Shown: positions 1 to 64,000 of the stretch, piece after piece
How the letters are laid out: each line of letters begins with the position of its first letter
Numbering within the stretch: the first letter of the stretch is position 1
From: an uncultured bacterium
GTDB lineage: Bacteria > Krumholzibacteriota > Krumholzibacteriia > Krumholzibacteriales > Krumholzibacteriaceae
Length of the DNA: 64,000 nucleotides
Assembly (NCBI GenBank): GCA_963813815.1
Contig: CAWFAD010000011.1
Coordinates: 64,001 to 128,000, forward strand
Direction: 5' to 3'
The notes under the pieces: generated by a model
What the model saw: only the letters and a program-made list of their open reading frames with translations
Database searches by the model: none
Told to the model about the DNA's origin: nothing
Position numbers and translations under genes: made by a program

Positions 1-1
1 G

Positions 2-778
2 TTTGCTCCCGGGACCATCGTGTGGGAAGGGGTCGAGCTGCTCGAGGCGAGCGCCATATTCGCGGAGTGTTCGGTATTCAACTGGCCGCAGGCGCTCCTT
101 CCCTTCGAAAACGATTCCAGTGGGCTCGCGTATAAGGAATGGGCCATCTTCCAGCGGGAGGCGCGTTCGCTCGTCGTATCCTCGCTCTGGGCGGCGGGGA
201 GGGAGCGCCCGATGATAAACCCGCCGTCCGCGGCTCACCTCGCTCTCTCGCCCTCGATAGCGCTCGATTATCTGAAGCAAGCGGGGATCCAGGTCCATCC
301 GTGGAGCGTCGAATCGGCTCCGCCGGATGAAGGGGCGGGAGCGGGGTTGGTTCTCGATGTCTGCGGGCGCGAGCGCTGGCATTCCCCGCGCCGGCCGCCG
401 GCCGGCGACCCGGCTCTCGTGCTCGAGCCGCACGATAATGAGGTCGTGACCTTCATGGTCGCGGGCGGCTCGGTCCTCGGAGCGCTTCGCTACGCGCGAG
501 GGGAATCGTGGGCGAAACGGCAGACGGGATCGATCGGGGCGGATGAGCCCGGGCTCACGATCGATCTCGCGCCTTTTTCCGAAGCGGCCGACCTCGCGAA
601 ACGCTCGACCGAAGCGCTCGGGCTCGTTTTCGCGGCGGTATCCGTTCGCGCGGGCGCTCATCCCCCCTCGGTCATGCTCGTCGAGGCGAGCCCCGATCTC
701 GAATCATGGAACGCGAAACTCGCGGGGCGCGTCGCGCGCTCCCTCGCCGATTGTCTCGTCGCCGCGGCCAGCTCCTGA
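2..778 (+). CDS. Degenerate RimK-like ATP-grasp-fold protein, probably 5'-truncated by the window edge
   Basis: Frame is open from base 2. MINPPSAAHLALSPSIALDYLKQAGIQVHP, EAADLAKRSTEALGLVFAAVSV and VMLVEASP align by eye with RimK-family segments, but the Lys, Asp and ExN ligands are absent. Confidence 0.6.
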   Translation, partial: FAPGTIVWEGVELLEASAIFAECSVFNWPQALLPFENDSSGLAYKEWAIFQREARSLVVSSLWAAGRERPMINPPSAAHLALSPSIALDYLKQAGIQVHPWSVESAPPDEGAGAGLVLDVCGRERWHSPRRPPAGDPALVLEPHDNEVVTFMVAGGSVLGALRYARGESWAKRQTGSIGADEPGLTIDLAPFSEAADLAKRSTEALGLVFAAVSVRAGAHPPSVMLVEASPDLESWNAKLAGRVARSLADCLVAAASS

Positions 779-810
779 GCCGGGGCCCCGAAGCAAAGGA
801 GTCGGATTCG

Positions 811-2175
811 ATGAAAGCGTCGCGCTACAATAAGCTCTTCCAGGCTTCGAACGGCGCGTGGCTCGCCTTCAACGGGTGGACCACCTCGCTCGCCGAGATC
901 GAGCCGGAGCAGCTCGAGTTCTTCAGGGCCCTTCTCGCCGATCCCGACCATGTTCCGTGCGACACGGCCGAGAAACGCGATATGCGCGAGGCGATGATCG
1001 AGGCTAATTTTCTCATCGAGGACGGCATGGACGAGCTCAGCGCGACCAAGGTCGACAGCATGCGCGACCGGTTCGGCGGAGATTACCTGTATCTCACGAT
1101 AGCGCCGACCCTCAACTGCAACTTCCGGTGCGATTACTGCTACGAGGAGCACCTCAAGATCACGATGCCGAAGGCGATCGAGGCCGCGCTCCTGCGGTGG
1201 ACCGAGGAGCGCACGAAGGGGTTGAGCGAGCTTCATATCACCTGGTACGGGGGGGAGCCGCTTCTGCCCGGCGCTTACGATGCGGTGGAGCGCCTTTCCG
1301 GGGCGTTCCAGAAGCTGGCGGGAGAGCGGGGGATGAAGTACGGCGCTCATCTCGTCACGAACGCGTACCTCCTCGATAGGCCGAAGATGGAGTCGCTCGT
1401 CCGGCTCGGCGTCAATCTCGTGCAGGTGACGCTCGACGGCCCTCCCGCGATTCACGACGCGCGCCGGCATCTCGCCGGCGGACAGGGGACCTTCGCGAAG
1501 ATCGTCGAGAACGTCAAGAGCACGGTCGATCTCGCGGAGTTTCAGCTCAGGATCAACGTCGACCGGCGCAACGCGCTCTCCGCGCTCGAGGTCATCGAGA
1601 TTCTCGATGGAGAGGGGCTCACGGGGAAGATCCGTCCCTATCTCGCGCAGGTGATCTCCGGCGGCGGGACGTGCGGCAACATCAACGAGAGCTATTTCTC
1701 GAGCGAGGAATTCGCGGCGATGGAGATAGGGATCTACCGCGAAGCGGCGGCGAGGGGGCTCCGCATCATGCGCTACCCGTTCAGGCATCCCGGGGGTTTC
1801 TGCACGGCGGACCGCGCGAACGCCTACGTCGTCTCGCCGAACGGCTCGCTCTTCAAATGCTGGAACGACGTCACCATGAATCCCGACCGATCCGTGGGCT
1901 CGATCCTCGACGAGCAGGAGCCGTATCAGAAGCGCAACGAGGATCGCTGGCTCGCCTGGGATTCTCTCGAGAAAAAGGGGTGTCGCTCCTGCGAGATCCT
2001 CCCGATGTGCCACGGTGGATGCCCGATGACGGCGCTCGAGCATCCGGAGCGGGATCGAGGCGCGTGCGACCACTATAAGTTCCACCTCGAGCAGCTTCTC
2101 GAGCTCAAGTATCTCGCGCAGGCGGGCGGCGTCGAAGCGGGCGACGAATCTCCGAAGAGGAGGTGCGGCGGGTGA
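811..2175 (+). CDS. Radical SAM/SPASM-domain protein (peptide-maturase-like) with putative N-terminal RRE
   Basis: CNFRCDYC (CxxxCxxC), WYGGEPLL and QVTLDG; SPASM cysteines FCTAD...LFKC...CRSCEILPMCHGGCP...C. AAGGAG RBS precedes ATG 811. Confidence 0.92.
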   Translation: MKASRYNKLFQASNGAWLAFNGWTTSLAEIEPEQLEFFRALLADPDHVPCDTAEKRDMREAMIEANFLIEDGMDELSATKVDSMRDRFGGDYLYLTIAPTLNCNFRCDYCYEEHLKITMPKAIEAALLRWTEERTKGLSELHITWYGGEPLLPGAYDAVERLSGAFQKLAGERGMKYGAHLVTNAYLLDRPKMESLVRLGVNLVQVTLDGPPAIHDARRHLAGGQGTFAKIVENVKSTVDLAEFQLRINVDRRNALSALEVIEILDGEGLTGKIRPYLAQVISGGGTCGNINESYFSSEEFAAMEIGIYREAAARGLRIMRYPFRHPGGFCTADRANAYVVSPNGSLFKCWNDVTMNPDRSVGSILDEQEPYQKRNEDRWLAWDSLEKKGCRSCEILPMCHGGCPMTALEHPERDRGACDHYKFHLEQLLELKYLAQAGGVEAGDESPKRRCGG

Positions 2176-3113
2176 CGCGCGTCGGAATCATCGGCCCCGG
2201 CGACCGCGAGGAGATGACCCGGCTCGCGATCCGTATCGAGGAGCGCGGCGCCGAGGCGGCTATTCTCGACAGCCGGGTGAATTCCTCTCTGCGGGTGGCG
2301 CCGGGGGAGGAGAGCCTCTGCGGCGTGCCGCTCGCGGAATTCACCGCCTTTTACGTCGCCGACCTCGGGCTGCCGAGCCCCGTCGCGCGCGGGCCGGACG
2401 GAGAGGTCGACAGAGCCGCGAGCGAGCGAGCGCTCGCCCATTCGCGGCGCCGCCTCGCGGCGTGGGACGCGCTCCTCGCCCGTCTCGAATTGCGCTGCAC
2501 GGTCGTCAATCCATACCGCACGCACGACATTCACGCCCTGAAGCCGCACGAGGCGGAGGCGTACATCCGGCTCGGCCTGCCGGTGCCGTATGCTCGCGCG
2601 ACCTCGGACGCCGAGGCGCTGCTCGCTTTGCCGGAGGTTTCATCGGCGTCGTGGATTCGCAAGGGAATGGTGGGGGGGAGCGATTACACGGAGGCGTACG
2701 TTCCGCCGCTCTCTCTCGAGGAGGCGCGGACGAGGCTCCGGCTCGGGCCCATCATGGTGCAGGAGAGGATAGAAGGGGATAATCTGCGCGCCTTCGTGCT
2801 CGACGGCGCCATGATCGGCGCCGCCGAGGTCATCAGTCACTCGGGCTCCGAGACGGACACACGCCGGGGCAGAATCAGGGTGCGGCGGGTCGATTTGCCC
2901 GAGGAGGCCTCGCGCGCGGCGGTGGCCGCCGCCGCCTGCTGGGGCATGTCCTTCGGGGCCGTCGACTTCATGATCGATGCGCGCAGCGGACGATACTGCA
3001 TTCTCGAGTGCAACTCGGCCCCCTTCTTCGTGAACTTCGAGCGCATGTCCGGCCATCCGATCGCGAGCCGGCTCGCCGAATACCTCTGTCGCAGGCGGCC
3101 GGGCGCTGCATAG
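2172..3113 (+). CDS. RimK/LysX-like ATP-grasp ligase
   Basis: ALKP, WIRKGMVGG, VQERIEG, LRAFV, GAVDFM and ILECNSAP (intact ExN). GTGA overlap with the rSAM stop. Confidence 0.85.
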   Translation: MTRVGIIGPGDREEMTRLAIRIEERGAEAAILDSRVNSSLRVAPGEESLCGVPLAEFTAFYVADLGLPSPVARGPDGEVDRAASERALAHSRRRLAAWDALLARLELRCTVVNPYRTHDIHALKPHEAEAYIRLGLPVPYARATSDAEALLALPEVSSASWIRKGMVGGSDYTEAYVPPLSLEEARTRLRLGPIMVQERIEGDNLRAFVLDGAMIGAAEVISHSGSETDTRRGRIRVRRVDLPEEASRAAVAAAACWGMSFGAVDFMIDARSGRYCILECNSAPFFVNFERMSGHPIASRLAEYLCRRRPGAA

Positions 3114-3131
3114 ACGGCGCGCCGTCGAGAG

Positions 3132-3932
3132 GTGAGGATCGTGAACGAACCTCGATCGATGTTCGAGACGCCTCTTCTGCAGAGGATATACGATCACATC
3201 CGCGAGGAGCGGGATCCCGGGTTTTCGTTCTTCTCCGGCGAGACGATCCCGTGGGCCGGCCCCGTCGCCTCTCTCGCCGACACGCGGGTCGCGATCGTCT
3301 CGTCGGGCGCATTTCACGAGAAGGGGGACGCGCCGTTCGAATGCCTCGAGTCGCTCTTCGGGGATACGAGCTTTCGCGTGATTCCGCACGGGAGCGGGAA
3401 CGTCGATCTCGATGCTCCATACGTCGATCAGAAATACGCCGTGCACGACCTCGAGGTGGCGCTTCCCATGAAGGCGCTCGACGGGCTTCACGCGGAGCGG
3501 CGCATCGGGCCGCCTGCGCCGCGGCATTTCAGCTTCTGCGGCGGCATCGTGCACCCTCTGCCCGGACTTCACGAGAGCGCGGCGCGGGTGGAGAGGATTC
3601 TCCGCGAGGACGGCGCGGGGGCCGTCGTGCTGCTCCCGACCTGCTCGCTCTGCGTGCAGACGATCTCCGTCGTGGCGCGCGAGCTCGAGTCACTCGGCAT
3701 TCGCACGGTGGCCGTTTCGCTCATCCCGGAGCTCTCGCGGATCGTCGGGACGCCGCGGACCGTGAGCGTGCACTTTCCGTTCGGGGCCCCGTGCGGCAAT
3801 CCGGGGCACGCGGAGCTGCACCGGGCGGTCTTGCTCGAGGCGCTCTCGATGCTCGAGGACGCGCGCGAGCCGGGAGAGGTCCGCGCGTCGAACAACGCTT
3901 GGCGCAAATCGCCGGCCGGCCCGGAGGCATGA
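3132..3932 (+). CDS. GrdB/PrdB-family (glycine/proline reductase B-like) protein, Cys variant
   Basis: RVAIVSSG, GDTSFRVIP, VALP...RIG...HFSF, AVVLLPTCSLC (CxxC at the UxxC position), ARELESLGIRTV, FPFGAPCGNP. No in-frame TGA. Confidence 0.8.
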   Translation: MRIVNEPRSMFETPLLQRIYDHIREERDPGFSFFSGETIPWAGPVASLADTRVAIVSSGAFHEKGDAPFECLESLFGDTSFRVIPHGSGNVDLDAPYVDQKYAVHDLEVALPMKALDGLHAERRIGPPAPRHFSFCGGIVHPLPGLHESAARVERILREDGAGAVVLLPTCSLCVQTISVVARELESLGIRTVAVSLIPELSRIVGTPRTVSVHFPFGAPCGNPGHAELHRAVLLEALSMLEDAREPGEVRASNNAWRKSPAGPEA

Positions 3933-3962
3933 GCCGGCGGCGTCCGCGAAGGAGGCTCCGGT

Positions 3963-4520
3963 ATGGCGCTCAAGGTGCTGGGGATAGCGGGAAGCCTGCG
4001 AAAGGGCTCGTACAACCGGGCGCTGCTCAGGGCCGCGGTCGAGCTCGCCCCGGAGGGAATGACGATCGAGATAGCCGAGATCGACGGGATCCCCCCCTTC
4101 AACGAGGACCTCGAGAAGCAGGGGATGCCGCCCGCGGTCGCGGAGCTCAGGCGGCGCGCGGCGGAGGCCGGCGCCCTGCTCATCGCGACCCCGGAGTACA
4201 ACCACTCGGTTCCGGGCGTTCTCAAGAACGCCATCGACTGGCTCTCGAGAGGCTCCGACCAGCCGCTCGACGGAAAACCCGCCGCGATCATGGGCGCTTC
4301 GACCGGTATGATCGGCACGGCCCGCGCTCAGGTGCATCTGCGGGATCTGGCGGTCACGGTGAACATGGCCGTGCTCGCCCAGCCGGAGGTGCTCGTCGCG
4401 CGCGCCGGAGAGCGGTTCGACGGGCGCCCCGAGCTCACGGATGAGCCGACGAGGCGGCGCGTACGGGCGCTGCTCGAGGCCCTGCGGGTCTGGGCGACGG
4501 CTCTCGGGGAACGGAAATAG
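3963..4520 (+). CDS. NADPH-dependent FMN reductase (SsuE/ChrR flavodoxin-like family)
   Basis: GSLRKGSYN, TPEYNHSVPGVLKNAIDWLS and GKPAAIMGAS. AGGAGG RBS. Confidence 0.92.
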   Translation: MALKVLGIAGSLRKGSYNRALLRAAVELAPEGMTIEIAEIDGIPPFNEDLEKQGMPPAVAELRRRAAEAGALLIATPEYNHSVPGVLKNAIDWLSRGSDQPLDGKPAAIMGASTGMIGTARAQVHLRDLAVTVNMAVLAQPEVLVARAGERFDGRPELTDEPTRRRVRALLEALRVWATALGERK

Positions 4521-4585
4521 CCGGGAAACGGCGGCATTTCTTCATTTCACAAGTAGTTTGCTCCCGGGTCGCCCCCCTTTTACAT

Positions 4586-4615
4586 TTGATATGGAAACGC
4601 CCCCTGTGATAGCAT
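4586..4615 (+). promoter_or_regulatory. Sigma70-like promoter of the bamA-lpx operon
   Basis: TTGATA-18 bp-TAGCAT with TG extended -10, about 40 bp before the bamA ATG. Confidence 0.5.
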
Positions 4616-4652
4616 TCGCCGAGCTTTGGGAGGAAGTGGAGGAATTTGCGTA

Positions 4653-6974
4653 ATGAAGCATAGATTTGCCGTTGCCGCGGCGCTCGCGGCGGCCATCCTC
4701 GGGGCGTCGGGAGCCCTTGCGCAGGGGCCCGGTTCGGTCGTGCCGGGGGCCGCCCCCGGGCAGCAGCGAGCCGCGGCGGCGGGGGCCGTCATCAGCCGCA
4801 TCGAGATCACGGGGAACCATTTCGTGTCGCGGCAGAACATTCTCCAGATATTTGGAATCCGGGCGGGGGACGAGGTGCGGGAGGAACGCGTCAGCGAGGC
4901 CATCAGGCGGCTCGTGCAGACGAAGAACTTCGCGGATGTGTCGGTTTCGGCCCGGACGTCGGGGGACAGCCTCATCGTCGTGCTGGCCGTGGAGGAGTAC
5001 CCTCGCGTCAAGGAGATCCGCGTTCAAGGGACCGACAAGGTCAAGCGCGAGGACATCGAAGGGAAAATCCTGCTCAAGGAGGGATACTTCGCGCGCCCCG
5101 CCCTCTTCTCGCAGGACGTCGCCGCGATCAAGGCGCTCTACGCGGAGAAGGGGTACAACAACGCCTCCGTCGAAGTGAAGAAGATCGCGGTCGGCGACGC
5201 GCACAACGTCGTCGTCGCGTACGCGATCGCCGAGGGGAAGAAGATCAAGATCAGACACATCGACTTTCTCGGCGTGGGGTCCATCGAATCGCCCGAGCTT
5301 CGCAAGATGATAGAGACGAAGGAATCAAGGTGGTGGCGGGGCGGAGAGCTCAAGCCCGCGACCCTCGACGCGGATCTCAAGCTCATCAAGGAGTTCTACG
5401 GCACGCGCGGCTACCTCGACGCCGAAGTCTCGGTAGCGAAACAGGAGCAGTCGGGCGACGGCAAGCATCTCGATCTCTACATTCGGGTCGACGAGGGGCC
5501 GCAGTACCGTCTCGGCGCTCTCACGTGGTCGGGCAACACGATCGTCAAGGACGAGGAGATACGGAGCTTCGTTCACATCGAGAAGGGGGATCCGTTCGCG
5601 ACGGACCGGATCGAGATGCTGCAGTACGACATCAACGGCAAGTACTGGGAGCAGGGATACATCTACAGCCGCGTTATCCCGGTGCGGCGCGTCCGCAACC
5701 GGCGGATCGATCTCGCACTCCGCATCGAGGAGGGGAATCCCGCTTCGATCAAGGAGATCAAGATCTCGGGCAACACGAAGACCTTCGAGACCGTTATCCG
5801 GCGCGAGCTCAAGACGTATCCGGGCGACCGGTTCATCCTCACCGACGTGCAGCGGAGCCTCCGGGAAATCGTGGCCCTCGGCTACTTCAGCGGGCCGCCG
5901 AAGATCAATACGGAGCAGGTGAACGAGCAGGGGGACATCAACCTGCTCATTGCCGTCGAGGAAAAGCAGACGGGCAACTTCCGTTTCGGAGCGGGATTCT
6001 CGCAGCTCAACTCGCTTTCGGGCTTCTTCGGGGTTCAGGAGAACAACCTCTTCGGGCGCGGCAAGGGCGTCTCCCTCGACTGGGAGTTCGGCAGGTACCG
6101 CGAGAGCTTCAATTTTCAGTACACGGAGCCGTACTTCCGGGGCACGCAGAACACCGTGGCGTTCTCGCTGTACAACTGGATTCAGGACCGAGTGCAGCAG
6201 CAGTATTACACCGACCGCCGCAAGGGCGCCTCGCTCTCGCTCGGACGTCCGGTCCCGTGGCTCGATTACACGCGCCTCTACTCGAGCTACCGCCTCGAGC
6301 AGGTGGAGCTTTCCAACTTCTCGACCCTCTATCCCGACATGGGCGCCCTCCGGGGCGTCGAATGGCCGCAGGTGAAGAGCAGCGTGCTGCTGAGCCTCAC
6401 GCGCAACTCGACCGACAACCCCTCGCACCCGACGAAGGGATCGGTGAACACGCTCAGCGCCGAGTTCTGCGGCGGCGTGCTCCAGGGGAACGTGAAGTAC
6501 ATGCGCTTCATGGCCGAAACGTCGTGGTTCCGCACGCTCTTCTGGAAATTCACCCTCCACATGAATATGGAGCTCGGCGCGATCGACGGATACCGGAACC
6601 CCGACGAGGTGCAGGATTACGAGAAGTTCCGGCTCGGCGGCAACCGCCGCTACGCGCTCCGCGGCTACGATTACTACGAGGTCGTTCCCGAGGGGAACGA
6701 CGCGTACGTCGGCGGGCGTTTCATGGCGAGCTTCACCCACGAGCTGCTCTTTCCGTTCACCGACGCCGTGTACGGCCTCCTGTTCTTCGACGCCGGAAAC
6801 ACGTGGAACAGTTTCGGCACGGCCGACCTTTTCAACCTGCGGCGCGGGCTCGGGCTCGGCATTCGGATCGAGATGCCCGCGATCGGCAATCTCGGCTTCG
6901 ATTACGGCTACGGCTACGACAAGGTCGGCGGGCCCGCCTGGGAGCCGCATTTCACCTTCGGCACGATGTTCTAA
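4653..6974 (+). CDS. bamA: Outer membrane protein assembly factor BamA
   Basis: Signal peptide, POTRA repeats (IEITGN, GNTKTFETVIRREL), QENNLFGRG, LRGY, FFDAGNTW and C-terminal Phe. Lies upstream of skp-lpxD. Confidence 0.96.
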   Translation: MKHRFAVAAALAAAILGASGALAQGPGSVVPGAAPGQQRAAAAGAVISRIEITGNHFVSRQNILQIFGIRAGDEVREERVSEAIRRLVQTKNFADVSVSARTSGDSLIVVLAVEEYPRVKEIRVQGTDKVKREDIEGKILLKEGYFARPALFSQDVAAIKALYAEKGYNNASVEVKKIAVGDAHNVVVAYAIAEGKKIKIRHIDFLGVGSIESPELRKMIETKESRWWRGGELKPATLDADLKLIKEFYGTRGYLDAEVSVAKQEQSGDGKHLDLYIRVDEGPQYRLGALTWSGNTIVKDEEIRSFVHIEKGDPFATDRIEMLQYDINGKYWEQGYIYSRVIPVRRVRNRRIDLALRIEEGNPASIKEIKISGNTKTFETVIRRELKTYPGDRFILTDVQRSLREIVALGYFSGPPKINTEQVNEQGDINLLIAVEEKQTGNFRFGAGFSQLNSLSGFFGVQENNLFGRGKGVSLDWEFGRYRESFNFQYTEPYFRGTQNTVAFSLYNWIQDRVQQQYYTDRRKGASLSLGRPVPWLDYTRLYSSYRLEQVELSNFSTLYPDMGALRGVEWPQVKSSVLLSLTRNSTDNPSHPTKGSVNTLSAEFCGGVLQGNVKYMRFMAETSWFRTLFWKFTLHMNMELGAIDGYRNPDEVQDYEKFRLGGNRRYALRGYDYYEVVPEGNDAYVGGRFMASFTHELLFPFTDAVYGLLFFDAGNTWNSFGTADLFNLRRGLGLGIRIEMPAIGNLGFDYGYGYDKVGGPAWEPHFTFGTMF

Positions 6975-7047
6975 AAAGTGGTTTCACCGGGAGGGAAAAG
7001 TACTATATTTGGTTAATTTCCCGTTCGCCTAAAAGGAGGATGTTCAC

Positions 7048-7590
7048 ATGAAGCGTATGGCGGCCCTGGTTCTCGCGAGTTTCGTCGCTGCTCAGATTGC
7101 CCCGGTGGCGCTCCGCGCCGAAGAGGTCAAGATCGGATACATCGACACGGTGAAGATATTCGCCGAGTACAAGGAAACGGTCGACGCAGAGGCAATCTAC
7201 AAGAAAGAGGTCGACGGCTGGAAGAAGAAGCAGTCCGACCTCGAGGCCGAGCTCGCGAAGCTGCGCGAGGAGATCCAGAGCCAGAGCCTCATGCTGAGCG
7301 AGGAGAAGCTCGCCGAGAAGAAGCAGACCTTCGACCGCAAGGCGCAGGAATACCAGAAGTTCATGAACGACACCTTCGGCGACGAGGGGATCGCGGCCAA
7401 GAGGAACAAGGAGCTCACCGCCCCGATCGTCGAAAAGATAAACGCCGTCATCGCGAAGCTGGCCGAGGACGAGGGGTATTCGATCGTGTTCGACGCGGCG
7501 CAGGGCAACATCATATACGCGAAGAAGACGCTCGATCTCACCGAACGCGTGACGAAGCTCCTCGACGAGCAGCTGCAGAAGGCCCAGTAG
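7048..7590 (+). CDS. skp: Skp/OmpH periplasmic chaperone
   Basis: Signal peptide, KIGYID, coiled coil, GYSIVFD and DLTERV. Canonical synteny. Confidence 0.93.
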   Translation: MKRMAALVLASFVAAQIAPVALRAEEVKIGYIDTVKIFAEYKETVDAEAIYKKEVDGWKKKQSDLEAELAKLREEIQSQSLMLSEEKLAEKKQTFDRKAQEYQKFMNDTFGDEGIAAKRNKELTAPIVEKINAVIAKLAEDEGYSIVFDAAQGNIIYAKKTLDLTERVTKLLDEQLQKAQ

Positions 7591-7660
7591 CATTCGTTCG
7601 GGCGGCCCGCGTGCCGGCCGCGCATCGCGGCGGCGCGGGTGAAGGAAGGGATTCAGTAAG

Positions 7661-8692
7661 ATGGCCTCATATTCGTTGACCGAGCTCGCGCGGCTCGTCG
7701 GTGGCGAGGTCATTGGCGATGCCTCCGTCGTGATCACCGGGGTCGCGGGGATCAAGGAGGCCCACGGCGGGGATATCACCTTCCTGGCGAACCCGAAGTA
7801 CGAGTCGTACCTCGCGACGACGCACGCCTCGGCCGTCATCGCCGAGCGCAACGGCGACTCGCCGAAGCCCATCATCCGGGTCGCGAATCCGTATCTGGCG
7901 TTTCTCAAGGTTATGTCGCTCTTCAGCGGCGAGACGCCGGGCCAGCGCCAGCGCGGCATCCATCCGACGGCCATCGTGGCGGAGAGCGCCTCGGTGGGAA
8001 CGGACGTCTCGATCGGCGCCTACTGTTTCATCGGCGAGAACGCGCGCGTCGGCGACCGGACGACCATTCTCCCGCTCGTCTGCGTGTGCGACGACTCCGC
8101 GATCGGGCAGGATTGCCTCGTGTACCCGCACGTGACGATCCGCGAGCGGTGCGAGATCGGCGATCGCGTGATCATCCACGCCGGCACGGTCGTCGGATCG
8201 GACGGTTTCGGATACGCCAAGGACGGCGAGGCCAACCGGAAAATCCCCCAGATCGGCATCGTCAAGATCGAGGACGACGTCGAGATCGGCGCCAACACGA
8301 CGATCGACCGGGCGACGACCGAGGTCACGCTCATTCGGCGAGGGGCCAAGATCGACAACCTCGTTCAGATCGCGCACAACGTCGTCATCGGCGAACACTC
8401 CATTCTCGCCGCGCAGGTGGGGGTATCGGGCAGTACGCAGATCGGCAAGAACGTGATGCTCGCCGGGCAGGCCGGCCTCGTCGGCCACATTCAGATCGGC
8501 GACAACGTGATGGTGGGAGCTCAGGGCGGCGTAACGAAATCGGTGCCGGCCAACACGAAGGTGTCCGGATACCCGGCGCGCGAGCACTCCTGCGCGCGGA
8601 AGATCTACGCCCTCTGGGCCCGTCTCCCTGAGCTGTTTCGCGAGGTCAAGAATCTCGTGAAGCGCGTCGAGGAGCTCGAAAAGAGGAAATAG
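7661..8692 (+). CDS. lpxD: UDP-3-O-acylglucosamine N-acyltransferase LpxD
   Basis: ITFLANPKY, hexapeptide repeats, GSDGFGY, EIGANTTIDR, KIDNLVQIAHN. Confidence 0.96.
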   Translation: MASYSLTELARLVGGEVIGDASVVITGVAGIKEAHGGDITFLANPKYESYLATTHASAVIAERNGDSPKPIIRVANPYLAFLKVMSLFSGETPGQRQRGIHPTAIVAESASVGTDVSIGAYCFIGENARVGDRTTILPLVCVCDDSAIGQDCLVYPHVTIRERCEIGDRVIIHAGTVVGSDGFGYAKDGEANRKIPQIGIVKIEDDVEIGANTTIDRATTEVTLIRRGAKIDNLVQIAHNVVIGEHSILAAQVGVSGSTQIGKNVMLAGQAGLVGHIQIGDNVMVGAQGGVTKSVPANTKVSGYPAREHSCARKIYALWARLPELFREVKNLVKRVEELEKRK

Positions 8693-10002
8693 TGGTTCGC
8701 CAGCAGAGGACCATCAGATCGGCGTTCGCCTACGAGGGGCTCGGGCTCCATACGGGCAAGCGCGTCAAGGTCGTTTTCAACCCCGCGCCCCCTTCCTCGG
8801 GAATCCGTTTCCGGCGGGTCGATCTCGACCCGCCCGTGGAGATCCCCGCGAACGTCGACCATATCCATGGCGGCGAGATCCGGCGCAACACGACGCTCGC
8901 GAAGGGGGACGTCTCGATTCATACGGTCGAGCATATCCTCGCCGCGGCTTCGGGTCTCCAGATCGACAACCTCGTCGTCGACATCGATTCCGACGAGCCG
9001 CCGGAGCCGCGCGACGGAAGCTGCGCTCCTTTCGTCGAGGCGTTCCAGAAGGCGGGGGTGGAGAATCAGGGCGTTCCCGTGAAGTGCCTGCGCATCAGAA
9101 CGCCCGTGAGCTATTGCGAGGACGGTATCGAGCTCCACGCGCTGCCGTACGACGGCTTCAAGGTGAGCTTCACGATCGAGTACGCCAACCGGCACATCGG
9201 CATCCAGTACGCCTCGTTCGACGTCGCCCCCGATCTCTTCGTCAAGCAGATCGCCCCCGCGCGGACCTTCGTGCTCTGGTCCGACGTCGAGATGCTGCGG
9301 GCGCAGGGGCTCATCAAGGGAGGCAGCCTCGACAACGCGATCGCGGTCGACGACAAGGGGATCGTTAACGACGTGCCGCTGCGGTTCGAGAACGAGTTCG
9401 TCCGGCACAAGATTCTCGATCTGCTCGGGGATCTCACGCTCGTCGGCGCGCCGATCGAGGGGCACATCATCTCGGTGCGGTCGGGACACCAGTACAACCT
9501 CAAGTTCGCGCGGCTGCTCGCGCAGGAGCTGCGGAACCAGGAGCGGAACGCGGCGATGTCGGCGCGGGGCTTCTGGGACATCAACGTCATTCAGAGGATC
9601 ATGCCGCACCGCTACCCATTTCTCCTCGTGGACCGCATCCTTTCCCTCGAGGATAAAAAGCGCGTCGTTGGAATCAAGAACGTCACGGTGAACGAGCCGT
9701 TCTTCGTCGGGCACTTCCCCGGCCATCCCATCATGCCCGCCGTGCTCATCATCGAGGCGATGGCGCAGGTGGGGGGCATACTCCTCCTCACGAACGTCGA
9801 CAGACCCGAGAAGTACCTCGTCTATTTCATCGGCATCGACAAGGCGAAGTTCCGCAAGCCGGTCGTGCCGGGCGACCAGATCCGCTTCGAGCTCGAGATG
9901 ATCTCGCTTCGCAAACGCTTCTGCAAAATGAGGGGCGTCGCCACGGTCGACGGCGACGTCGTGGCCGAGGCGGAGCTCCTCTCCTCGATCGTCGATCGCT
10001 GA
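8692..10002 (+). CDS. lpxC/fabZ: Bifunctional LpxC deacetylase / FabZ dehydratase fusion
   Basis: LpxC part: GLGLHTG, TVEHILAA, HKILDLLGDL, SGH. FabZ part: PHRYPFLLVD, NEPFFVGHFPGHPIMPAVLIIEAMAQ. Confidence 0.96.
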   Translation: MVRQQRTIRSAFAYEGLGLHTGKRVKVVFNPAPPSSGIRFRRVDLDPPVEIPANVDHIHGGEIRRNTTLAKGDVSIHTVEHILAAASGLQIDNLVVDIDSDEPPEPRDGSCAPFVEAFQKAGVENQGVPVKCLRIRTPVSYCEDGIELHALPYDGFKVSFTIEYANRHIGIQYASFDVAPDLFVKQIAPARTFVLWSDVEMLRAQGLIKGGSLDNAIAVDDKGIVNDVPLRFENEFVRHKILDLLGDLTLVGAPIEGHIISVRSGHQYNLKFARLLAQELRNQERNAAMSARGFWDINVIQRIMPHRYPFLLVDRILSLEDKKRVVGIKNVTVNEPFFVGHFPGHPIMPAVLIIEAMAQVGGILLLTNVDRPEKYLVYFIGIDKAKFRKPVVPGDQIRFELEMISLRKRFCKMRGVATVDGDVVAEAELLSSIVDR

Positions 10003-10012
10003 CGGAGGCGGC

Positions 10013-10789
10013 ATGGCGGTCGATATACATCCCACCGCGATCGTCCATCCGGGCGCCGAGCTCGGCGAGAACGTGTCGGTCGGTCCCTTCTCGATCGTCG
10101 GCCCGCGGGTCCGCGTGGGCGACGGAACGACGATTCACAGCTCCGTTCTCATAGAGGGAGAGACAATGATCGGCGCCGGCAACACGATCTTTCACGGCGC
10201 CGTGCTCGGGAGCGTCTGTCAGGATCTCAAGTTCAAGGGCGAGCGCACCTTCGTCCGCATCGGCGACCGGAACACGATCCGCGAGTACGTCACGGTGCAC
10301 AGCGCGGCGGGCGAGGGGGAGAGCACGGTCGTCGGCGACGGTTGCCTCATCATGGCCTACGTCCACATCGCGCACAACTGCGTCGTGGGGAGCAGCGTGA
10401 TTCTCGCGAACGCCGTGAACCTGGCGGGGCACGTGCGGGTTCACGATTTCGCGAGCATCGGAGGCGTGACCCCCGTGCACCAGTTCGTGCGGATCGGCGA
10501 ATATTCGTTCGTCGGCGGCGGGAGCAGAATACCGCAGGACGTGCCGCCCTACCTCAAGGTGGCCGGCAACCCGGCGCAGCCGGCGGGACTCAACTCGGTC
10601 GGCCTGCGGCGCCGGGGATTCACGCTCGAGCAGCGCTCCCTGCTGAAAAAGGCGTACGCGGTCTTCTACCGGAGCGGGCTGAACGTATCGCAGGCCCTCG
10701 AGCGCATCGAGGCGGATCTGCCTCCGACGGAAGAGATCAAGCGATTCGTCGAGTTCATACGCGGCTCCGAGCGGGGCATCATCAGGTAA
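10013..10789 (+). CDS. lpxA: UDP-GlcNAc acyltransferase LpxA
   Basis: IHPTAIV, QDLKF, IREYVT, HIAHNC, LAGHV, VHQFVRIG, NSVGLRRRGF. Confidence 0.96.
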   Translation: MAVDIHPTAIVHPGAELGENVSVGPFSIVGPRVRVGDGTTIHSSVLIEGETMIGAGNTIFHGAVLGSVCQDLKFKGERTFVRIGDRNTIREYVTVHSAAGEGESTVVGDGCLIMAYVHIAHNCVVGSSVILANAVNLAGHVRVHDFASIGGVTPVHQFVRIGEYSFVGGGSRIPQDVPPYLKVAGNPAQPAGLNSVGLRRRGFTLEQRSLLKKAYAVFYRSGLNVSQALERIEADLPPTEEIKRFVEFIRGSERGIIR

Positions 10790-10817
10790 CAATTCGCTCC
10801 ATCGCCGGGGAGGTTCC

Positions 10818-11795
10818 ATGAACACGGCCCGCACAGTGAGGGCAGGGGTGATCGGAACGGGAGCGCTCGGGGCTCACCACGCGCGTGTCTACTCGTCCCT
10901 CGACCGCGTCGCATCGCTGGCTCTGTACGATCGCGACGGCGCGCGCGCCGAGGCGGTCGCCCGCGAGCGGGGCGGACGGGTCTGCCGGACGATCGAAGAG
11001 CTCCTCGAGGCCTCCGACGTGGTGAGCGTCTGCACGCCGGCGACGCACCACCACGAGGCCGTCAGAGCGGCCTTCGCGGGCGGGGCCCACGTTCTCGTCG
11101 AAAAGCCGATCGCCTCGACCGTCGCCGAGGCGCGCGACCTCGTGGCGCTCGGACGCGGGCGGGGGCTCGTGTTTCAAGTCGGGCACATCGAGCGCTTCAA
11201 CGGCGCCTTCGAGGCCCTCCGGTCGATCGTCCGGAGGCCGCGCTTCATCGAGGCCCACCGGCTCGCCGCCTTTACGCCGCGCGGCATCGACGTGTCGGTC
11301 GTTCAGGATCTCATGATTCACGATATCGACCTCATTCTCTCGCTCCTCGGAGGCGACCGGCTCGTGGATCTCCGGGCATCGGGCGCCGGCGTGCTCACGA
11401 GCGCTTCGGACATCGTCAACGCGCGTCTCGAGTTCGCGGGCGGCTGCACGGCCAACGTGACGGCGAGCCGCATCTCGCGGGAGCCGATGCGCAAGATTCG
11501 GGTTTTCGAGGAGCACCGCTACGTTTCCGTCGATCTGCGGGAAAAAACGGTCGAGGCGTACGAGCTCTCCGGATCGTTCGTCCCGGGATCGGCGCCGGTC
11601 GATCCGATGAGCCTCATCCGGCCGGTCCGGGTGGACGTCGACACGACTGAACCGCTCCGCAAGGAGATCGAGGCGTTTCTCGCCGCCGTCGCGGACCGCG
11701 CGGAGCCTCCCGTGACGGGGGAGGCGGGGCTCGCGGCGCTCGATGTGGCCGAGCGGATCCTCGCGAGCGTGGAGGAGAACCGGAGCCGGCAGTGA
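10818..11795 (+). CDS. Gfo/Idh/MocA NAD-dependent oxidoreductase (GnnA-like)
   Basis: GTGALG, VEKPIA, VGHIERFN, DLMIHDID, TASRIS. Located between lpxA and lpxB. Confidence 0.85.
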   Translation: MNTARTVRAGVIGTGALGAHHARVYSSLDRVASLALYDRDGARAEAVARERGGRVCRTIEELLEASDVVSVCTPATHHHEAVRAAFAGGAHVLVEKPIASTVAEARDLVALGRGRGLVFQVGHIERFNGAFEALRSIVRRPRFIEAHRLAAFTPRGIDVSVVQDLMIHDIDLILSLLGGDRLVDLRASGAGVLTSASDIVNARLEFAGGCTANVTASRISREPMRKIRVFEEHRYVSVDLREKTVEAYELSGSFVPGSAPVDPMSLIRPVRVDVDTTEPLRKEIEAFLAAVADRAEPPVTGEAGLAALDVAERILASVEENRSRQ

Positions 11796-12961
11796 CCACC
11801 GTACTTCTTACCTGCGGGGAGACGAGCGGCGAGCAGCACGCCTCGCGGCTCTGTCGCGAGCTCCGGCGGCGCGATCCGGGATGCCGCGTGCTCGCCCTCG
11901 GCGGCGCGGATCTCGCGGCGGCCGGCGCGGAGATTCTCCATCCCCTCGAGAAATACGCGGTCATGGGGTTCGGCGAGGTGCTCGCCAAGCTCCCTTCCTT
12001 CGCGGCCCTCGAGCGCTCGCTCGCGCGGCGCCTCGCGGGGGGAGACATCGATCTTTTCGTTCCCGTCGATTATCCGGGGCTCAACTTGCGACTCTGTCGC
12101 GCGGCGCGTCGCGTCGGCGTCCCCGTTCTCTACTACATCAGCCCGCAGGTATGGGCGTGGGGGGGGTGGCGGGTGCGGGGAATGAGGCGATCGGTAGACC
12201 TCATGGCGGTCATCCTGCCGTTCGAGGAAGAGCTCTATCGACGCGCCGGCATTCCCGTCGTATTCGCGGGGCATCCGATGCTCGATGAGACGGGCGCTGC
12301 GGCGGTCAAGAGCGCTCCCGAGGATTCGGCGGCTCCCTTCACGGTCATGCTCTTTCCCGGCAGCCGCCGGCAGGAGTTCCGGCGGATGTACCCGGTGCTC
12401 GTCGAGACGGCGAGGATCCTCCACGAGCGATTCCCCGCGGCTCGCTTTCGCGCGGGCCTCGCTCCGTTTATTTCCGAAGAGGAGGCGCCGGTCGCGGCTG
12501 ACATGAGGGATTACCTCGGGGTTACGAGGGACGGCGTGGCCGAGCTCGAGCGTTCCGCGCTCGCCCTAGCGGTTTCCGGCACCATAACGCTGCAGGTGGC
12601 CCTCACGGGGACTCCGATGGTCGTGTGCTACCGGACGTCGCCGCTCAATTACCGCCTCGGCAGGCTCCTCGTCCGGGTGCCGTGGATCGCGATGCCGAAC
12701 GTTCTCGCGGGGCGTCCCCTCGTGCCGGAGTTCATACAGGGGGAGGCCGCGCCGCGACGGATCGCCGAGGCGGCCGCGGCGATCCTCGCTGATCGCGGGC
12801 GATACCGGGGGATTTCGGGCGATCTCCTCGATCTGCGGGCGCGGCTCCGCGGACCGGGGGGGGTCGAACGGATCGCGGCGATCGCTCTCCGCATGGCGTC
12901 GGGAGAGGCGGCGGAATCGGCCGTCCGTGAAACGGCCGGCGCGGGATGGTGCGGAGAATGA
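11792..12961 (+). CDS. lpxB: Lipid-A-disaccharide synthase LpxB
   Basis: GETSGE, DYPGLN, YYISPQVWAW, ILPFE, GHP, PGSR, SGT, MPN, EFIQ. Confidence 0.95.
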   Translation: MTTVLLTCGETSGEQHASRLCRELRRRDPGCRVLALGGADLAAAGAEILHPLEKYAVMGFGEVLAKLPSFAALERSLARRLAGGDIDLFVPVDYPGLNLRLCRAARRVGVPVLYYISPQVWAWGGWRVRGMRRSVDLMAVILPFEEELYRRAGIPVVFAGHPMLDETGAAAVKSAPEDSAAPFTVMLFPGSRRQEFRRMYPVLVETARILHERFPAARFRAGLAPFISEEEAPVAADMRDYLGVTRDGVAELERSALALAVSGTITLQVALTGTPMVVCYRTSPLNYRLGRLLVRVPWIAMPNVLAGRPLVPEFIQGEAAPRRIAEAAAAILADRGRYRGISGDLLDLRARLRGPGGVERIAAIALRMASGEAAESAVRETAGAGWCGE

Positions 12962-13641
12962 AGGTGCGTCTGCATTCGGGGCTCGCGAGCAGGCTCGGAG
13001 CCCTCTTCATCCGCGTTCTCGGCGCCACCTGGCGCGTCGAGTGGCGGGGCGGTGAGCGTCTCGATCTGGCCCGGCGGATGTCGCCGCGGATCGTGTTCGC
13101 GTTCTTCCACGGGCGAATGCTCGTGCTGAGCTACACGCATCGCGGACGGAACATACAGGTGCTCGCCTCGCACCACTACGACGGAGATCTCATGGGGCGC
13201 GTGATCGCGCACCTCGGTTTCGGTCACCGCAAGGGTTCGACCACGCGGGGAGGCGCGGCGGCCCTTCGCGATCTCGCCGGCGCGCTGCGCGGCGGCTGCG
13301 ACGTCGGTCTCACGATCGACGGGCCGCGGGGACCGCGCGGCGCGGTTCAGCAGGGCGCCGTGGAGATCGCGAGACTCGGAGGAAGCGCCGTGATAGCCGT
13401 CTGCGATTCGGCCCGGCCGCGGCGGCTCATGAAAACGTGGGATCGCCTGCAAATTCCTTTTCCGTTCGCGAAAGTCGTGGTCGCATACGGCGAGCCTTTC
13501 CTGGTGCCCTCTGGGGCGGGGAAGGCCGGGCGGGAGGAGCTCCGCGCTCGCCTCGAGCGCGAGCTCCGCGATCTCAGCTCCTCGCTCGACCGGGAACTCG
13601 GCTATCGAGGAGCGGACGTGTGGCCCCATGAGAATAGTTGA
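12958..13641 (+). CDS. DUF374 lysophospholipid acyltransferase-family protein (LpxJ-like)
   Basis: FAFFHG, SHHYDGD, KGSTTRGG, TIDGPRGP, TWDRLQIPFPF. ATGA overlap with lpxB. Confidence 0.85.
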   Translation: MKVRLHSGLASRLGALFIRVLGATWRVEWRGGERLDLARRMSPRIVFAFFHGRMLVLSYTHRGRNIQVLASHHYDGDLMGRVIAHLGFGHRKGSTTRGGAAALRDLAGALRGGCDVGLTIDGPRGPRGAVQQGAVEIARLGGSAVIAVCDSARPRRLMKTWDRLQIPFPFAKVVVAYGEPFLVPSGAGKAGREELRARLERELRDLSSSLDRELGYRGADVWPHENS

Positions 13642-14707
13642 AAAGTATCCCCTGAAACTGTTGTTCGCGCGTGGAGAGGGCGCATGGCGCCTGTTCCTTC
13701 CCGTGCGGCTCGCGCTCGCCGGCCTCTATGGAGCGGGGAGCGCCGCCGCGCGCCTCGGCGCGTCGGCATCGAACCCGCGCCCCATTTCCCGGCTCGTGGC
13801 CGGGAGACGGCCGTTCGTCGTATCCGTCGGAAATCTGGTGGCGGGAGGCGGCGGCAAGACGCCGTGCGTCGCGGCGCTCGCAAAGGCGATCCGGGACCGG
13901 GGCGGCGTCCCGGCCGTCGTGACGAGGGGGTACGGAGGCGCTTACGAGGGGCGGGGCGCCTGCGTGGCGAGCGGCGGCTCGGACGCTGACCTCGCCCGGC
14001 GCTTCGGGGACGAGGCGGCGATCTACCGCTCGAGGGGTATCCCCGTCGTGACGGACGCGAGGAGGAGGCGCGGCGCCGAGCTCGCGGCGGATCTGTTCGC
14101 CCCGACGCACATCATTCTCGATGACGCCTTCCAGAACCGGTCCCTCGCCAAGGACCTCGATATACTCCTTCTCGACGCGTCGCGCCCCTTCGACGGAGGA
14201 TTGCTTCTTCCCGCCGGAGAGCTGAGAGAGCCTCCGAGCGCCGCGCGCCGGGCGGACGCCGTGATATTCACGCGCTCGAGGGAGGAACGGGTTCCGTCCG
14301 AGGCTGAACGAATCGTCGCCGGCAAACCCGTCTTCTTCGCCCGCCACGAGCCGGCCCGCCTGATCCGGCGAGGCGGCGGCGGGGAGCCTCTTTCGATCGT
14401 TTCGGGGAGGGAGGTTGTGCTCTTTTCCGGCATCGCCAACCCGGGCTCATTCGAGGGGACGGTCGAGGGGCTCGGCGCCATTGCGCGCGTTTCCTTCCGC
14501 TACGAGGATCATCGCCGCTATAGCGCACGGGACGCGGAAGAGATCATGGAGGCCGCGGGAGGGGCGGCGCTCATCGTCACCACGGAAAAGGATTTCGTCA
14601 AGGCCGCGGAGATCTTTCCACCCGACGCGCCGCTCCTCGCGCTCGCGATCGAGATGAACATACCGGGCATCGAGCGGCTCGTCGCCCTCCTCGGCCTCGA
14701 AGGATGA
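13628..14707 (+). CDS. lpxK: Tetraacyldisaccharide 4'-kinase LpxK
   Basis: SVGNLVAGGGGKTP, TRGYG, GDE, LDDAFQ, LPAGELREP, SGIANP, DH, TTEKD. Confidence 0.95.
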   Translation: MRIVEKYPLKLLFARGEGAWRLFLPVRLALAGLYGAGSAAARLGASASNPRPISRLVAGRRPFVVSVGNLVAGGGGKTPCVAALAKAIRDRGGVPAVVTRGYGGAYEGRGACVASGGSDADLARRFGDEAAIYRSRGIPVVTDARRRRGAELAADLFAPTHIILDDAFQNRSLAKDLDILLLDASRPFDGGLLLPAGELREPPSAARRADAVIFTRSREERVPSEAERIVAGKPVFFARHEPARLIRRGGGGEPLSIVSGREVVLFSGIANPGSFEGTVEGLGAIARVSFRYEDHRRYSARDAEEIMEAAGGAALIVTTEKDFVKAAEIFPPDAPLLALAIEMNIPGIERLVALLGLEG

Positions 14708-14743
14708 GAATAGCGGGGAGCCCCGCTCGGGGTCCCCTCGGGC

Positions 14744-14784
14744 AAAAGAAGCGGGGAGCTCTTTTATGAGCTCCCCGCTCTTCT
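14744..14784. terminator. Probable bidirectional intrinsic terminator between convergent genes
   Basis: Perfect 11-bp stem GCGGGGAGCTC (14751-14761) / GAGCTCCCCGC (14768-14778), flanked by AAAAGAA and TCTTCT. A related short hairpin GCGGGG-AG-CCCCGC lies at 14713-14726. Confidence 0.7.
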
Positions 14785-14813
14785 ATCGCAAATCGAATCG
14801 GTTACCCTGAGAG

Positions 14814-15422
14814 CTATTGCTGGCTCTTCGTGGTGAGCGGATCGGCGAAGTTCACCGTGAGGCCCGCCGAGAAGCTGACCTCGCGGTCCGTCTGAACCTC
14901 GTGGCCGCGGAACGTTATGTTCACGACCGACATGTACTCGATGGACGTGTACATGATGCTGAGGAGCGGATCGACGTTCTTCGCCCCGAATGGCACGAGG
15001 AGAATCGATCCGGTCACGAGCTCGCCCGCCGGCACGAGAATGGCCGTCTGGCCGGAGAACGGCTGGACGGGTATGGGGGCAGTGCCGTAAGGCGTGAAGG
15101 TGACGTCGTAGTCGGTCACGAGGAAATCGCCGAGGGCGCTCACGTCCGGATCGACGACGCTGTTATACGGCTTGTTGTAGAACGTGACGGAGAGGTAATC
15201 CTCGGTGATGTAGTCGTCGTCGGTTTTGTAGGTCGAGCCGTCCCGCTCGTACAGCGAGTCGCCCTGATTGAGAACGTCGCAGAGATAGGGCTCGCCTTCG
15301 TTCATGCTGGCGACGTAGACGACCGTTCGCTGATCGTAGTTCGTTTCGTCGGTGCAGCTCAGGAAGAGCGCCGCCAGGATCAACGCGGAGACGGACGCGA
15401 TGAGATGGATCCGCTTAAACAT
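14814..15422 (-). CDS. Hypothetical lipoprotein (beta-rich)
   Basis: Lipobox LFLS-C after a hydrophobic stretch, GGAGGAGG RBS, normal codon usage. Confidence 0.8.
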   Translation of the reverse strand: MFKRIHLIASVSALILAALFLSCTDETNYDQRTVVYVASMNEGEPYLCDVLNQGDSLYERDGSTYKTDDDYITEDYLSVTFYNKPYNSVVDPDVSALGDFLVTDYDVTFTPYGTAPIPVQPFSGQTAILVPAGELVTGSILLVPFGAKNVDPLLSIMYTSIEYMSVVNITFRGHEVQTDREVSFSAGLTVNFADPLTTKSQQ

Positions 15423-15476
15423 CGGGTAACCTCCTCCAATGTAACTGGCATCTCAGGCTAGTCAAGCCGAACCCTC

Positions 15477-15492
15477 GCAATGATTGTGCCAA
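15477..15492 (-). promoter_or_regulatory. Sigma54 -24/-12 promoter of the lipoprotein gene
   Basis: Minus strand reads TTGGCACAATCATTGC (GG-N10-GC), 55 bp upstream of the ATG. Confidence 0.65.
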
Positions 15493-15604
15493 GACCCCCG
15501 GCGGCGGTCGAAGCGTATCTTGTTTGCTATGAACACGATAGGGCCTGGAGCTGGGCTGGAGGCGCTGCTGAGGGGCCGCAACGTGCATATTGCATTTGTT
15601 TCTG

Positions 15605-15633
15605 TTGCGGAGGGGCGAATGGTTTTCTATCAT
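15605..15633 (+). promoter_or_regulatory. Sigma70-like promoter of nadB
   Basis: TTGCGG-17 bp-TATCAT. Confidence 0.45.
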
Positions 15634-15658
15634 AGTCCATCCCGTCGGAGGAATATCG

Positions 15659-17248
15659 ATGGAAACGGTTCGATGCGACATTCTCGTGCTCGGCAGCGGC
15701 GCCGCGGGGCTTTATTTCGCCCTCAAGGCGGCCCGCTTCGCCGACGTCCTCGTCGTGACGAAACGCGAGCTGCGCGAGAGCAACACCTATTACGCGCAGG
15801 GCGGGATCGCGTCGGTGACGCACAAGGACGATTCCTTCGAGCGCCACATCACCGATACCCTCGAGGCGGGAGCGGGGCTCTGCCACCGCGAGGCCGTGGA
15901 GATCGTCGTGCACGAGGGACCCGCGCGGGTGCGGGAGCTCGCCGACCTCGGCGTCCGCTTCAGCAGGACGGAAAACGGCGACGATCTCGCCCTCGGGCGC
16001 GAGGGAGGGCATTCGGCGGCGCGCATCGTCCACTACCGCGACGTGATCGGCCGCGAGCTCGAGACGGCGCTGCTTGCCGCGGTGCGGGCCAACCCGCGTA
16101 TCGCCGTCCGGGAGGATTGCCTCGCCATCGATCTCATCGGCGGCGCGGACGAGGGAGCCGTCTCGGGTTGCTACGCGCTCGACCGCCGTTCGAAGACGAT
16201 CCTCGCGATCGTTGCGCCGCATACCGTCCTCGCGACGGGGGGCGCCGGAAAGATATATCTCTATACCTCGAATCCCGACGTCGCCACGGGTGACGGCATG
16301 GCGATGGCGTACCGGGCGGGGGCTTCGCTCGCCAATCTCGAGTTCGTTCAGTTCCATCCGACCTGCCTCTATCACCCCGAGGCCAAGTCGTTCCTCATCT
16401 CCGAGACGCTTCGCGGCGAGGGAGCGAAGCTCCGGAATCTCGCCGGCGAGGAGTTCGCGAGCCGGTACGATCCGCGGGGCGAGCTGGCGCCGCGGGACGT
16501 CGTAGCGCGGGCGATGGACCGCGAGATGAAGCGGAGCGGAGACAAATACCTGCTCCTCGACATCACGCACCGGCCGGCGCAGTGGCTGCGCAAGCGTTTT
16601 CCGAACGTGTACGAGAATTGCCTGAAGTTCGGCATCGACATCGCCGTTCAGGCGATACCCGTCGTGCCGGCGGCGCACTACATGTGCGGGGGCGTACGGG
16701 TGGACATGAACGGGCAAACGGATCTCGACGGGCTCATGGCCGTCGGCGAGGTCGCCTGCTCCGGCGTGCACGGCGCGAACAGGCTCGCGAGCAACTCGCT
16801 CCTCGAGGCGCTCGTGCTCGCCTCCCGCGCCGCCGGGAAGCTCGAGCGCAATGCTGGCCGAGGCACGGCGACGCGCGAGGGAAAACTCGCGCTTCCGGGC
16901 GTACGGGATCCCAAGGTGCTCGAAACGGTTATCCTCGATCACGACTGGGATCTAACCCGGCGCGTGATGTGGGACTACGTCGGCATCGTGCGATCGCGGG
17001 AGCGCCTCGGGATCGCGCGGGAGCGCATCGGGCAGATACTGGAGACGGCGGAGCGGATCTGGAGCGAGTACGGCGTCTCGGCCGACCTCGTGGAGCTGCG
17101 CAACATCGCGCTCGTGTCGAGCCTCGTCGTCGAATCGGCGATCCTGCGCACGGAGTCCCGCGGCCTGCATTACGTCGTCGAATATCCGGATCCCGATCCG
17201 GCGTGGGAGCGAGACACCGTCATACGGCGCGGCGCGAAGGGCGAGTGA
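15659..17248 (+). CDS. nadB: L-aspartate oxidase NadB
   Basis: GSGAAG, SNTYYAQGGIA, REGGHS, QFHPT, LISETLRGEG, ELAPRDVVAR, AAHYMCGG, HGANRLASNSLLE, ESRGLHY. Confidence 0.96.
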   Translation: METVRCDILVLGSGAAGLYFALKAARFADVLVVTKRELRESNTYYAQGGIASVTHKDDSFERHITDTLEAGAGLCHREAVEIVVHEGPARVRELADLGVRFSRTENGDDLALGREGGHSAARIVHYRDVIGRELETALLAAVRANPRIAVREDCLAIDLIGGADEGAVSGCYALDRRSKTILAIVAPHTVLATGGAGKIYLYTSNPDVATGDGMAMAYRAGASLANLEFVQFHPTCLYHPEAKSFLISETLRGEGAKLRNLAGEEFASRYDPRGELAPRDVVARAMDREMKRSGDKYLLLDITHRPAQWLRKRFPNVYENCLKFGIDIAVQAIPVVPAAHYMCGGVRVDMNGQTDLDGLMAVGEVACSGVHGANRLASNSLLEALVLASRAAGKLERNAGRGTATREGKLALPGVRDPKVLETVILDHDWDLTRRVMWDYVGIVRSRERLGIARERIGQILETAERIWSEYGVSADLVELRNIALVSSLVVESAILRTESRGLHYVVEYPDPDPAWERDTVIRRGAKGE

Positions 17249-17255
17249 GGGACGT

Positions 17256-17639
17256 ATGGATCCGATCGAGGAGAATTCCGGACGGACGCGCGATCGCGGC
17301 GGGAGGAGGCCCGGGATCGATCTCGGCGGCTATAACTCCGACGCGTACGCGTTCGTGCTGGAGGCGGTGGCCTACACGCTCGGGCGGATGGGCGAGCAGC
17401 GCCACATCACGGGGCGCGAGCTCTGCGAGGGGGCGCACCGGCTCGCCGTAGAGCGCTTCGGGCCGATGGCGAAGGAAGTGCTCAATTTCTGGGGCGTGCG
17501 TTCGACCTCGGACATCGGGTCCATCGTATTCCGGCTCGTCGAGTCGGGCGAGCTCTCGACGACCGAGGGGGACAGCATCGACGATTTTCTCGACGTGTTC
17601 GATTTCAACGAGGCGTTCGAGCGGGACTACTTCGCCTGA
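17256..17639 (+). CDS. Small conserved protein resembling the Minf_1886 (TIGR04138) family
   Basis: AYAFVLEA, RHITGREL, FGPMAKEVLNFWGV, DIGSIVFRLVE, DSIDDF; recognised by eye. Confidence 0.75.
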   Translation: MDPIEENSGRTRDRGGRRPGIDLGGYNSDAYAFVLEAVAYTLGRMGEQRHITGRELCEGAHRLAVERFGPMAKEVLNFWGVRSTSDIGSIVFRLVESGELSTTEGDSIDDFLDVFDFNEAFERDYFA

Positions 17640-17657
17640 CGCCGCCGGCGGCCCGCC

Positions 17658-19898
17658 GTGCAGGAACGAACCGTACATCCGCTGCATCTCGCCGCTCTCG
17701 GAAGCACCGCCATCATCTCGCAATCGATCTTCGTCCGCGAGCTGCTCGCCCTCTTCACTGGCACGGAGCTCGCCGTGGGCGGGCTGCTGGCGAGCTGGCT
17801 CTTCTGGACCGGCGCGGGCGCGATCGCGGGGGGGCGGGCGGCGGGGGGCGTGGCCGCGAGGCGCGACTTTTTCCGCCTCGCCGTTCTCGTCGCTGCGCTC
17901 GCGCCGGTGTCCGTTGTCGGCATCAGGATCGTCCGCTCCGCCATCGTCGTGCCGCCGGGGGCGCTCGCGCCCCTCGGTCCCGCGCTCATAGCGTCGTTTC
18001 TCGTCGTCGCCCCGTTCGCGTTCTCGTACGGATCGATCTACAACATGGCGTGCCTCCTGTGGCGGGAGCGGGGGGGGGACATGCGGGAGGGGGTCGCCCG
18101 GGTCTACCTCTGGGAGGCGGCGGGGTCGGTGTTCGGCGCCGCTCTCTTTTCGTTCTTGCTCGTGACGTACTTCTCGCAGCTCGAGGCGGCCCTCTTCTCC
18201 GGGCTTCTTCTTCTCTTCGCCGTGGCGATGATCCCGCCCCGCCCGCGCCGGCGGGCCGCGCGAACCGCGATCCTCTTCGCCGTCGTCTTCTGCTCGGGGG
18301 CGATCGCTCCGAGCGTGGACCGCTGGAGCATCGGACGCGTGTTCCCCGGCTACCGGATCGAAAGGTTTTACTCGTCGAGATTCGGCGAGATCGTCGTGGC
18401 CGACAGAGGCGAGGTGCGCTCGATTTTCTCCGGCGGCGCGCGCCTCTACTCGTACCCGGAGCCCGAGCGCGCGCAGGAAGCGGTGCACGTGCCGCTCCTC
18501 ATGCACCCGGCGCCGAGGAAGGTGCTCCTCATCGGAGGCTCCCTCGGGGGCGGTTGGCAGGAGGCGGTGAAGCACCCGACGGTCGAAGCCGTGGATTGCG
18601 TGGAGCTCGACGGGAGCCTCTTCGCTCTCGAGGGCGGGACGGGGTCGCCGCGCGACACGACGGTCGAGCGCGCCGGGGGGGGAGAAGGCGGAGCCTCTCT
18701 CGCGCGGCCGGCGCGGGTCCGTTTCATCGCGGGGGACGGGAGGTTTCATCTCGTCTCGCGAAGGGCGCGATACGACGCGATCATCGTATCCGCCCCCGCT
18801 CCGGTGAACCTGCAGTGGAACCGTTTTTTCACGCGCGAGTTCTTTGGGGTCGCGCGACGCTCGCTCGAACCGGGCGGCATACTCTCCGTCTCCCATCCGT
18901 CATCCGAGAACTTCCTCGGCCTCGAGGCGGCTCGCGCGCTGCGGTGCGTGGAGCTCACTCTGCGGGAGATCATGCCGGCCGTTTCGGCGCTTCCCGGGGG
19001 CACGGCGTATTTCGTCGCCGGCGAGGCGCCGTTCGATCCGGCGGTCATTCCGGTTCGCTTCGAGGAACGGGGCATTGATGCCGCATTCGTGAGCGCGGAT
19101 TACCTGCCGTACCGTTTCTCGCAGGAGCGACTCGAAGAGTTCCGGCGGGACCTCGATGGGGCCGGAGAGACGAGATTGAACAGCGACGGGAGACCGGCGC
19201 TTCCTCTCTACGAGCTCGCCGTCGAAGGAAGCAGAATGCGCTCGGGTCTCGCGCGGGGCGTCGGCCTCCTATCGACCGTTCCGGGCACGCTCCCGGCGAT
19301 CGTTCTCGGGGGCGTGCTGCTCGTCGTTTTCGCATGTGCGCGCGGGACGCTTCGTCCGAGGCTCGGGATCTGGTCGGTGGGTTTCGGAAGCTTCCTGCTC
19401 CAGCTCCTCGTGCTGCTCATGTTCCAGTCGCTCTCGGGACTTCTCTACCATGCGATCGTTCTCCTGACCGCTCTCTTCATGGCGGGGGCGGCGGTTGGGG
19501 CGTGGGGTTCCATCCGGAGGAAGGGATGGGGAACGGGAACGCTGCGCGTCGTTCATGCCGCCTTTGCGGCGCTCGCGGCGGCGCTCGCCGGTTGCGCCGC
19601 GCTGCTCGGAAACCCCGCGGCGTCGTATGGAATAGGATTCGTCGCGCTTCCGTGCCTCGCTCTCGGGGGAGGTGCGCTGACCGGGGCCTACTACCCGATC
19701 GTCGTGCGGACGGCGCTTCCGGATGACGGCGGCGCTCCGCCGGCGGTCTTCTACGGCTGGGATCTTTTCGGGGCGTGCGCGGCGGGGGCGGTGGGCGGAC
19801 TCTTTCTCTTTCCCCTGCTCGGCCTTCCGGGAACGGCGCTCTTCGTCGCGTGCGTGCACGCGCTCGCCGGGTTGCTGCTCGCGGGCCGCCGGTGGTAG
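17658..19898 (+). CDS. Polytopic membrane protein with central spermidine-synthase-like (class I SAM-binding) domain
   Basis: N- and C-terminal TM bundles flank SRFGEI, EAVHVPLLMHPAPRKVLLIGG, VELD, GDGR, NRFFTREFF and LEPGG. Confidence 0.85.
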   Translation: MQERTVHPLHLAALGSTAIISQSIFVRELLALFTGTELAVGGLLASWLFWTGAGAIAGGRAAGGVAARRDFFRLAVLVAALAPVSVVGIRIVRSAIVVPPGALAPLGPALIASFLVVAPFAFSYGSIYNMACLLWRERGGDMREGVARVYLWEAAGSVFGAALFSFLLVTYFSQLEAALFSGLLLLFAVAMIPPRPRRRAARTAILFAVVFCSGAIAPSVDRWSIGRVFPGYRIERFYSSRFGEIVVADRGEVRSIFSGGARLYSYPEPERAQEAVHVPLLMHPAPRKVLLIGGSLGGGWQEAVKHPTVEAVDCVELDGSLFALEGGTGSPRDTTVERAGGGEGGASLARPARVRFIAGDGRFHLVSRRARYDAIIVSAPAPVNLQWNRFFTREFFGVARRSLEPGGILSVSHPSSENFLGLEAARALRCVELTLREIMPAVSALPGGTAYFVAGEAPFDPAVIPVRFEERGIDAAFVSADYLPYRFSQERLEEFRRDLDGAGETRLNSDGRPALPLYELAVEGSRMRSGLARGVGLLSTVPGTLPAIVLGGVLLVVFACARGTLRPRLGIWSVGFGSFLLQLLVLLMFQSLSGLLYHAIVLLTALFMAGAAVGAWGSIRRKGWGTGTLRVVHAAFAALAAALAGCAALLGNPAASYGIGFVALPCLALGGGALTGAYYPIVVRTALPDDGGAPPAVFYGWDLFGACAAGAVGGLFLFPLLGLPGTALFVACVHALAGLLLAGRRW

Positions 19899-19900
19899 CG

Positions 19901-21400
19901 TCAGCGCAGCCCAAGCTCCTTTTCGGAGAACACCTCGGCGGAGAAGCACTCGATCTTCGTGCCTTTCTCCTTCCATGCGCTCTCGGGGAGGCCCGCCTTG
20001 ACGCACGTCTGCGCGAGAAAGGTCTCTCGATCCCAGCCCCATTCGACGGCGACCTGCGGCAGGAGCAGCCCGCGTTTCGATCCTCGGGACACGATGAGTC
20101 CATGCACGCCGACCACGATCGAGGCCGGATCGGCGACCGCCGTGATGGGGCTCAGAACCGATATCTCGATCTCGAGCCGGGGCAGCTCGGGGGCCGTGAC
20201 CGGATTGAACCGCCAGTCGCTGAACGCGGCCGCCCTGGCCATCTCCTCGATCGTGTCGAGAAGAGGCTTTACCGCCTCGATATACCCGATGCAGCCGCGG
20301 AGCTGCCCGTCCTTGTGGAGCGTCACGAAAGCGCCGCGCTTTTCCCGCAGAACGGGGGAGGGTGGAGGGGAGGGCATCGCCGGCGCCGTCGTGAGCTCGG
20401 CGACGATGACGGAGCGGGCGAGCCGCAGGAGATACGCCTTGACCTCGCGCGAGAGATCGGCGGCGGCCGATTGGCGGATCATGGCCGCCGACGCGTAGCC
20501 GACCACGCTCCCGCGATCCCCCGTCACGTCTCCGGAGTTGCCGTAGCGGAGGACCTCGCATCTCGTCGCGCCGAGCGCCTTGGCCGCCATCATCGCGGCG
20601 GCGGCGGGACCGCCGCCGCACGCCTCGCTTTTTCCGCCCTCGAGATCGGCGAGGAGGGCCTTTGGATCGAAGGCGGCGAGATCCCGCTGAAAGGTCTTGT
20701 CGAGGCCCCGCGCCTCGCCCTCGTCGTGAAAGTGCGAGAGGTCGGTGCTCGCGACGACGAGCGCCGAGCGGCCGGCGAGCGCTTCACCGAGGGCCTTGCC
20801 GAGCGCCTCCACGACGCGGGGCGACTGATCGCCCATCACGATCGGAACGAGCGTGAAATCTCCGAGCGCGACCTGGAGGAAGGGAATCTGCACCTCGAGG
20901 GAGTGCTCGGCGCGTTGCATCGGGCGTACGTCGTGCCCCTTCGAGTCGAGCCTCACGAGGTCGGACTTCGAGGCGACGAGCGCGGCGATGCTTCGATCGA
21001 CGGGCACGTCGCCGAGGGGAGTGCGGTACGCGGCTCCGGGAAACACGGAGGCGTACGGGAAATACTCCACGTGACTCGGCGAGATAACGACGACGACGTC
21101 GTAGTGTTTGCCCCGCACGAGGCGATAGGCATGCGCCGCGATCGATCCGGAGTAGACGTAGCCGGCGTGAGGCGATAGGAGGGCGACGACGTCGCCGTCG
21201 AGGGGTATCGCCGCCGCGGTGTCGAGGTACTTCGTTATCTCCGCGCGAAGCGCCGCGGCGTCGTCCGTGTAGAACTGGCCGGCGACGGCCGGCCTGCGGA
21301 TCGTGGTGTCCATGGCGGTTCCGTCCTTTGGGGCGCCGGCCGCGCCCGCGAGGAGCGCGGCGAGGAGAAAAGCGGCGCCGGCTTTCGGTCGAATTCGCAT
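19901..21400 (-). CDS. amrB: AmmeMemoRadiSam protein B (MEMO1) - protein A (AMMECR1) fusion with putative signal peptide
   Basis: MEMO part: RRPAVAGQFY, PHAGYVYSG, SPSH, EHSLEVQIPFL, STDLSHF, ACG, VVGY. AMMECR1 part: GAFVTL, LRGCIG, EISVLS, GLLLPQV. Alternative start at 21313. Confidence 0.92.
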   Translation of the reverse strand: MRIRPKAGAAFLLAALLAGAAGAPKDGTAMDTTIRRPAVAGQFYTDDAAALRAEITKYLDTAAAIPLDGDVVALLSPHAGYVYSGSIAAHAYRLVRGKHYDVVVVISPSHVEYFPYASVFPGAAYRTPLGDVPVDRSIAALVASKSDLVRLDSKGHDVRPMQRAEHSLEVQIPFLQVALGDFTLVPIVMGDQSPRVVEALGKALGEALAGRSALVVASTDLSHFHDEGEARGLDKTFQRDLAAFDPKALLADLEGGKSEACGGGPAAAAMMAAKALGATRCEVLRYGNSGDVTGDRGSVVGYASAAMIRQSAAADLSREVKAYLLRLARSVIVAELTTAPAMPSPPPSPVLREKRGAFVTLHKDGQLRGCIGYIEAVKPLLDTIEEMARAAAFSDWRFNPVTAPELPRLEIEISVLSPITAVADPASIVVGVHGLIVSRGSKRGLLLPQVAVEWGWDRETFLAQTCVKAGLPESAWKEKGTKIECFSAEVFSEKELGLR

Positions 21401-21402
21401 CG

Positions 21403-22575
21403 TCAGCTCTCCACCCAGATACCCGGTATCTTTTCGCCGCAGAAACGGCATGCGCCCCCCCGCATCTCGATCGCGGCGAGCCGGTATCCGCTCCGCTCGA
21501 TGATCCGATTTCCGCACCCGGGGCACAGCGTGTGCTCGGCGGCGTGGCCGGGGACGTTGCCGACATAGACGAATTTGAGCCCGGCCTCGCGGGAGATTTC
21601 GTAGGCGCGATCGAGGGCGGACACCGGCGTCGGAGGAAGATTCGCGAGCCGGTACTGCGGATAGAATCGCGAGAAGTGAAGCGGCACGTCGGCCCCGACG
21701 CTCGATACGAGCCGGCGGGCCATCTCGCGGATCCGCGACGGTTCGTCGTTCAGCGTCGGCACGACGAGATAGACGAGCTCGAGCCACGTTCCGGCGGCAT
21801 GGATCGTCTCGATCGTTTCGAGCACCGGCGCGAGCGTCCCTCCGCACACCTCCCGGTAGTACGAGTCGTCGAACGCCTTGAGATCGATCTTGATCGCGTC
21901 GACGAGGCCGCAGAGATCGAGGAGCGGCCGCTTCCGGATATAGCCGTTCGAGACGACGACGCTGCGGATCCCCTTCGCCCGGGCGATCCGCGCGATGTCC
22001 TGCACGTATTCGATGAAAACGATGGGCTCGCCGTACGTATAGGCGATCGACGGCGCGGACGCGGCGGTGGCCCGGACGACCATGGCGTTCGGAGAAACGC
22101 GGTCAGCGTCGATCTCCTCGGGGCTCGACTGCGAGATCTGCCAGTTCTGGCAAAACTTGCAGTCGAGGTTGCATCCCGCCGTCGCGATCGAGAGGGCCTG
22201 CGTTCCGGGAAGCACGTGGAAGAACGGTTTCTTCTCTATCGGGTCGAGGTGAACGGCGCACGGGCGGCCGTGAACGAGCGTGCGGAAAACGCCGCCGCGG
22301 TTTTCCCGTACGCCGCAGTGGCCTCGACGGCCGTCGGATACGACGCATTCGCGCGGGCAGAGGAGACAGCGCACGCGGCCCCCGGGAATGGATTCGTAGT
22401 AGCGGGCCTCGACGGGGAGATCGGCGGCGAGGGTCGAAGGCGCGATGAGACGCCCGGCCGCGGCGGATGCGAGAAGCGCCGCGGACCCGCCGATAAACGC
22501 CCTGCGGGTGAGGGCCGGCCCGAAAGGCCGCGGGGGGGAGGCGTGTTCGACCGGCTGTGTGTCAGGCTGGGGCAT
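21403..22575 (-). CDS. amrS: AmmeMemoRadiSam radical SAM enzyme with twin-arginine-like leader
   Basis: CLLCPREC, CGVREN, DPIEKKP, GCNLDCKFCQNW, YTYGEP, IDLK, LHFSRF, YVGNV, C-terminal CPGC/CRFC. N-terminal LTRRAFIGG. Confidence 0.93.
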   Translation of the reverse strand: MPQPDTQPVEHASPPRPFGPALTRRAFIGGSAALLASAAAGRLIAPSTLAADLPVEARYYESIPGGRVRCLLCPRECVVSDGRRGHCGVRENRGGVFRTLVHGRPCAVHLDPIEKKPFFHVLPGTQALSIATAGCNLDCKFCQNWQISQSSPEEIDADRVSPNAMVVRATAASAPSIAYTYGEPIVFIEYVQDIARIARAKGIRSVVVSNGYIRKRPLLDLCGLVDAIKIDLKAFDDSYYREVCGGTLAPVLETIETIHAAGTWLELVYLVVPTLNDEPSRIREMARRLVSSVGADVPLHFSRFYPQYRLANLPPTPVSALDRAYEISREAGLKFVYVGNVPGHAAEHTLCPGCGNRIIERSGYRLAAIEMRGGACRFCGEKIPGIWVES

Positions 22576-22629
22576 GACGGCGCTCCGTCGGCGAGATGCC
22601 TGTGAATTGCTCGGCGATTCGCTGCCGGA

Positions 22630-22658
22630 AGGATAGCAGAGCCCGCGTTCCATTGCAA
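22630..22658 (-). promoter_or_regulatory. Sigma70-like promoter of amrS-amrB/A
   Basis: Minus strand TTGCAA-17 bp-TATCCT with TG extended -10. Confidence 0.55.
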
Positions 22659-22694
22659 GATTGCGCGGCGCGGGAGAGCGGTGGGGACGCCTCG

Positions 22695-24029
22695 CTAGGA
22701 GCGTCCCCCGATCCGCATGAAGGACGCCCGTATCGCCTCGGCGGTTCCGGCGGGGAGGGATCCGACGCAGTCCGCCGTCGCCGAGGCGCCGCGCTCCTTC
22801 GCGCCGGAGGCGGCTATCACGATGCGGTCGACCGCGGCCCCCGAGGAGCCCTCGAGCGTGATCGTGACGAGCGGCTCCGCGACGCGCGGATCGCCCGGAT
22901 CGAGCGGCTCGGCGAGGATGCGTTCGAACGTGGTGGATGCGAGCTGGCGCAGCAGCGCGTTGACCTCCCACGAGCGAATCCCGGTCGAATCGGCTTCCGC
23001 GGTGATCCATTTCGTGCCGGCCCGGCGGAAAACGACGCTCGTATCCGGCGTTTCGTAGCGCAGGACGCGCACCGAATCCTCGGCGAAGAAGGCGAGGTTC
23101 AGGGCGCGGAGATTTTCCGGGGTCCAGTCGAAGGCTTCGAGAAAGCGCTCCTCGAGGAGAACGACCCTGTCGAGACCCTCGCGAACGGTGTGCACCTTGT
23201 CGCCGCTCTTCGAGCCGAAGGAGATGCGCGTGGTGGTTTCGCCCCGGCGGCCGAGCGCGAGGCTCCCGTAGGGGGAGGCGAGGCCGTAGGGAGCGAGCGT
23301 GTCGACGTCCTCGCGGACGAACCCGTAGATGATCGCGTCGGCGAGCGCGTCGACGTACGGTTCGATTCTCAGCCGGTCGGCGCGGGTCCTGTGGCCGGCG
23401 AACCACCAGTATCCGCCGTCCTTCAGGAGACGCAGGGTGCGCGATCCTCTCGCGATCGCGAGCGAGTCGATCCCTTCGAGGCCTCCCGGGAGGAAGTTCT
23501 TGTCCCGGAGGTGGAAGAGATTCTTGTTCATCACGTTGTGCGTGATCTCGCTCGAGATGAGCACGGGGCCGGAGGCGCCGATACGAACGTAGCTGTTGGA
23601 GCTCGTCGGCGTCTTGTCTCCGACGAAGAGCGTCTCGGGGGGCGCCGCCCCCGCCCGTCTGATGATGAGCGTGGCGAAAGGATCGACGAGTCCGTAATCG
23701 GCGAGATTACCGGGTTCGTCGATCTTCGCGCCCCGGCGCCCCGGCACGACCTGTCCGATGAAGGCGGTGATCGTGGGGACGTCTCCGGGGGAGGCGACGG
23801 GATCGACGATCCGCCAGTCGTCCCCGTCGTGTTCCACCTCGATCCGCTCCCTCTGGGGATTGATGAGCGTGAAGCCCGCGAGATCCTTCATTTCATAGAG
23901 AAAGAGCTTCGTGCTCTCGAGGCGCGCGCGTTCCTTGGCGGCGCGGGAGCGCTCCTCGACGAAAAAGTAATACGCCGCGACGGCCGCGAGCGTCGCGACG
24001 AGGATCCAGGTCGTGGGCTTGAAACGCAT
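22695..24029 (-). CDS. DUF4340-domain membrane-anchored protein
   Basis: N-terminal TM and repeated W.I..P / LADYGL..P / LAPYGLASP motifs. Follows a gldG-like gene. Confidence 0.8.
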   Translation of the reverse strand: MRFKPTTWILVATLAAVAAYYFFVEERSRAAKERARLESTKLFLYEMKDLAGFTLINPQRERIEVEHDGDDWRIVDPVASPGDVPTITAFIGQVVPGRRGAKIDEPGNLADYGLVDPFATLIIRRAGAAPPETLFVGDKTPTSSNSYVRIGASGPVLISSEITHNVMNKNLFHLRDKNFLPGGLEGIDSLAIARGSRTLRLLKDGGYWWFAGHRTRADRLRIEPYVDALADAIIYGFVREDVDTLAPYGLASPYGSLALGRRGETTTRISFGSKSGDKVHTVREGLDRVVLLEERFLEAFDWTPENLRALNLAFFAEDSVRVLRYETPDTSVVFRRAGTKWITAEADSTGIRSWEVNALLRQLASTTFERILAEPLDPGDPRVAEPLVTITLEGSSGAAVDRIVIAASGAKERGASATADCVGSLPAGTAEAIRASFMRIGGRS

Positions 24030-24041
24030 CGCGGCCCTCCT

Positions 24042-25592
24042 CTAGGCGCTCCGGCGCCGGTGGTAGATGACGAGGGCGCCGGCGAGGAGCACCGCCGCCG
24101 GCAGCCCGACGACGGGGAGCCAGAATACGACCTTCCCCTGATTGGCCGAGATGACGACCGGTTGGCTCACCGGACTGCGTGGGCGCACGGCGATGAGATC
24201 ATCCTCCTCGGCGAGCCACCCGATCGTGTTGAGAATGAGATCCTTGTTTCCCGAGAGCGTGAAGGAGGCGTTGGCCGCGAAATCGCTGTCGCCGAACGCG
24301 GCGATCTTGCCCCGCCGCGGTTTGGTCTCGATGACCGGAGCGGCGGGAGCAATCTCCCGCGTGGCGACGAGGGCCACGTCCACCGGCCCCGCGGCGTCGC
24401 TCTCGGGATCGAACTGGGTCTTTCCCGCGAGCACGTCGCTGAGGTTCGTTTCTCCGTAGGCCGAGGCGCCCGTCGATGCGAGCACCGTGACCGAGAGCGA
24501 CGGATCGTCCCCGGCGGAGGCGCGCAGAGCGCGCGCCTGCGGGAAGAACGAGGCGAAGCGGAAGTCGCGCGCGATCGGGTGGTCCCCGTAGCTGTTCACG
24601 ACGGGGGTCAGATAGTTGCCCGCGACGAGCTTGCCGAAGCGGTCGACGACGACGGTGTTCGTCGCCTCGATGCCGTAGGCGGCCAGCAGTCCGGCGAGGT
24701 TCGGAACGTCGGTCATCGGATCGACGAGAACGAGCGCCGCGCCGCCGCGCGCGAGATACCTTTCGATTAGCCGAACTTCCTCGGGAAAGAGATCCTTCTC
24801 GGGCCCCGCGACGATGAGCACGGCGCAATCGGCCGGCATCGAATCGCGGAGCGCGAGATACGGCCGGATCCCGTAGCCCTCCGCCTCGACGGCGGCCTTG
24901 AGCTGGCCGAGCCCCGCCGGCTCGAGATCGTCGATCGATTTTTCCCCGTGCCCCGTAAGGGCGTAGACGACCTTTTTCTCCAGTCTCGTGACCTTGAGGA
25001 TCGCGTTCGTGACGGCGTCCTCGCTCACGGCGAAGAGCCTCTCCTCGCTGCCGCCGCTTTCGACGACGATTGTGTTGTACTGAGTGATCTTGAAGCGCCG
25101 CGCCGCGACGGGATCCGTGTCGGGATCGACGAAGGAGTACCGGACGCGCGGGCTCTCGGCGGCGTAGGATTTGAGGAGATCGTCGAGCTCGGCGCGCCCC
25201 GGAGAAACGTCCTTGAAGAAGCAGGTGAAGGAGACGTTCCGCTCGAGGCCGTTGAGGATCTTCAGCGTCTGCTGGGAAAGGGAAAATCTCCGGTTGCGCG
25301 TCGTGTCCAGATATCCGCTGTGCCGCGTGGCGATGGTCTGCAGAAAGACGAGTATCGCGGCGAACGCGAGGATCGATACGGCGGCGTTGATCCCGAGACG
25401 GGCGCTGCGCCGCGAGCCCTCGGTGCGCTCGCCGCGGAGGCTCATCGCGACGGACGCCGCGACGAGGGCGAGCCCGGCCGCGAGCGGCAGCGCGGCCGCC
25501 CAGCCGCTCGACGAGAGGATGCCGTAGGTGACGGCCCCGATGAGCGTGAGCACGAGGCCGGCCGGACCGATGAGCTTCTTGATCCGTTGCAT
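24042..25592 (-). CDS. GldG-family ABC transporter auxiliary component
   Basis: DTTRNRRFSLS, VDPD, YALTGHGEK, GDSDF, GNKDLILNTIGWL, C-terminal TM. Confidence 0.88.
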   Translation of the reverse strand: MQRIKKLIGPAGLVLTLIGAVTYGILSSSGWAAALPLAAGLALVAASVAMSLRGERTEGSRRSARLGINAAVSILAFAAILVFLQTIATRHSGYLDTTRNRRFSLSQQTLKILNGLERNVSFTCFFKDVSPGRAELDDLLKSYAAESPRVRYSFVDPDTDPVAARRFKITQYNTIVVESGGSEERLFAVSEDAVTNAILKVTRLEKKVVYALTGHGEKSIDDLEPAGLGQLKAAVEAEGYGIRPYLALRDSMPADCAVLIVAGPEKDLFPEEVRLIERYLARGGAALVLVDPMTDVPNLAGLLAAYGIEATNTVVVDRFGKLVAGNYLTPVVNSYGDHPIARDFRFASFFPQARALRASAGDDPSLSVTVLASTGASAYGETNLSDVLAGKTQFDPESDAAGPVDVALVATREIAPAAPVIETKPRRGKIAAFGDSDFAANASFTLSGNKDLILNTIGWLAEEDDLIAVRPRSPVSQPVVISANQGKVVFWLPVVGLPAAVLLAGALVIYHRRRSA

Positions 25593-25594
25593 CG

Positions 25595-26365
25595 TCAGCT
25601 CCTCCAGTGTGTCGAGTCGAGGGACCGCATCGTCAAAAAGAGGAAGAAGGCCGTGAGAAAGATATAGTACGTGACGTCCTCGAGGGCGACGAGCCCCTTC
25701 GCGAACGAGTTGTAATGCTCGAGCAGGGAGAACTGCGAAATGACCTTCGAGAAGGTCTGCCCGACGAAGGGCGCCGCCCAGCCGATGATGAGGAAGAAGA
25801 GCGAGAGCCCGAAGGTCGCCGCGCCGGCGACGATCTGGCTGGAGGTCAGGGAAGAGAAGAAGATCCCCATCGCAATGAAGGTGCAGCCCATGAGGAAGAG
25901 ACCGACGTAGCCCGTGACGATCGGGCCGGGCTCGGGGTCGGAGTAGACGGCGAGCAGCACGGGATAGACGAAGGTTCCCGCGAGCATGACCGCGAAAACC
26001 GTGAGAGCGGCGAGATACTTGCCGGCGACCGCCGCGAAATCGCTCACGGGATAGGTGAGGAGCAGCTCGAAGGTTCCCTGCCGCTTCTCCTCGGCGAGAA
26101 GCCTCATCGTGAGGAGCGGAAGCGAGAACAGCAGCACGATGCTCATGTTTCCCATGAGCGGCCGCATGACCCCGTCGATGAGGTTGAGCTGGCCCGCGAG
26201 GTTCGGTTGCTGCGCCGCCTGAAAGGACAGGTAGTTGTAGTAGCGGAAGAAGTTGTAAAAGAAGTACCCCGAGAGCGCGAGAAAGAGCCCGATCATGACG
26301 TACGCCGTCACCGACTGGAAATAGTACTGCATTTCCTTGCGGTATATCGCCGCGACCGATCGCAT
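25595..26365 (-). CDS. GldF-like ABC-2 permease
   Basis: KEMQYYFQS, LTMRLLAEEKRQGTFELLLTYPV, GKYLA, SSLTSSQIVA. Confidence 0.9.
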   Translation of the reverse strand: MRSVAAIYRKEMQYYFQSVTAYVMIGLFLALSGYFFYNFFRYYNYLSFQAAQQPNLAGQLNLIDGVMRPLMGNMSIVLLFSLPLLTMRLLAEEKRQGTFELLLTYPVSDFAAVAGKYLAALTVFAVMLAGTFVYPVLLAVYSDPEPGPIVTGYVGLFLMGCTFIAMGIFFSSLTSSQIVAGAATFGLSLFFLIIGWAAPFVGQTFSKVISQFSLLEHYNSFAKGLVALEDVTYYIFLTAFFLFLTMRSLDSTHWRS

Positions 26366-27310
26366 TCAGCCCACCTCCTCCGTCACGAGCTGCAGGAAGA
26401 TATCCTCGAGCGAGAGCTCCTCGCCGTGGATCTCGAGGAGCGGCACGCCGCCGCCGACGAGGACGCGCACGATCTCCTCGCGCGAGTCGCGATCGCTCGC
26501 GCATTCGATCTCGATGGAGCGGACGCCGCCGGCGGGCGGGGCTTCTTTCACGGACAGCACGCCGTTGATTCCCCCGACGAGCGCCGCCGCATGGTTGGAG
26601 GGGGCGGCGTCGCGCACCTTGAGCTTCAGCCGGGACGATTTCGCGAGGCGCGCGCGCAGGTTGTCCGGCGTATCGACGGCGACGAGCTCCCCCCGATTGA
26701 TGATGATCACCCGGCTGCAGACCTGGCTTACCTCGGGGAGAATATGGCTCGATAGGATGACCGTTTTCTCTCCGCCGAGGCCGCGGATGAGCTGGCGGAT
26801 CTCGATAATCTGCTTGGGATCGAGGCCGAGAGTGGGCTCGTCGAGTATGAGGAGCTCCGGATCGTTGAGCGTCGCCTGCGCGATGCCGACGCGCTGCTGG
26901 TATCCCTTCGAGAGCTTCGAGATCGTTCGGCGCGGCACCCCGTCGAGGCCGCACCGCTCGATCGCGCGATCGACCTCGGCGCGGCGGGAGGGGACGGGCA
27001 CGCCCTTCATATCGGCGACGAACTCGAGGTAGCCGCGGACCGACATGTCTCCGTAGAGCGGATTGCGCTCGGGGAGATACCCGATGCGGCGGCGGACCTC
27101 CATGGAATCCTCGATGATGTCGTGCCCGAACACCTTCGCGGTCCCCGCCGTCGGAGGCAGGTAGCAGGTGAGCATTTTCATCGTCGTCGTTTTTCCGGCG
27201 CCGTTCGGTCCGAGGAAGCCGAGGACCTCCCCTTTGCCGACCCGGAAATTGAGGTTCTTCACGCCGACGTTCGTCCCGTAGTACTTGGTCAGCCGGTCAA
27301 CCTGAATCAT
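26366..27310 (-). CDS. GldA-like ABC transporter ATP-binding protein
   Basis: GPNGAGKTT, LSKGYQQRVG, ILDEPT, SSHIL, SLEDIF. Confidence 0.93.
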   Translation of the reverse strand: MIQVDRLTKYYGTNVGVKNLNFRVGKGEVLGFLGPNGAGKTTTMKMLTCYLPPTAGTAKVFGHDIIEDSMEVRRRIGYLPERNPLYGDMSVRGYLEFVADMKGVPVPSRRAEVDRAIERCGLDGVPRRTISKLSKGYQQRVGIAQATLNDPELLILDEPTLGLDPKQIIEIRQLIRGLGGEKTVILSSHILPEVSQVCSRVIIINRGELVAVDTPDNLRARLAKSSRLKLKVRDAAPSNHAAALVGGINGVLSVKEAPPAGGVRSIEIECASDRDSREEIVRVLVGGGVPLLEIHGEELSLEDIFLQLVTEEVG

Positions 27311-27382
27311 CCGTTTCTCCTCCCGGACGCCTCGTCCCGGACGAGGGAAGCTGGCGAATTCCCGTTCGGTATGAGAGTGATT

Positions 27383-27411
27383 AACATATACAGGAAACGT
27401 CTCCCTGTCAA
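27383..27411 (-). promoter_or_regulatory. Sigma70 promoter of the gldA-like operon
   Basis: Minus strand TTGACA-17 bp-TATGTT. Confidence 0.65.
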
Positions 27412-27528
27412 ATCTCCGCTCCGCCCGTCCGCCCACGGCCGAGCGGTCCGATTTTTGTGCAACTCGCCCCGCCGGATGGCGTAGAATGGATACTCGGTCG
27501 TTCCTGATTCGAAACGGAGAGGAGCAGC

Positions 27529-28005
27529 ATGAAACGATTTACGGCGGCGATGCTCGTCGCGGCGGCGCTCACCGGCGCGGCCGCGGAGGCCCATGCAGGC
27601 GAAAATCTCTGGCATTCGGTGTTTCTTCCCGGCTGGGGGCAATCGCGGGCCGGGCATTACGGCCGCGCCGCGCTTTTCGCCGGGGGAGAGGTGCTGTCGC
27701 TCCTGGCGCTCGCCATCGGGGACGTGCAGTACGATCGAGCGGTCGAGCAGTACGACCGGGCGAAGGCGGCATACCTCGCGAGCGACTACATCGGCGACGC
27801 GATCGATGAGTATGACCTCATGCTCGAGAAATGGGACGATGCGGAGAGCCTGCAACGGTACCGGCAGATAGCGCTCGGCGCCGCGATCGGCGTCTGGGTC
27901 GTCAACGTCGTCGATATCGCGCTCTTCGACGAGAGGCGGGAGCCGCCGCTCGCGCTGGCGCCTCGCGGGGATGGATTCACGGTCACAGCGTCGCTCTCAT
28001 TCTGA
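27529..28005 (+). CDS. Exported/membrane hypothetical protein (DUF5683-like SxxxPGxGQ motif)
   Basis: Signal peptide (AHA), SVFLPGWGQ, WVVNVVD, C-terminal beta strand ending in Phe. GAGGAG RBS. Confidence 0.65.
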   Translation: MKRFTAAMLVAAALTGAAAEAHAGENLWHSVFLPGWGQSRAGHYGRAALFAGGEVLSLLALAIGDVQYDRAVEQYDRAKAAYLASDYIGDAIDEYDLMLEKWDDAESLQRYRQIALGAAIGVWVVNVVDIALFDERREPPLALAPRGDGFTVTASLSF

Positions 28006-28017
28006 AAAGGGGAAGCC

Positions 28018-28407
28018 ATGAACCGATCGCTTGTGCTCGCGCTCCTCTTCGCCGCGATCCTCTTCGTCTCCTGCGGCAAGGAGCACGCCGATCTGCCTAC
28101 GTCGTTCGTCTACACGCCCCTTCCGGCCCCTTCAAACGTGGAGGCCGAGGCGGGAGCGGAGCGATGCACGCTGTCCTGGAGCTTCCCGGTCGAGGCGATG
28201 GCGGACGTCCGGGAGTTTCGCGTGTACGAGTATTTCGCCCTCTACGATCAGCTCCAGCTCATCGGAACGACCTCCGATACCTCTTTCGTCGACTCGCTCC
28301 TCGTCGGCAATCTCTATTACTGTTTCAGGGTTTCGGCGGTCGATCTCGACGGTTTCGAGGGCTGGCGGAGCGACACGTGCTGCGCCTTCGTGACGACGGG
28401 GCCGTGA
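28018..28407 (+). CDS. Lipoprotein with fibronectin type III domain
   Basis: Lipobox FVS-C; PAPSNV, LSW, FRVY, FVD, YCFRVSAVD..G.EG. Confidence 0.8.
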   Translation: MNRSLVLALLFAAILFVSCGKEHADLPTSFVYTPLPAPSNVEAEAGAERCTLSWSFPVEAMADVREFRVYEYFALYDQLQLIGTTSDTSFVDSLLVGNLYYCFRVSAVDLDGFEGWRSDTCCAFVTTGP

Positions 28408-28431
28408 CGGTAGGGGACGGCGCGGCGCGAG

Positions 28432-28463
28432 AGGGGAAGCGGCTTCCGCCGTTTCCCCTTTTT
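28432..28463 (+). terminator. Rho-independent terminator
   Basis: GGGGAAGCGGC-TTCC-GCCGTTTCCCC (one G-U pair) followed by TTTTT. Confidence 0.75.
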
Positions 28464-28464
28464 A

Positions 28465-28482
28465 TTGGCACGAAAGGTGCAA
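28465..28482 (+). promoter_or_regulatory. Sigma54 -24/-12 promoter
   Basis: TTGGCACGAAAGGTGCAA (GG-N10-GC), directly after the terminator and about 35 bp before ATG 28516. Confidence 0.6.
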
Positions 28483-28515
28483 ATATCGCGTGGACACATT
28501 CCGAAAGGCCGTATC

Positions 28516-29061
28516 ATGAGCGAACCGCGGAAAAGCGAAACATCCGGAGCGGGAGCGGCGGCGTCGGCCGGCGCAACAGTGCATGAAGCCCGCACGCTTC
28601 ACCGCGTCATGCTCACGGGCGTCAGGAGCGAAATGGAGACTTCGGACTCGTTCGCGATAAAGTTCTCCATTCTCGCCAAGGCGCCGCTTCCGAGGGTGAA
28701 GCAGCTCATGCGGTCGCTCCCCGTCGCCCTCTGGACGGGAACGAGCAAGGGGAAGGCCGAGCAGATTCTCGAGCTCGTCGAAGAGGCGGGAGGGAAGGGA
28801 AGCATCGTGCAGACGGCCGCCGTCGCGCCGCGTCCGGCGGAAGACCCGAAGGTGGCCTCTACGAAATGCGCCTGCTGCGGATTTCCCATGAAGGAGGGCG
28901 CCGAGCGCTGCGAATTCTGCCGGACCGCCGTCGGGGAGAGCGCTGTTGAAAAGCTGCACTGGACCGCCGCGAAGAAGCGAAAGGGCGTTCCACGCGCGAG
29001 GCTCGTCGTCTACCTCTGCATCATCGCGGTGGAGATCGTCGTTCTTCTCGCCTGGCGGTGA
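28516..29061 (+). CDS. Hypothetical protein: L7/L12-CTD/ClpS-like domain, zinc ribbon and C-terminal TM
   Basis: VKQLMRSLPVALWTGTSKGKAEQILELVEEAGG; CACCG...CEFC; hydrophobic tail. Confidence 0.65.
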   Translation: MSEPRKSETSGAGAAASAGATVHEARTLHRVMLTGVRSEMETSDSFAIKFSILAKAPLPRVKQLMRSLPVALWTGTSKGKAEQILELVEEAGGKGSIVQTAAVAPRPAEDPKVASTKCACCGFPMKEGAERCEFCRTAVGESAVEKLHWTAAKKRKGVPRARLVVYLCIIAVEIVVLLAWR

Positions 29062-29082
29062 GGCCGGGCCCGCGAGTTCCGC

Positions 29083-29964
29083 TCACATGAGATTTCCCTG
29101 GGGAGGCGCCGGCGCGATCCGCCGGAGCGACGGATAAGCCTCGACGAGGCTGCCGGGAATCTCCGAGATGTTCTGACCGAGCATCGATTTCATCTGAAAA
29201 GCGTTCACGAGGGCCTGGCCGCGAAAATGGTTGTTCGTGATGATGTAGAGGTCCTTGACCTTTCCCGCCATGCGAACCGCGCGGTCCCGCCACTCTGTGA
29301 GCTCGTCGTCGTGGTATAGATAATCGTAGCGCTCGTCCCGGCCGGCGTCGGCGCGGAACCAGCTCCGGTAGTTGCGCCCATGGAGCCGGATGTAGCCGAG
29401 CCGCGAGTCGGTCACGATCTCCGAGGGCGGCATCGAGGCGCCGATCACGGGCTGATCGATGTTGCAGAACGCGAGTCCCGCCTCGGCGAGGAAGGCGCAG
29501 ACGCCGGGGGTGTGCCACGTTGCGTGGCGGAGCTCGACGGCCGCGGGAACCCCCGCGAACCATCCGCCGAGCGAAGCGAGGAGGCGCCTCGACTCGGTGG
29601 AGTCCCGGAAGGACCAGGGAAACTGCAGTAGGAAGGCGCCGAGAGTGCCGCGCTCGAGGAGCGGATCGAAGAGCCGGATAAATGAGGCGGCGTCCTCGGC
29701 GCTACCCGCCCGCTCGTGCGTGAAGCGCTGGAGCGCCTTGACGGTGAAGGTGAACCCCGGCCGCTCGGCGATCCTGTCGGCCCAGCTCCGTACGGTGCGG
29801 GGGGAGGGAGCTCGATAGAAGGAGCTGTTGAGCTCGACGCAGTCGAACCACCGCGCGACGGTCAGGAGCTCGTCTACCCGGCGCCCCGGAGGGTACACGG
29901 GCCCCACCCAGTCCCGATAGGACCATCCGGCCGGCCCGATGTGCGTCGCCCCCGTCGAGATCAC
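29083..29964 (-). CDS. DUF72 (YecE-like) protein
   Basis: GPAGWSYRDW, VELNSSFY, FTH, LLQFPWSF, VELRH, YIRLHGRN, RYDYLY, NNH. GTG start with GGAGG RBS. Confidence 0.9.
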   Translation of the reverse strand: MISTGATHIGPAGWSYRDWVGPVYPPGRRVDELLTVARWFDCVELNSSFYRAPSPRTVRSWADRIAERPGFTFTVKALQRFTHERAGSAEDAASFIRLFDPLLERGTLGAFLLQFPWSFRDSTESRRLLASLGGWFAGVPAAVELRHATWHTPGVCAFLAEAGLAFCNIDQPVIGASMPPSEIVTDSRLGYIRLHGRNYRSWFRADAGRDERYDYLYHDDELTEWRDRAVRMAGKVKDLYIITNNHFRGQALVNAFQMKSMLGQNISEIPGSLVEAYPSLRRIAPAPPQGNLM

Positions 29965-30024
29965 GGCGTAACCTCCGTGGCGAGCATAGCGGCGGGCGCG
30001 TCCCGCCGGCAATCGTTTTTCATT

Positions 30025-30053
30025 TTGAAAAGGGGCGCTCGATGCGGTATAAC
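30025..30053 (+). promoter_or_regulatory. Sigma70-like promoter, possibly giving a leaderless mRNA
   Basis: TTGAAA-17 bp-TATAAC. The ATG at 30060 falls at the predicted +1. Confidence 0.55.
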
Positions 30054-30059
30054 GGCGGC

Positions 30060-31559
30060 ATGGATGAGAGTTCCAGACGGATGAGGGATCGCGCGCTCAT
30101 CGCGGCGATTATCCTCGCGGCGGCCGCCCTTCGCCTGACCCGGCTCGGGGCCCAGTCGCTCTGGGTCGACGAGATGCTCTCCCTCAAGGCGTTTTCGGCT
30201 CCCGAGGGAGTCTCGTTCTGGAAGAAGCTCCTCTACGACGTCCACGGGCCCCTCTACTCGTTCTTCATGCATTTCTGGAGCATGGTCTCCACGACGGAGG
30301 CGTGGCTGCGCCTGCCGGGCGCCGCGGCCGGGATAGCCACGGTCTACCTCGTCTACCGGTGGCTCGCGCGCCTCGGGGGGCTCTCCACAGCCGTGCCCGG
30401 CGCCCTCTTTATGGCGTTGAGCCCGCTTCACCTGTATTACTCGCAGGAGGTGCGCTTCTATTCCTTTCTCGCGTTTTTCTCCGTGGCGGCGGCGATCGCG
30501 TTCGAGCGGTTCCTGCGCGAGCCTACGACGAGAAGCGGGCTCCGTCTCGGCCTTATGCTCTCGCTCGCGTGCCTCGCGCATTTCTCGGCGCTCTTTCTCG
30601 CCGCGGCCTTTTTTCTCTATCTTCTCTTCACGAAGAGACTGCGGGGGGCTCATCTCCGCGCGGGAGCGGCCGGAGCGGCGCTGCTCGCGCTCGCGGCATC
30701 TCCCTGGATTTATCGCGAAATCTCGTACATCGGGAGCATCAGGGTGGTCGACGTTCAGGAGCTCCGCGTCGAGGAGCGGCTGCGGGGAGAGCTCACGCTG
30801 AGCCGCTGGTCGTATCCGTATCTCGTCTACGCCTTTTCGGCGGGGTACTCGTTCGGGCCTTCGCTCCGCGAGCTGCACGGTCCGGGGTCGCCCGGCGGAA
30901 CGCTGGCCGCTCATGCGGGCGCGCTGGCGGCGGTGGCCGCGGTTTTCGGCCCGCTTGCCCTGGCGGGGCTCGTGGGCGCCGCGCGGCGGCGCCGGCTCGG
31001 CTACTTCATCATCGTGATCGCCGTCGCGTTGGGGGCGGCGACCGCCGCGACCGCGCTCAACGTCAAGGTCTTCAACGTCCGCTATCTGCTCTGCGTCTTT
31101 CCGTTCTACATCGGGCTTCTCGCCCTGGGACTCCCGAAACGGCGGATTCCGCGCTCGCTGGCCATAGCCGCGGTCTCGGCCGTCATGCTCGCGTCCGATT
31201 GGAATTACCACGCCGATCCGGCGTATGCGCGCGAGGACGTGCGCTCGGCCGCCGCGATCGTGGGGCGCGAGGAGCGGCCGGGAGACCTCGTCTTCGTTCC
31301 GACCGTTCATGACGTATTCCGGCACTATTACGGCGGCTCGAACGAGATCCGAGTGATCTATCCGGCGGATCTCGGAAGGGAAAGGCTCGGACGGCGCGTC
31401 GCCGCGGCGTTCGCGGAGCACTCCCGCATCTGGTACGTTCGAAGCCGGGGTTGGGCCGTAGACCCGGATGGCCTTCTGCCGGGTGCCCTTTCGGCGGGCG
31501 GAAAGCTGACCGGAACGTGGGAAGCTCCGGGCGTCGCCATCATGTTGTACGAGAGATAA
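30060..31559 (+). CDS. GT-C fold glycosyltransferase (PMT/ArnT-like)
   Basis: QSLWVDE, DVHGPLY, LRLP, SPLHLYYSQEVRFYS, multiple TMs, RY, EDVRSAA. Confidence 0.85.
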   Translation: MDESSRRMRDRALIAAIILAAAALRLTRLGAQSLWVDEMLSLKAFSAPEGVSFWKKLLYDVHGPLYSFFMHFWSMVSTTEAWLRLPGAAAGIATVYLVYRWLARLGGLSTAVPGALFMALSPLHLYYSQEVRFYSFLAFFSVAAAIAFERFLREPTTRSGLRLGLMLSLACLAHFSALFLAAAFFLYLLFTKRLRGAHLRAGAAGAALLALAASPWIYREISYIGSIRVVDVQELRVEERLRGELTLSRWSYPYLVYAFSAGYSFGPSLRELHGPGSPGGTLAAHAGALAAVAAVFGPLALAGLVGAARRRRLGYFIIVIAVALGAATAATALNVKVFNVRYLLCVFPFYIGLLALGLPKRRIPRSLAIAAVSAVMLASDWNYHADPAYAREDVRSAAAIVGREERPGDLVFVPTVHDVFRHYYGGSNEIRVIYPADLGRERLGRRVAAAFAEHSRIWYVRSRGWAVDPDGLLPGALSAGGKLTGTWEAPGVAIMLYER

Positions 31560-31671
31560 TCACGCCATCTAATTGACAAAAATGAAGATTGGTGGCTCGA
31601 CCACTGTTCTCGAAGGCGTGGCCGATGGCTCGCCGGTGAGCCTCGTCTCGAGCGCCCGGTCGGAGCGGGGG

Positions 31672-31699
31672 GTGACAGGACGAGGAATCCGAATATAAT
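31672..31699 (+). promoter_or_regulatory. Sigma70-like promoter
   Basis: GTGACA-16 bp-TATAAT upstream of ATG 31750. Confidence 0.45.
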
Positions 31700-31749
31700 G
31701 ATAGTAGTGGTGTTCTCCTTCGTTTTATCCCCTTCTCGAGGAGGGTGCC

Positions 31750-32193
31750 ATGAAGCGACTGCCGATCTTCTTCGCCGTCATGCTGCTCGTCTGGTCCGGC
31801 TGTTCCTGCAAATCGGCAACGGAGCGCGCGAGCCTCGTCGCGAGCGATTCGCGGGATGATTACGTGGATCTCCATCCCGATTGCCGTTTCGGCGATCTCA
31901 TCCGCGAGGGGGAGATTGCGCGCGGCATGAAAGTTGAGGAGGTCATCGCCGCGTGGGGAATGCCGAATGTCTACGCCGTCTCGAAGAAATCGCCCGCGGA
32001 GCACTGGATATATTACATCCGGGACCGCGAGGCCCTCTTGATGCTCATTTATACCCTCACCTTCGAGGACGATACGTTGCGCGTCTGGGATATCGACCAG
32101 AAGCGCTTCACGAGCCAGGGCATCGCCACCTACGTCGAGGAGCGTCCGTCGACGCTGCCGACCGGAGCGATCCTACCGGACAAGAAACGCTGA
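31750..32193 (+). CDS. Lipoprotein with SmpA/OmlA (BamE-like) motif
   Basis: Lipobox WSG-C; GMKVEEVIAAWGMP...EHWIY. GGAGG RBS. Confidence 0.65.
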   Translation: MKRLPIFFAVMLLVWSGCSCKSATERASLVASDSRDDYVDLHPDCRFGDLIREGEIARGMKVEEVIAAWGMPNVYAVSKKSPAEHWIYYIRDREALLMLIYTLTFEDDTLRVWDIDQKRFTSQGIATYVEERPSTLPTGAILPDKKR

Positions 32194-32296
32194 CCGAAAC
32201 GGGGGCGCAGGCACTCAAGACCCATCGGCGTTCGAGGATATTTCCCAGGCGAACGCCGAGCGCGCCCCCGATCGTCAATTCCCTCCCTTTTTCAGT

Positions 32297-32326
32297 TTGA
32301 CATCCCGGCGGGGGCGAACGTATTCT
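32297..32326 (+). promoter_or_regulatory. Sigma70 promoter of the hsp20-lon-LPS operon
   Basis: TTGACA-18 bp-TATTCT. Confidence 0.6.
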
Positions 32327-32380
32327 CTCGACTAATCTTACTCGTGCGGCGCGGGGAGCATCTGCGAAAGGACAGGGCAC

Positions 32381-32827
32381 GTGTCAACTGATCATCGTCT
32401 ACTCGCCGCGGGGGACGAGCGCGATCCGATGCGGGAGCTGCACGACCTCCTGAGGGGCGATTCGCCGTCGAAGGGGCGTCTCAGGATGCCGTCCGAGCTC
32501 ACCTGGGAGCCGCCGACCGACGTCGTCGAGACGGACGACGAGATCGTCGTCACGGTCGACATCGCGGGGATGGATGGCAAGGATATGAGCGTCGTCACGG
32601 ACGGGGCCACGCTCCGCGTGCGCGGCACGCGAAGGGCGTCGACGACGCCGGGGGTCAAGCATTTTCACCAGCTCGAAATCCGTTCCGGTCCGTTCGAGCG
32701 CGCGATTGTGCTCCCGTCCCGCGTCGATCCCGGGAAGGTGTCGGCGCAATATACGAGGGGCTTGCTCGAGGTGCGCATACGCAAACTCGCCCCGTCGGAG
32801 TACGTGAAGCGCGTAAAGATCGATTGA
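32381..32827 (+). CDS. Hsp20/alpha-crystallin small heat shock protein
   Basis: WEPPTDVVET, VDIAGM, LRVRG.R, EIRSGPFER.I.LP, AQYTRGLLEV. Confidence 0.92.
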   Translation: MSTDHRLLAAGDERDPMRELHDLLRGDSPSKGRLRMPSELTWEPPTDVVETDDEIVVTVDIAGMDGKDMSVVTDGATLRVRGTRRASTTPGVKHFHQLEIRSGPFERAIVLPSRVDPGKVSAQYTRGLLEVRIRKLAPSEYVKRVKID

Positions 32828-32852
32828 GGAGTCCGCCGAGGCGCGTTCGCAC

Positions 32853-35234
32853 ATGGGTAGCGATATCGACAAGATTGCCGAAGGAAGCGACCTGCTGCGC
32901 GAGATTCCGAACGAGCTCGCGATCGTTCCGATCAACGACGCCGTCGTGTTTCCGTACATGCTCATCCCGCTCATCCTCACCGACGCGAGCCTGATCCGGA
33001 TCGTCGACGAGGCGCTCGCGGGATCGAAGATCGTCGGCGTCTTTACCCAGATCAACAAGGAGCTGCAGAATCCGGGCCCCGCGGACATTTACCGCAAGGG
33101 GAGCGCGCTCCTCATCCAGAAGATGGCGCGTTTTCCCGACGGGCACGTTCGGATCATAGGGCAGGGGCTCGCGCGGATAGAGATCAAGCGGTTCACCGAC
33201 GAAACGCCGTTCATGCGGGCCCGCGTCGCGATCGCGTCCGAGCCCGATCGCCGCGACGACCGCGCCAAGGCGCTCATGCGGACCGCCGTCTCGACGTTCT
33301 TCTCGATCGTCGACGCGGCGGAGAGCTATCCGGAGGAGATCAAGAGCATCGTGGCGGGCATCAGAAGCCCCGGCAGGCTCGCCGATCTGCTCGCCGCGAA
33401 TCTGCCGATGGAGATTCCCGACAAGCAGAAGGTTCTCGAGATCATCGATCCCGTGAAGCGCCTCGCCTTCGTGTACGGGTTCATCTCGAACGAGCTCGAG
33501 ATCGTCAAGATCGGCGAGAAGATCAAGCACGACGTCCGCAAGGAGCTCGATCGGGAGCAGCGCGAATACTACCTGCGCCAGCAGATGCGGGCGATCCAGA
33601 AGGAGCTCGGGGAGGAGGACAGCGGGGTGGAGTCGGACGAGCTGCGGGAGCGCATCGACCGCGCGGAGATGCCGGCGGCGGCGCGCGAAACGGCGCGCAA
33701 GGAGTGGGGGCGACTGCGGAAGATGTCGCCGAGTTCGGCGGAGTACGTCGTCGCGCGCACCTATCTCGACTGGCTCCTCGAGATTCCCTGGGAGCGGACG
33801 ACCGAGGACAAGCTCGACATCGCCCGGGCGCGGCGCATCCTCGACGCCGATCATTACGACCTCGATCAGGTCAAGGAGCGAATTCTCGAGTTTCTCTCCG
33901 TCAAGCGTCTCCGGCGCAGCTCCAAGGGATCGATCCTCTGCTTCGTGGGTCCGCCCGGAGTCGGCAAAACCTCCCTCGGCAAGAGTGTGGCGCGCTCTCT
34001 CGGACGGCGCTTCGTGCGCATGTCGCTCGGCGGCATACGAGACGAGGCCGAGATTCGCGGCCACCGGCGCACGTACATCGGCGCGCTGCCGGGCAGAATC
34101 ATTCAGGGGATCCGGACGGCGGGGTGCTGCAACCCCGTGTTCATGCTCGACGAGATCGACAAGCTCGGCGCCGATTTCCGCGGCGATCCGGCCGCGGCGC
34201 TCCTCGAGGTGCTCGACCCGGAGCAGAACGTCTCGTTCGAGGATCATTACATCAATATCCCCTTCGATCTCTCGCGCGTCATGTTCATCACGACTGCCAA
34301 TGTCCGCGACTCCATCCCGGCGCCGCTCCTCGATCGCATGGAGGTGCTCGAACTCCCCGGGTACATCACGCACGAGAAGATACGGATCGCCAAACGCTTC
34401 CTTGTGCCCCGGCAGCTCGAGGAGAGCGGTCTGCCGGCCCGCTCGCTCGTCTTCGAAACGGAGGCGCTCGCGCGCATCGTCGAGCGCTATACGCGCGAGG
34501 CGGGGGTGCGCGCCCTCGAGCGCTCGATCGCCTCGATCGCCCGGAAAACGGCGCGCCGCATCGTGGGCCGAAGCCGTGGTCCGTTCCGCGTGACGGGCGC
34601 CAACCTCAAGCGCTGGCTCGGTCCGGAGGAGTTCCCCGAGGAGGAGATGCTCGGCGCTCCCGCGGTGGGGGTCTCGACGGGGATGGCGCGGACGGCCGCC
34701 GGCGGAACGATCCTCTTCATCGAGGCGCTTCCCGTATCGGGCGGAGGGAAGCTCAAGCTCACCGGGAATCTCGGCGAGGTCATGAAGGAGTCGGCCGAGG
34801 CGGCGCTCAGCTACGTGAAGTCGCGGTACGCCTCCGCCGAAGCGACGGTCTTCGCGACGCACGACATTCATCTCCACGTGCCGGCCGGCGCCGTGCCGAA
34901 GGACGGCCCGAGCGCGGGAGTGGCGATCGCGGCGGCGCTGGCGTCTCTCGCGCTCGACCGGCCCGTGCGGAACGACGTGGCCCTCACCGGCGAGGTCACG
35001 CTCACGGGAAAGGTGCTGCCCGTCGGCGGCATCAGGGAAAAAGTGATCGCGGCGCATCGCGCCGGCATACGCGAAATCGTGCTCCCGCGCGTCAACGCGA
35101 AGGATCTCGAGGAGATTCCCGCGCGCATAAAACGGGGGCTCCGGTTCAGGTACGTCGACCGCGTCGACGAGGCGGTATCGCGGGCGCTCGCGTCGAAAGA
35201 GCGGCGCCCGGCGCGCCGCGCGGGAAGAAGGTGA
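32853..35234 (+). CDS. lon: ATP-dependent protease La (LonA)
   Basis: LON N domain, [44 protein letters not shown] (Ser) and VGGIREK (Lys). Confidence 0.97.
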
Positions 35235-35238
35235 CCGC

Positions 35239-36336
35239 ATGGAGGATGAGACCGGCGGCAGAAATCTCGTTCCGCGCCTCGTGTCGCGGTTCGTGAAGAG
35301 CTGGGGGAAGGCGCACACGTTCGAGCTTCCCGGCGGCATCGCGAACGCAACGTCGCTCCTCTTCATCGACTCGGGGGACGTGGTCGATCTCCTCTTCGCA
35401 GCCCCCGTCGTCAACTGCTTCGCGGTGCGGTTTCCGCACATCAGGACGACGATGCTCGTGCAGGGCGCCGATAGCGAGCTCGTCAAGGGGCTCATGCGGG
35501 TCAGCGCCATCATTTCGTACGAGAGCAAGCAGCTCAAGATTCATTCGACCGATTACCTCACCCTCGCGAGGAAGCTGCGCGGGAAAGGGATCGACGCCGT
35601 CATGCTCCTCGATCGCCGCTTTTCGCTCGAGCGGCATCTGCTGGCGTTCGCGACGGGGGCGCCGGTGCGCATCGGTTTCGCGCATCCGCTCGCGTATCCG
35701 TTCGTGAACTGCGAGATCCGCGTGGCCGACGGCGGATACGAGGGAAAGAAACTGCCGCGCATCCTTCAGACGCTCGGCCTCGGGCTCGAGCCGGGATGGG
35801 ACGAGGTGTCGCTCGTGCCGCGCGAGATCCAGCACGCCCGCCAGCTCAAACATTTCTGGAAGCCGGAGCGGGATCTGCTCATGGTCGGTCTCGATCCGTC
35901 CGTCGGCAAGACGAAGCATCACGTGATTCCGGAGATCATCGCCTACCTCGCGAACAACCTCGCGAGTCGCCGCCGGGCCAAGTTCGTGCTCTTCGGAAAC
36001 CCCTGGGACGAAAAGCTCATGCGCTCGCTATCGCAGGATCTGCGGGGGGAGATCCTCGACCTGCGGCCGTCGAACCTCACGGAGACGGTCGCGCTCCTGT
36101 CGCAGTGCGACCTCTTCCTTTCCGGCAACACGAACCTCTTCCATTTCGCGGCGGCGCTCGGGGTCCCGACGATAGGGCTCTTCACGAGGTACGACCGGCA
36201 GGGCTGGGTGCCGGAGGGCGCTCCCCGCGTGCGGATCCTGCAGGGAGTCCGCGGGGAGAAGCTCTCGCTCAAGGAATTCTTCTCGAATGTCGAAGAGGTG
36301 CTCGAAGCCCGGGCGGAAACCGCTCCGCAGGCCTGA
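35239..36336 (+). CDS. GT9 (heptosyltransferase-like) protein, divergent
   Basis: [44 protein letters not shown]. Confidence 0.8.
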
Positions 36337-36351
36337 GCGAGGTGCGAGACG

Positions 36352-38208
36352 GTGTCCGATTCGCGGTTTTCCAATACGTACACGAGGCTCCTCGCCTACT
36401 TGTTGCCGCACTGGCGGCTCGCCGTCCCGCTCTTCGCCGCGAGCGCGGTCTTCGCCGTCCTCGGCGGCGTGCAGCTCGCGCTCATACCGCCCTTCCTGCA
36501 CATCCTTTTCGGCGGGGGCTCGCCGCCCGCCGGGGCGGCGGGCGGGGGAGCGATGCACGGCGTTCCGCTCCCGGCGGCGGTGTCGGCCGCCAAGGACGCG
36601 ATCGTCGCGGCGGGGAAGGGCATCATCTACGTCGGCTCGCCGATCGAGCGCCTCGCGCGCTTCTGCACCATTCTCCTCGTTCTCATGATCGCGAAGAACC
36701 TGTTCGGTTACCTCAGCACGTACCTCACGATCAGCCTCGAGCAATCGGTTCTCTACCGCATCCGCCGCGACCTCTACTGCAAGATGCAGTCGCTGCCGCT
36801 TTCGTACTTCGACCGGCAAAAGACGGGGCACCTCATCTCGCGCATCACGAACGACGTGACGAACCTGCGGGGCGTGATCGTGGGATCGCTCGCGAGCATC
36901 GTTCAGAACGGCCTCATGGCGGCGATCGCGATCGTCATCGTGTTTCTCACCTCATGGAAGCTCTCGCTGCTGACCCTCGTGCTCATGCCGCTCAACATCC
37001 TGCTCATTGGCGTCATCAGCCGCAAGCTGCGTAAGGGCTCCCTGCGGGCGCAGGAGCGGATGGCGGATATGACGGCGGTGCTGCAGGAGACGATCTCGGG
37101 CGTCCGGGTCGTGAAGGCGTTCGGCATGGAGGAGTTCGAGAGACGGAAGTTCGATTTCTTTAACCGGAAATATTTCCGGGACTATCTCAAGATGCGCCGC
37201 TACGCCGAGCTCGCCTCGCCGACGAGCGAGACGCTCGGCACGCTCGCGAGCGTCGTCATTCTCTGGTACGGCGGCCAGCTCGTGATCCGCGAGAGCCTCG
37301 ATCCGGCGAACCTCATACTCTTCGTCGGGGCGATGCTCTGGGTCATCAATCCGGTGAAGAACCTCAGCAAGCTCAACAGCGTCGTCCAGGAGGGGCTCGC
37401 GTCGGGGGACCGCATTTTCGAGATACTCGATCTCGAGGCGGAGCACGACGTCGAAGACGGCGCCTCGATCGAGGGGCTGCGCGACCGGATCGAATACGAG
37501 GGGGTCACGTTCGGATACGGCGGGGGCGTGGAGGTCCTGAGCGGCGTGAGCTTCACGATCCGTCGCGGGCAGGTCGCGGCGCTCGTCGGGGCGAGCGGCG
37601 CGGGGAAGTCGACGATCGCCGATCTGCTCCCGCGATTCTACCGCCCGACCGCGGGCCGGATCCTCATCGACGGGGTCGACGTCGCCGGCATAAGGCTTCC
37701 GTCGCTCCGCGCGCTCATGGGCATCGTCACGCAAGAGACGATTCTCTTCAACGACACGATTCGCAACAACATCGCGTACGGAATGGCCGATTGCCCCGCG
37801 GAGGCGATCGAGCGGGCGGCCGAGGCGGCCAACGCGCACGAGTTCATCGCGGCCATGCCGAAGGGATACGACACGGTCATCGGCGACCGCGGCGCGCAGC
37901 TCTCGGGTGGCCAGCGGCAGCGCATCGCGATCGCGAGGGCGCTCCTCAAGAATCCTCAGATACTCATCCTCGACGAGGCGACGAGCTCGCTCGACATCGA
38001 GAGCGAGGCCCTCGTGCAGGAAGCGATCGAACGGCTCATGAAAGGACGCACCAACCTCGTCATCGCCCACCGTCTCTCCACGATCCGAAACGCCGACGTC
38101 ATCATCGTCGTGGACGAGGGCCGCATCCGGCAGATCGGCAGCCACGAGGAGTTGATCCGTGAAGAGGGGATCTACCGGAAGCTCTACCAGATGCAGACGA
38201 GAGCCTAG
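36352..38208 (+). CDS. msbA: MsbA-like lipid A-core ABC flippase
   Basis: TMD (GHLISRITNDV) plus NBD (GASGAGKST, LSGGQRQR, ILDEATSSLD, IAHRLST). Located in an LPS operon. Confidence 0.88.
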   Translation: MSDSRFSNTYTRLLAYLLPHWRLAVPLFAASAVFAVLGGVQLALIPPFLHILFGGGSPPAGAAGGGAMHGVPLPAAVSAAKDAIVAAGKGIIYVGSPIERLARFCTILLVLMIAKNLFGYLSTYLTISLEQSVLYRIRRDLYCKMQSLPLSYFDRQKTGHLISRITNDVTNLRGVIVGSLASIVQNGLMAAIAIVIVFLTSWKLSLLTLVLMPLNILLIGVISRKLRKGSLRAQERMADMTAVLQETISGVRVVKAFGMEEFERRKFDFFNRKYFRDYLKMRRYAELASPTSETLGTLASVVILWYGGQLVIRESLDPANLILFVGAMLWVINPVKNLSKLNSVVQEGLASGDRIFEILDLEAEHDVEDGASIEGLRDRIEYEGVTFGYGGGVEVLSGVSFTIRRGQVAALVGASGAGKSTIADLLPRFYRPTAGRILIDGVDVAGIRLPSLRALMGIVTQETILFNDTIRNNIAYGMADCPAEAIERAAEAANAHEFIAAMPKGYDTVIGDRGAQLSGGQRQRIAIARALLKNPQILILDEATSSLDIESEALVQEAIERLMKGRTNLVIAHRLSTIRNADVIIVVDEGRIRQIGSHEELIREEGIYRKLYQMQTRA

Positions 38209-39205
38209 CGAGCTGCTCTTCATCGCGCCGAACTGGATCGGCGACGCGGTCATGGCGACGCCGCTCGTGCGCTCCCTCGCGGAGCGGTATCCCGAGGCGT
38301 CGGTGACGATCGCCGCGAGAAGGTACGTGGCCGCGATCTTCGAAGGGGGAGGGGCGCGCCGCCGGACGCTCTTGTTCCCCGGCGACGGAGCTCTCGCGCG
38401 CGCCGAGGCCGCGAGAAGCGCGCGCCCCGCCGGGGGTTTCGACGCGTGTCTCGTCGGGCCGCCCTCGTTCGCCGCCGCGCTCGTCGCCTTCGCCTCGGGA
38501 TCGCGGCGGCGGATCGGCTACGCGGGGCAGTGGCGCTCGCCGCTCCTCACCGAGGCGCTTCCGGAGGCCCTCTATCGCCGTGGGCACCTGTCGGGCGCCT
38601 ATGTGCGGCTTCTCGGGCGACTCGCGGGCGAAACGCCGGGGGAGCTTCCCCCGCCCGTCGTCGAGCCTCCGGCTCTCTGGCGCGAGACGGCGGCGCGGAT
38701 CTGCGGGGAGCGGGCGTATTGCGTTCTCGCGCCCGGGGCGACCTACGGATCGGCCAAGGCGTGGCCGCGCGCGCGGTACGCGGAGCTCGCGCGGAGGATC
38801 GCGGCGGAGCTCGGGCTATCCATATTCGTGGCGGGCGGTGGGGGAGAGCGCGGGGCGGCCGAGCTCCTCGCCTCGGAAGTCGGGGCGGGGGCGCGGAGTC
38901 TCGCCGGAGAGCTCTCGCTCGCGGATCTCATAGCCGTTCTGCGGGGAGCTTCGGTCGTCGTCGGGAACGACAGCGGCCCCGTGCACGTCGCGGCCGCGCT
39001 CGGGAGACCCACTGTGGCCATTTTCGGCCCGACGAGCGTCGAATGGACTGCCCCGAGGGGTCACGCCGTGCGGATCGTGCGGGCGGATATCTCGTGCGCT
39101 CCCTGCTTTCGCCGGGAATGTCCGCTCGGGACGGTCGAATGTCTCGAGCGCGTGAACGTGGACGACGTGCGGCGCGCCGCGATGGCGCTCGTGGAAGGAG
39201 AATAG
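38159..39205 (+). CDS. waaF: LPS heptosyltransferase II
   Basis: PNWIGDAVM, APGATYGSAKAWP, GNDSGPVHVAAALGRPTVAIFGPT, CAPCFRRECP. Confidence 0.88.
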   Translation: MKRGSTGSSTRCRREPSELLFIAPNWIGDAVMATPLVRSLAERYPEASVTIAARRYVAAIFEGGGARRRTLLFPGDGALARAEAARSARPAGGFDACLVGPPSFAAALVAFASGSRRRIGYAGQWRSPLLTEALPEALYRRGHLSGAYVRLLGRLAGETPGELPPPVVEPPALWRETAARICGERAYCVLAPGATYGSAKAWPRARYAELARRIAAELGLSIFVAGGGGERGAAELLASEVGAGARSLAGELSLADLIAVLRGASVVVGNDSGPVHVAAALGRPTVAIFGPTSVEWTAPRGHAVRIVRADISCAPCFRRECPLGTVECLERVNVDDVRRAAMALVEGE

Positions 39206-39206
39206 C

Positions 39207-40244
39207 GTGAAGGGCAAGCATCCGGCGTACGACGACCTGAGGCTCGCCGCGTGCGCCTGGCTCGGGAAGAGGGTGGCCGTCCTCGGGGACATGATCCTCG
39301 ACGAGTTCGTCTACGGACGGACCGGGCGCGTGTCGCGGGAGGCGCCGGTCGTGATCGTGCAGTACGACGGCTCCGAATGGATGCCGGGAGGGGCGGCGAA
39401 CGCGGCGCAGAACGTCGTCGCGCTCGGGGGCGACGCGATTCCCGTGAGCATCATCGGCGACGACGAGGCGGGAGGGCGGCTTCGGGACATTTTGGGCTCG
39501 CGCGGGATGACGCTCCGCGGCCTCGTCGCGGGCCGGGGGATCCCCACGACGACGAAGACCCGCGTCATGGCGGGCGACTACCACGCGCAGCGCCAGCAGG
39601 TCGTGCGCATCGACCGCGAGGGGAGCGCTCCGGCCGATCGCCGCCTCGAGGATCGACTTCTCGCGGCGTTCGCCGCGGCGATCGGCAAGGCCGACGCGGC
39701 GCTCTTGAGCGATTACCATCAGCATCTTTTTACCGATCGCGTCGCGGCCGAATCGATCCGTCTGTGCCGGGCGAAGGGGATTCCGGTCGTCGTGGATTCG
39801 CGGCGCAGGCTCCATCTCTTTCGCGGAGCGACCTCGGCCACCCCGAACGAGGTCGAGGCGGCGCGCGCGGCGCTCGTCGAGCCGGGGGACGAGGGCTCGC
39901 TCGAGCGGATCGGCCGGAAGCTTCTGCGGACGCTGCGCGCGAAATCCGTGCTCGTGACGCGTGGCAGGTTCGGAATGGCGCTCTTCGAGCCGGGGAGGCG
40001 CATCCGCTCGATCGACGTCGTCGGCAGCCGCGCCGCGACCGACGTCACGGGCGCGGGGGACACGGTCGCCGCGGCGACCGCTCTCACGCTGGCCGCGGGA
40101 TATGATATGACGATCGCGATGCATCTCGCCAATATCGCCGCGTCCATAGTCGTGATGAAACGGGGCACCGCCGTCGCGTCGACCTCCGAGGTGCTCGCGA
40201 CGATCGACGGCCTCGAACGCGGCGAAAGGAGCCCCGCGGAGTGA
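39207..40244 (+). CDS. hldA: Heptose-7-phosphate kinase (RfaE domain I, PfkB family)
   Basis: GDMILDEFVYG, RVSREAPV, PGGAAN, TKTR, SDY, TPN, DVTGAGDTV. Confidence 0.9.
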   Translation: MKGKHPAYDDLRLAACAWLGKRVAVLGDMILDEFVYGRTGRVSREAPVVIVQYDGSEWMPGGAANAAQNVVALGGDAIPVSIIGDDEAGGRLRDILGSRGMTLRGLVAGRGIPTTTKTRVMAGDYHAQRQQVVRIDREGSAPADRRLEDRLLAAFAAAIGKADAALLSDYHQHLFTDRVAAESIRLCRAKGIPVVVDSRRRLHLFRGATSATPNEVEAARAALVEPGDEGSLERIGRKLLRTLRAKSVLVTRGRFGMALFEPGRRIRSIDVVGSRAATDVTGAGDTVAAATALTLAAGYDMTIAMHLANIAASIVVMKRGTAVASTSEVLATIDGLERGERSPAE

Positions 40245-41221
40245 GGATCGGAGCGATTCTGCCGCACCTTCTCGTCTTCGGCGGCGTGCGCCGCTACCTC
40301 GAGCTCGGCAACGTGTTCGTCGCTCGCGGGCACGAATTCTCGATATACACGCCCGATGGGATCGCTCCTTCGTGGATCGCTTTTCGTGGCGAGGTGAGAC
40401 GGCTCGATGATCTGGCGGGGCGCGAGCACGACGTCCTCATGACGGGCTCGCCCGAGCTCGCCGGCCGTCTCGACGCGGGACGCTCCCGGCTACGCGTGTT
40501 CTATCTCCAGATCGAGGGTGTGGCGGACGAACATGAGATCGTGCGCTCGGGCTCCCACCGCGTCATGGTCGTCTCATCGGCCCTCGCCCGGCGGGTGCGG
40601 CGCCTCGGCGTGGAGCCCCTCGACGGCATCGGCGGCCTCAATCCGGATCTCTTTCATCCTCCGGCGCGGGAGCCGGGCGCTCCTTTTCGCGTGATCTGCT
40701 ACGGGAGGCTTTCAAAGCCGCGCAAGGGCGCGCGTTTCGTCATCGCCGCGGTTCGGCTGCTCCGGCGCCGGGGGCTCGACGTGGAGCTCGATCTTTTCGA
40801 CACGCCGAATCCCGGCGAAGCCGATCCGCGCCTCGGTTTCGATCCGGGCGTGCCGTACCGGTACTACGTCGATCTGCCTCAGGAGCGGATGGCGGCTATG
40901 TACGGCGCCGCCCACGCGTTCGCTTCGGCCGAGCGCCGCGCCGGCTGGAGCAACACGGCCGCCGAGGCGGCGGCCTGCGGCCTGCCGCTCGTGTGTACGA
41001 GAAGCGGCACGGAGGATTTCGCGCGCGACGGGGAAACGGCTCTCGTCTTGAAGGCGCGGCTCGCGCCGTTCATGGCGCGGGCGATCGAGCGGCTCTACCG
41101 GGAACCGGAGCTCCGGCGCCGGCTCGGGGAGGCGGCCCGGAAGCGCGTCCTCGAGTTCACCTGGGAGCGGCTTTGTGATAGGATGGAGCGGCAGTTCTCC
41201 GAGCTCGTCGCGCGGGCGTGA
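40241..41221 (+). CDS. GT4 glycosyltransferase
   Basis: FGGVR, KPRKG, AGWSNTAAEAAACGLP, FTW. Confidence 0.85.
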   Translation: MRIGAILPHLLVFGGVRRYLELGNVFVARGHEFSIYTPDGIAPSWIAFRGEVRRLDDLAGREHDVLMTGSPELAGRLDAGRSRLRVFYLQIEGVADEHEIVRSGSHRVMVVSSALARRVRRLGVEPLDGIGGLNPDLFHPPAREPGAPFRVICYGRLSKPRKGARFVIAAVRLLRRRGLDVELDLFDTPNPGEADPRLGFDPGVPYRYYVDLPQERMAAMYGAAHAFASAERRAGWSNTAAEAAACGLPLVCTRSGTEDFARDGETALVLKARLAPFMARAIERLYREPELRRRLGEAARKRVLEFTWERLCDRMERQFSELVARA

Positions 41222-41274
41222 GAGGCGCTCGGCGGCGCGGGAGTTGTTTCGGGCTCCGCTGGAAACGGACGGTC

Positions 41275-41769
41275 ATGAAGGATAATAAAATGTGGAGCGA
41301 CGCCGGCGCCCTCGCTCGCTCGATCGAGGGGCAGGGAGCCTCGGGACGCCCGGTCGTTCTCGCCAACGGATGCTTCGACATCCTTCATGTGGGGCACGTT
41401 CGCTACCTCGAGGCGGCCGCTTTTCTCGGCGGCACGCTCGTCGTCGCCCTGAACGACGACGAGTCGACTCGAGCGCTGAAGGGCCCCGGGAGGCCCGTCA
41501 TGCCGGCGGGGGAGCGTGCGGAGATGCTGCTCGCCCTACGCTGCGTCGATTACGTGCTCGTGTTCGGCGGGGCGACGGTCGACGGGGTCATCCGCGCGCT
41601 CAGGCCCGACTTTCACGCGAAGGGCACCGACTACACCGAGGAGAGCGTTCCCGAGCGCGAGACGGCCCGGGAGGTCGGCTGCCGCACGGTGATCGTCGGC
41701 GATCCGAAGGACCACTCGAGCCGCGCGATACTGCGGAGCATACGGGAGGCTGACGGGCGTGGATCTTGA
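41275..41769 (+). CDS. hldC: Heptose-1-phosphate adenylyltransferase (RfaE domain II)
   Basis: ANGCFDILHVGHVRYL, LNDDES, KGPGRP, KGTDY, KDHSS. Confidence 0.9.
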   Translation: MKDNKMWSDAGALARSIEGQGASGRPVVLANGCFDILHVGHVRYLEAAAFLGGTLVVALNDDESTRALKGPGRPVMPAGERAEMLLALRCVDYVLVFGGATVDGVIRALRPDFHAKGTDYTEESVPERETAREVGCRTVIVGDPKDHSSRAILRSIREADGRGS

Positions 41770-42799
41770 GACCGCGGCCCGCCGCGCCGGCATACCGCTC
41801 AGGATCCTCGTCACGAGGCTCCGGTATCTCGGCGACGTCGTTTTGTCGACCCCGGCCCTCGCGGCGCTCGCGAAGCGCTATCCTTCGGCCGAGGTGTATT
41901 TCCTCGGCGAGGAGCCCCACGTCTCCGTCCTCGGCGGCAACCCGAACCTCGCGGGGGTCATCGCGCTGCGAAAGGGGTTCGGCGGCACGCTCCGCGCCGC
42001 GGCGGCGCTGAGGAGACTTCGTTTCTCGGCGGCGGTCGATCTCTTCTACAACCCGCGAAGCGCGCTGCTGCTCTATCTCTCCGGTATTCCCGTCAGGATC
42101 GGTGGCTCGCGGCGGTTGCGGCGTAGGCTCTACACGCACGCGGCCGTTGCGCCCGCCGGCATGCGGAGCGCCGTCGCGCATCATCTCGCGGCCCTGCGCG
42201 CGATCGACGTCGAGGGAGAGGAAACGCTTCCGCGAGTCTATCTCTCGCGCGGCGAGATCGAGAGGGGGCGATCCCTGCTCGAGGGCGTCCTTGGTGGGAC
42301 GCGGGGGCGGATGAGGATCGCTTTCCATCCCGGAGGAACCTGGGCCGCGAAGCGCTGGCCTGGCGAGCGCTTCGCGGCGCTCGCCGAGGCGATCCGGGAG
42401 GAGCTCGGCGCCGAGGCGGTGGCCCTCGCGGGTCCGGGGGAGGAGGAGATCGTGAGCTCGATCGCGCGAGCCTCGCGCGGCGCGCTGACGCCGCTCCCTC
42501 CGATGCCGGTGCGGGAGGCGGCGTCCGTTCTCGCCGCCTGCGACGCGGTCGTGGCGAACGACGGCGGCGTCATGCACCTCGCCGTCGCTCTCGGCAGACC
42601 GACGGTCGCCGTGTTCGGACCGACGGAGCCCGACATATGGTTCCCGTACGAGGGAAAGGGGCCCTTCGCCGTCGTGACGCGGGCGATGCCGTGCTCCCCG
42701 TGCCACCTGCATGTCTGCGAGAGCGGCGAATGCCTGAAATCGATCGCGCCCGAGGATGTTCTCGCGCGTCTCGGCGAGGTGCTCGCATGGAAAGCCTGA
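41759..42799 (+). CDS. GT9 heptosyltransferase
   Basis: LRYLGDVVLSTP, HPGGTWAAKRWP, NDGGVMHLA, FGPT, CSPC. Confidence 0.9.
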   Translation: MDLETAARRAGIPLRILVTRLRYLGDVVLSTPALAALAKRYPSAEVYFLGEEPHVSVLGGNPNLAGVIALRKGFGGTLRAAAALRRLRFSAAVDLFYNPRSALLLYLSGIPVRIGGSRRLRRRLYTHAAVAPAGMRSAVAHHLAALRAIDVEGEETLPRVYLSRGEIERGRSLLEGVLGGTRGRMRIAFHPGGTWAAKRWPGERFAALAEAIREELGAEAVALAGPGEEEIVSSIARASRGALTPLPPMPVREAASVLAACDAVVANDGGVMHLAVALGRPTVAVFGPTEPDIWFPYEGKGPFAVVTRAMPCSPCHLHVCESGECLKSIAPEDVLARLGEVLAWKA

Positions 42800-43935
42800 A
42801 TCTTTCGGAGCTCGTCGCTGGGTCGAGCGGGCGGGGCGGACCGCCGTCGATCCTCGTCGTGAGGCTCAAGGCGCTCGGCGACATCGTGCTTTCGATCCCC
42901 GTCGTGCGGGCGCTCCGCGCGGGTTTTCCGGAGGCGCGGATCCGATACCTCTGCCGGGAGCGCTACGCTGACGCGCTCGCGGGCGTGACCGAGCTCGACG
43001 GGGTGCTGCGGCTGCCGGAAGGGGCGGCGGCGCAGCTGAGCTTGGCGCTCGGGCTGCGCCGGGATCGCACCGACTGCGTGATCGATCTTCTCGGGTCGCC
43101 GCGGTCCGCGGCTCTCGCGCGGCTCACCGGCGCCGCGATCAGGATCGGCATGGATACGGGACGCCGCAACTGGGCGTACCACTGGGTCCTTCCCCGCGCG
43201 ATCGAGCGGGAGGGAGCGCGGGCGAGGTGCTATACGCTCGATTCGAACGAGGAGCTCGTCCGGATGCTCGGTCTTCCTGCGGACGGGCGGAGGGGATGCG
43301 GAGTCGCCGGGTCGCGCGATGCGGGCCGGGCATGGGACGAGCGGTACGCGATCGGATTTCCAGCGGCGGAGAGCGAGCGCGGATGGGGCCGGGATCGCGC
43401 GGATGCGATTGCCGGCAAGGGAAGGCGGATCGTCGGGATCGCGCCGGGCGCTCTCTATCAAGCGAAATCGTGGCGCGAGGAATATTTCATCGAAGTCGCG
43501 CGGCGGGTGTGTGATACGATGAACGCCGCCGTTGTCGTCCTCTGGGGGCCGGGGGAGCGCCCGCTCGCGGAGCGGATCGCCGCCGGAGCGGCGGGATCGG
43601 CCGTCGCCCCCGAGACGGGAATCGCGCGTCTCGGGGGGCTCGTCGGGGCGCTCGATCTCCTCGTGGGGATCGATTCGGGCCCGAAGCATCTCGCCGTCAT
43701 CCAAGGGGTGCCGACGGTGACGCTGTTCGGGCCGACCGATCCGCGGGTCTGGGATCCGATGACGGGGCGCCATCGCGCGATCCATCTGGCCCCGGATTGC
43801 TTTCCCTGCCGGAAGCGGGAGTGCGTTCCGAACCGCTGTCTCGACGGCATCACGCCCGACGCCGTCATGACGGAGATCGCGCTGGCGATGCCGCCCTCAT
43901 CGGGTGCCCGGCGCGACGGATACACGGGAGTGTGA
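42787..43935 (+). CDS. GT9 heptosyltransferase
   Basis: LKALGDIVLSIP, PGALYQAKSW, DSGPKHLA, FGPT, CFPC. Confidence 0.9.
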   Translation: MESLNLSELVAGSSGRGGPPSILVVRLKALGDIVLSIPVVRALRAGFPEARIRYLCRERYADALAGVTELDGVLRLPEGAAAQLSLALGLRRDRTDCVIDLLGSPRSAALARLTGAAIRIGMDTGRRNWAYHWVLPRAIEREGARARCYTLDSNEELVRMLGLPADGRRGCGVAGSRDAGRAWDERYAIGFPAAESERGWGRDRADAIAGKGRRIVGIAPGALYQAKSWREEYFIEVARRVCDTMNAAVVVLWGPGERPLAERIAAGAAGSAVAPETGIARLGGLVGALDLLVGIDSGPKHLAVIQGVPTVTLFGPTDPRVWDPMTGRHRAIHLAPDCFPCRKRECVPNRCLDGITPDAVMTEIALAMPPSSGARRDGYTGV

Positions 43936-43939
43936 AGCG

Positions 43940-44710
43940 ATGGCCGGTCCCCTGACGAATCTATCGCTCGTCGTCATAACGCGCGACGAGGAGGACAACC
44001 TGCCCCGCTGCATCGGGAGCGTTCCGGGAGCGGGAGAGGTGATCGTCGTCGATTCCATGAGCGGCGATCGCACGGTCGAGACCGCGCGCGGACTCGGGGC
44101 GATCGTCTACGAGCGCCCCTTCGTTTCCGCCGCGGACCAAAAAAACTGGGCGATGGGAAAGGCGAGCCGCGATTGGATTCTCGTGCTCGACGCCGACGAG
44201 TCCGCGAGCCCCGGGCTCGCGCGGGCGATCGGCGAAATGATCGCCCATCCGCGCGCGGACGGATACTGGATCCTCCGCCGGAGCGAGTTTCTCGGACGGA
44301 CGATCCGCTTCTGCGGGTGGCGGAACGAACGCCTCCTGCGGCTCTTCCGGCGAGGCGCGGGGAGATATCCCGAGCGCGCGGTGCACGAGAGGCTCGGGCT
44401 CACGGGAACGGCGGCGGGTATCGCGGGGCTCATCGAGCACCGGCCCTATCGCGATCTCGCTGATTATCTCGATCGAATGAAGAGCTACAGCCGCCGCGGA
44501 GCTGAGGAGCTCCACCGGCGCGGAGCGCGCTGGTTCCCCGGCATTCTGCTCCGTCCACCCGCGCGGTTCATTCGCATGTACGCGCTCCAACTCGGGTTTC
44601 TCGACGGAGCGGCGGGCTTTCTCCTCTGCGCCCTCGCGGCGGCGGGCGTGTTGCTCAAGTACGCTTTTCTGCGCGAGATGACCCTTCGCGACGGCGGGGA
44701 GAAGGCATGA
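43940..44710 (+). CDS. GT2 glycosyltransferase (WaaE/KdtX-like)
   Basis: VDSMSGDRT, QKNWA, LDADE, VHE, GFLDG. Confidence 0.88.
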   Translation: MAGPLTNLSLVVITRDEEDNLPRCIGSVPGAGEVIVVDSMSGDRTVETARGLGAIVYERPFVSAADQKNWAMGKASRDWILVLDADESASPGLARAIGEMIAHPRADGYWILRRSEFLGRTIRFCGWRNERLLRLFRRGAGRYPERAVHERLGLTGTAAGIAGLIEHRPYRDLADYLDRMKSYSRRGAEELHRRGARWFPGILLRPPARFIRMYALQLGFLDGAAGFLLCALAAAGVLLKYAFLREMTLRDGGEKA

Positions 44711-45792
44711 ATCAGCCTCGGGGCGGCGTTCTGTTCTTCGGAGCGTACGATCCGAGCTACCCGCGCAACGCGATTCTCCGCGCGGGGCTCGCGCGGAGCG
44801 GCGTGCCGGTGGCGGAGTGCCGCGTCGACGAGCGGCTCAAGGTGCACGCCCGCTATCCCGCGTTGATCGCGCGCTTTCTGGGCGCGAGGGGGCGGGGCCG
44901 CGTCATCCTCGTGCCGGATTTCCGGCACAAGGACGTGCCGCTCGCTTGGGCGCTCGCGCGGTGCACGGGGAAGCGGCTCGTCTTCGACCCGCTCGTCTCG
45001 CGATACGAAACGCGCGTGCTCGACCGCGCGGACGCGGCCCTCGGTTCGGCCCAGGCGCGGCACAATTGGAACATCGACGCGATCTCGATGCGGCTGCCGG
45101 ATCTCCTGCTCGCCGACACCGCGGCGCACGCTGAGTTCTACTCGCGCGAGTTCTCGGTTCCGCGCGGAAAGATCAGCGTCGTTCCGGTCGGATTCGACGA
45201 CGGCCTGTTCCGCGAGGCGGCTCCGCCGCCGCGCCGGCCGGAGATCACCGTTCTTTTCTACGGATCGTTTCTTCCGTTGCACGGCGCTGATACGATCGTC
45301 GAGGCTGCGCACCTTCTGCGCGACGCGCCGGTCCGCTTCCTTTTCGTGGGAGCGGGGCAGACGCACGATGCTTTCGAACGGCGCGCGCGGGATTTGCCGC
45401 CGGGGAAGGCGGAACTCCGGCCGCCCGTCCCGGCGGGCGAGCTTCCGGGGATCATCGCCTCCGCCGACGTCGTTCTCGGCATATTCGGCGCGGGCCCCAA
45501 GGCGGGAATGGTCGTTCCGAACAAGGTGTTCCAATCGCTGGCGGTCGGGAGACCCGTCATAACGGGCGATACGCCGGCCATCCGCGAGATCTTTCGCGAC
45601 GGCGCGCACCTGCTGACGGTGCCGCCCGGGGACGCCGCTTCTCTCGCGGGCGCGATCGCGCGCCTCGCGGGCGACGCGGCGTTGCGGGAGTCGCTCGGCC
45701 GGGCGGGCGGCACATATGCGAGATCGACGTTCGGCACGGCACGGATCGGCGAGCGATGCGCCGCGTCGCTCCGCGAGGCGGGATTGCTGTGA
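44707..45792 (+). CDS. GT4 glycosyltransferase
   Basis: YPRN, FYGSFLPLHG, LGIFG, VPNKVFQSLA. Confidence 0.88.
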   Translation: MNQPRGGVLFFGAYDPSYPRNAILRAGLARSGVPVAECRVDERLKVHARYPALIARFLGARGRGRVILVPDFRHKDVPLAWALARCTGKRLVFDPLVSRYETRVLDRADAALGSAQARHNWNIDAISMRLPDLLLADTAAHAEFYSREFSVPRGKISVVPVGFDDGLFREAAPPPRRPEITVLFYGSFLPLHGADTIVEAAHLLRDAPVRFLFVGAGQTHDAFERRARDLPPGKAELRPPVPAGELPGIIASADVVLGIFGAGPKAGMVVPNKVFQSLAVGRPVITGDTPAIREIFRDGAHLLTVPPGDAASLAGAIARLAGDAALRESLGRAGGTYARSTFGTARIGERCAASLREAGLL

Positions 45793-46892
45793 GGGTGCTG
45801 CTCGGGAACAGCGAAGCCGGATTCCGGGGAGGGGAGCACCAGACGTTGGCGCTCGCGCGGGGCCTCGCCTCGCGCGGCTGCGAGGTCGCGATCGCCGCGA
45901 GGGGCGGCTCTGCGCTCGCGCACCGCGCCGCGGCGGAGAAGATCGACTGCCGGGAGCTCGCGTACGAGAAGCTTCCCGTATCGACGCCCGCCGCACTCGC
46001 CCGCTTTATCGCGTCGTGGCGTCCGGCGGTCTGCCATGCGCAGACCGCCGACGCGCACACCCATTTGTGGATAGCGTTGGCGCTCGCCCGGCGGCGAGCC
46101 GCGCTCGTGGTCTCGCGGCGGGTCGCGTTCGAAATCATTCGCACGCCCCTGTCCCTCATGAAGTACCGGTGGGGGGTCTCGCATTTCATTCCCATATCGC
46201 GGGCGGCGGCGGAGAGCCTCTCGCGCGCCGGCGTGCCCCCGGAAAAGATGACGATCGTCCCGAGCGGCATCGACGCGGCCCGCTTCGCGAGGGCCGGGGG
46301 CGCCGAGCTGCGCGGCCGGTGGGGGATCGGCGCGGACGAGCTCGTCGTCGGCGCCGTCTCGGCGTTCGAGGCGGAGAAGGGCCTCTCGATCCTCATCGAC
46401 GCGGCGGCGGCGACGGCGGAGAGCGGAAAGCGCGCGCGTTTCGTGCTCGTCGGAGAGGGGAGCCTCGAGAATCGCCTCGCCGGGCAGGCCGGACGCCTGG
46501 GGCTCGGGGAATCGGTGATCCTCATGCCGCAGGACCGGCCTCTCGAGGAGACGCTCGGCGCTTTCGACCTCTTCGTTCTTCCGTCGCTCGCCGAGGGGCT
46601 CTCGACGGCGTTGCTCGCGGCCATGGCGTCGGGGCTCGCGGTCGTCGCGAGCGACACGGGCGGGATTCCCGAGGCGGTCTCGCCCGATTGCGGCGTTCTC
46701 GTGCCGCCGGGGGATGCCGGCGCCCTCGCCGGAGCCCTGGGGCGACTCATTGAGGACCGGGGGCTGCGAAAGAAGATGGGGGAGGCGGGACGCTCGCGCG
46801 CGGCTCTTTTCGACATCTCCTACACGGTCGAGAGGACGCTCGAGATTTACGAAATGGTCTCGGGCGCGAAGGCGGAGCCGAAGAGTCGCTAA
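45789..46892 (+). CDS. GT4 glycosyltransferase
   Basis: RGGEHQ, EKG, PSLAEGLSTALLAAMA, GGIPE. Confidence 0.88.
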   Translation: MRVLLGNSEAGFRGGEHQTLALARGLASRGCEVAIAARGGSALAHRAAAEKIDCRELAYEKLPVSTPAALARFIASWRPAVCHAQTADAHTHLWIALALARRRAALVVSRRVAFEIIRTPLSLMKYRWGVSHFIPISRAAAESLSRAGVPPEKMTIVPSGIDAARFARAGGAELRGRWGIGADELVVGAVSAFEAEKGLSILIDAAAATAESGKRARFVLVGEGSLENRLAGQAGRLGLGESVILMPQDRPLEETLGAFDLFVLPSLAEGLSTALLAAMASGLAVVASDTGGIPEAVSPDCGVLVPPGDAGALAGALGRLIEDRGLRKKMGEAGRSRAALFDISYTVERTLEIYEMVSGAKAEPKSR

Positions 46893-47012
46893 ATTTGCTT
46901 CGGGGGCGGCTCGTGCACGGCAATTGCAAGGTATATTGAATTGGAGGACGGCTGGCGGAGGCGAATTTGCCTAGGCTATGATTATCGTAAATAACGAGAA
47001 TGGATTAATGAA

Positions 47013-47909
47013 ATGAATGAACGTTATGTATTAAGCGGAAAATATCTCTTGATCGCGGCACTGGCCTCATTATGTGTCCTCGTATCGGTTCAATCCGGCC
47101 TTGCCGGGGAGGCTGAGAGCGCGCCGCCGCAGGAGCAGGGGGGCTACTCGCTCGACCGCGAGCTCGAGGGGATGGAGATCGTCCACCGGTTCCCGGAGCT
47201 CGTCCCCTACGGCGAGGGAGAGCTTCTCACCTTCGCCATACAGTACGGCCTCATTTACGCCGGGGACGCGACGCTCGAGATCAGGAACATAGCCGAGTTC
47301 GACAGCACGCGAGCGTACCATATCATCTCGACCGCGAAAACGAACGGCGCCTTCGACCGCATTTTCAAGGTCCGCGATCGCCACGATTCCTTCATGGATT
47401 TCGACAACCTCTACAGCCTGAGCTTCGAAAAGCATCTTCGGGAGGGCAAATTCAAGCGGGACGTCAAGGTCGTGTTCGACCAGAAGGAGCACATCGCCGT
47501 CTATCCGGACAAGCGCGTTCCGATCCCTCCGAACACGCAGGATTTTCTGAGCGCCCTCTACTACGCGAGAACGTTGAATCTCGGCGTCGGACAGGCGATC
47601 GCCATGGCGAACCACACGGACGGAAAGAACTATCCGATCTTCATCAAGGTGATCCGCCGCGAGCGCGTCAAGGTGCCCGCCGGCGAGTTCGATTGTCTCG
47701 TCGTCGAGCCGGTCCTCCAGACCTCGGCCATCTTCGAAAACAAGGGCAAATTGACAATCTGGGTGACCGATGATACGGTCAAAATGCCGGTGCTGCTCCG
47801 CTCGAAGGTCGTCGTCGGCGCTTTCGAGGCGGTGCTCAAGGACTACCGGCTGAGCCGCGACGAACACCGTGTGATCGATCGAAAGGATTCGAACCCCGGT
47901 GGCGAGTGA
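47013..47909 (+). CDS. DUF3108-like exported protein
   Basis: Signal peptide, GELLTFAIQYG, FKVRD, QDFLSALYYAR, VPAGEF, IWVTDD...PV. AT-rich upstream region. Confidence 0.75.
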   Translation: MNERYVLSGKYLLIAALASLCVLVSVQSGLAGEAESAPPQEQGGYSLDRELEGMEIVHRFPELVPYGEGELLTFAIQYGLIYAGDATLEIRNIAEFDSTRAYHIISTAKTNGAFDRIFKVRDRHDSFMDFDNLYSLSFEKHLREGKFKRDVKVVFDQKEHIAVYPDKRVPIPPNTQDFLSALYYARTLNLGVGQAIAMANHTDGKNYPIFIKVIRRERVKVPAGEFDCLVVEPVLQTSAIFENKGKLTIWVTDDTVKMPVLLRSKVVVGAFEAVLKDYRLSRDEHRVIDRKDSNPGGE

Positions 47910-48846
47910 TTTCGAGGAAATGGATCTCTCCCGGGTCCGGACGAATTCCATTCGCGAGCGGGGGAGCGTCGTGACGATCCGCGATTTCGCCGATCCTTCC
48001 GCGGGCGTTCCGGCCCGCGCCCGGAGGACGGAGGAACCCGCGGAAGCGCTCGACGAGCGCGGGATACGCAACCTCGCGGAGGCGATGCGCGCGATCGCGG
48101 CCGATCGCGGCCGCGAGATCGTCTGGATGATGGGCGCACACCTCGTCAAGTGCGGGCTCTCGCGCTACGTCATCGAGCTCATGCGCGGCGGATTCATCAC
48201 GGCGGTCGCCATGAACGGGGCCGCCGCGATTCACGACTTCGAGATCAGTTTCTTCGGAGAGACTTCCGAGGACGTCGCGCGGAACCTCGGGCGTGGCATC
48301 TTCGGCTTCGCGCGAGAAACGGCGGACGGGTGTTTCGCCGCGGTGGAGAAGGGACGCCGGGAAGGGCGGGGGCTCGGCGAGTCGCTCGGACGATACCTTG
48401 TGGCGAACGATGCGCCGCACGGGGAGTACGGCATCCTCGCCGCGGCGAGCCGTCTCGGCATACCGGCGACGGTGCACGTCGCCATCGGCACCGATATCCT
48501 GCATCAGCACCGAGGATTCGACGGCGCGGCATGGGGCGAGCTCTCGGCGCGGGATTTCAGGATTCTCGCTTCGCGCGTCGAGCGCCTCGGACGCGCGGGG
48601 GGGGTGGCCGTGAACGTCGGTTCGGCCGTCATCTGCCCCGAGGTGTTTCTCAAGGCCTTGAGCGTGGCGCGCAACCTCGGAGCGCCGTTCGACCGGCTCG
48701 TGACGGCGAACATCGACATGACTCAGCATTACCGGCCCCGCATGAACGTGCTCGCGCGACCGTCCGGATTCGGCGGCGACGCGATCGCGATCACGGGGCG
48801 CCATGAAACCGTGATTCCGCTGCTCTATTCGCTCGTTGTCTCCTGA
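47899..48846 (+). CDS. Conserved hypothetical protein with deoxyhypusine-synthase-like fold (GSU2086-like)
   Basis: MMGAHLVKCG, MNGAAAIHDFE, GETSEDV, FG...ET, TVHVAIGTDI.H, GSAV..PEVFLKA, HYRP..NV..RP, GRHE; recognised by eye. Confidence 0.7.
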   Translation: MASDFEEMDLSRVRTNSIRERGSVVTIRDFADPSAGVPARARRTEEPAEALDERGIRNLAEAMRAIAADRGREIVWMMGAHLVKCGLSRYVIELMRGGFITAVAMNGAAAIHDFEISFFGETSEDVARNLGRGIFGFARETADGCFAAVEKGRREGRGLGESLGRYLVANDAPHGEYGILAAASRLGIPATVHVAIGTDILHQHRGFDGAAWGELSARDFRILASRVERLGRAGGVAVNVGSAVICPEVFLKALSVARNLGAPFDRLVTANIDMTQHYRPRMNVLARPSGFGGDAIAITGRHETVIPLLYSLVVS

Positions 48847-48891
48847 GCGCGCCGGGCGGGCGCGCCGGGCCTGCGGGAGATCCGCCCCGCC

Positions 48892-50214
48892 ATGCACACG
48901 ACACTCGATCGCCCCGGCGGGCGCCGTTCGGCGATGCTCCTCCTCGGGGCGGCCGTGCTCCTCGCGGCTGCGGCGCGGCTCGTCTTCTGTCTCGAAATAG
49001 TCGGGTTCCACGCGCCGCTTCGCGGGGACGAGATCGATTATCACGCGCTCGCTTCCTCCATCGCGGCGGGAGACGGATTCGCCGGCGCGGGGGGGGAAGC
49101 GACGGCGGCCCGGCCGCCTTTGTGGCCGCTCGTTCTCGCGGGGGTCTACCGCCTCGCAGGGCCGAGTCCCGAGGCGGGGAGGGCGCTCGCGATCATCATC
49201 GGAACGCTCGTGGTGCCGCTCGTGTACGCGGCGGCGAAGGGCGCCTTTCCGAAGCGTCCCGCCGTGCCGGCCGTCGCGGCGCTGCTCGCCGCGGTGAACC
49301 CGACGCTCATTTTCATGAGCTCGTACCTCCTCGCCGAGAATCTTTCGATCGTCCTCATGCTGCTCGCCGTGACGGTCGTATCGGCCGGTGTGAGCGGGGA
49401 GCGAGGACTGCGCTCGTATCTCGCGGCGGGAGCTCTTCTCGGGCTCGGAAGCCTCGCGCGTCCGCCGCTCTTTCCGGTCGCGCTCTTCATGGCGGCGTGG
49501 GCAGTGATTGCCGGCGCCGGGGTCTTCCGGCGGCGCCTCGCGAGGGCGGCGGTCCTCGGCGCGGGTCTCGCGGCGGCGCTCGCCCCGTGGGCGGTCCGAA
49601 ACGAGGCTCGTCTCGGCTCGCCCGTGCTCTTCACGACGCACGGAGGCATGACGTTCTATCAGGGGAACAACCCGTCCGTGCGGGACGAGCCCTCTTACCG
49701 TGGTGGAGTCGCGCCCCTCGAGGCGCTTCCCGGCTGGAAGGGCGTTCTGGCGAAGGAGGGAGAGGTCGAGCGCGACAGGGAAGCGTGGCGCCTCGCGAGG
49801 GAGTTCGTCGCCGGCAATCTCTCGAGCGTTCCGCGGATGGCGCTCTGGAAGTTCGTTCGTTTCTGGCGGTTCGGGGGGGACATGGGGCTCTCCGGCGTCC
49901 GGAGCGGGTGGTGGTGGGACAAAGGATCGCGGCTCGGCGCGCTGGCGAGCTCCCTCGACGTTTTTTTCCTCCATTCGATCGTCGTTATCCCGCTCTTCAT
50001 CGCCGGGCTCGCTTTTGCCCTTCGAGAGACGCGCCGGCTCGCGAACCTCCACGCGATCGTCATCGTTCACACGGCGACCGCGCTTTTCTTCTACGGATCG
50101 CTTCGTTCGCGCGCTCCCGTGGAGCCGGTGATAGCGATTTTCGCAGCGTACGCGATAGTGCGGCTCCTCGCGCTCGCCGCCCGGAGGCGGGTCGCCGGCG
50201 ATTTTGCCCGTTGA
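48892..50214 (+). CDS. GT-C fold ArnT-like glycosyltransferase
   Basis: GDEIDY, TAARPPLWP, LLAE, LARP, PWAVRN, FYQGNNP, RSRAP, multiple TMs. Confidence 0.85.
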   Translation: MHTTLDRPGGRRSAMLLLGAAVLLAAAARLVFCLEIVGFHAPLRGDEIDYHALASSIAAGDGFAGAGGEATAARPPLWPLVLAGVYRLAGPSPEAGRALAIIIGTLVVPLVYAAAKGAFPKRPAVPAVAALLAAVNPTLIFMSSYLLAENLSIVLMLLAVTVVSAGVSGERGLRSYLAAGALLGLGSLARPPLFPVALFMAAWAVIAGAGVFRRRLARAAVLGAGLAAALAPWAVRNEARLGSPVLFTTHGGMTFYQGNNPSVRDEPSYRGGVAPLEALPGWKGVLAKEGEVERDREAWRLAREFVAGNLSSVPRMALWKFVRFWRFGGDMGLSGVRSGWWWDKGSRLGALASSLDVFFLHSIVVIPLFIAGLAFALRETRRLANLHAIVIVHTATALFFYGSLRSRAPVEPVIAIFAAYAIVRLLALAARRRVAGDFAR

Positions 50215-50240
50215 CAAAAGCCCCTGATTTGTGCTAACAT
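50211..50240 (+). promoter_or_regulatory. Sigma70 promoter of the polysaccharide locus leader
   Basis: TTGACA-18 bp-TAACAT with TG extended -10. Confidence 0.7.
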
Positions 50241-50246
50241 TCGAGT

Positions 50247-50390
50247 TGCAATAGGAGGAACCATAAAGAGCGTTTGCTATAGGAATTCGCTTTGAAGCTT
50301 TTGTGAGGCACTCCGCCCGCTTTAAAGTGGCGTTTCTATGGCAAACGTTCTCTTTATACCCGGGCGGAGGACTCCGCCCGGGTTTTTCTT
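50247..50390 (+). ncRNA. Putative structured leader RNA/attenuator (or sRNA)
   Basis: A ~95-nt hairpin (50263-50357) with G-U pairs, followed by a terminator. The apical ACTCCGCCCG (50310-50319) duplicates the terminator loop and 3' arm (50371-50380). Confidence 0.6.
50358..50390 (+). terminator. Intrinsic terminator inside the 5' leader
   Basis: ACCCGGGCGGAG-GA-CTCCGCCCGGGT followed by TTTTCTT, ending just before the RBS (50394) of the next gene. Confidence 0.8.
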
Positions 50391-50406
50391 CGTGGAGGCG
50401 CGCATC

Positions 50407-51096
50407 ATGGCTGGGTCGCCGGAACTTCAGGGAGCGGTCTGCGAAAAAGAGCGGATTGCGAGCATCATACGGCTCAAGGCGGATAGGCAGGACAGGGTGT
50501 ATGCGTCCATGAAGCGCCTGACGGACATCATCGTCGCCACTTTTCTGCTCGTCCTCTTCCTGCCGATCATTCCTGTCGTTGCCATTCTGATACGCTTCGA
50601 TTCTCCGGGCCCCATCTTCTTCAAGCAGAGGAGAATCGGAAAGGACGGGAAAGCGTTCGATTTTTACAAGTTTCGGTCGATGGTCTCGGGCGCCGAGAAC
50701 GTCATCGACGCGCTTCGTCCCTTGAGCGGCGTCGACGGCCCCGTTTTCAAGATAAAGGAAGATCCGCGGGTCACGCGTGTGGGTAGATTCCTTCGCCGTT
50801 CCAGCCTCGACGAACTCCCGCAGCTCATCAACGTGCTTCGAGGCGAGATGAGCATCGTCGGCCCGCGTCCCAACCTTCCCTCCGAGGTGTCCCAATACCT
50901 TCCCTGGCAGCGCAAGCGCCTCGATGTCACGCCGGGCATCACCTGTTTCTGGCAGATCGCGGGCAGAAGCCACATTGGGTTCCAGGAATGGATGCGCCTC
51001 GATCTCGAGTATGTCCGCAAGAGAAGCTATGTTACGGACCTCAAGATCATGATGAAGACCGTCCCGGCGGTCATCGCCAGGAAGGGGGCCTACTAG
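50407..51096 (+). CDS. Priming sugar transferase (phosphoglycosyl transferase, WbaP/WcaJ C-terminal-like)
   Basis: KRLTDI, DSPGP, YKFRSM, DPRVTRVGRFLRRSSLDELPQLINVLRGEMSIVGPRP, PGIT. GGAGG RBS. Confidence 0.95.
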   Translation: MAGSPELQGAVCEKERIASIIRLKADRQDRVYASMKRLTDIIVATFLLVLFLPIIPVVAILIRFDSPGPIFFKQRRIGKDGKAFDFYKFRSMVSGAENVIDALRPLSGVDGPVFKIKEDPRVTRVGRFLRRSSLDELPQLINVLRGEMSIVGPRPNLPSEVSQYLPWQRKRLDVTPGITCFWQIAGRSHIGFQEWMRLDLEYVRKRSYVTDLKIMMKTVPAVIARKGAY

Positions 51097-51103
51097 GCTT
51101 CCG

Positions 51104-51120
51104 CGGCACGCATCTTGCAA
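51104..51120 (+). promoter_or_regulatory. Sigma54 -24/-12 promoter upstream of wza
   Basis: CGGCACGCATCTTGCAA (GG-N10-GC, near consensus). Confidence 0.65.
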
Positions 51121-51130
51121 TCGAGAAAAA

Positions 51131-51159
51131 TTGACATAGTGTGCGCATTTTCTTAAATT
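51131..51159 (+). promoter_or_regulatory. Sigma70 promoter upstream of wza
   Basis: TTGACA-17 bp-TAAATT. Confidence 0.6.
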
Positions 51160-51211
51160 CGCTTCAAGCGTATGTATTTGCATGGCGTTCTTACCGTTGA
51201 AAGGGTTCTCG

Positions 51212-52006
51212 ATGAGGCCGACGGGTCTTAGCCGCGCGGTGTATCTCGGCGTCGCGTGCGCGGTCTCCCTCTCGATCGCCGGATGCGGGGGAGGAAACAA
51301 GCTCATCGCGAGCCGGAACGGGCTCGTGGAGAGCGGCACGCTCGAGCTCGACAGCATTCCCGTCTCCCCCGCCGAAGGCGAGTACGTCATCGGGCAGGGA
51401 GACCGTGTCGACATTCGCTTCCCCTTCAACTCGGAGCTCGATGAGATCGGAGTGCCGGTGAGGCCGGACGGCAGGATCACGCTGTCGCTCATAGGCGACG
51501 TGGTCGCCGCGGGGATGACGCCCTCGGCGCTCGACTCCGTTATCACGAGCCGCTACGCCGAGTTCGTCGTCGATCCGAACGTCGCCGTCATCGTGAAGGA
51601 CTTCGCGGCGCAGGTCGTCTACGTGCTCGGCGAGGTGGGGACGGCGGGCGGATTCCCCTACGAGCGCGGAATGACGCTCCTCGGCGCGCTCGCGCTGGGC
51701 CGCGGTCCGACGCCGAAGGGGGCTTCGAACGGCGTGCTCATCATCCGGAAGATCGGCCCCGCGCACGTCATCGGCATACAGATCGATTACGGGGACGTCG
51801 CGGGCGGAAAGCGGTTCGATCTCAACGTGCCCCTGCAGGCGGGCGACATCGTGCTCGTTCCGAAATCGCGCATCGGCAAGACGCAGGACTTCGTCCTCAT
51901 GCTCCATGACATTCTCAGCAGGCCGTTAGACCTCTATCTCAAGGGTTGGAATGTGGCGAACGCGAAGATCATGTTCGATTACTACCAGCGGGTGGGACAG
52001 TTCTAA
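51212..52006 (+). CDS. wza: Polysaccharide export lipoprotein (Wza/OPX family)
   Basis: Lipobox IAG-C, YVIGQGD, VRPDGRITLSLIG, VYVLGEV, LQAGDIVLVP. Alternative start at 51182. Confidence 0.9.
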   Translation: MRPTGLSRAVYLGVACAVSLSIAGCGGGNKLIASRNGLVESGTLELDSIPVSPAEGEYVIGQGDRVDIRFPFNSELDEIGVPVRPDGRITLSLIGDVVAAGMTPSALDSVITSRYAEFVVDPNVAVIVKDFAAQVVYVLGEVGTAGGFPYERGMTLLGALALGRGPTPKGASNGVLIIRKIGPAHVIGIQIDYGDVAGGKRFDLNVPLQAGDIVLVPKSRIGKTQDFVLMLHDILSRPLDLYLKGWNVANAKIMFDYYQRVGQF

Positions 52007-53385
52007 TGGCGGGAATCGCAGAAGGCACCGGCGAGCTGCGGCGCGAATCGACCGTCAAGGATTTCCTCGAGGTCGTCTTCCGGCGCAAGTGGGTCATTCT
52101 GGGGATCGTCGCCGTGGCGGTCGTCGTCACGACGATCATGATGCTCCGCCAGCCCGCCATGTACGAGTCGTCGGCGAAGATTCTCGCGCGGCGGGGCGAG
52201 GCGCCCGGGGTCTACGATCCGAGCATACGCACGCTCACGTGGGAAGAGGAAATCTCCTCGCAGATCGAAATGATCAAATCGCAGGTCGTCACGAGCGCCG
52301 CCCAGAGCCTTCTGCCGCGGTTCCTGCCCGAGGGAAAGCGGACCTCGGAGACGATCATACTCGAGCGCGTGAACGCGGGGGTCGTCTCGACGTCGAACGT
52401 CATTTGGGTCACCTACAACTCCCGCAGCGCCGTGTTCTGCAAGGCGGCGGTCGACGCGGTCGTGACCGCGTACCAGGAATATTACGCGAGCATGCGGACG
52501 CCTCCCGTTATGGAGGACTTCTTCGCGCAGGAGATCGGGCGTCTTCAAGAGGAGCTCGAGTTCTGGAGAGCGCGCAAGGAAGACGTCCTGAAGAGCTGGG
52601 ACATCGTCGACATGGAAACCCAGCGCCGGAGCCTCATCGAGCGGCTCGCCGCGTACGAGGGGGATCTGAACGAGGCGATGCTCGACCGCACGCGGCTCGA
52701 AACGATCGTCGCGAATCTCGAGAGCCTGCGCTCGAGCACCTTCGAGTCTCTCGTAGCGGCCTCGACCGGTCTCACCGATTCGGCGATCGAGGGAACGGTC
52801 ATCGCGGATCTCCGCGTCAAGATCCATGCGCTGGCCCTGCAGGAATCGGAGCTCGCGGCCAAGCTCACCGATGAGAATCCCGAGCTCGTTCGGATCCGCG
52901 CCCAGATCAAAGACGCGCGCGCCATGCTCGCGAAGGAAGTGGACACGCAAGTCCTCATGGCCCGCATGCAGCTCGACGTGATCGAGAATCGCGAGGCGAT
53001 GATTCGGGGCATACTCGACGGTCTCGCCGCTCGAAAGGCCGCCTATCCGCAGAAGGAAGTGGAGTTCGAGAGGGTCGAGGTGACGCTCGCCAAGCTGCAG
53101 TCGACGTACGAGGACGTGGTCGACCAGCACATGGCTGCGAAGATCAAGGTCGCGAGCAATCCCGAGTGGACCGTGACCATTCTCAACGCTGCGAGCGAGG
53201 CGTATCGCAAGAAGACGCTCGATTACGTCCGCATGGCGCTCGGGCCGCTCTTCAGCCTCATCGTGGCGCTCGGTCTCGCCTTCTTCGTGGACAATCTCGA
53301 TCATTCGATCAAGAGTATCACGGAGGCCGAGGAGAGCCTGGGGCTTTCGGTGCTGGCCAATTTCCCCGAGACGAGCAGGAAATAA
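52006..53385 (+). CDS. Polysaccharide co-polymerase (Wzz/GumC; Wzc membrane part)
   Basis: FRRKWVIL TM, YESSAKIL, coiled coil with ENPEL, C-terminal TM, LDHSIKS...LGLSVLA. Confidence 0.9.
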   Translation: MAGIAEGTGELRRESTVKDFLEVVFRRKWVILGIVAVAVVVTTIMMLRQPAMYESSAKILARRGEAPGVYDPSIRTLTWEEEISSQIEMIKSQVVTSAAQSLLPRFLPEGKRTSETIILERVNAGVVSTSNVIWVTYNSRSAVFCKAAVDAVVTAYQEYYASMRTPPVMEDFFAQEIGRLQEELEFWRARKEDVLKSWDIVDMETQRRSLIERLAAYEGDLNEAMLDRTRLETIVANLESLRSSTFESLVAASTGLTDSAIEGTVIADLRVKIHALALQESELAAKLTDENPELVRIRAQIKDARAMLAKEVDTQVLMARMQLDVIENREAMIRGILDGLAARKAAYPQKEVEFERVEVTLAKLQSTYEDVVDQHMAAKIKVASNPEWTVTILNAASEAYRKKTLDYVRMALGPLFSLIVALGLAFFVDNLDHSIKSITEAEESLGLSVLANFPETSRK

Positions 53386-53391
53386 GATTCT

Positions 53392-54243
53392 ATGTACGAG
53401 GAATTCTTCGGGTTCAAAGAGCTACCGTTCAACGTGACGCCCGATCCTCATTTCCTGTACCGGAGCAGGAGTCACCGGGACGCGCTCGCGTACATCACGT
53501 ACGGCGTGTTCCAGCGCAAGGGATTCATCGCGGTGACGGGAGAGGTAGGGGTCGGCAAGACGACGGTCGTCAGCGCCTTCATGGATCTCTTCGAGCCCTC
53601 CCTCGAGGTCGCCTTTATTTTTTCGACGAAGTTCCCCTTCGATCAGCTCCTCTACCTCATCTGCAAGGATTTCGGGCTGCAGGCGGACGGGCTCAACAAG
53701 GCGCAGATGCTGCTCCTCCTGAACGAGTTCCTCATCGGGCAGAACGAAAATAACCGCAACGCCGTTCTCATCATAGACGAGGCGCACAACCTGAGCCCCG
53801 ACGTGCTCGAAGAGCTTCGGATGCTCTCGAACCTCGAGACGCGCGACCGCAAGCTTCTCCAGATCATGCTCGTCGGACAGCCCGAGCTCGAGATCGTGCT
53901 CAACATGAACGAGCTGAGGCAGCTTCGCCAGCGCATACCGGGCATCTGCCGCATTTCGGTCCTCGGCCGCGAAGACGTGGAGAACTACATCAGCTATCGT
54001 CTCGAGGTGGCGGGCGGGGGCCGGGGCCTCGTCCAGTTCACTTCCGATTCGTTCGACGAAATATTTCACTATTCGGGAGGCATTCCGCGGCTTATAAACA
54101 TACTGTGCGACCGCGTGCTGCTCGTCGCGTACGTGTCGAGCACGCGGGTCGTCGACGGCCGGATCGTGCGGGAGGGGATCAGGGATCTGGAATCGCCCGG
54201 GTTCGACGCCGGCAAGCGCCGCGTCGTGAAGCCGCGCGTCTAG
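53392..54243 (+). CDS. ExeA/GspA-family AAA ATPase
   Basis: MYEEFFGFKELPFNVTPDP, TGEVGVGKTT, IIDEAHNL, LVGQPEL, QLRQRI, GGIPRLINILCD. Confidence 0.92.
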   Translation: MYEEFFGFKELPFNVTPDPHFLYRSRSHRDALAYITYGVFQRKGFIAVTGEVGVGKTTVVSAFMDLFEPSLEVAFIFSTKFPFDQLLYLICKDFGLQADGLNKAQMLLLLNEFLIGQNENNRNAVLIIDEAHNLSPDVLEELRMLSNLETRDRKLLQIMLVGQPELEIVLNMNELRQLRQRIPGICRISVLGREDVENYISYRLEVAGGGRGLVQFTSDSFDEIFHYSGGIPRLINILCDRVLLVAYVSSTRVVDGRIVREGIRDLESPGFDAGKRRVVKPRV

Positions 54244-54271
54244 CGGCGCGGGGGCGAACGGAGAGCCGGAG

Positions 54272-55036
54272 ATGAGCAAGATATACGACGCGCTGCGGAA
54301 GGCGGAAAAGGGCCGCGATCGGCCGATCGAGCGCGGGCCCGACGAGCGGCCGCGCGTCACCGTCCGCCCGCTCGAGGAATCCCGCGTGCTCACCGGCATG
54401 AACGAGAGGTTCCGCCGGTCGCTCCTCAATCTCAAGAACGCGATCGATTCGGAGATGAAGACGAAGGCGTCCCGCGTCGTGCTCTTCACGAGCGCGGTCC
54501 GGGGGGAGGGCAAGACGACGATCGTCGCCTCTCTCGCCCGGATACTCTCGCTCCACGATTCGCAGAAGCTGCTGCTCGTCGACTGCGCGGTTCGCGATCC
54601 GAAGCTCCACGGCCTCTTCGGCATGAGGAACGAAAAGGGCGTCGTGGAGTATCTCTCGGGACGGGCATCCTTCGCCGACATCGTGCGGCCGGTCGACGAG
54701 GGGGCGCTCGATCTCGTGACGGCGGGCCTCTGCGAGGAAGTCGATGCTCTGCAGCCGCTTTTCAACTCGGAGGCCCTGAGCCTGTTCTTCAAGGAAGCGG
54801 CCTCGCGTTACGACTACGTGCTCGTCGATTCGTCGGCCGTGCTCGAGTCGCCGGAGACGCCGCTCATCGGCTCGCGCGTCGACGGCATCGTGCTCGTGGT
54901 TCACGCGGCCAAAACGCGGCGCGAGGTCATCAAGCGGGCCATGCTCATGGTGCAGAAGCTCGATGGAAGATTCATCGGCACCGTCCTCAATAGAAAACAG
55001 TACTATATCCCCGAGGGCATCTACCGACGGGTGTGA
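54272..55036 (+). CDS. BY-kinase (CpsD/CapB; Wzc cytoplasmic part)
   Basis: MSKIYDALRKAE, SAVRGEGKTT, LLVDCAVRDP, YDYVLVDS, VLN, C-terminal YY...Y. Confidence 0.9.
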   Translation: MSKIYDALRKAEKGRDRPIERGPDERPRVTVRPLEESRVLTGMNERFRRSLLNLKNAIDSEMKTKASRVVLFTSAVRGEGKTTIVASLARILSLHDSQKLLLVDCAVRDPKLHGLFGMRNEKGVVEYLSGRASFADIVRPVDEGALDLVTAGLCEEVDALQPLFNSEALSLFFKEAASRYDYVLVDSSAVLESPETPLIGSRVDGIVLVVHAAKTRREVIKRAMLMVQKLDGRFIGTVLNRKQYYIPEGIYRRV

Positions 55037-56253
55037 CACGCGCCGTGACTCGATCCCGCGAGTGGTGGCAGCATCGTTCCCCGGCATTCCTTGCCGCTTG
55101 TGCGCGTCTCATCGAGGAGCGCATCGGGCGCGGGAAGGCGCGGGCCGTCGTCATATGCGGCAGCTTCGCGACGGGAGACGAATCGATCGTTCTCGAGACG
55201 GAGCCGCCCATCCTGCTTTCCGACGTCGACACGGTGGTCGTCGTACCTTCCCTCGCCGATCTCCAACGCTGGGGTGCGCGGCGCGTCGAGCTCGGGGCGG
55301 CCTGCGAGGCCCTTCTGCCCGAGGTTCGTTTCGCCGGCCGCGTGGACGTTGGTTTCATGCTGGAGCGGGATCTCGGCGCCCTTCCCGCGCGCCCGGGCGT
55401 TCTCGACATGCGAAGCGCGGGGCGGGTGCTGGCGGGCGAGCCCCGGGTAATCGAGGCGGTTCCGGACTACCGGCCTTCGGACATTCAAGCGCGCGAGGCG
55501 GTGATACTCATCGAGAACCGCATCGTGTCCCTGCTCGGATGGGTGTCAGGAGGAGCGGGGAGCGGGGAGGAGGGGTGGTATCGCTTCCGCTATGAAATGG
55601 CGAAGGCGTATACGGACATGGCGGCCGCGGCCCTCTCGATCGCGGGCTCGTATCGCGCGGGATACGCCGCGCGCGCCGGAGAGGTCGCCGATGTCCCGCC
55701 CGAGGGGAGATCCGTGGTCGGACGGCTCATCGACGCCCCGCTCGGGCGGAGGATAGCGGCCTGGACCGATTTCAAGATCGCGCCGTCGCGCGGCTCGGCT
55801 CCTCCCGGTTCGGAAGGCGCGGACGCCGCTCTCTGGGAGGAGACGGCGAGCGATCTGGAGGGTTTCTGGCGGCGGACGGCCGCCTTCGCGTTCTCCGGCG
55901 CTCAGGGCCTCATTCGGGAGCCGCGGGACGAGGATCTCGTCGAAGCGGGGAGACGGGCCGCGGGAGCGCGCGACCGGTGGAGGAGCTGGCGGGGATACCT
56001 CCCCCGTCTCGGCGCGGCGCGGGCCGCCATGATCCTCGCGGGTCGCGGCGCGGGTCTCCTCGGCGCCTTCCCCGACGATCTGATTCGGGAGCACGGGGCG
56101 AGGCTTCTCGTTCACCGCGTGAGCCGCGGAGCGGCGGCGCCCGTAAAGAGGCCGGCCGGCGGATGGCCGTATCGATCGACCGAGTGGCCGGAAGCCGCCG
56201 AAGAGCTCTCGCGCGTCTGGCGCGAATTGGTGTTCGGACGGAAGGAAGCGTAG
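55033..56253 (+). CDS. Hypothetical protein with Pol-beta-type nucleotidyltransferase motif
   Basis: VICGSFATGDE...SDVDTVVV...VDV, followed by a helical region (YEMAKAY). GTGA overlap with the kinase. Confidence 0.6.
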   Translation: MTRAVTRSREWWQHRSPAFLAACARLIEERIGRGKARAVVICGSFATGDESIVLETEPPILLSDVDTVVVVPSLADLQRWGARRVELGAACEALLPEVRFAGRVDVGFMLERDLGALPARPGVLDMRSAGRVLAGEPRVIEAVPDYRPSDIQAREAVILIENRIVSLLGWVSGGAGSGEEGWYRFRYEMAKAYTDMAAAALSIAGSYRAGYAARAGEVADVPPEGRSVVGRLIDAPLGRRIAAWTDFKIAPSRGSAPPGSEGADAALWEETASDLEGFWRRTAAFAFSGAQGLIREPRDEDLVEAGRRAAGARDRWRSWRGYLPRLGAARAAMILAGRGAGLLGAFPDDLIREHGARLLVHRVSRGAAAPVKRPAGGWPYRSTEWPEAAEELSRVWRELVFGRKEA

Positions 56254-56256
56254 GCG

Positions 56257-57405
56257 ATGATCGAGCGAACGATCGTCATCCTGATCGACGCCCTCGGGTT
56301 CACGCTCGCGGGAGCACGGGGATTCGCGCCGGCCGGGCTCGCGCATCGCGCCCGCGTGCGGACGGTGCTCGGCTTCAGCCAGGCGGCGATCGCGACGATC
56401 CTGACCGGTCTCGCGCCGTCGGAGCATGGGTTGTGGATGATGTACGCGTTCAGCGAGCGCGGAGGACCGCTCCGCTGGCTCCGGGGCCTCCCGCCATTCG
56501 TGTCGACGCGGCGCCGATGGCTGAGAAGGCTCATGGCCTGGGACCTGCGCGTCGCGCACGGCGTGCGGGGGTATTTCAGCCTCTATGACGTGCCGCGAGA
56601 GGTGCTGCCGTATCTCGATCTCCCCGCTCGGGGGAATATCTTTGCGCCGGGCGGGGCCGCCCCGGCGCGCACGATTCTCGACGATCTCGTGGGGGGCGGC
56701 GAGCCGTTTCGCGTCTGGGATTACCGCACGGACGAGGAGCGATCTTTCGCCGAGCTCGAGGAAGCGGCGGCCGCGGGGAGGCAGAGCTTTCTTCTTCTCT
56801 ATGCGGCGGGGCTCGATTCCGATCTGCACCGCTTCGGCCGCGGCGACGGGCGGATCGCCGCGCGCCTCGAGTGGTATCGCGGCAGGATCGATCGGATCGT
56901 GGAGGCGGCGGGCGCATCAGGCGGGGCGAGGGTGTTCGTGCTCGGCGACCATGGCATGTGCGACGTTCGTTCGCGGATCGACGTCATGGCGCGCGTCGGC
57001 GCTCTCGGCCTCGGAATCCCGGGCGATTACATCCCGTTCTATGATTCGACGATGGCACGCTTCAAGGTGTTCTCCGGCTCCGCCCGGTCGCGGCTCGAGA
57101 TCTGTCTCGGCGACCTTCCGGGCGGGCGCATGCTCGGGGCGGAGGATCTGCGGGCGCTCGGTGCGGGAGGTGGTGGGGGACGATACGGCGATATGGTGTA
57201 CCTCGCCGATCCGGGCGTCGTCATAGCCCCGAGCCACATGGGAGAGGGGAGGGTCGCGGCTATGCACGGTTACCATCCGGACGCGGAGGACATGTACAGC
57301 GTTATGCTGTCGAACGTTCCCCTTCCGTCGGGTGAGCTTGAGCTCGCCTCCGTGGCCCGCGTGCTCCGGCCTCGCTTCGTTCCCGGCGGAGGTGGAGCCC
57401 CGTGA
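56257..57405 (+). CDS. Alkaline phosphatase superfamily (NPP/phosphodiesterase-like) protein
   Basis: LIDALG, LGFSQAAIATILTG..PSEHG, LDSDLH, GDHGM, MHGYHP. No signal peptide. Confidence 0.85.
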   Translation: MIERTIVILIDALGFTLAGARGFAPAGLAHRARVRTVLGFSQAAIATILTGLAPSEHGLWMMYAFSERGGPLRWLRGLPPFVSTRRRWLRRLMAWDLRVAHGVRGYFSLYDVPREVLPYLDLPARGNIFAPGGAAPARTILDDLVGGGEPFRVWDYRTDEERSFAELEEAAAAGRQSFLLLYAAGLDSDLHRFGRGDGRIAARLEWYRGRIDRIVEAAGASGGARVFVLGDHGMCDVRSRIDVMARVGALGLGIPGDYIPFYDSTMARFKVFSGSARSRLEICLGDLPGGRMLGAEDLRALGAGGGGGRYGDMVYLADPGVVIAPSHMGEGRVAAMHGYHPDAEDMYSVMLSNVPLPSGELELASVARVLRPRFVPGGGGAP

Positions 57406-58898
57406 CGATCGAAAAGGTCGCCCGCGCGATGCCATGGAGCCTCGCGGCGAGAGCGCTCGCCTTCGCGGCCGGCATCGTGGGAAACATCCTCATCGTTCGC
57501 TCGCTCGGCGCGCTGGGGTGGGGAATGCTGAGCGAGCTGCGGACGATCGTCGGCTTCGCGTTCGTTCTCGTTATGCTCGGCCTCGATGCCGCTCTCGTGA
57601 AATACATCCCCCTGCTCGGCGTGCGCGGCGGGCTTCGGGGATTCTTCAGAACGTTCCGTGGGCTCGTTCTCCTGCAGATCTCGGTATGGCTCGCCCTCAT
57701 CCTCGCGGCGTATTTCGGCGAGGGCTCTTTCGCGCGTCTCTTCGAGGGCCATCCCCCGCGGTTCGGGTTCTACCTCCAGATAGCCGTCGTCTTCGTGATC
57801 TTCGAGATATTTCTGCAGCTCCTCTCGAGCGCGCTGCAGTCGTTCTACGAGACGAAGCGTCTCGCGGCGGCGGTCGCCTGCGGGAACGTGCTCTACATCG
57901 CGATCCTCATCGCTGTTCTGAGCGCGGGGCACGGGGTCGTGGGCGTGCTCGCGGCGTCCGCGGCCGCCAATCTCTGCATCGCCGCCATTCTTGCTCCCCG
58001 CGCGGCGGCTCTCGCCGAGCGCGCGCCGGAGGGAGCCGGACCGGCGATGGGGGAGCTGCTGCGCTTCTCGCTCCCCTTCGTCATAACGGGGATACTCAAC
58101 CAGATCGTGTGGCGCCAATCGGAGGTGCTTTTTCTCGGACACTTCCGGGGGGCGGCGGAGGCCGGATTCTTCAGCCTCGCTTACCGGACGCCCCAGCTGC
58201 TTCTCGAGTTCGTTCCGCTTACCGTCTATCCGCTCATTATGGCCGGGTCGTCGGAGGTATTCGCGCGCGACGCGCGCAACCTCGCGGGGGCGGTCGATCT
58301 CTATTACCGCCTGCTCTACCTGCTCGTCGTCCCGGTCGCCGCGTTCGGCTTCGCGTTCGCGCGGCCCCTCGTGCCTCTGCTGTATGGAGCGGAAATGCTT
58401 CCGGCTGCATCACTTACACAGCTCTTTTTCGTTGTGTTTTCGTACTCCTTTCTCTATACTCCGCTCAGCATGGCCCTCTACGTCATGGGCAAGAGCTGGA
58501 TCAACATGTCGATATTTCTGACGCTCGCCGTCGTGAACGTGGGCCTCGATCTCTTGCTCATTCCGCGTTACGGGATGTGGGGCGCGATGATTCCGGTTCC
58601 CATCGTGCTCACCTCGGCGGTCGTGCTGTTCCATGCGGCCATGAGGCGCGAGCGCCCGGACGTGAGGATTCCCTGGCGCTTCATCGGGCGGTGCTGTCTC
58701 GGCGCGCTGCCGCTCGCCGCTCTCGCGATCCCGTCCTCGCGGTGGACCGGAGCGTGGGCGATCGCGATCATGGCTCCCGCGGGGATCGCTCTTCTCTACG
58801 CGGGATTCCGGCTGTTCCGGGTCATCGGCGATGAGGAGAAAAATCTCATCCGGAAGCTGCCGATTCCTATGAAGGAGCGTCTGCTCAGTCTCTTCTGA
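57402..58898 (+). CDS. wzx: Wzx/MOP-family polysaccharide flippase
   Basis: Many TMs; RSLG...WG, LGLDAALVKYI, LLRFSLP, AGFFSLA, LLIPRYGMWGA. Confidence 0.88.
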   Translation: MTIEKVARAMPWSLAARALAFAAGIVGNILIVRSLGALGWGMLSELRTIVGFAFVLVMLGLDAALVKYIPLLGVRGGLRGFFRTFRGLVLLQISVWLALILAAYFGEGSFARLFEGHPPRFGFYLQIAVVFVIFEIFLQLLSSALQSFYETKRLAAAVACGNVLYIAILIAVLSAGHGVVGVLAASAAANLCIAAILAPRAAALAERAPEGAGPAMGELLRFSLPFVITGILNQIVWRQSEVLFLGHFRGAAEAGFFSLAYRTPQLLLEFVPLTVYPLIMAGSSEVFARDARNLAGAVDLYYRLLYLLVVPVAAFGFAFARPLVPLLYGAEMLPAASLTQLFFVVFSYSFLYTPLSMALYVMGKSWINMSIFLTLAVVNVGLDLLLIPRYGMWGAMIPVPIVLTSAVVLFHAAMRRERPDVRIPWRFIGRCCLGALPLAALAIPSSRWTGAWAIAIMAPAGIALLYAGFRLFRVIGDEEKNLIRKLPIPMKERLLSLF

Positions 58899-58910
58899 GG
58901 GAGATTCAGG

Positions 58911-59591
58911 ATGTTTCGAGGGAAACGGATATCGGTCGTCATCCCGTGCTTCAACGAGGAGGGGGGGATCGCGCGCGTCATCCCATCGCTTCCTCCCTCC
59001 GTCGATGAAATCGTCGTCGTCGACAACAACTCGACCGATCGCACGGGGGATGTGGCCCGCGGCCTCGGCGCGCGCGTCGTGCTCGAGCGGCGCAAGGGAT
59101 ACGGTGCGGCGTACCAGGCAGGTCTCGCCGCCGTGACGGGGGACATTACCGTCACGATGGACGGCGACGGCACGTACCCGGCCGACGAGATAGAGGAATG
59201 CGTCGCCCACCTTCTCGACCACGATCTCGATTTCGTCTCCGCCTCGCGTTTTCCGCTGCTGGAAGCCGGGGCTATGAACGTGTCGAACCGCATCGGAAAC
59301 TGGGTTCTCACGGCGGCGACGTTCGTGCTCTTCCGACGGGGGATCAAGGATTCGCAATCGGGCATGTGGATCTTCCGCAGCGGCCTCTACCGCGAGCTCG
59401 CGCCCCGGAGCGACGGAATGCCGTTCAGCGAGGAGATCAAGATCAAGGCGATCCTGCATCCCGGAGTCAGGTTCGGCGAATGCCACATCCGCTACCGTCC
59501 CCGCATCGGAGAGGTGAAGCTCCAGAAATGGCGCGACGGCGTGCGGAATCTCTGGTTTCTCGTCCGTCTGCGTTTCCGCTCGCGCGCGTGA
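58911..59591 (+). CDS. GT2 polyprenol-phosphate glycosyltransferase (DPM1/GtrB-like)
   Basis: IPCFNEE, VDNNSTDRT, GYGAA, MDGDGTYP, SRF, DSQSG, RIGEVKL. Confidence 0.9.
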   Translation: MFRGKRISVVIPCFNEEGGIARVIPSLPPSVDEIVVVDNNSTDRTGDVARGLGARVVLERRKGYGAAYQAGLAAVTGDITVTMDGDGTYPADEIEECVAHLLDHDLDFVSASRFPLLEAGAMNVSNRIGNWVLTAATFVLFRRGIKDSQSGMWIFRSGLYRELAPRSDGMPFSEEIKIKAILHPGVRFGECHIRYRPRIGEVKLQKWRDGVRNLWFLVRLRFRSRA

Positions 59592-59633
59592 GGGATGAAC
59601 GGGCGCGGCGGCGGTCCCGGGAAGGAGTCGACA

Positions 59634-59996
59634 ATGCTGAAGAGCCTCGTGCTCATCGTTTTCACGGTCGTCATCAACACGGTCGGTCAGTTCATGGTCA
59701 AGGCGGGGGTGAACCGGACCGGCCACGTGAGCCTCTTCGACGTCGGCAGCATAGCGCGCGCACTGTTCTCATGGCTCGTGATAGGGGGCTTCGCGGTCTA
59801 TTTCTTGAGCGGCATCATCTGGATCAGCATCCTGTCGAGAGCCGAGCTCAGCTGGGCGTTTCCGATTCTCAGTCTTTCGTACGTGCTCACGGCGATTCTA
59901 TCGCCGTTCATCCTGCACGAGAGCTTCTCCGCCCAGCGGCTCGCCGGCATTCTCGTCATCTGCTTCGGCGTGTATCTCGTGAGCAGAACGTACTGA
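59634..59996 (+). CDS. Small EamA/SMR membrane protein (ArnE/ArnF-like flippase subunit)
   Basis: Four TMs; GQFMVKAG, WISILSRAELSWAFPILSLSYV, LHE. AAGGAG RBS. Confidence 0.85.
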   Translation: MLKSLVLIVFTVVINTVGQFMVKAGVNRTGHVSLFDVGSIARALFSWLVIGGFAVYFLSGIIWISILSRAELSWAFPILSLSYVLTAILSPFILHESFSAQRLAGILVICFGVYLVSRTY

Positions 59997-60060
59997 GGTC
60001 CGGCGGACGGCGGGCGCCGGGCCGGAGCGGCGCGGCCGCGCGCCGAAATCCCGGCGAGGG

Positions 60061-62664
60061 ATGATGGTCGTTCTTCGCATATTCGACACCGCCGCCGCGG
60101 CGCTCGCCGTTCTCGCGGGCTTCGGTCTCGCGGGCATTCCCGCGGAGCTCCGAATCGTGCTCGCGTTCTACGCGCTCTTCATCGTCCCCGGAAAGGCCCT
60201 GCGCAGACGTTTCTTCGACGCTCCCGCCGGCGCGTTCGAGACGGCCGGAGAGGTGTTCGTTCTCGGGGTCGTATTCGCTTCGCTCGCGGTCTGCGTCGGA
60301 TTCATTCCCGGAGCCTCCTATGGCGCCGTATGGATCGCGGCGCTCGGCGCCGCGATCGCGCTCATCTGGATGCCCGGGAGCGGCGGTGCTGGCTCGAGCG
60401 GGACGGCCGGCGCTGGAGCGGAGCCGGCGGAGGGCCGCGGGAACCCGCGCGCTCGGCGCCTCGCCTCCCGGATTCTCATGGCGTGTCTCCTTGCCGCGTG
60501 CTTCCTCGCGCTGCGAGGCAAGGGGGAGCTCGCCCCCGCGACCGATGCGCCCGATCACGTGAGCTTCGTCCGCAGGAGCGTCGAGAGCGGCGCGCTCTTT
60601 CCGCGCGACTCGTACTACCGCGAGGGGGACGGTGCGTCCCTCGATCCGCGCAAAGGGCTCTGGCACCCGGTGCTTTCGCTCTGGGTGCGCGGGGCGAACG
60701 CCCCGGCGGACGCCGTATGGCGAATGGCGCCCGCTTGCGCGGCATTCTTCGCCCTCTGCGTTCTGTACGCCTTCGCCGCCTCGATCGCGGGGGCGGGTAT
60801 GGCGGCGTTGCTTTCCGTCGCGCTCTTTCTCGTGTTCGGAGCGGGGGAGGGTGCCCTCTGGCTCGCGAAGCTCGCCTTCAGCCGCAATATGGCGCTCGTT
60901 CTCCTCTGGGCGGATTTGCATTTCATCGTCCGATATTGCCGGCACGGGCGCCGGAGCGACCTCGCGGCGGCTGCCCTCGCGGCGGCGGCGGGATCGGCGT
61001 TTCACGCGGCCTTCGTCCTGCAGGCCCTCTCGGCGCTTCTCGGCGCGCTCTGCTTCGTTCTCCTCGCCGCGGATGGAAAGTGCTGGCGGGCCCCCTTCGC
61101 TCGCGCGGCGGCCGCCGCGCTCGGCGCGATGATCCTTCCCGTCGCCCTGCGGTCGGCGGAGATCGCGGTCGCCCACAACCTTCTCCATACGCACCGGCAG
61201 GGCATGCTCGTGCTCTCGAAGACGCTCGCCGTCGTCGATCCGGCCGAGATTGCCGTGAGGCTCGGTCCCGGCTTTTTCTTCGCGCTCGCGGCCGCGCCTT
61301 TCTATTTCTTGATCAGCCGCGCTCGCGAGCGGCGCTCGCTCGTGTTTTTTCTATTCGCCGCGCCCGTCGCGATCGTGTTCGCGCCTCCCGCGGCGGTGGT
61401 CATGGAGCGGGCGATGGGATATCTGCACTACCGCATCCTCGACGCGGCGCCGGTCGCCGTCATGCTCGCCGTCGTGCTCATCGGGCTCGCGCGTACCGCT
61501 GCGCGGAGTAATTTCACCATTTCGTCGATCCCCGCGCGCATCGTCGCGCTCGCCGCGCTGGCGATCTTTGCGTGGTACCCGCTCCGCATCGGCTTGCGGA
61601 CCGCGTCCGCCGGAGTCGAGCTCGCGTTGCGGCGGCCCTCGTCGATCGAGGATCGGTACGCCGCGTTCTTCAGGACGCTCGAGGAGCGGGTTCCGCGGGG
61701 GAGCGTGATTGCCTCCGATCCCCGCACGAGCTACCTCGTTTCGGCGTTCAGCGACCAGTACATCGCCGCGACGCTCGATCAGCACGGCTCGCCCTCGGAT
61801 CCGCGGGCGCTCGAGCGGGTGCGCGGAATACGCGATCTCCTGAGCCCCGCGGTGGCGGCCTCCGCGAGCGCCGGATGGCTCGATTCGATGGGCGTGGAGT
61901 TCGTGCTCGTGAACGAGGATGCGAGGATCGACGACGACTTCTTCCGCAGCGTGCCTCCCGGGGGCGGGGCCGAGGCGAAACGGAAGATCGAGTCGTGTCC
62001 GGCGATGTTCAGGCGCGTCTTCGCGATTGAGGGGTTCGACCTCTACGAGGTGGAGCGACCTTTCGGGGCGGGGACCGATTCGGCTTGCGGGGAGCCGCTG
62101 GCGCCGCCGCTCGCGTGCGGGCGCGGCGAAGCGGGGGGATCAACCGGGGAAAGGGGCGACGGGGAACGGCTCGTCATCGATTACGCCGTCGACGCCGGAT
62201 GCGGAGTTGTTCTCTCCGGCGCCGTGATAGACCGCGCGATGCTTCGAACGATCGATACCCTCGCGGGATATTTCTGCTGGCGCGTGGATCGGGCCGTCCC
62301 GTACGGGCTGCCGCTCGAGATCGTCATCCGCCTCGACGGCTCGGGCGCGGCGGGAGCCGGGCACGACGGCTGGTATGGAAAACAATACCGGCGGTACGTC
62401 GAGCGAAAGCGGGGAGTTCTCTACCGCTCGACGTGGACCGAGAGGCTCAGGAGCGGCGCGGCGTATCCGGATCTCTGGCGCGGGGACGAGCCCGTGCGGC
62501 AGGACTTCGCGCTCGCGATCCCGAGGGGGATGGCGCCGGGGACGTACGAGCTGCGAGTGAAGGTTCGCCGCGTTCCGTATCTCCCGGTGCGGACCGTCGC
62601 CGACTATCTGGAGAACAAGGATTCCGCGCAGGGTACCGCGATCGCGCTCGTCTATCTGCAATAG
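60061..62664 (+). CDS. Large polytopic membrane protein, probable GT-C glycosyltransferase
   Basis: More than 10 TMs, luminal TDAPDH, FH, YR, GSVIASDPRTSY, GVEFVLVN, and a C-terminal Ig-like domain (APGTYELRV). Confidence 0.6.
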   Translation: MMVVLRIFDTAAAALAVLAGFGLAGIPAELRIVLAFYALFIVPGKALRRRFFDAPAGAFETAGEVFVLGVVFASLAVCVGFIPGASYGAVWIAALGAAIALIWMPGSGGAGSSGTAGAGAEPAEGRGNPRARRLASRILMACLLAACFLALRGKGELAPATDAPDHVSFVRRSVESGALFPRDSYYREGDGASLDPRKGLWHPVLSLWVRGANAPADAVWRMAPACAAFFALCVLYAFAASIAGAGMAALLSVALFLVFGAGEGALWLAKLAFSRNMALVLLWADLHFIVRYCRHGRRSDLAAAALAAAAGSAFHAAFVLQALSALLGALCFVLLAADGKCWRAPFARAAAAALGAMILPVALRSAEIAVAHNLLHTHRQGMLVLSKTLAVVDPAEIAVRLGPGFFFALAAAPFYFLISRARERRSLVFFLFAAPVAIVFAPPAAVVMERAMGYLHYRILDAAPVAVMLAVVLIGLARTAARSNFTISSIPARIVALAALAIFAWYPLRIGLRTASAGVELALRRPSSIEDRYAAFFRTLEERVPRGSVIASDPRTSYLVSAFSDQYIAATLDQHGSPSDPRALERVRGIRDLLSPAVAASASAGWLDSMGVEFVLVNEDARIDDDFFRSVPPGGGAEAKRKIESCPAMFRRVFAIEGFDLYEVERPFGAGTDSACGEPLAPPLACGRGEAGGSTGERGDGERLVIDYAVDAGCGVVLSGAVIDRAMLRTIDTLAGYFCWRVDRAVPYGLPLEIVIRLDGSGAAGAGHDGWYGKQYRRYVERKRGVLYRSTWTERLRSGAAYPDLWRGDEPVRQDFALAIPRGMAPGTYELRVKVRRVPYLPVRTVADYLENKDSAQGTAIALVYLQ

Positions 62665-62720
62665 AAGAGGGGGCCGATGCGGCGTGGGAGAGACCTCCCG
62701 CCCGCGGATCGATCGTCGCG

Positions 62721-63848
62721 ATGGGAGAAAACACGAAAAGGCCGGCGCGGGTCGCCTATTTCTCCGATGCCCCCTGGGTGGGCGGGGCGGAGCGGTACCT
62801 TCATCTTCTCGCCTCCGGCCTGCCGCGGGACGAGTTCGAGCCGTGTCTCATCGTGGATGACGCCGCGCGCCTCGAGACGCTCGTGTCGTGGATGCGAGGC
62901 TCCGGCGTGCCCGTGCACGAGGTTTCGCTTCCGGCGGGATTCGGGCCGGTGGACGCGGGCCGGTTCGCGCAAGCCATCCGCGCGCTCGACGTCGCGATAT
63001 TCCACTGCAACATGCCGGGGCCGTGGGGATCGAGATACGGCCTCGCGGCGCCGCTCGCGAGGCTCGGCGGCGCGAGGGCGGTGGTGTCCACCGAGCACTT
63101 GGCGATGGTGCCGTCCTTCGCGAAGGGCGCGCTCCTCAAACGCGCCGGGGGCGTCTTCATCGATCGCGTCATCACCGTGAGCGAGGACAACGTTCGCTGG
63201 TTGAGAGAGCTTCACCGGGTGCCCGCCGGGAAAATTCGCGTCGTTCGTCTCGGCGTTCCCGAGCCGCCGGCGGTGGACGGCGGGGCGGCGAGGCGCGAGC
63301 TCGGTCTCGGCGGCGACGATTTCGCGTGTCTCATCGTCGCGAGCATCGAGGAGCGAAAAGGTCATCGCTTCGCGCTCGAAGCGATCGCGCGTCTTCCGCG
63401 GGCGGTCAAGCTGCTGGTCGCGGGGAAGGGGGAAGGGGAGGAGGCGTGCCGCCGGCGCGCGGCGGAGCTCGGCGTTTCGGAAAGGGTTCGATTCCTCGGC
63501 TTCCGCCATGACGTTCCGGCGCTCATCGCCTCATGCGACGCGCTGCTCGTGCCGTCGCTCGTGGAGGCGACGCCTTACGTGATCCTCGAGGCGATGGCGC
63601 TCTCCCGCCCCGTCATCGCGAGCCGCATCTACGGCATACCGGAGCTCGTGACGGAGGGCTCGACGGGGACGCTCGTCGAGCCGGGGGACGTCGAGGCCCT
63701 CGTCCGCGCGATTCTCGCGTTGGAGCGCGACCGCGCCCTCGTCGAGCGCATGGGCGCCGGGGCGAGGGCGCGTTACGAGAGCGCCTTTCGCCTCGAGCGA
63801 TGCGTGGCCGAGACGGCCGCCGTTTACCGGGAGCTTCTCCAAAAATAG
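62721..63848 (+). CDS. GT4 glycosyltransferase
   Basis: GGAERY, ERKGH, FLGFR.DV, PSLVEATPYVILEAMA, GIPE. Confidence 0.9.
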   Translation: MGENTKRPARVAYFSDAPWVGGAERYLHLLASGLPRDEFEPCLIVDDAARLETLVSWMRGSGVPVHEVSLPAGFGPVDAGRFAQAIRALDVAIFHCNMPGPWGSRYGLAAPLARLGGARAVVSTEHLAMVPSFAKGALLKRAGGVFIDRVITVSEDNVRWLRELHRVPAGKIRVVRLGVPEPPAVDGGAARRELGLGGDDFACLIVASIEERKGHRFALEAIARLPRAVKLLVAGKGEGEEACRRRAAELGVSERVRFLGFRHDVPALIASCDALLVPSLVEATPYVILEAMALSRPVIASRIYGIPELVTEGSTGTLVEPGDVEALVRAILALERDRALVERMGAGARARYESAFRLERCVAETAAVYRELLQK

Positions 63849-63891
63849 TTGAGACCGCGGATCGCCCGGGCCGGGTTGCGCGGCATCGCCT

Positions 63892-64000
63892 TCAGCGGGG
63901 CGCCCCCGGGTTGCGGCGCGCGGAGAGCGCCTCGAAGAGGCGGAGATAGTCGCCCGCTCGGTCGCTGACGTCGTGGTGCTCGCGGACGTAGGAGAGCGCG
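63892..64000 (-). CDS. 3' end of a convergent gene, probably a GT4 glycosyltransferase (partial)
   Basis: Minus strand reads ALSYVREHHDVSDRAGDYLRLFEALSARRNPGAPR*, resembling a GT-B C-terminal helix. Confidence 0.5.
   Translation of the reverse strand, partial: ALSYVREHHDVSDRAGDYLRLFEALSARRNPGAPR

Follow-up and report, generated by a model that had tools for sequence, protein, structure and literature searches.

The 64,000-nucleotide stretch of DNA analyzed here (the window) contains, between a promoter and a gene for a sugar transferase, a leader whose folded RNA is 145 bases long and which, judged by comparison of sequences, is a real conserved RNA family that is not catalogued in Rfam. The leader is very probably a three-state transcription attenuator of the priming sugar transferase gene, a reading that draws on sequence comparison and on folding models of its transcripts. 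Given an attenuator, the ribosome is a reasonably probable trigger, and the reading as a whole, in which the attenuator would be tripped by a ribosome presumed to sit at a Shine-Dalgarno (SD) sequence without a normal start codon, is evenly balanced between acceptance and doubt. The family is of interest as an uncatalogued RNA that is fixed across a bacterial order, whose expression platform itself covaries unusually clearly, and whose antiterminator has been remade with differing registers and sequences across lineages.

The original prediction, made from the sequence of the window, had placed a promoter, a three-part rod with G-U pairs and a 20-nt apical loop, and a strong terminator ahead of the gene's ribosome-binding site, and each of these parts was recovered where it had been placed (Table 1). 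The promoter reads TTGACA-18-TAACAT, with 10 of 12 positions matching, and 2 promoter-like sites were found in 2.5 kb, against 0.3 expected. A TTGAC-17/18-TAnnnT arrangement lies 9 to 18 nt upstream of GGAGG in all 47 orthologues, and transcription of the leader is predicted to start near position 50247. The rod segments pair over 8, 15, and 11 bp and include G-U pairs at 6 of 32 core pairs, while the terminator stem of 11 pairs is followed by TTTTCTT and then by the GGAGG and ATG of the gene. The complementarity between CTCCGCCCG in the loop and CGGGCGGAG in the 5′ arm of the terminator is likewise exact, with the final G of CTCCGCCCG doubling as the top pair of the rod. Folding of the leader gave a z-score of −5.8, and none of 200 shuffled sequences was as stable. 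The prediction had overlooked the AGGAGG of the leader, the U-rich tract at the base of the rod, and one paralogous copy in the genome. Its author had not recognized the structure, and the Rfam scan it had proposed agreed with this, as Rfam 15 gave 0 matches in the window at the gathering threshold; in a local search of the leader, the top score was 18.5 bits, where the threshold is 49.5.

Table 1. Features of the leader and its surroundings, in positions of the window.
Feature	Position	Strand	Basis
Sigma70-type promoter (TTGACA, TG, TAACAT)	50211..50240	+	Promoter scan; conserved arrangement in orthologues
Leader SD AGGAGG, lacking a normally spaced start codon	50253..50258	+	Conservation; 16S match
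Rod 5′ strand, predicted anti-antiterminator	50263..50298	+	Folding; covariation
Invariant motif T-Y-T-G-Y-T-A-n-n-G in rod 5′ strand	50273..50282	+	Parsimony changes
Apical loop, 20 nt	50299..50318	+	Sequence; folding
Putative antiterminator 5′ segment CTCCGCCCG	50311..50319	+	Apex-terminator pairing; folding
Rod-core 3′ strand; predicted to refold on itself within the antiterminator	50319..50347	+	Blocked folding snapshot
U-rich tract at rod base; also pairs with 50263-50270	50348..50357	+	T count
Hairpin (50358-50383) and U tract of the intrinsic terminator; putative antiterminator partner in its 5′ arm (50361-50369)	50358..50390	+	Terminator scan; alignment
SD of the sugar transferase	50394..50398	+	Sequence; conservation
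Stand-alone bacterial sugar transferase, PF02397, 229 aa	50407..51096	+	Domain match
Sigma54-like (GG-N10-GC, 51105-51118) and sigma70-like (51131-51159) promoters before wza	51104..51159	+	Promoter scan

The rod's 3′ strand contains an additional ATG that shares the reading frame of the transferase (50338-51096) and would mislead automatic annotation; in the orthologues, the start is the one at 50407.

Of 52 genomes from the order to which the window belongs, likely Krumholzibacteriales, 47 contained the leader according to a covariance model built from 28 sequences. These include 30 of the 31 genomes that are at least 90% complete; the five without a match are 61% to 90% complete. With strict filters, the covariance model found the leader in 0 of 111 sampled genomes from the other orders of the phylum. 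An orthologous priming sugar transferase gene follows the leader in 47 of 47 genomes, so that the predicted position upstream of this gene holds across homologues, and the gene on the upstream side varies. The same transferase followed in 17 of 18 metagenome matches, the remaining one lying at a contig end. The window's own genome carries 2 copies and each of the 46 others carries 1. Dispersed copies of a MITE or REP element, a competing explanation raised in the original prediction, were therefore not what was found, and such an element is ruled out by the order-wide distribution, the fixed downstream gene, and the variable upstream gene; the few copies per genome and the retention of G-U pairs speak against it as well. 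In most genomes of the order, genes of the DUF3108 and GSU2086 families (47013-48846 in the window) precede the leader, and an ArnT/PMT-like gene upstream of it (48892-50214) was seen only in part of the window's genus.

The second copy in the window's genome (G000:C7:237080-237254; L161/L002) has its own promoter and is located between clpB and a Peptidase_C25 gene, a site at which no copy was found in the other genomes searched. GGAGG and the motif are retained, as is a terminator that is almost unchanged. A 9-nt segment of the loop has been lost, and its upper strand TGGAGTTTTT pairs with the apex of the terminator over 10 bp (z −2.7). A GTDB-wide search with an exact pattern returned 92 loci, of which 17 are full-length matches to the model, none of these in a new context. 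The next-best locus (L124:268-412), on a Saprospiraceae contig, is a near-perfect inverted repeat with about 50 bp per arm, MITE-like and unrelated to the leader. Among viral sequences, the leader was present in 0 of 100 loci checked, out of at least 120 matches listed with 29 of 64 parts scanned.

Covariation among homologues, a check put forward in the original prediction, supported the rod. In a MAFFT alignment of 46 sequences, with one near-duplicate omitted, 90% of the cells in rod and terminator were paired, and two-sided changes were found in 18 of 31 pairs, or 12 of 24 for the rod alone. This level was reached by none of 500 shuffles, a test that is inflated by kinship, and slid controls, which retain the kinship, paired at 35% to 49%. 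Across the orthologues, the rod varies in length from 21 to 36 bp.

Because its register moves, the pairing between apex and terminator is invisible in alignment columns, and it was tested per sequence instead. A contiguous helix of at least 8 bp between the apex and its own terminator was present in 40 of 47 leaders; when an apex was combined with the terminator of another genus, 23% of the pairs had such a helix. When each genus was represented by a single genome (19 genera, 20 draws), the cognate pairs gave z-scores of −6.8 to −8.2, matched by 0 of 5,000 permutations in each draw, and the z-scores against shuffled apices combined to about −11. The helices are unrelated in sequence, as exemplified by CTCCGCCCG/CGGGCGGAG in the window, GGTTGTTATTGGGT/GCTCAATAGCAGCC in L153, and AGTATCACCGGTT/GACTGGTGATGCT in L155. 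In the window's genus, the pairing register is supplied by the 3′ half of the loop; in six other genera, CTTCAGY in the upper 5′ strand pairs with GCTGAAG, and in L154 CTTCGGT pairs with GCCGAAG. Thirteen new metagenome sequences, retrieved with a pattern that leaves loop and terminator unconstrained, contained the helix in 12 cases, against a background of 47% and with many of them kin. The helix was shorter than 8 bp in 7 of 47, in a test for which the terminators of L018 and L151 had been trimmed too short; the terminator hairpin of L160 is degenerate. The mutually exclusive terminator and antiterminator folds that had been suggested for the window thus recur as a complementarity that is kept while both sequences turn over (40 of 47 leaders, 19 genera), and the pairing nucleotides of loop and terminator are the least conserved in sequence.

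Two features expected of an attenuator were found, namely an intrinsic terminator between promoter and gene, with 4 of 47 leaders having a weak U tract (at most 4 T in 10 nt), and a conserved alternative pairing that excludes this terminator. Of the two options in the original prediction, an attenuator or a riboswitch, the conserved exclusive folds favor the first; the low conservation of the pairing positions speaks against the second.

How the two folds might exchange was examined in snapshots, in which transcripts ending just past the terminator loop were subjected to nested folding. The antiterminator formed in 2 of 47 free RNAs. When the 5′ end was held unpaired up to 15, 20, 25, or 30 nt past the SD, it formed in 11, 32, 36, and 38 of 47, respectively; in a control with shuffled terminators, it formed in 99 of 470. 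The blocked snapshot of the window copy contains a 9-bp antiterminator that closes around a hairpin of the rod's own 3′ strand. Between 9 and 11 of the 47 leaders (e.g., L151, L147, L027, L164, and L153) did not switch in the nested model. In the full-length RNA at equilibrium, the terminator wins in almost all cases, even when blocked, and the switch would therefore have to be kinetic. The geometry differs between genera. In the window's genus, a linker of 12 to 13 nt, or roughly 72 to 78 Å when stretched, is set against a rod of about 32 bp, or about 90 Å, so that formation of the antiterminator more likely depends on opening of the lower rod. The pseudoknot-like fold on an intact rod that had been envisaged would be strained there; in most other genera, where the linker is by rough geometry long enough for a kissing form, that part of the proposal stands.

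We propose that, when nothing interferes, the rod folds before the other structures and keeps the antiterminator segment trapped at its tip, upon which the terminator would form, leaving the gene OFF and releasing an RNA of about 140 nt. If some 20 to 25 nt downstream of GGAGG were covered, the lower rod would be unable to close, and the freed apex would capture the emerging 5′ arm and loop of the terminator, allowing the polymerase to read through (ON). The covering body would presumably be a 30S or 70S ribosome held by SD pairing, which could be non-initiating or could initiate poorly at the invariant UUG/CUG 14 to 20 nt away, and a pause at the U-rich tract would buy time for it to dock. 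A toeprint 16 nt past the start codon is given in the available text of the work on the vmlR leader (PMC9226507), and the block threshold in the snapshots corresponds to the size of a ribosome footprint, taken as the toeprint distance plus normal spacing. For this reason, we read the rod as an anti-antiterminator that is opened by a ribosome at the leader SD. As any bulky binder of the 5′ strand gives the same folding result, the simulation does not identify the ribosome.

The conservation of the leader SD is consistent with such a role. Its GGAGG (50254-50258), upstream of the first hairpin, is invariant in 47 of 47 leaders, with 0 parsimony changes on the gene tree compared with 3 to 18 at flanking sites; third codon positions had a mean of 12.4 changes, and the SD of the gene itself is GGAGG in 45 of 47. 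The 3′ end of the 16S rRNA carries ACCTCC, matching the leader GGAGG, and the five invariant bases together with a T or A form the exact complement of the anti-SD. In the 3 to 12 nt after the leader GGAGG, ATG, GTG, or TTG occurred in 0 of 47, and near-cognate starts at 4 to 10 nt occurred in 15 of 47, spread over three frames. At 14 to 20 nt from the SD, an invariant UUG/CUG precedes a Leu codon and opens reading frames of 2 to 100 codons (2 codons in 26 of 47). In the window, the motif contains TTG CTA TAG at 15 nt from GGAGG, which is possibly a start-Leu-stop micro-ORF. A normally spaced start with a conserved upstream ORF, as would be expected of a leader-peptide attenuator of the trp or vmlR type, was not found. 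The 5′ strand of the rod also has a codon-like pattern in the frame [VIF]-C-[Y/stop]. In 4 of 47 leaders, stops interrupt this frame between the SD and the Cys codon, and in 12 of 47 a stop comes directly after Cys; a leader peptide was rejected because the frame has no usable start.

Motif positions 0, 5, 6, and 9 showed 0 changes, and their pairing partners changed 14, 7, 8, and 6 times. The A at position 6 is invariant, yet unpaired in 19 of 47 leaders. With letters fixed while their partners change, and with an A that is often unpaired, the motif appears to be read as sequence in addition to its pairing. A sigma-dependent pause at a −10-like T-x-TG-x-TA was considered a weak candidate, the T at −7 being absent in most members. 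The U-rich tract after the rod (at least 5 T in 8 nt in 47 of 47) is possibly a pause site or a first terminator. A G(−10/−11)..Y/G arrangement, which we take to be the pause consensus, accompanies the tract in 36 of 47 leaders and is absent from the window copy.

The closest parallel to this arrangement is the vmlR leader of Bacillus subtilis, a ribosome-dependent attenuator with an anti-antiterminator, an antiterminator, and a terminator, as described in the available text of PMC9226507. Both leaders have an SD in a single-stranded 5′ segment just before a long first hairpin. A ribosome at the base of this hairpin would release the antiterminator, which would then enclose a hairpin formed by the 3′ part of the first; both also have a U-rich, pause-like tract and an intrinsic terminator just upstream of the SD of the gene. 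However, vmlR has a normally spaced AUG upstream ORF that is essential for induction and senses antibiotics (PMC9226507, available text), whereas here AUG, GUG, and UUG are missing 3 to 12 nt past the SD in 47 of 47, and the UUG/CUG at 14 to 20 nt is the sole invariant candidate. The controlled gene, which here encodes a priming sugar transferase, is different as well, and the comparison does not imply homology. Changing the vmlR start codon to CUG abolished induction (PMC9226507, available text), so that an SD alone might hold a ribosome too briefly. It is doubtful, though worth entertaining, that docking of a 30S subunit on an SD without start codon and without translation opens a 30-bp rod and turns transcription ON, and simple docking leaves the invariant motif of the 5′ strand unexplained.

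Instead of a ribosome, the lower rod might be opened by a trans-acting RNA or an RNA-binding protein that recognizes GGAGG and UYUGYUA. Conservation of the 5′ strand exceeds the demands of pairing, as in the position-6 A that is unpaired in 19 of 47, and the folding switch requires just a block. We consider such an opener unlikely; the five invariant bases and their T or A are an exact complement of the anti-SD. In several lineages (L142, L149/L154, L160, and L153), the loop of a very small covarying hairpin contains GGAGG, with stems such as GTACA/TGTAC, AGTAAA/TTTACT, and GAAATA/TATTTC; the window copy is not among these. We take these hairpins to resemble the CsrA consensus, but csrA occurs in 10 of 52 genomes and is absent from the window's own genome and from 15 of 15 congeners, and regulation by CsrA was rejected with the gene missing from 42 of 52. 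A NusG paralogue is no better candidate, with one PF02357 gene in each of 5 genomes out of 5. As for an RNA in trans, the complement TAGCAGA was not found in the rRNA operon or in tRNAs, and perfect complements of at least 13 nt to the loop, the 5′ strand, or the SD region were not found elsewhere in the genome.

Alternatively, the rod could be an RNase III substrate, cleavage of which would either sever the antiterminator (OFF) or trim the read-through mRNA and alter its translation or stability, with the conserved letters of the stem acting as cleavage determinants. Rods of 21 to 36 bp fit a required length of about 22 bp or more, and an RNase III gene was present in 5 of 5 genomes tested. 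By eye, the conserved UGCU center, flanked three positions out by a U-A/U-G pair, agrees loosely with the preferences for a WSSW center and for A-U at D/D′ given in the available part of PMC6212723. As a motif, however, WSSW is weak; the constraint affects one side, the 5′ strand, and mismatches are tolerated beside the supposed site. A precedent is offered by the 5′ UTR hairpin of Haemophilus influenzae hmw (PMC12721329, available text), which resembles the leader as a long hairpin upstream of a surface-related gene; an antiterminator-terminator pair is not described for hmw in that text, and cleavage is here a candidate feature. The invariant GGAGG is left unexplained by RNase III, and we regard this reading, cleavage determinants included, as quite unlikely to account for the leader. 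Processing by RNase III can nevertheless coexist with a ribosome-tripped attenuator.

The original prediction had also offered a stand-alone sRNA of about 145 nt. The element has its own promoter and terminator and is single-copy and order-wide, resembling a housekeeping RNA; a discrete RNA of about 140 nt could act in trans through GGAGG, used either as a seed or as a decoy for ribosomes. Expression of the gene would then come from leaky read-through, and the apex-terminator helix would be a tertiary kissing contact, for which the linkers suffice in most genera. Against this, the apex in the window's genus pairs with most of the 5′ arm of the terminator, excluding the hairpin, and the leader is strictly linked to one downstream gene while its upstream gene varies. 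An independent sRNA is therefore improbable, although the terminated product of about 140 nt would still exist. Its identity as 6S RNA (RF00013) was rejected, with a separate 6S RNA found elsewhere in 5 of 5 genomes.

Least probable is a small-molecule riboswitch in which a ligand stabilizes the loop-terminator pseudoknot. In guanidine-IV (Gd4v) riboswitches, too, two hairpins are joined by pairing of the hairpin 1 loop with a second, terminator hairpin, which prevents termination (PMC9788692, available text); here, however, the pairing has no conserved nucleotides and shifts register between lineages, the rod is of about 30 bp, sequence conservation is found in a simple helix and in an upstream SD, and Rfam gave no match. 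As the pairing nucleotides are the least conserved, they offer no candidate ligand pocket.

Polysaccharide operons are often controlled by antitermination through RfaH/ops, UpxY, LoaP, and EAR. The leader resembles these in being an element upstream of polysaccharide genes that would affect termination, but it appears to be a local fold switch for one gene rather than a processive antitermination system. Dependence on RfaH, UpxY, or LoaP is disfavored, as the single PF02357 gene per genome (5 of 5) leaves no NusG paralogue. The sequence GGCGGTAG, which we take to be the ops core, is absent from the leader in the window, and Rfam gave no EAR match in the window. In L215, the terminator arm contains GGCGGTAG, paired by a 12-nt complement in the loop, which is probably a coincidence. 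The available parts of PMC5737381, bioRxiv 2025.01.31.635925, and PMC13285730 describe nothing that matches the leader, nor was a description found in a literature search whose scope ended short of subscription journals and motif-discovery supplements.

The sugar transferase is predicted to be the priming phosphoglycosyltransferase of a Wzx/Wzy-type polysaccharide locus that resembles PEP-CTERM EPS loci. It is followed by wza-, chain-length-, ATPase-, and tyrosine-kinase-like genes, with scores just below the cut-offs of the PEP-CTERM EPS families. Directly past the transferase stop codon, a sigma54-like GGCA-N6-CTTGC element was seen by eye in all 45 loci inspected, overlapping the sigma70-like promoter. 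As the export genes have conserved promoters of their own, the leader likely controls mainly one gene, that of the priming transferase.

With the ribosome as trigger, this promoter-leader cassette of only 200 bp would tie the first step of polysaccharide synthesis to the availability or initiation state of ribosomes, and ribosome supply would be linked directly to a step that consumes lipid carrier. Should the invariant SD function in the absence of a start codon, this would be attenuation by ribosome docking alone, and the leader would be a direct gauge of free ribosomal subunits.

A second, translational layer is possible at the level of lineages. The 5′ end of the leader, in the bases that follow GGAGG, pairs strongly with codons 2 to 5 of the gene in 12 of 46 loci (p ≤ 0.03 under synonymous recoding; one locus was dropped, as its start was not parsed). 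The pairing differs in sequence per lineage (L137, L157, and L166), and L160 shows a two-sided change (p 0.13). In the window copy, the corresponding pairing, of 50253-50264 with 50410-50421, is weak (p = 0.72).

Finally, the 16S gene near G000:C7 263240 begins with GAGTTCGATCC, in place of GAGTTTGATC, which we take to be the usual start, and likely mismatches a common forward primer.
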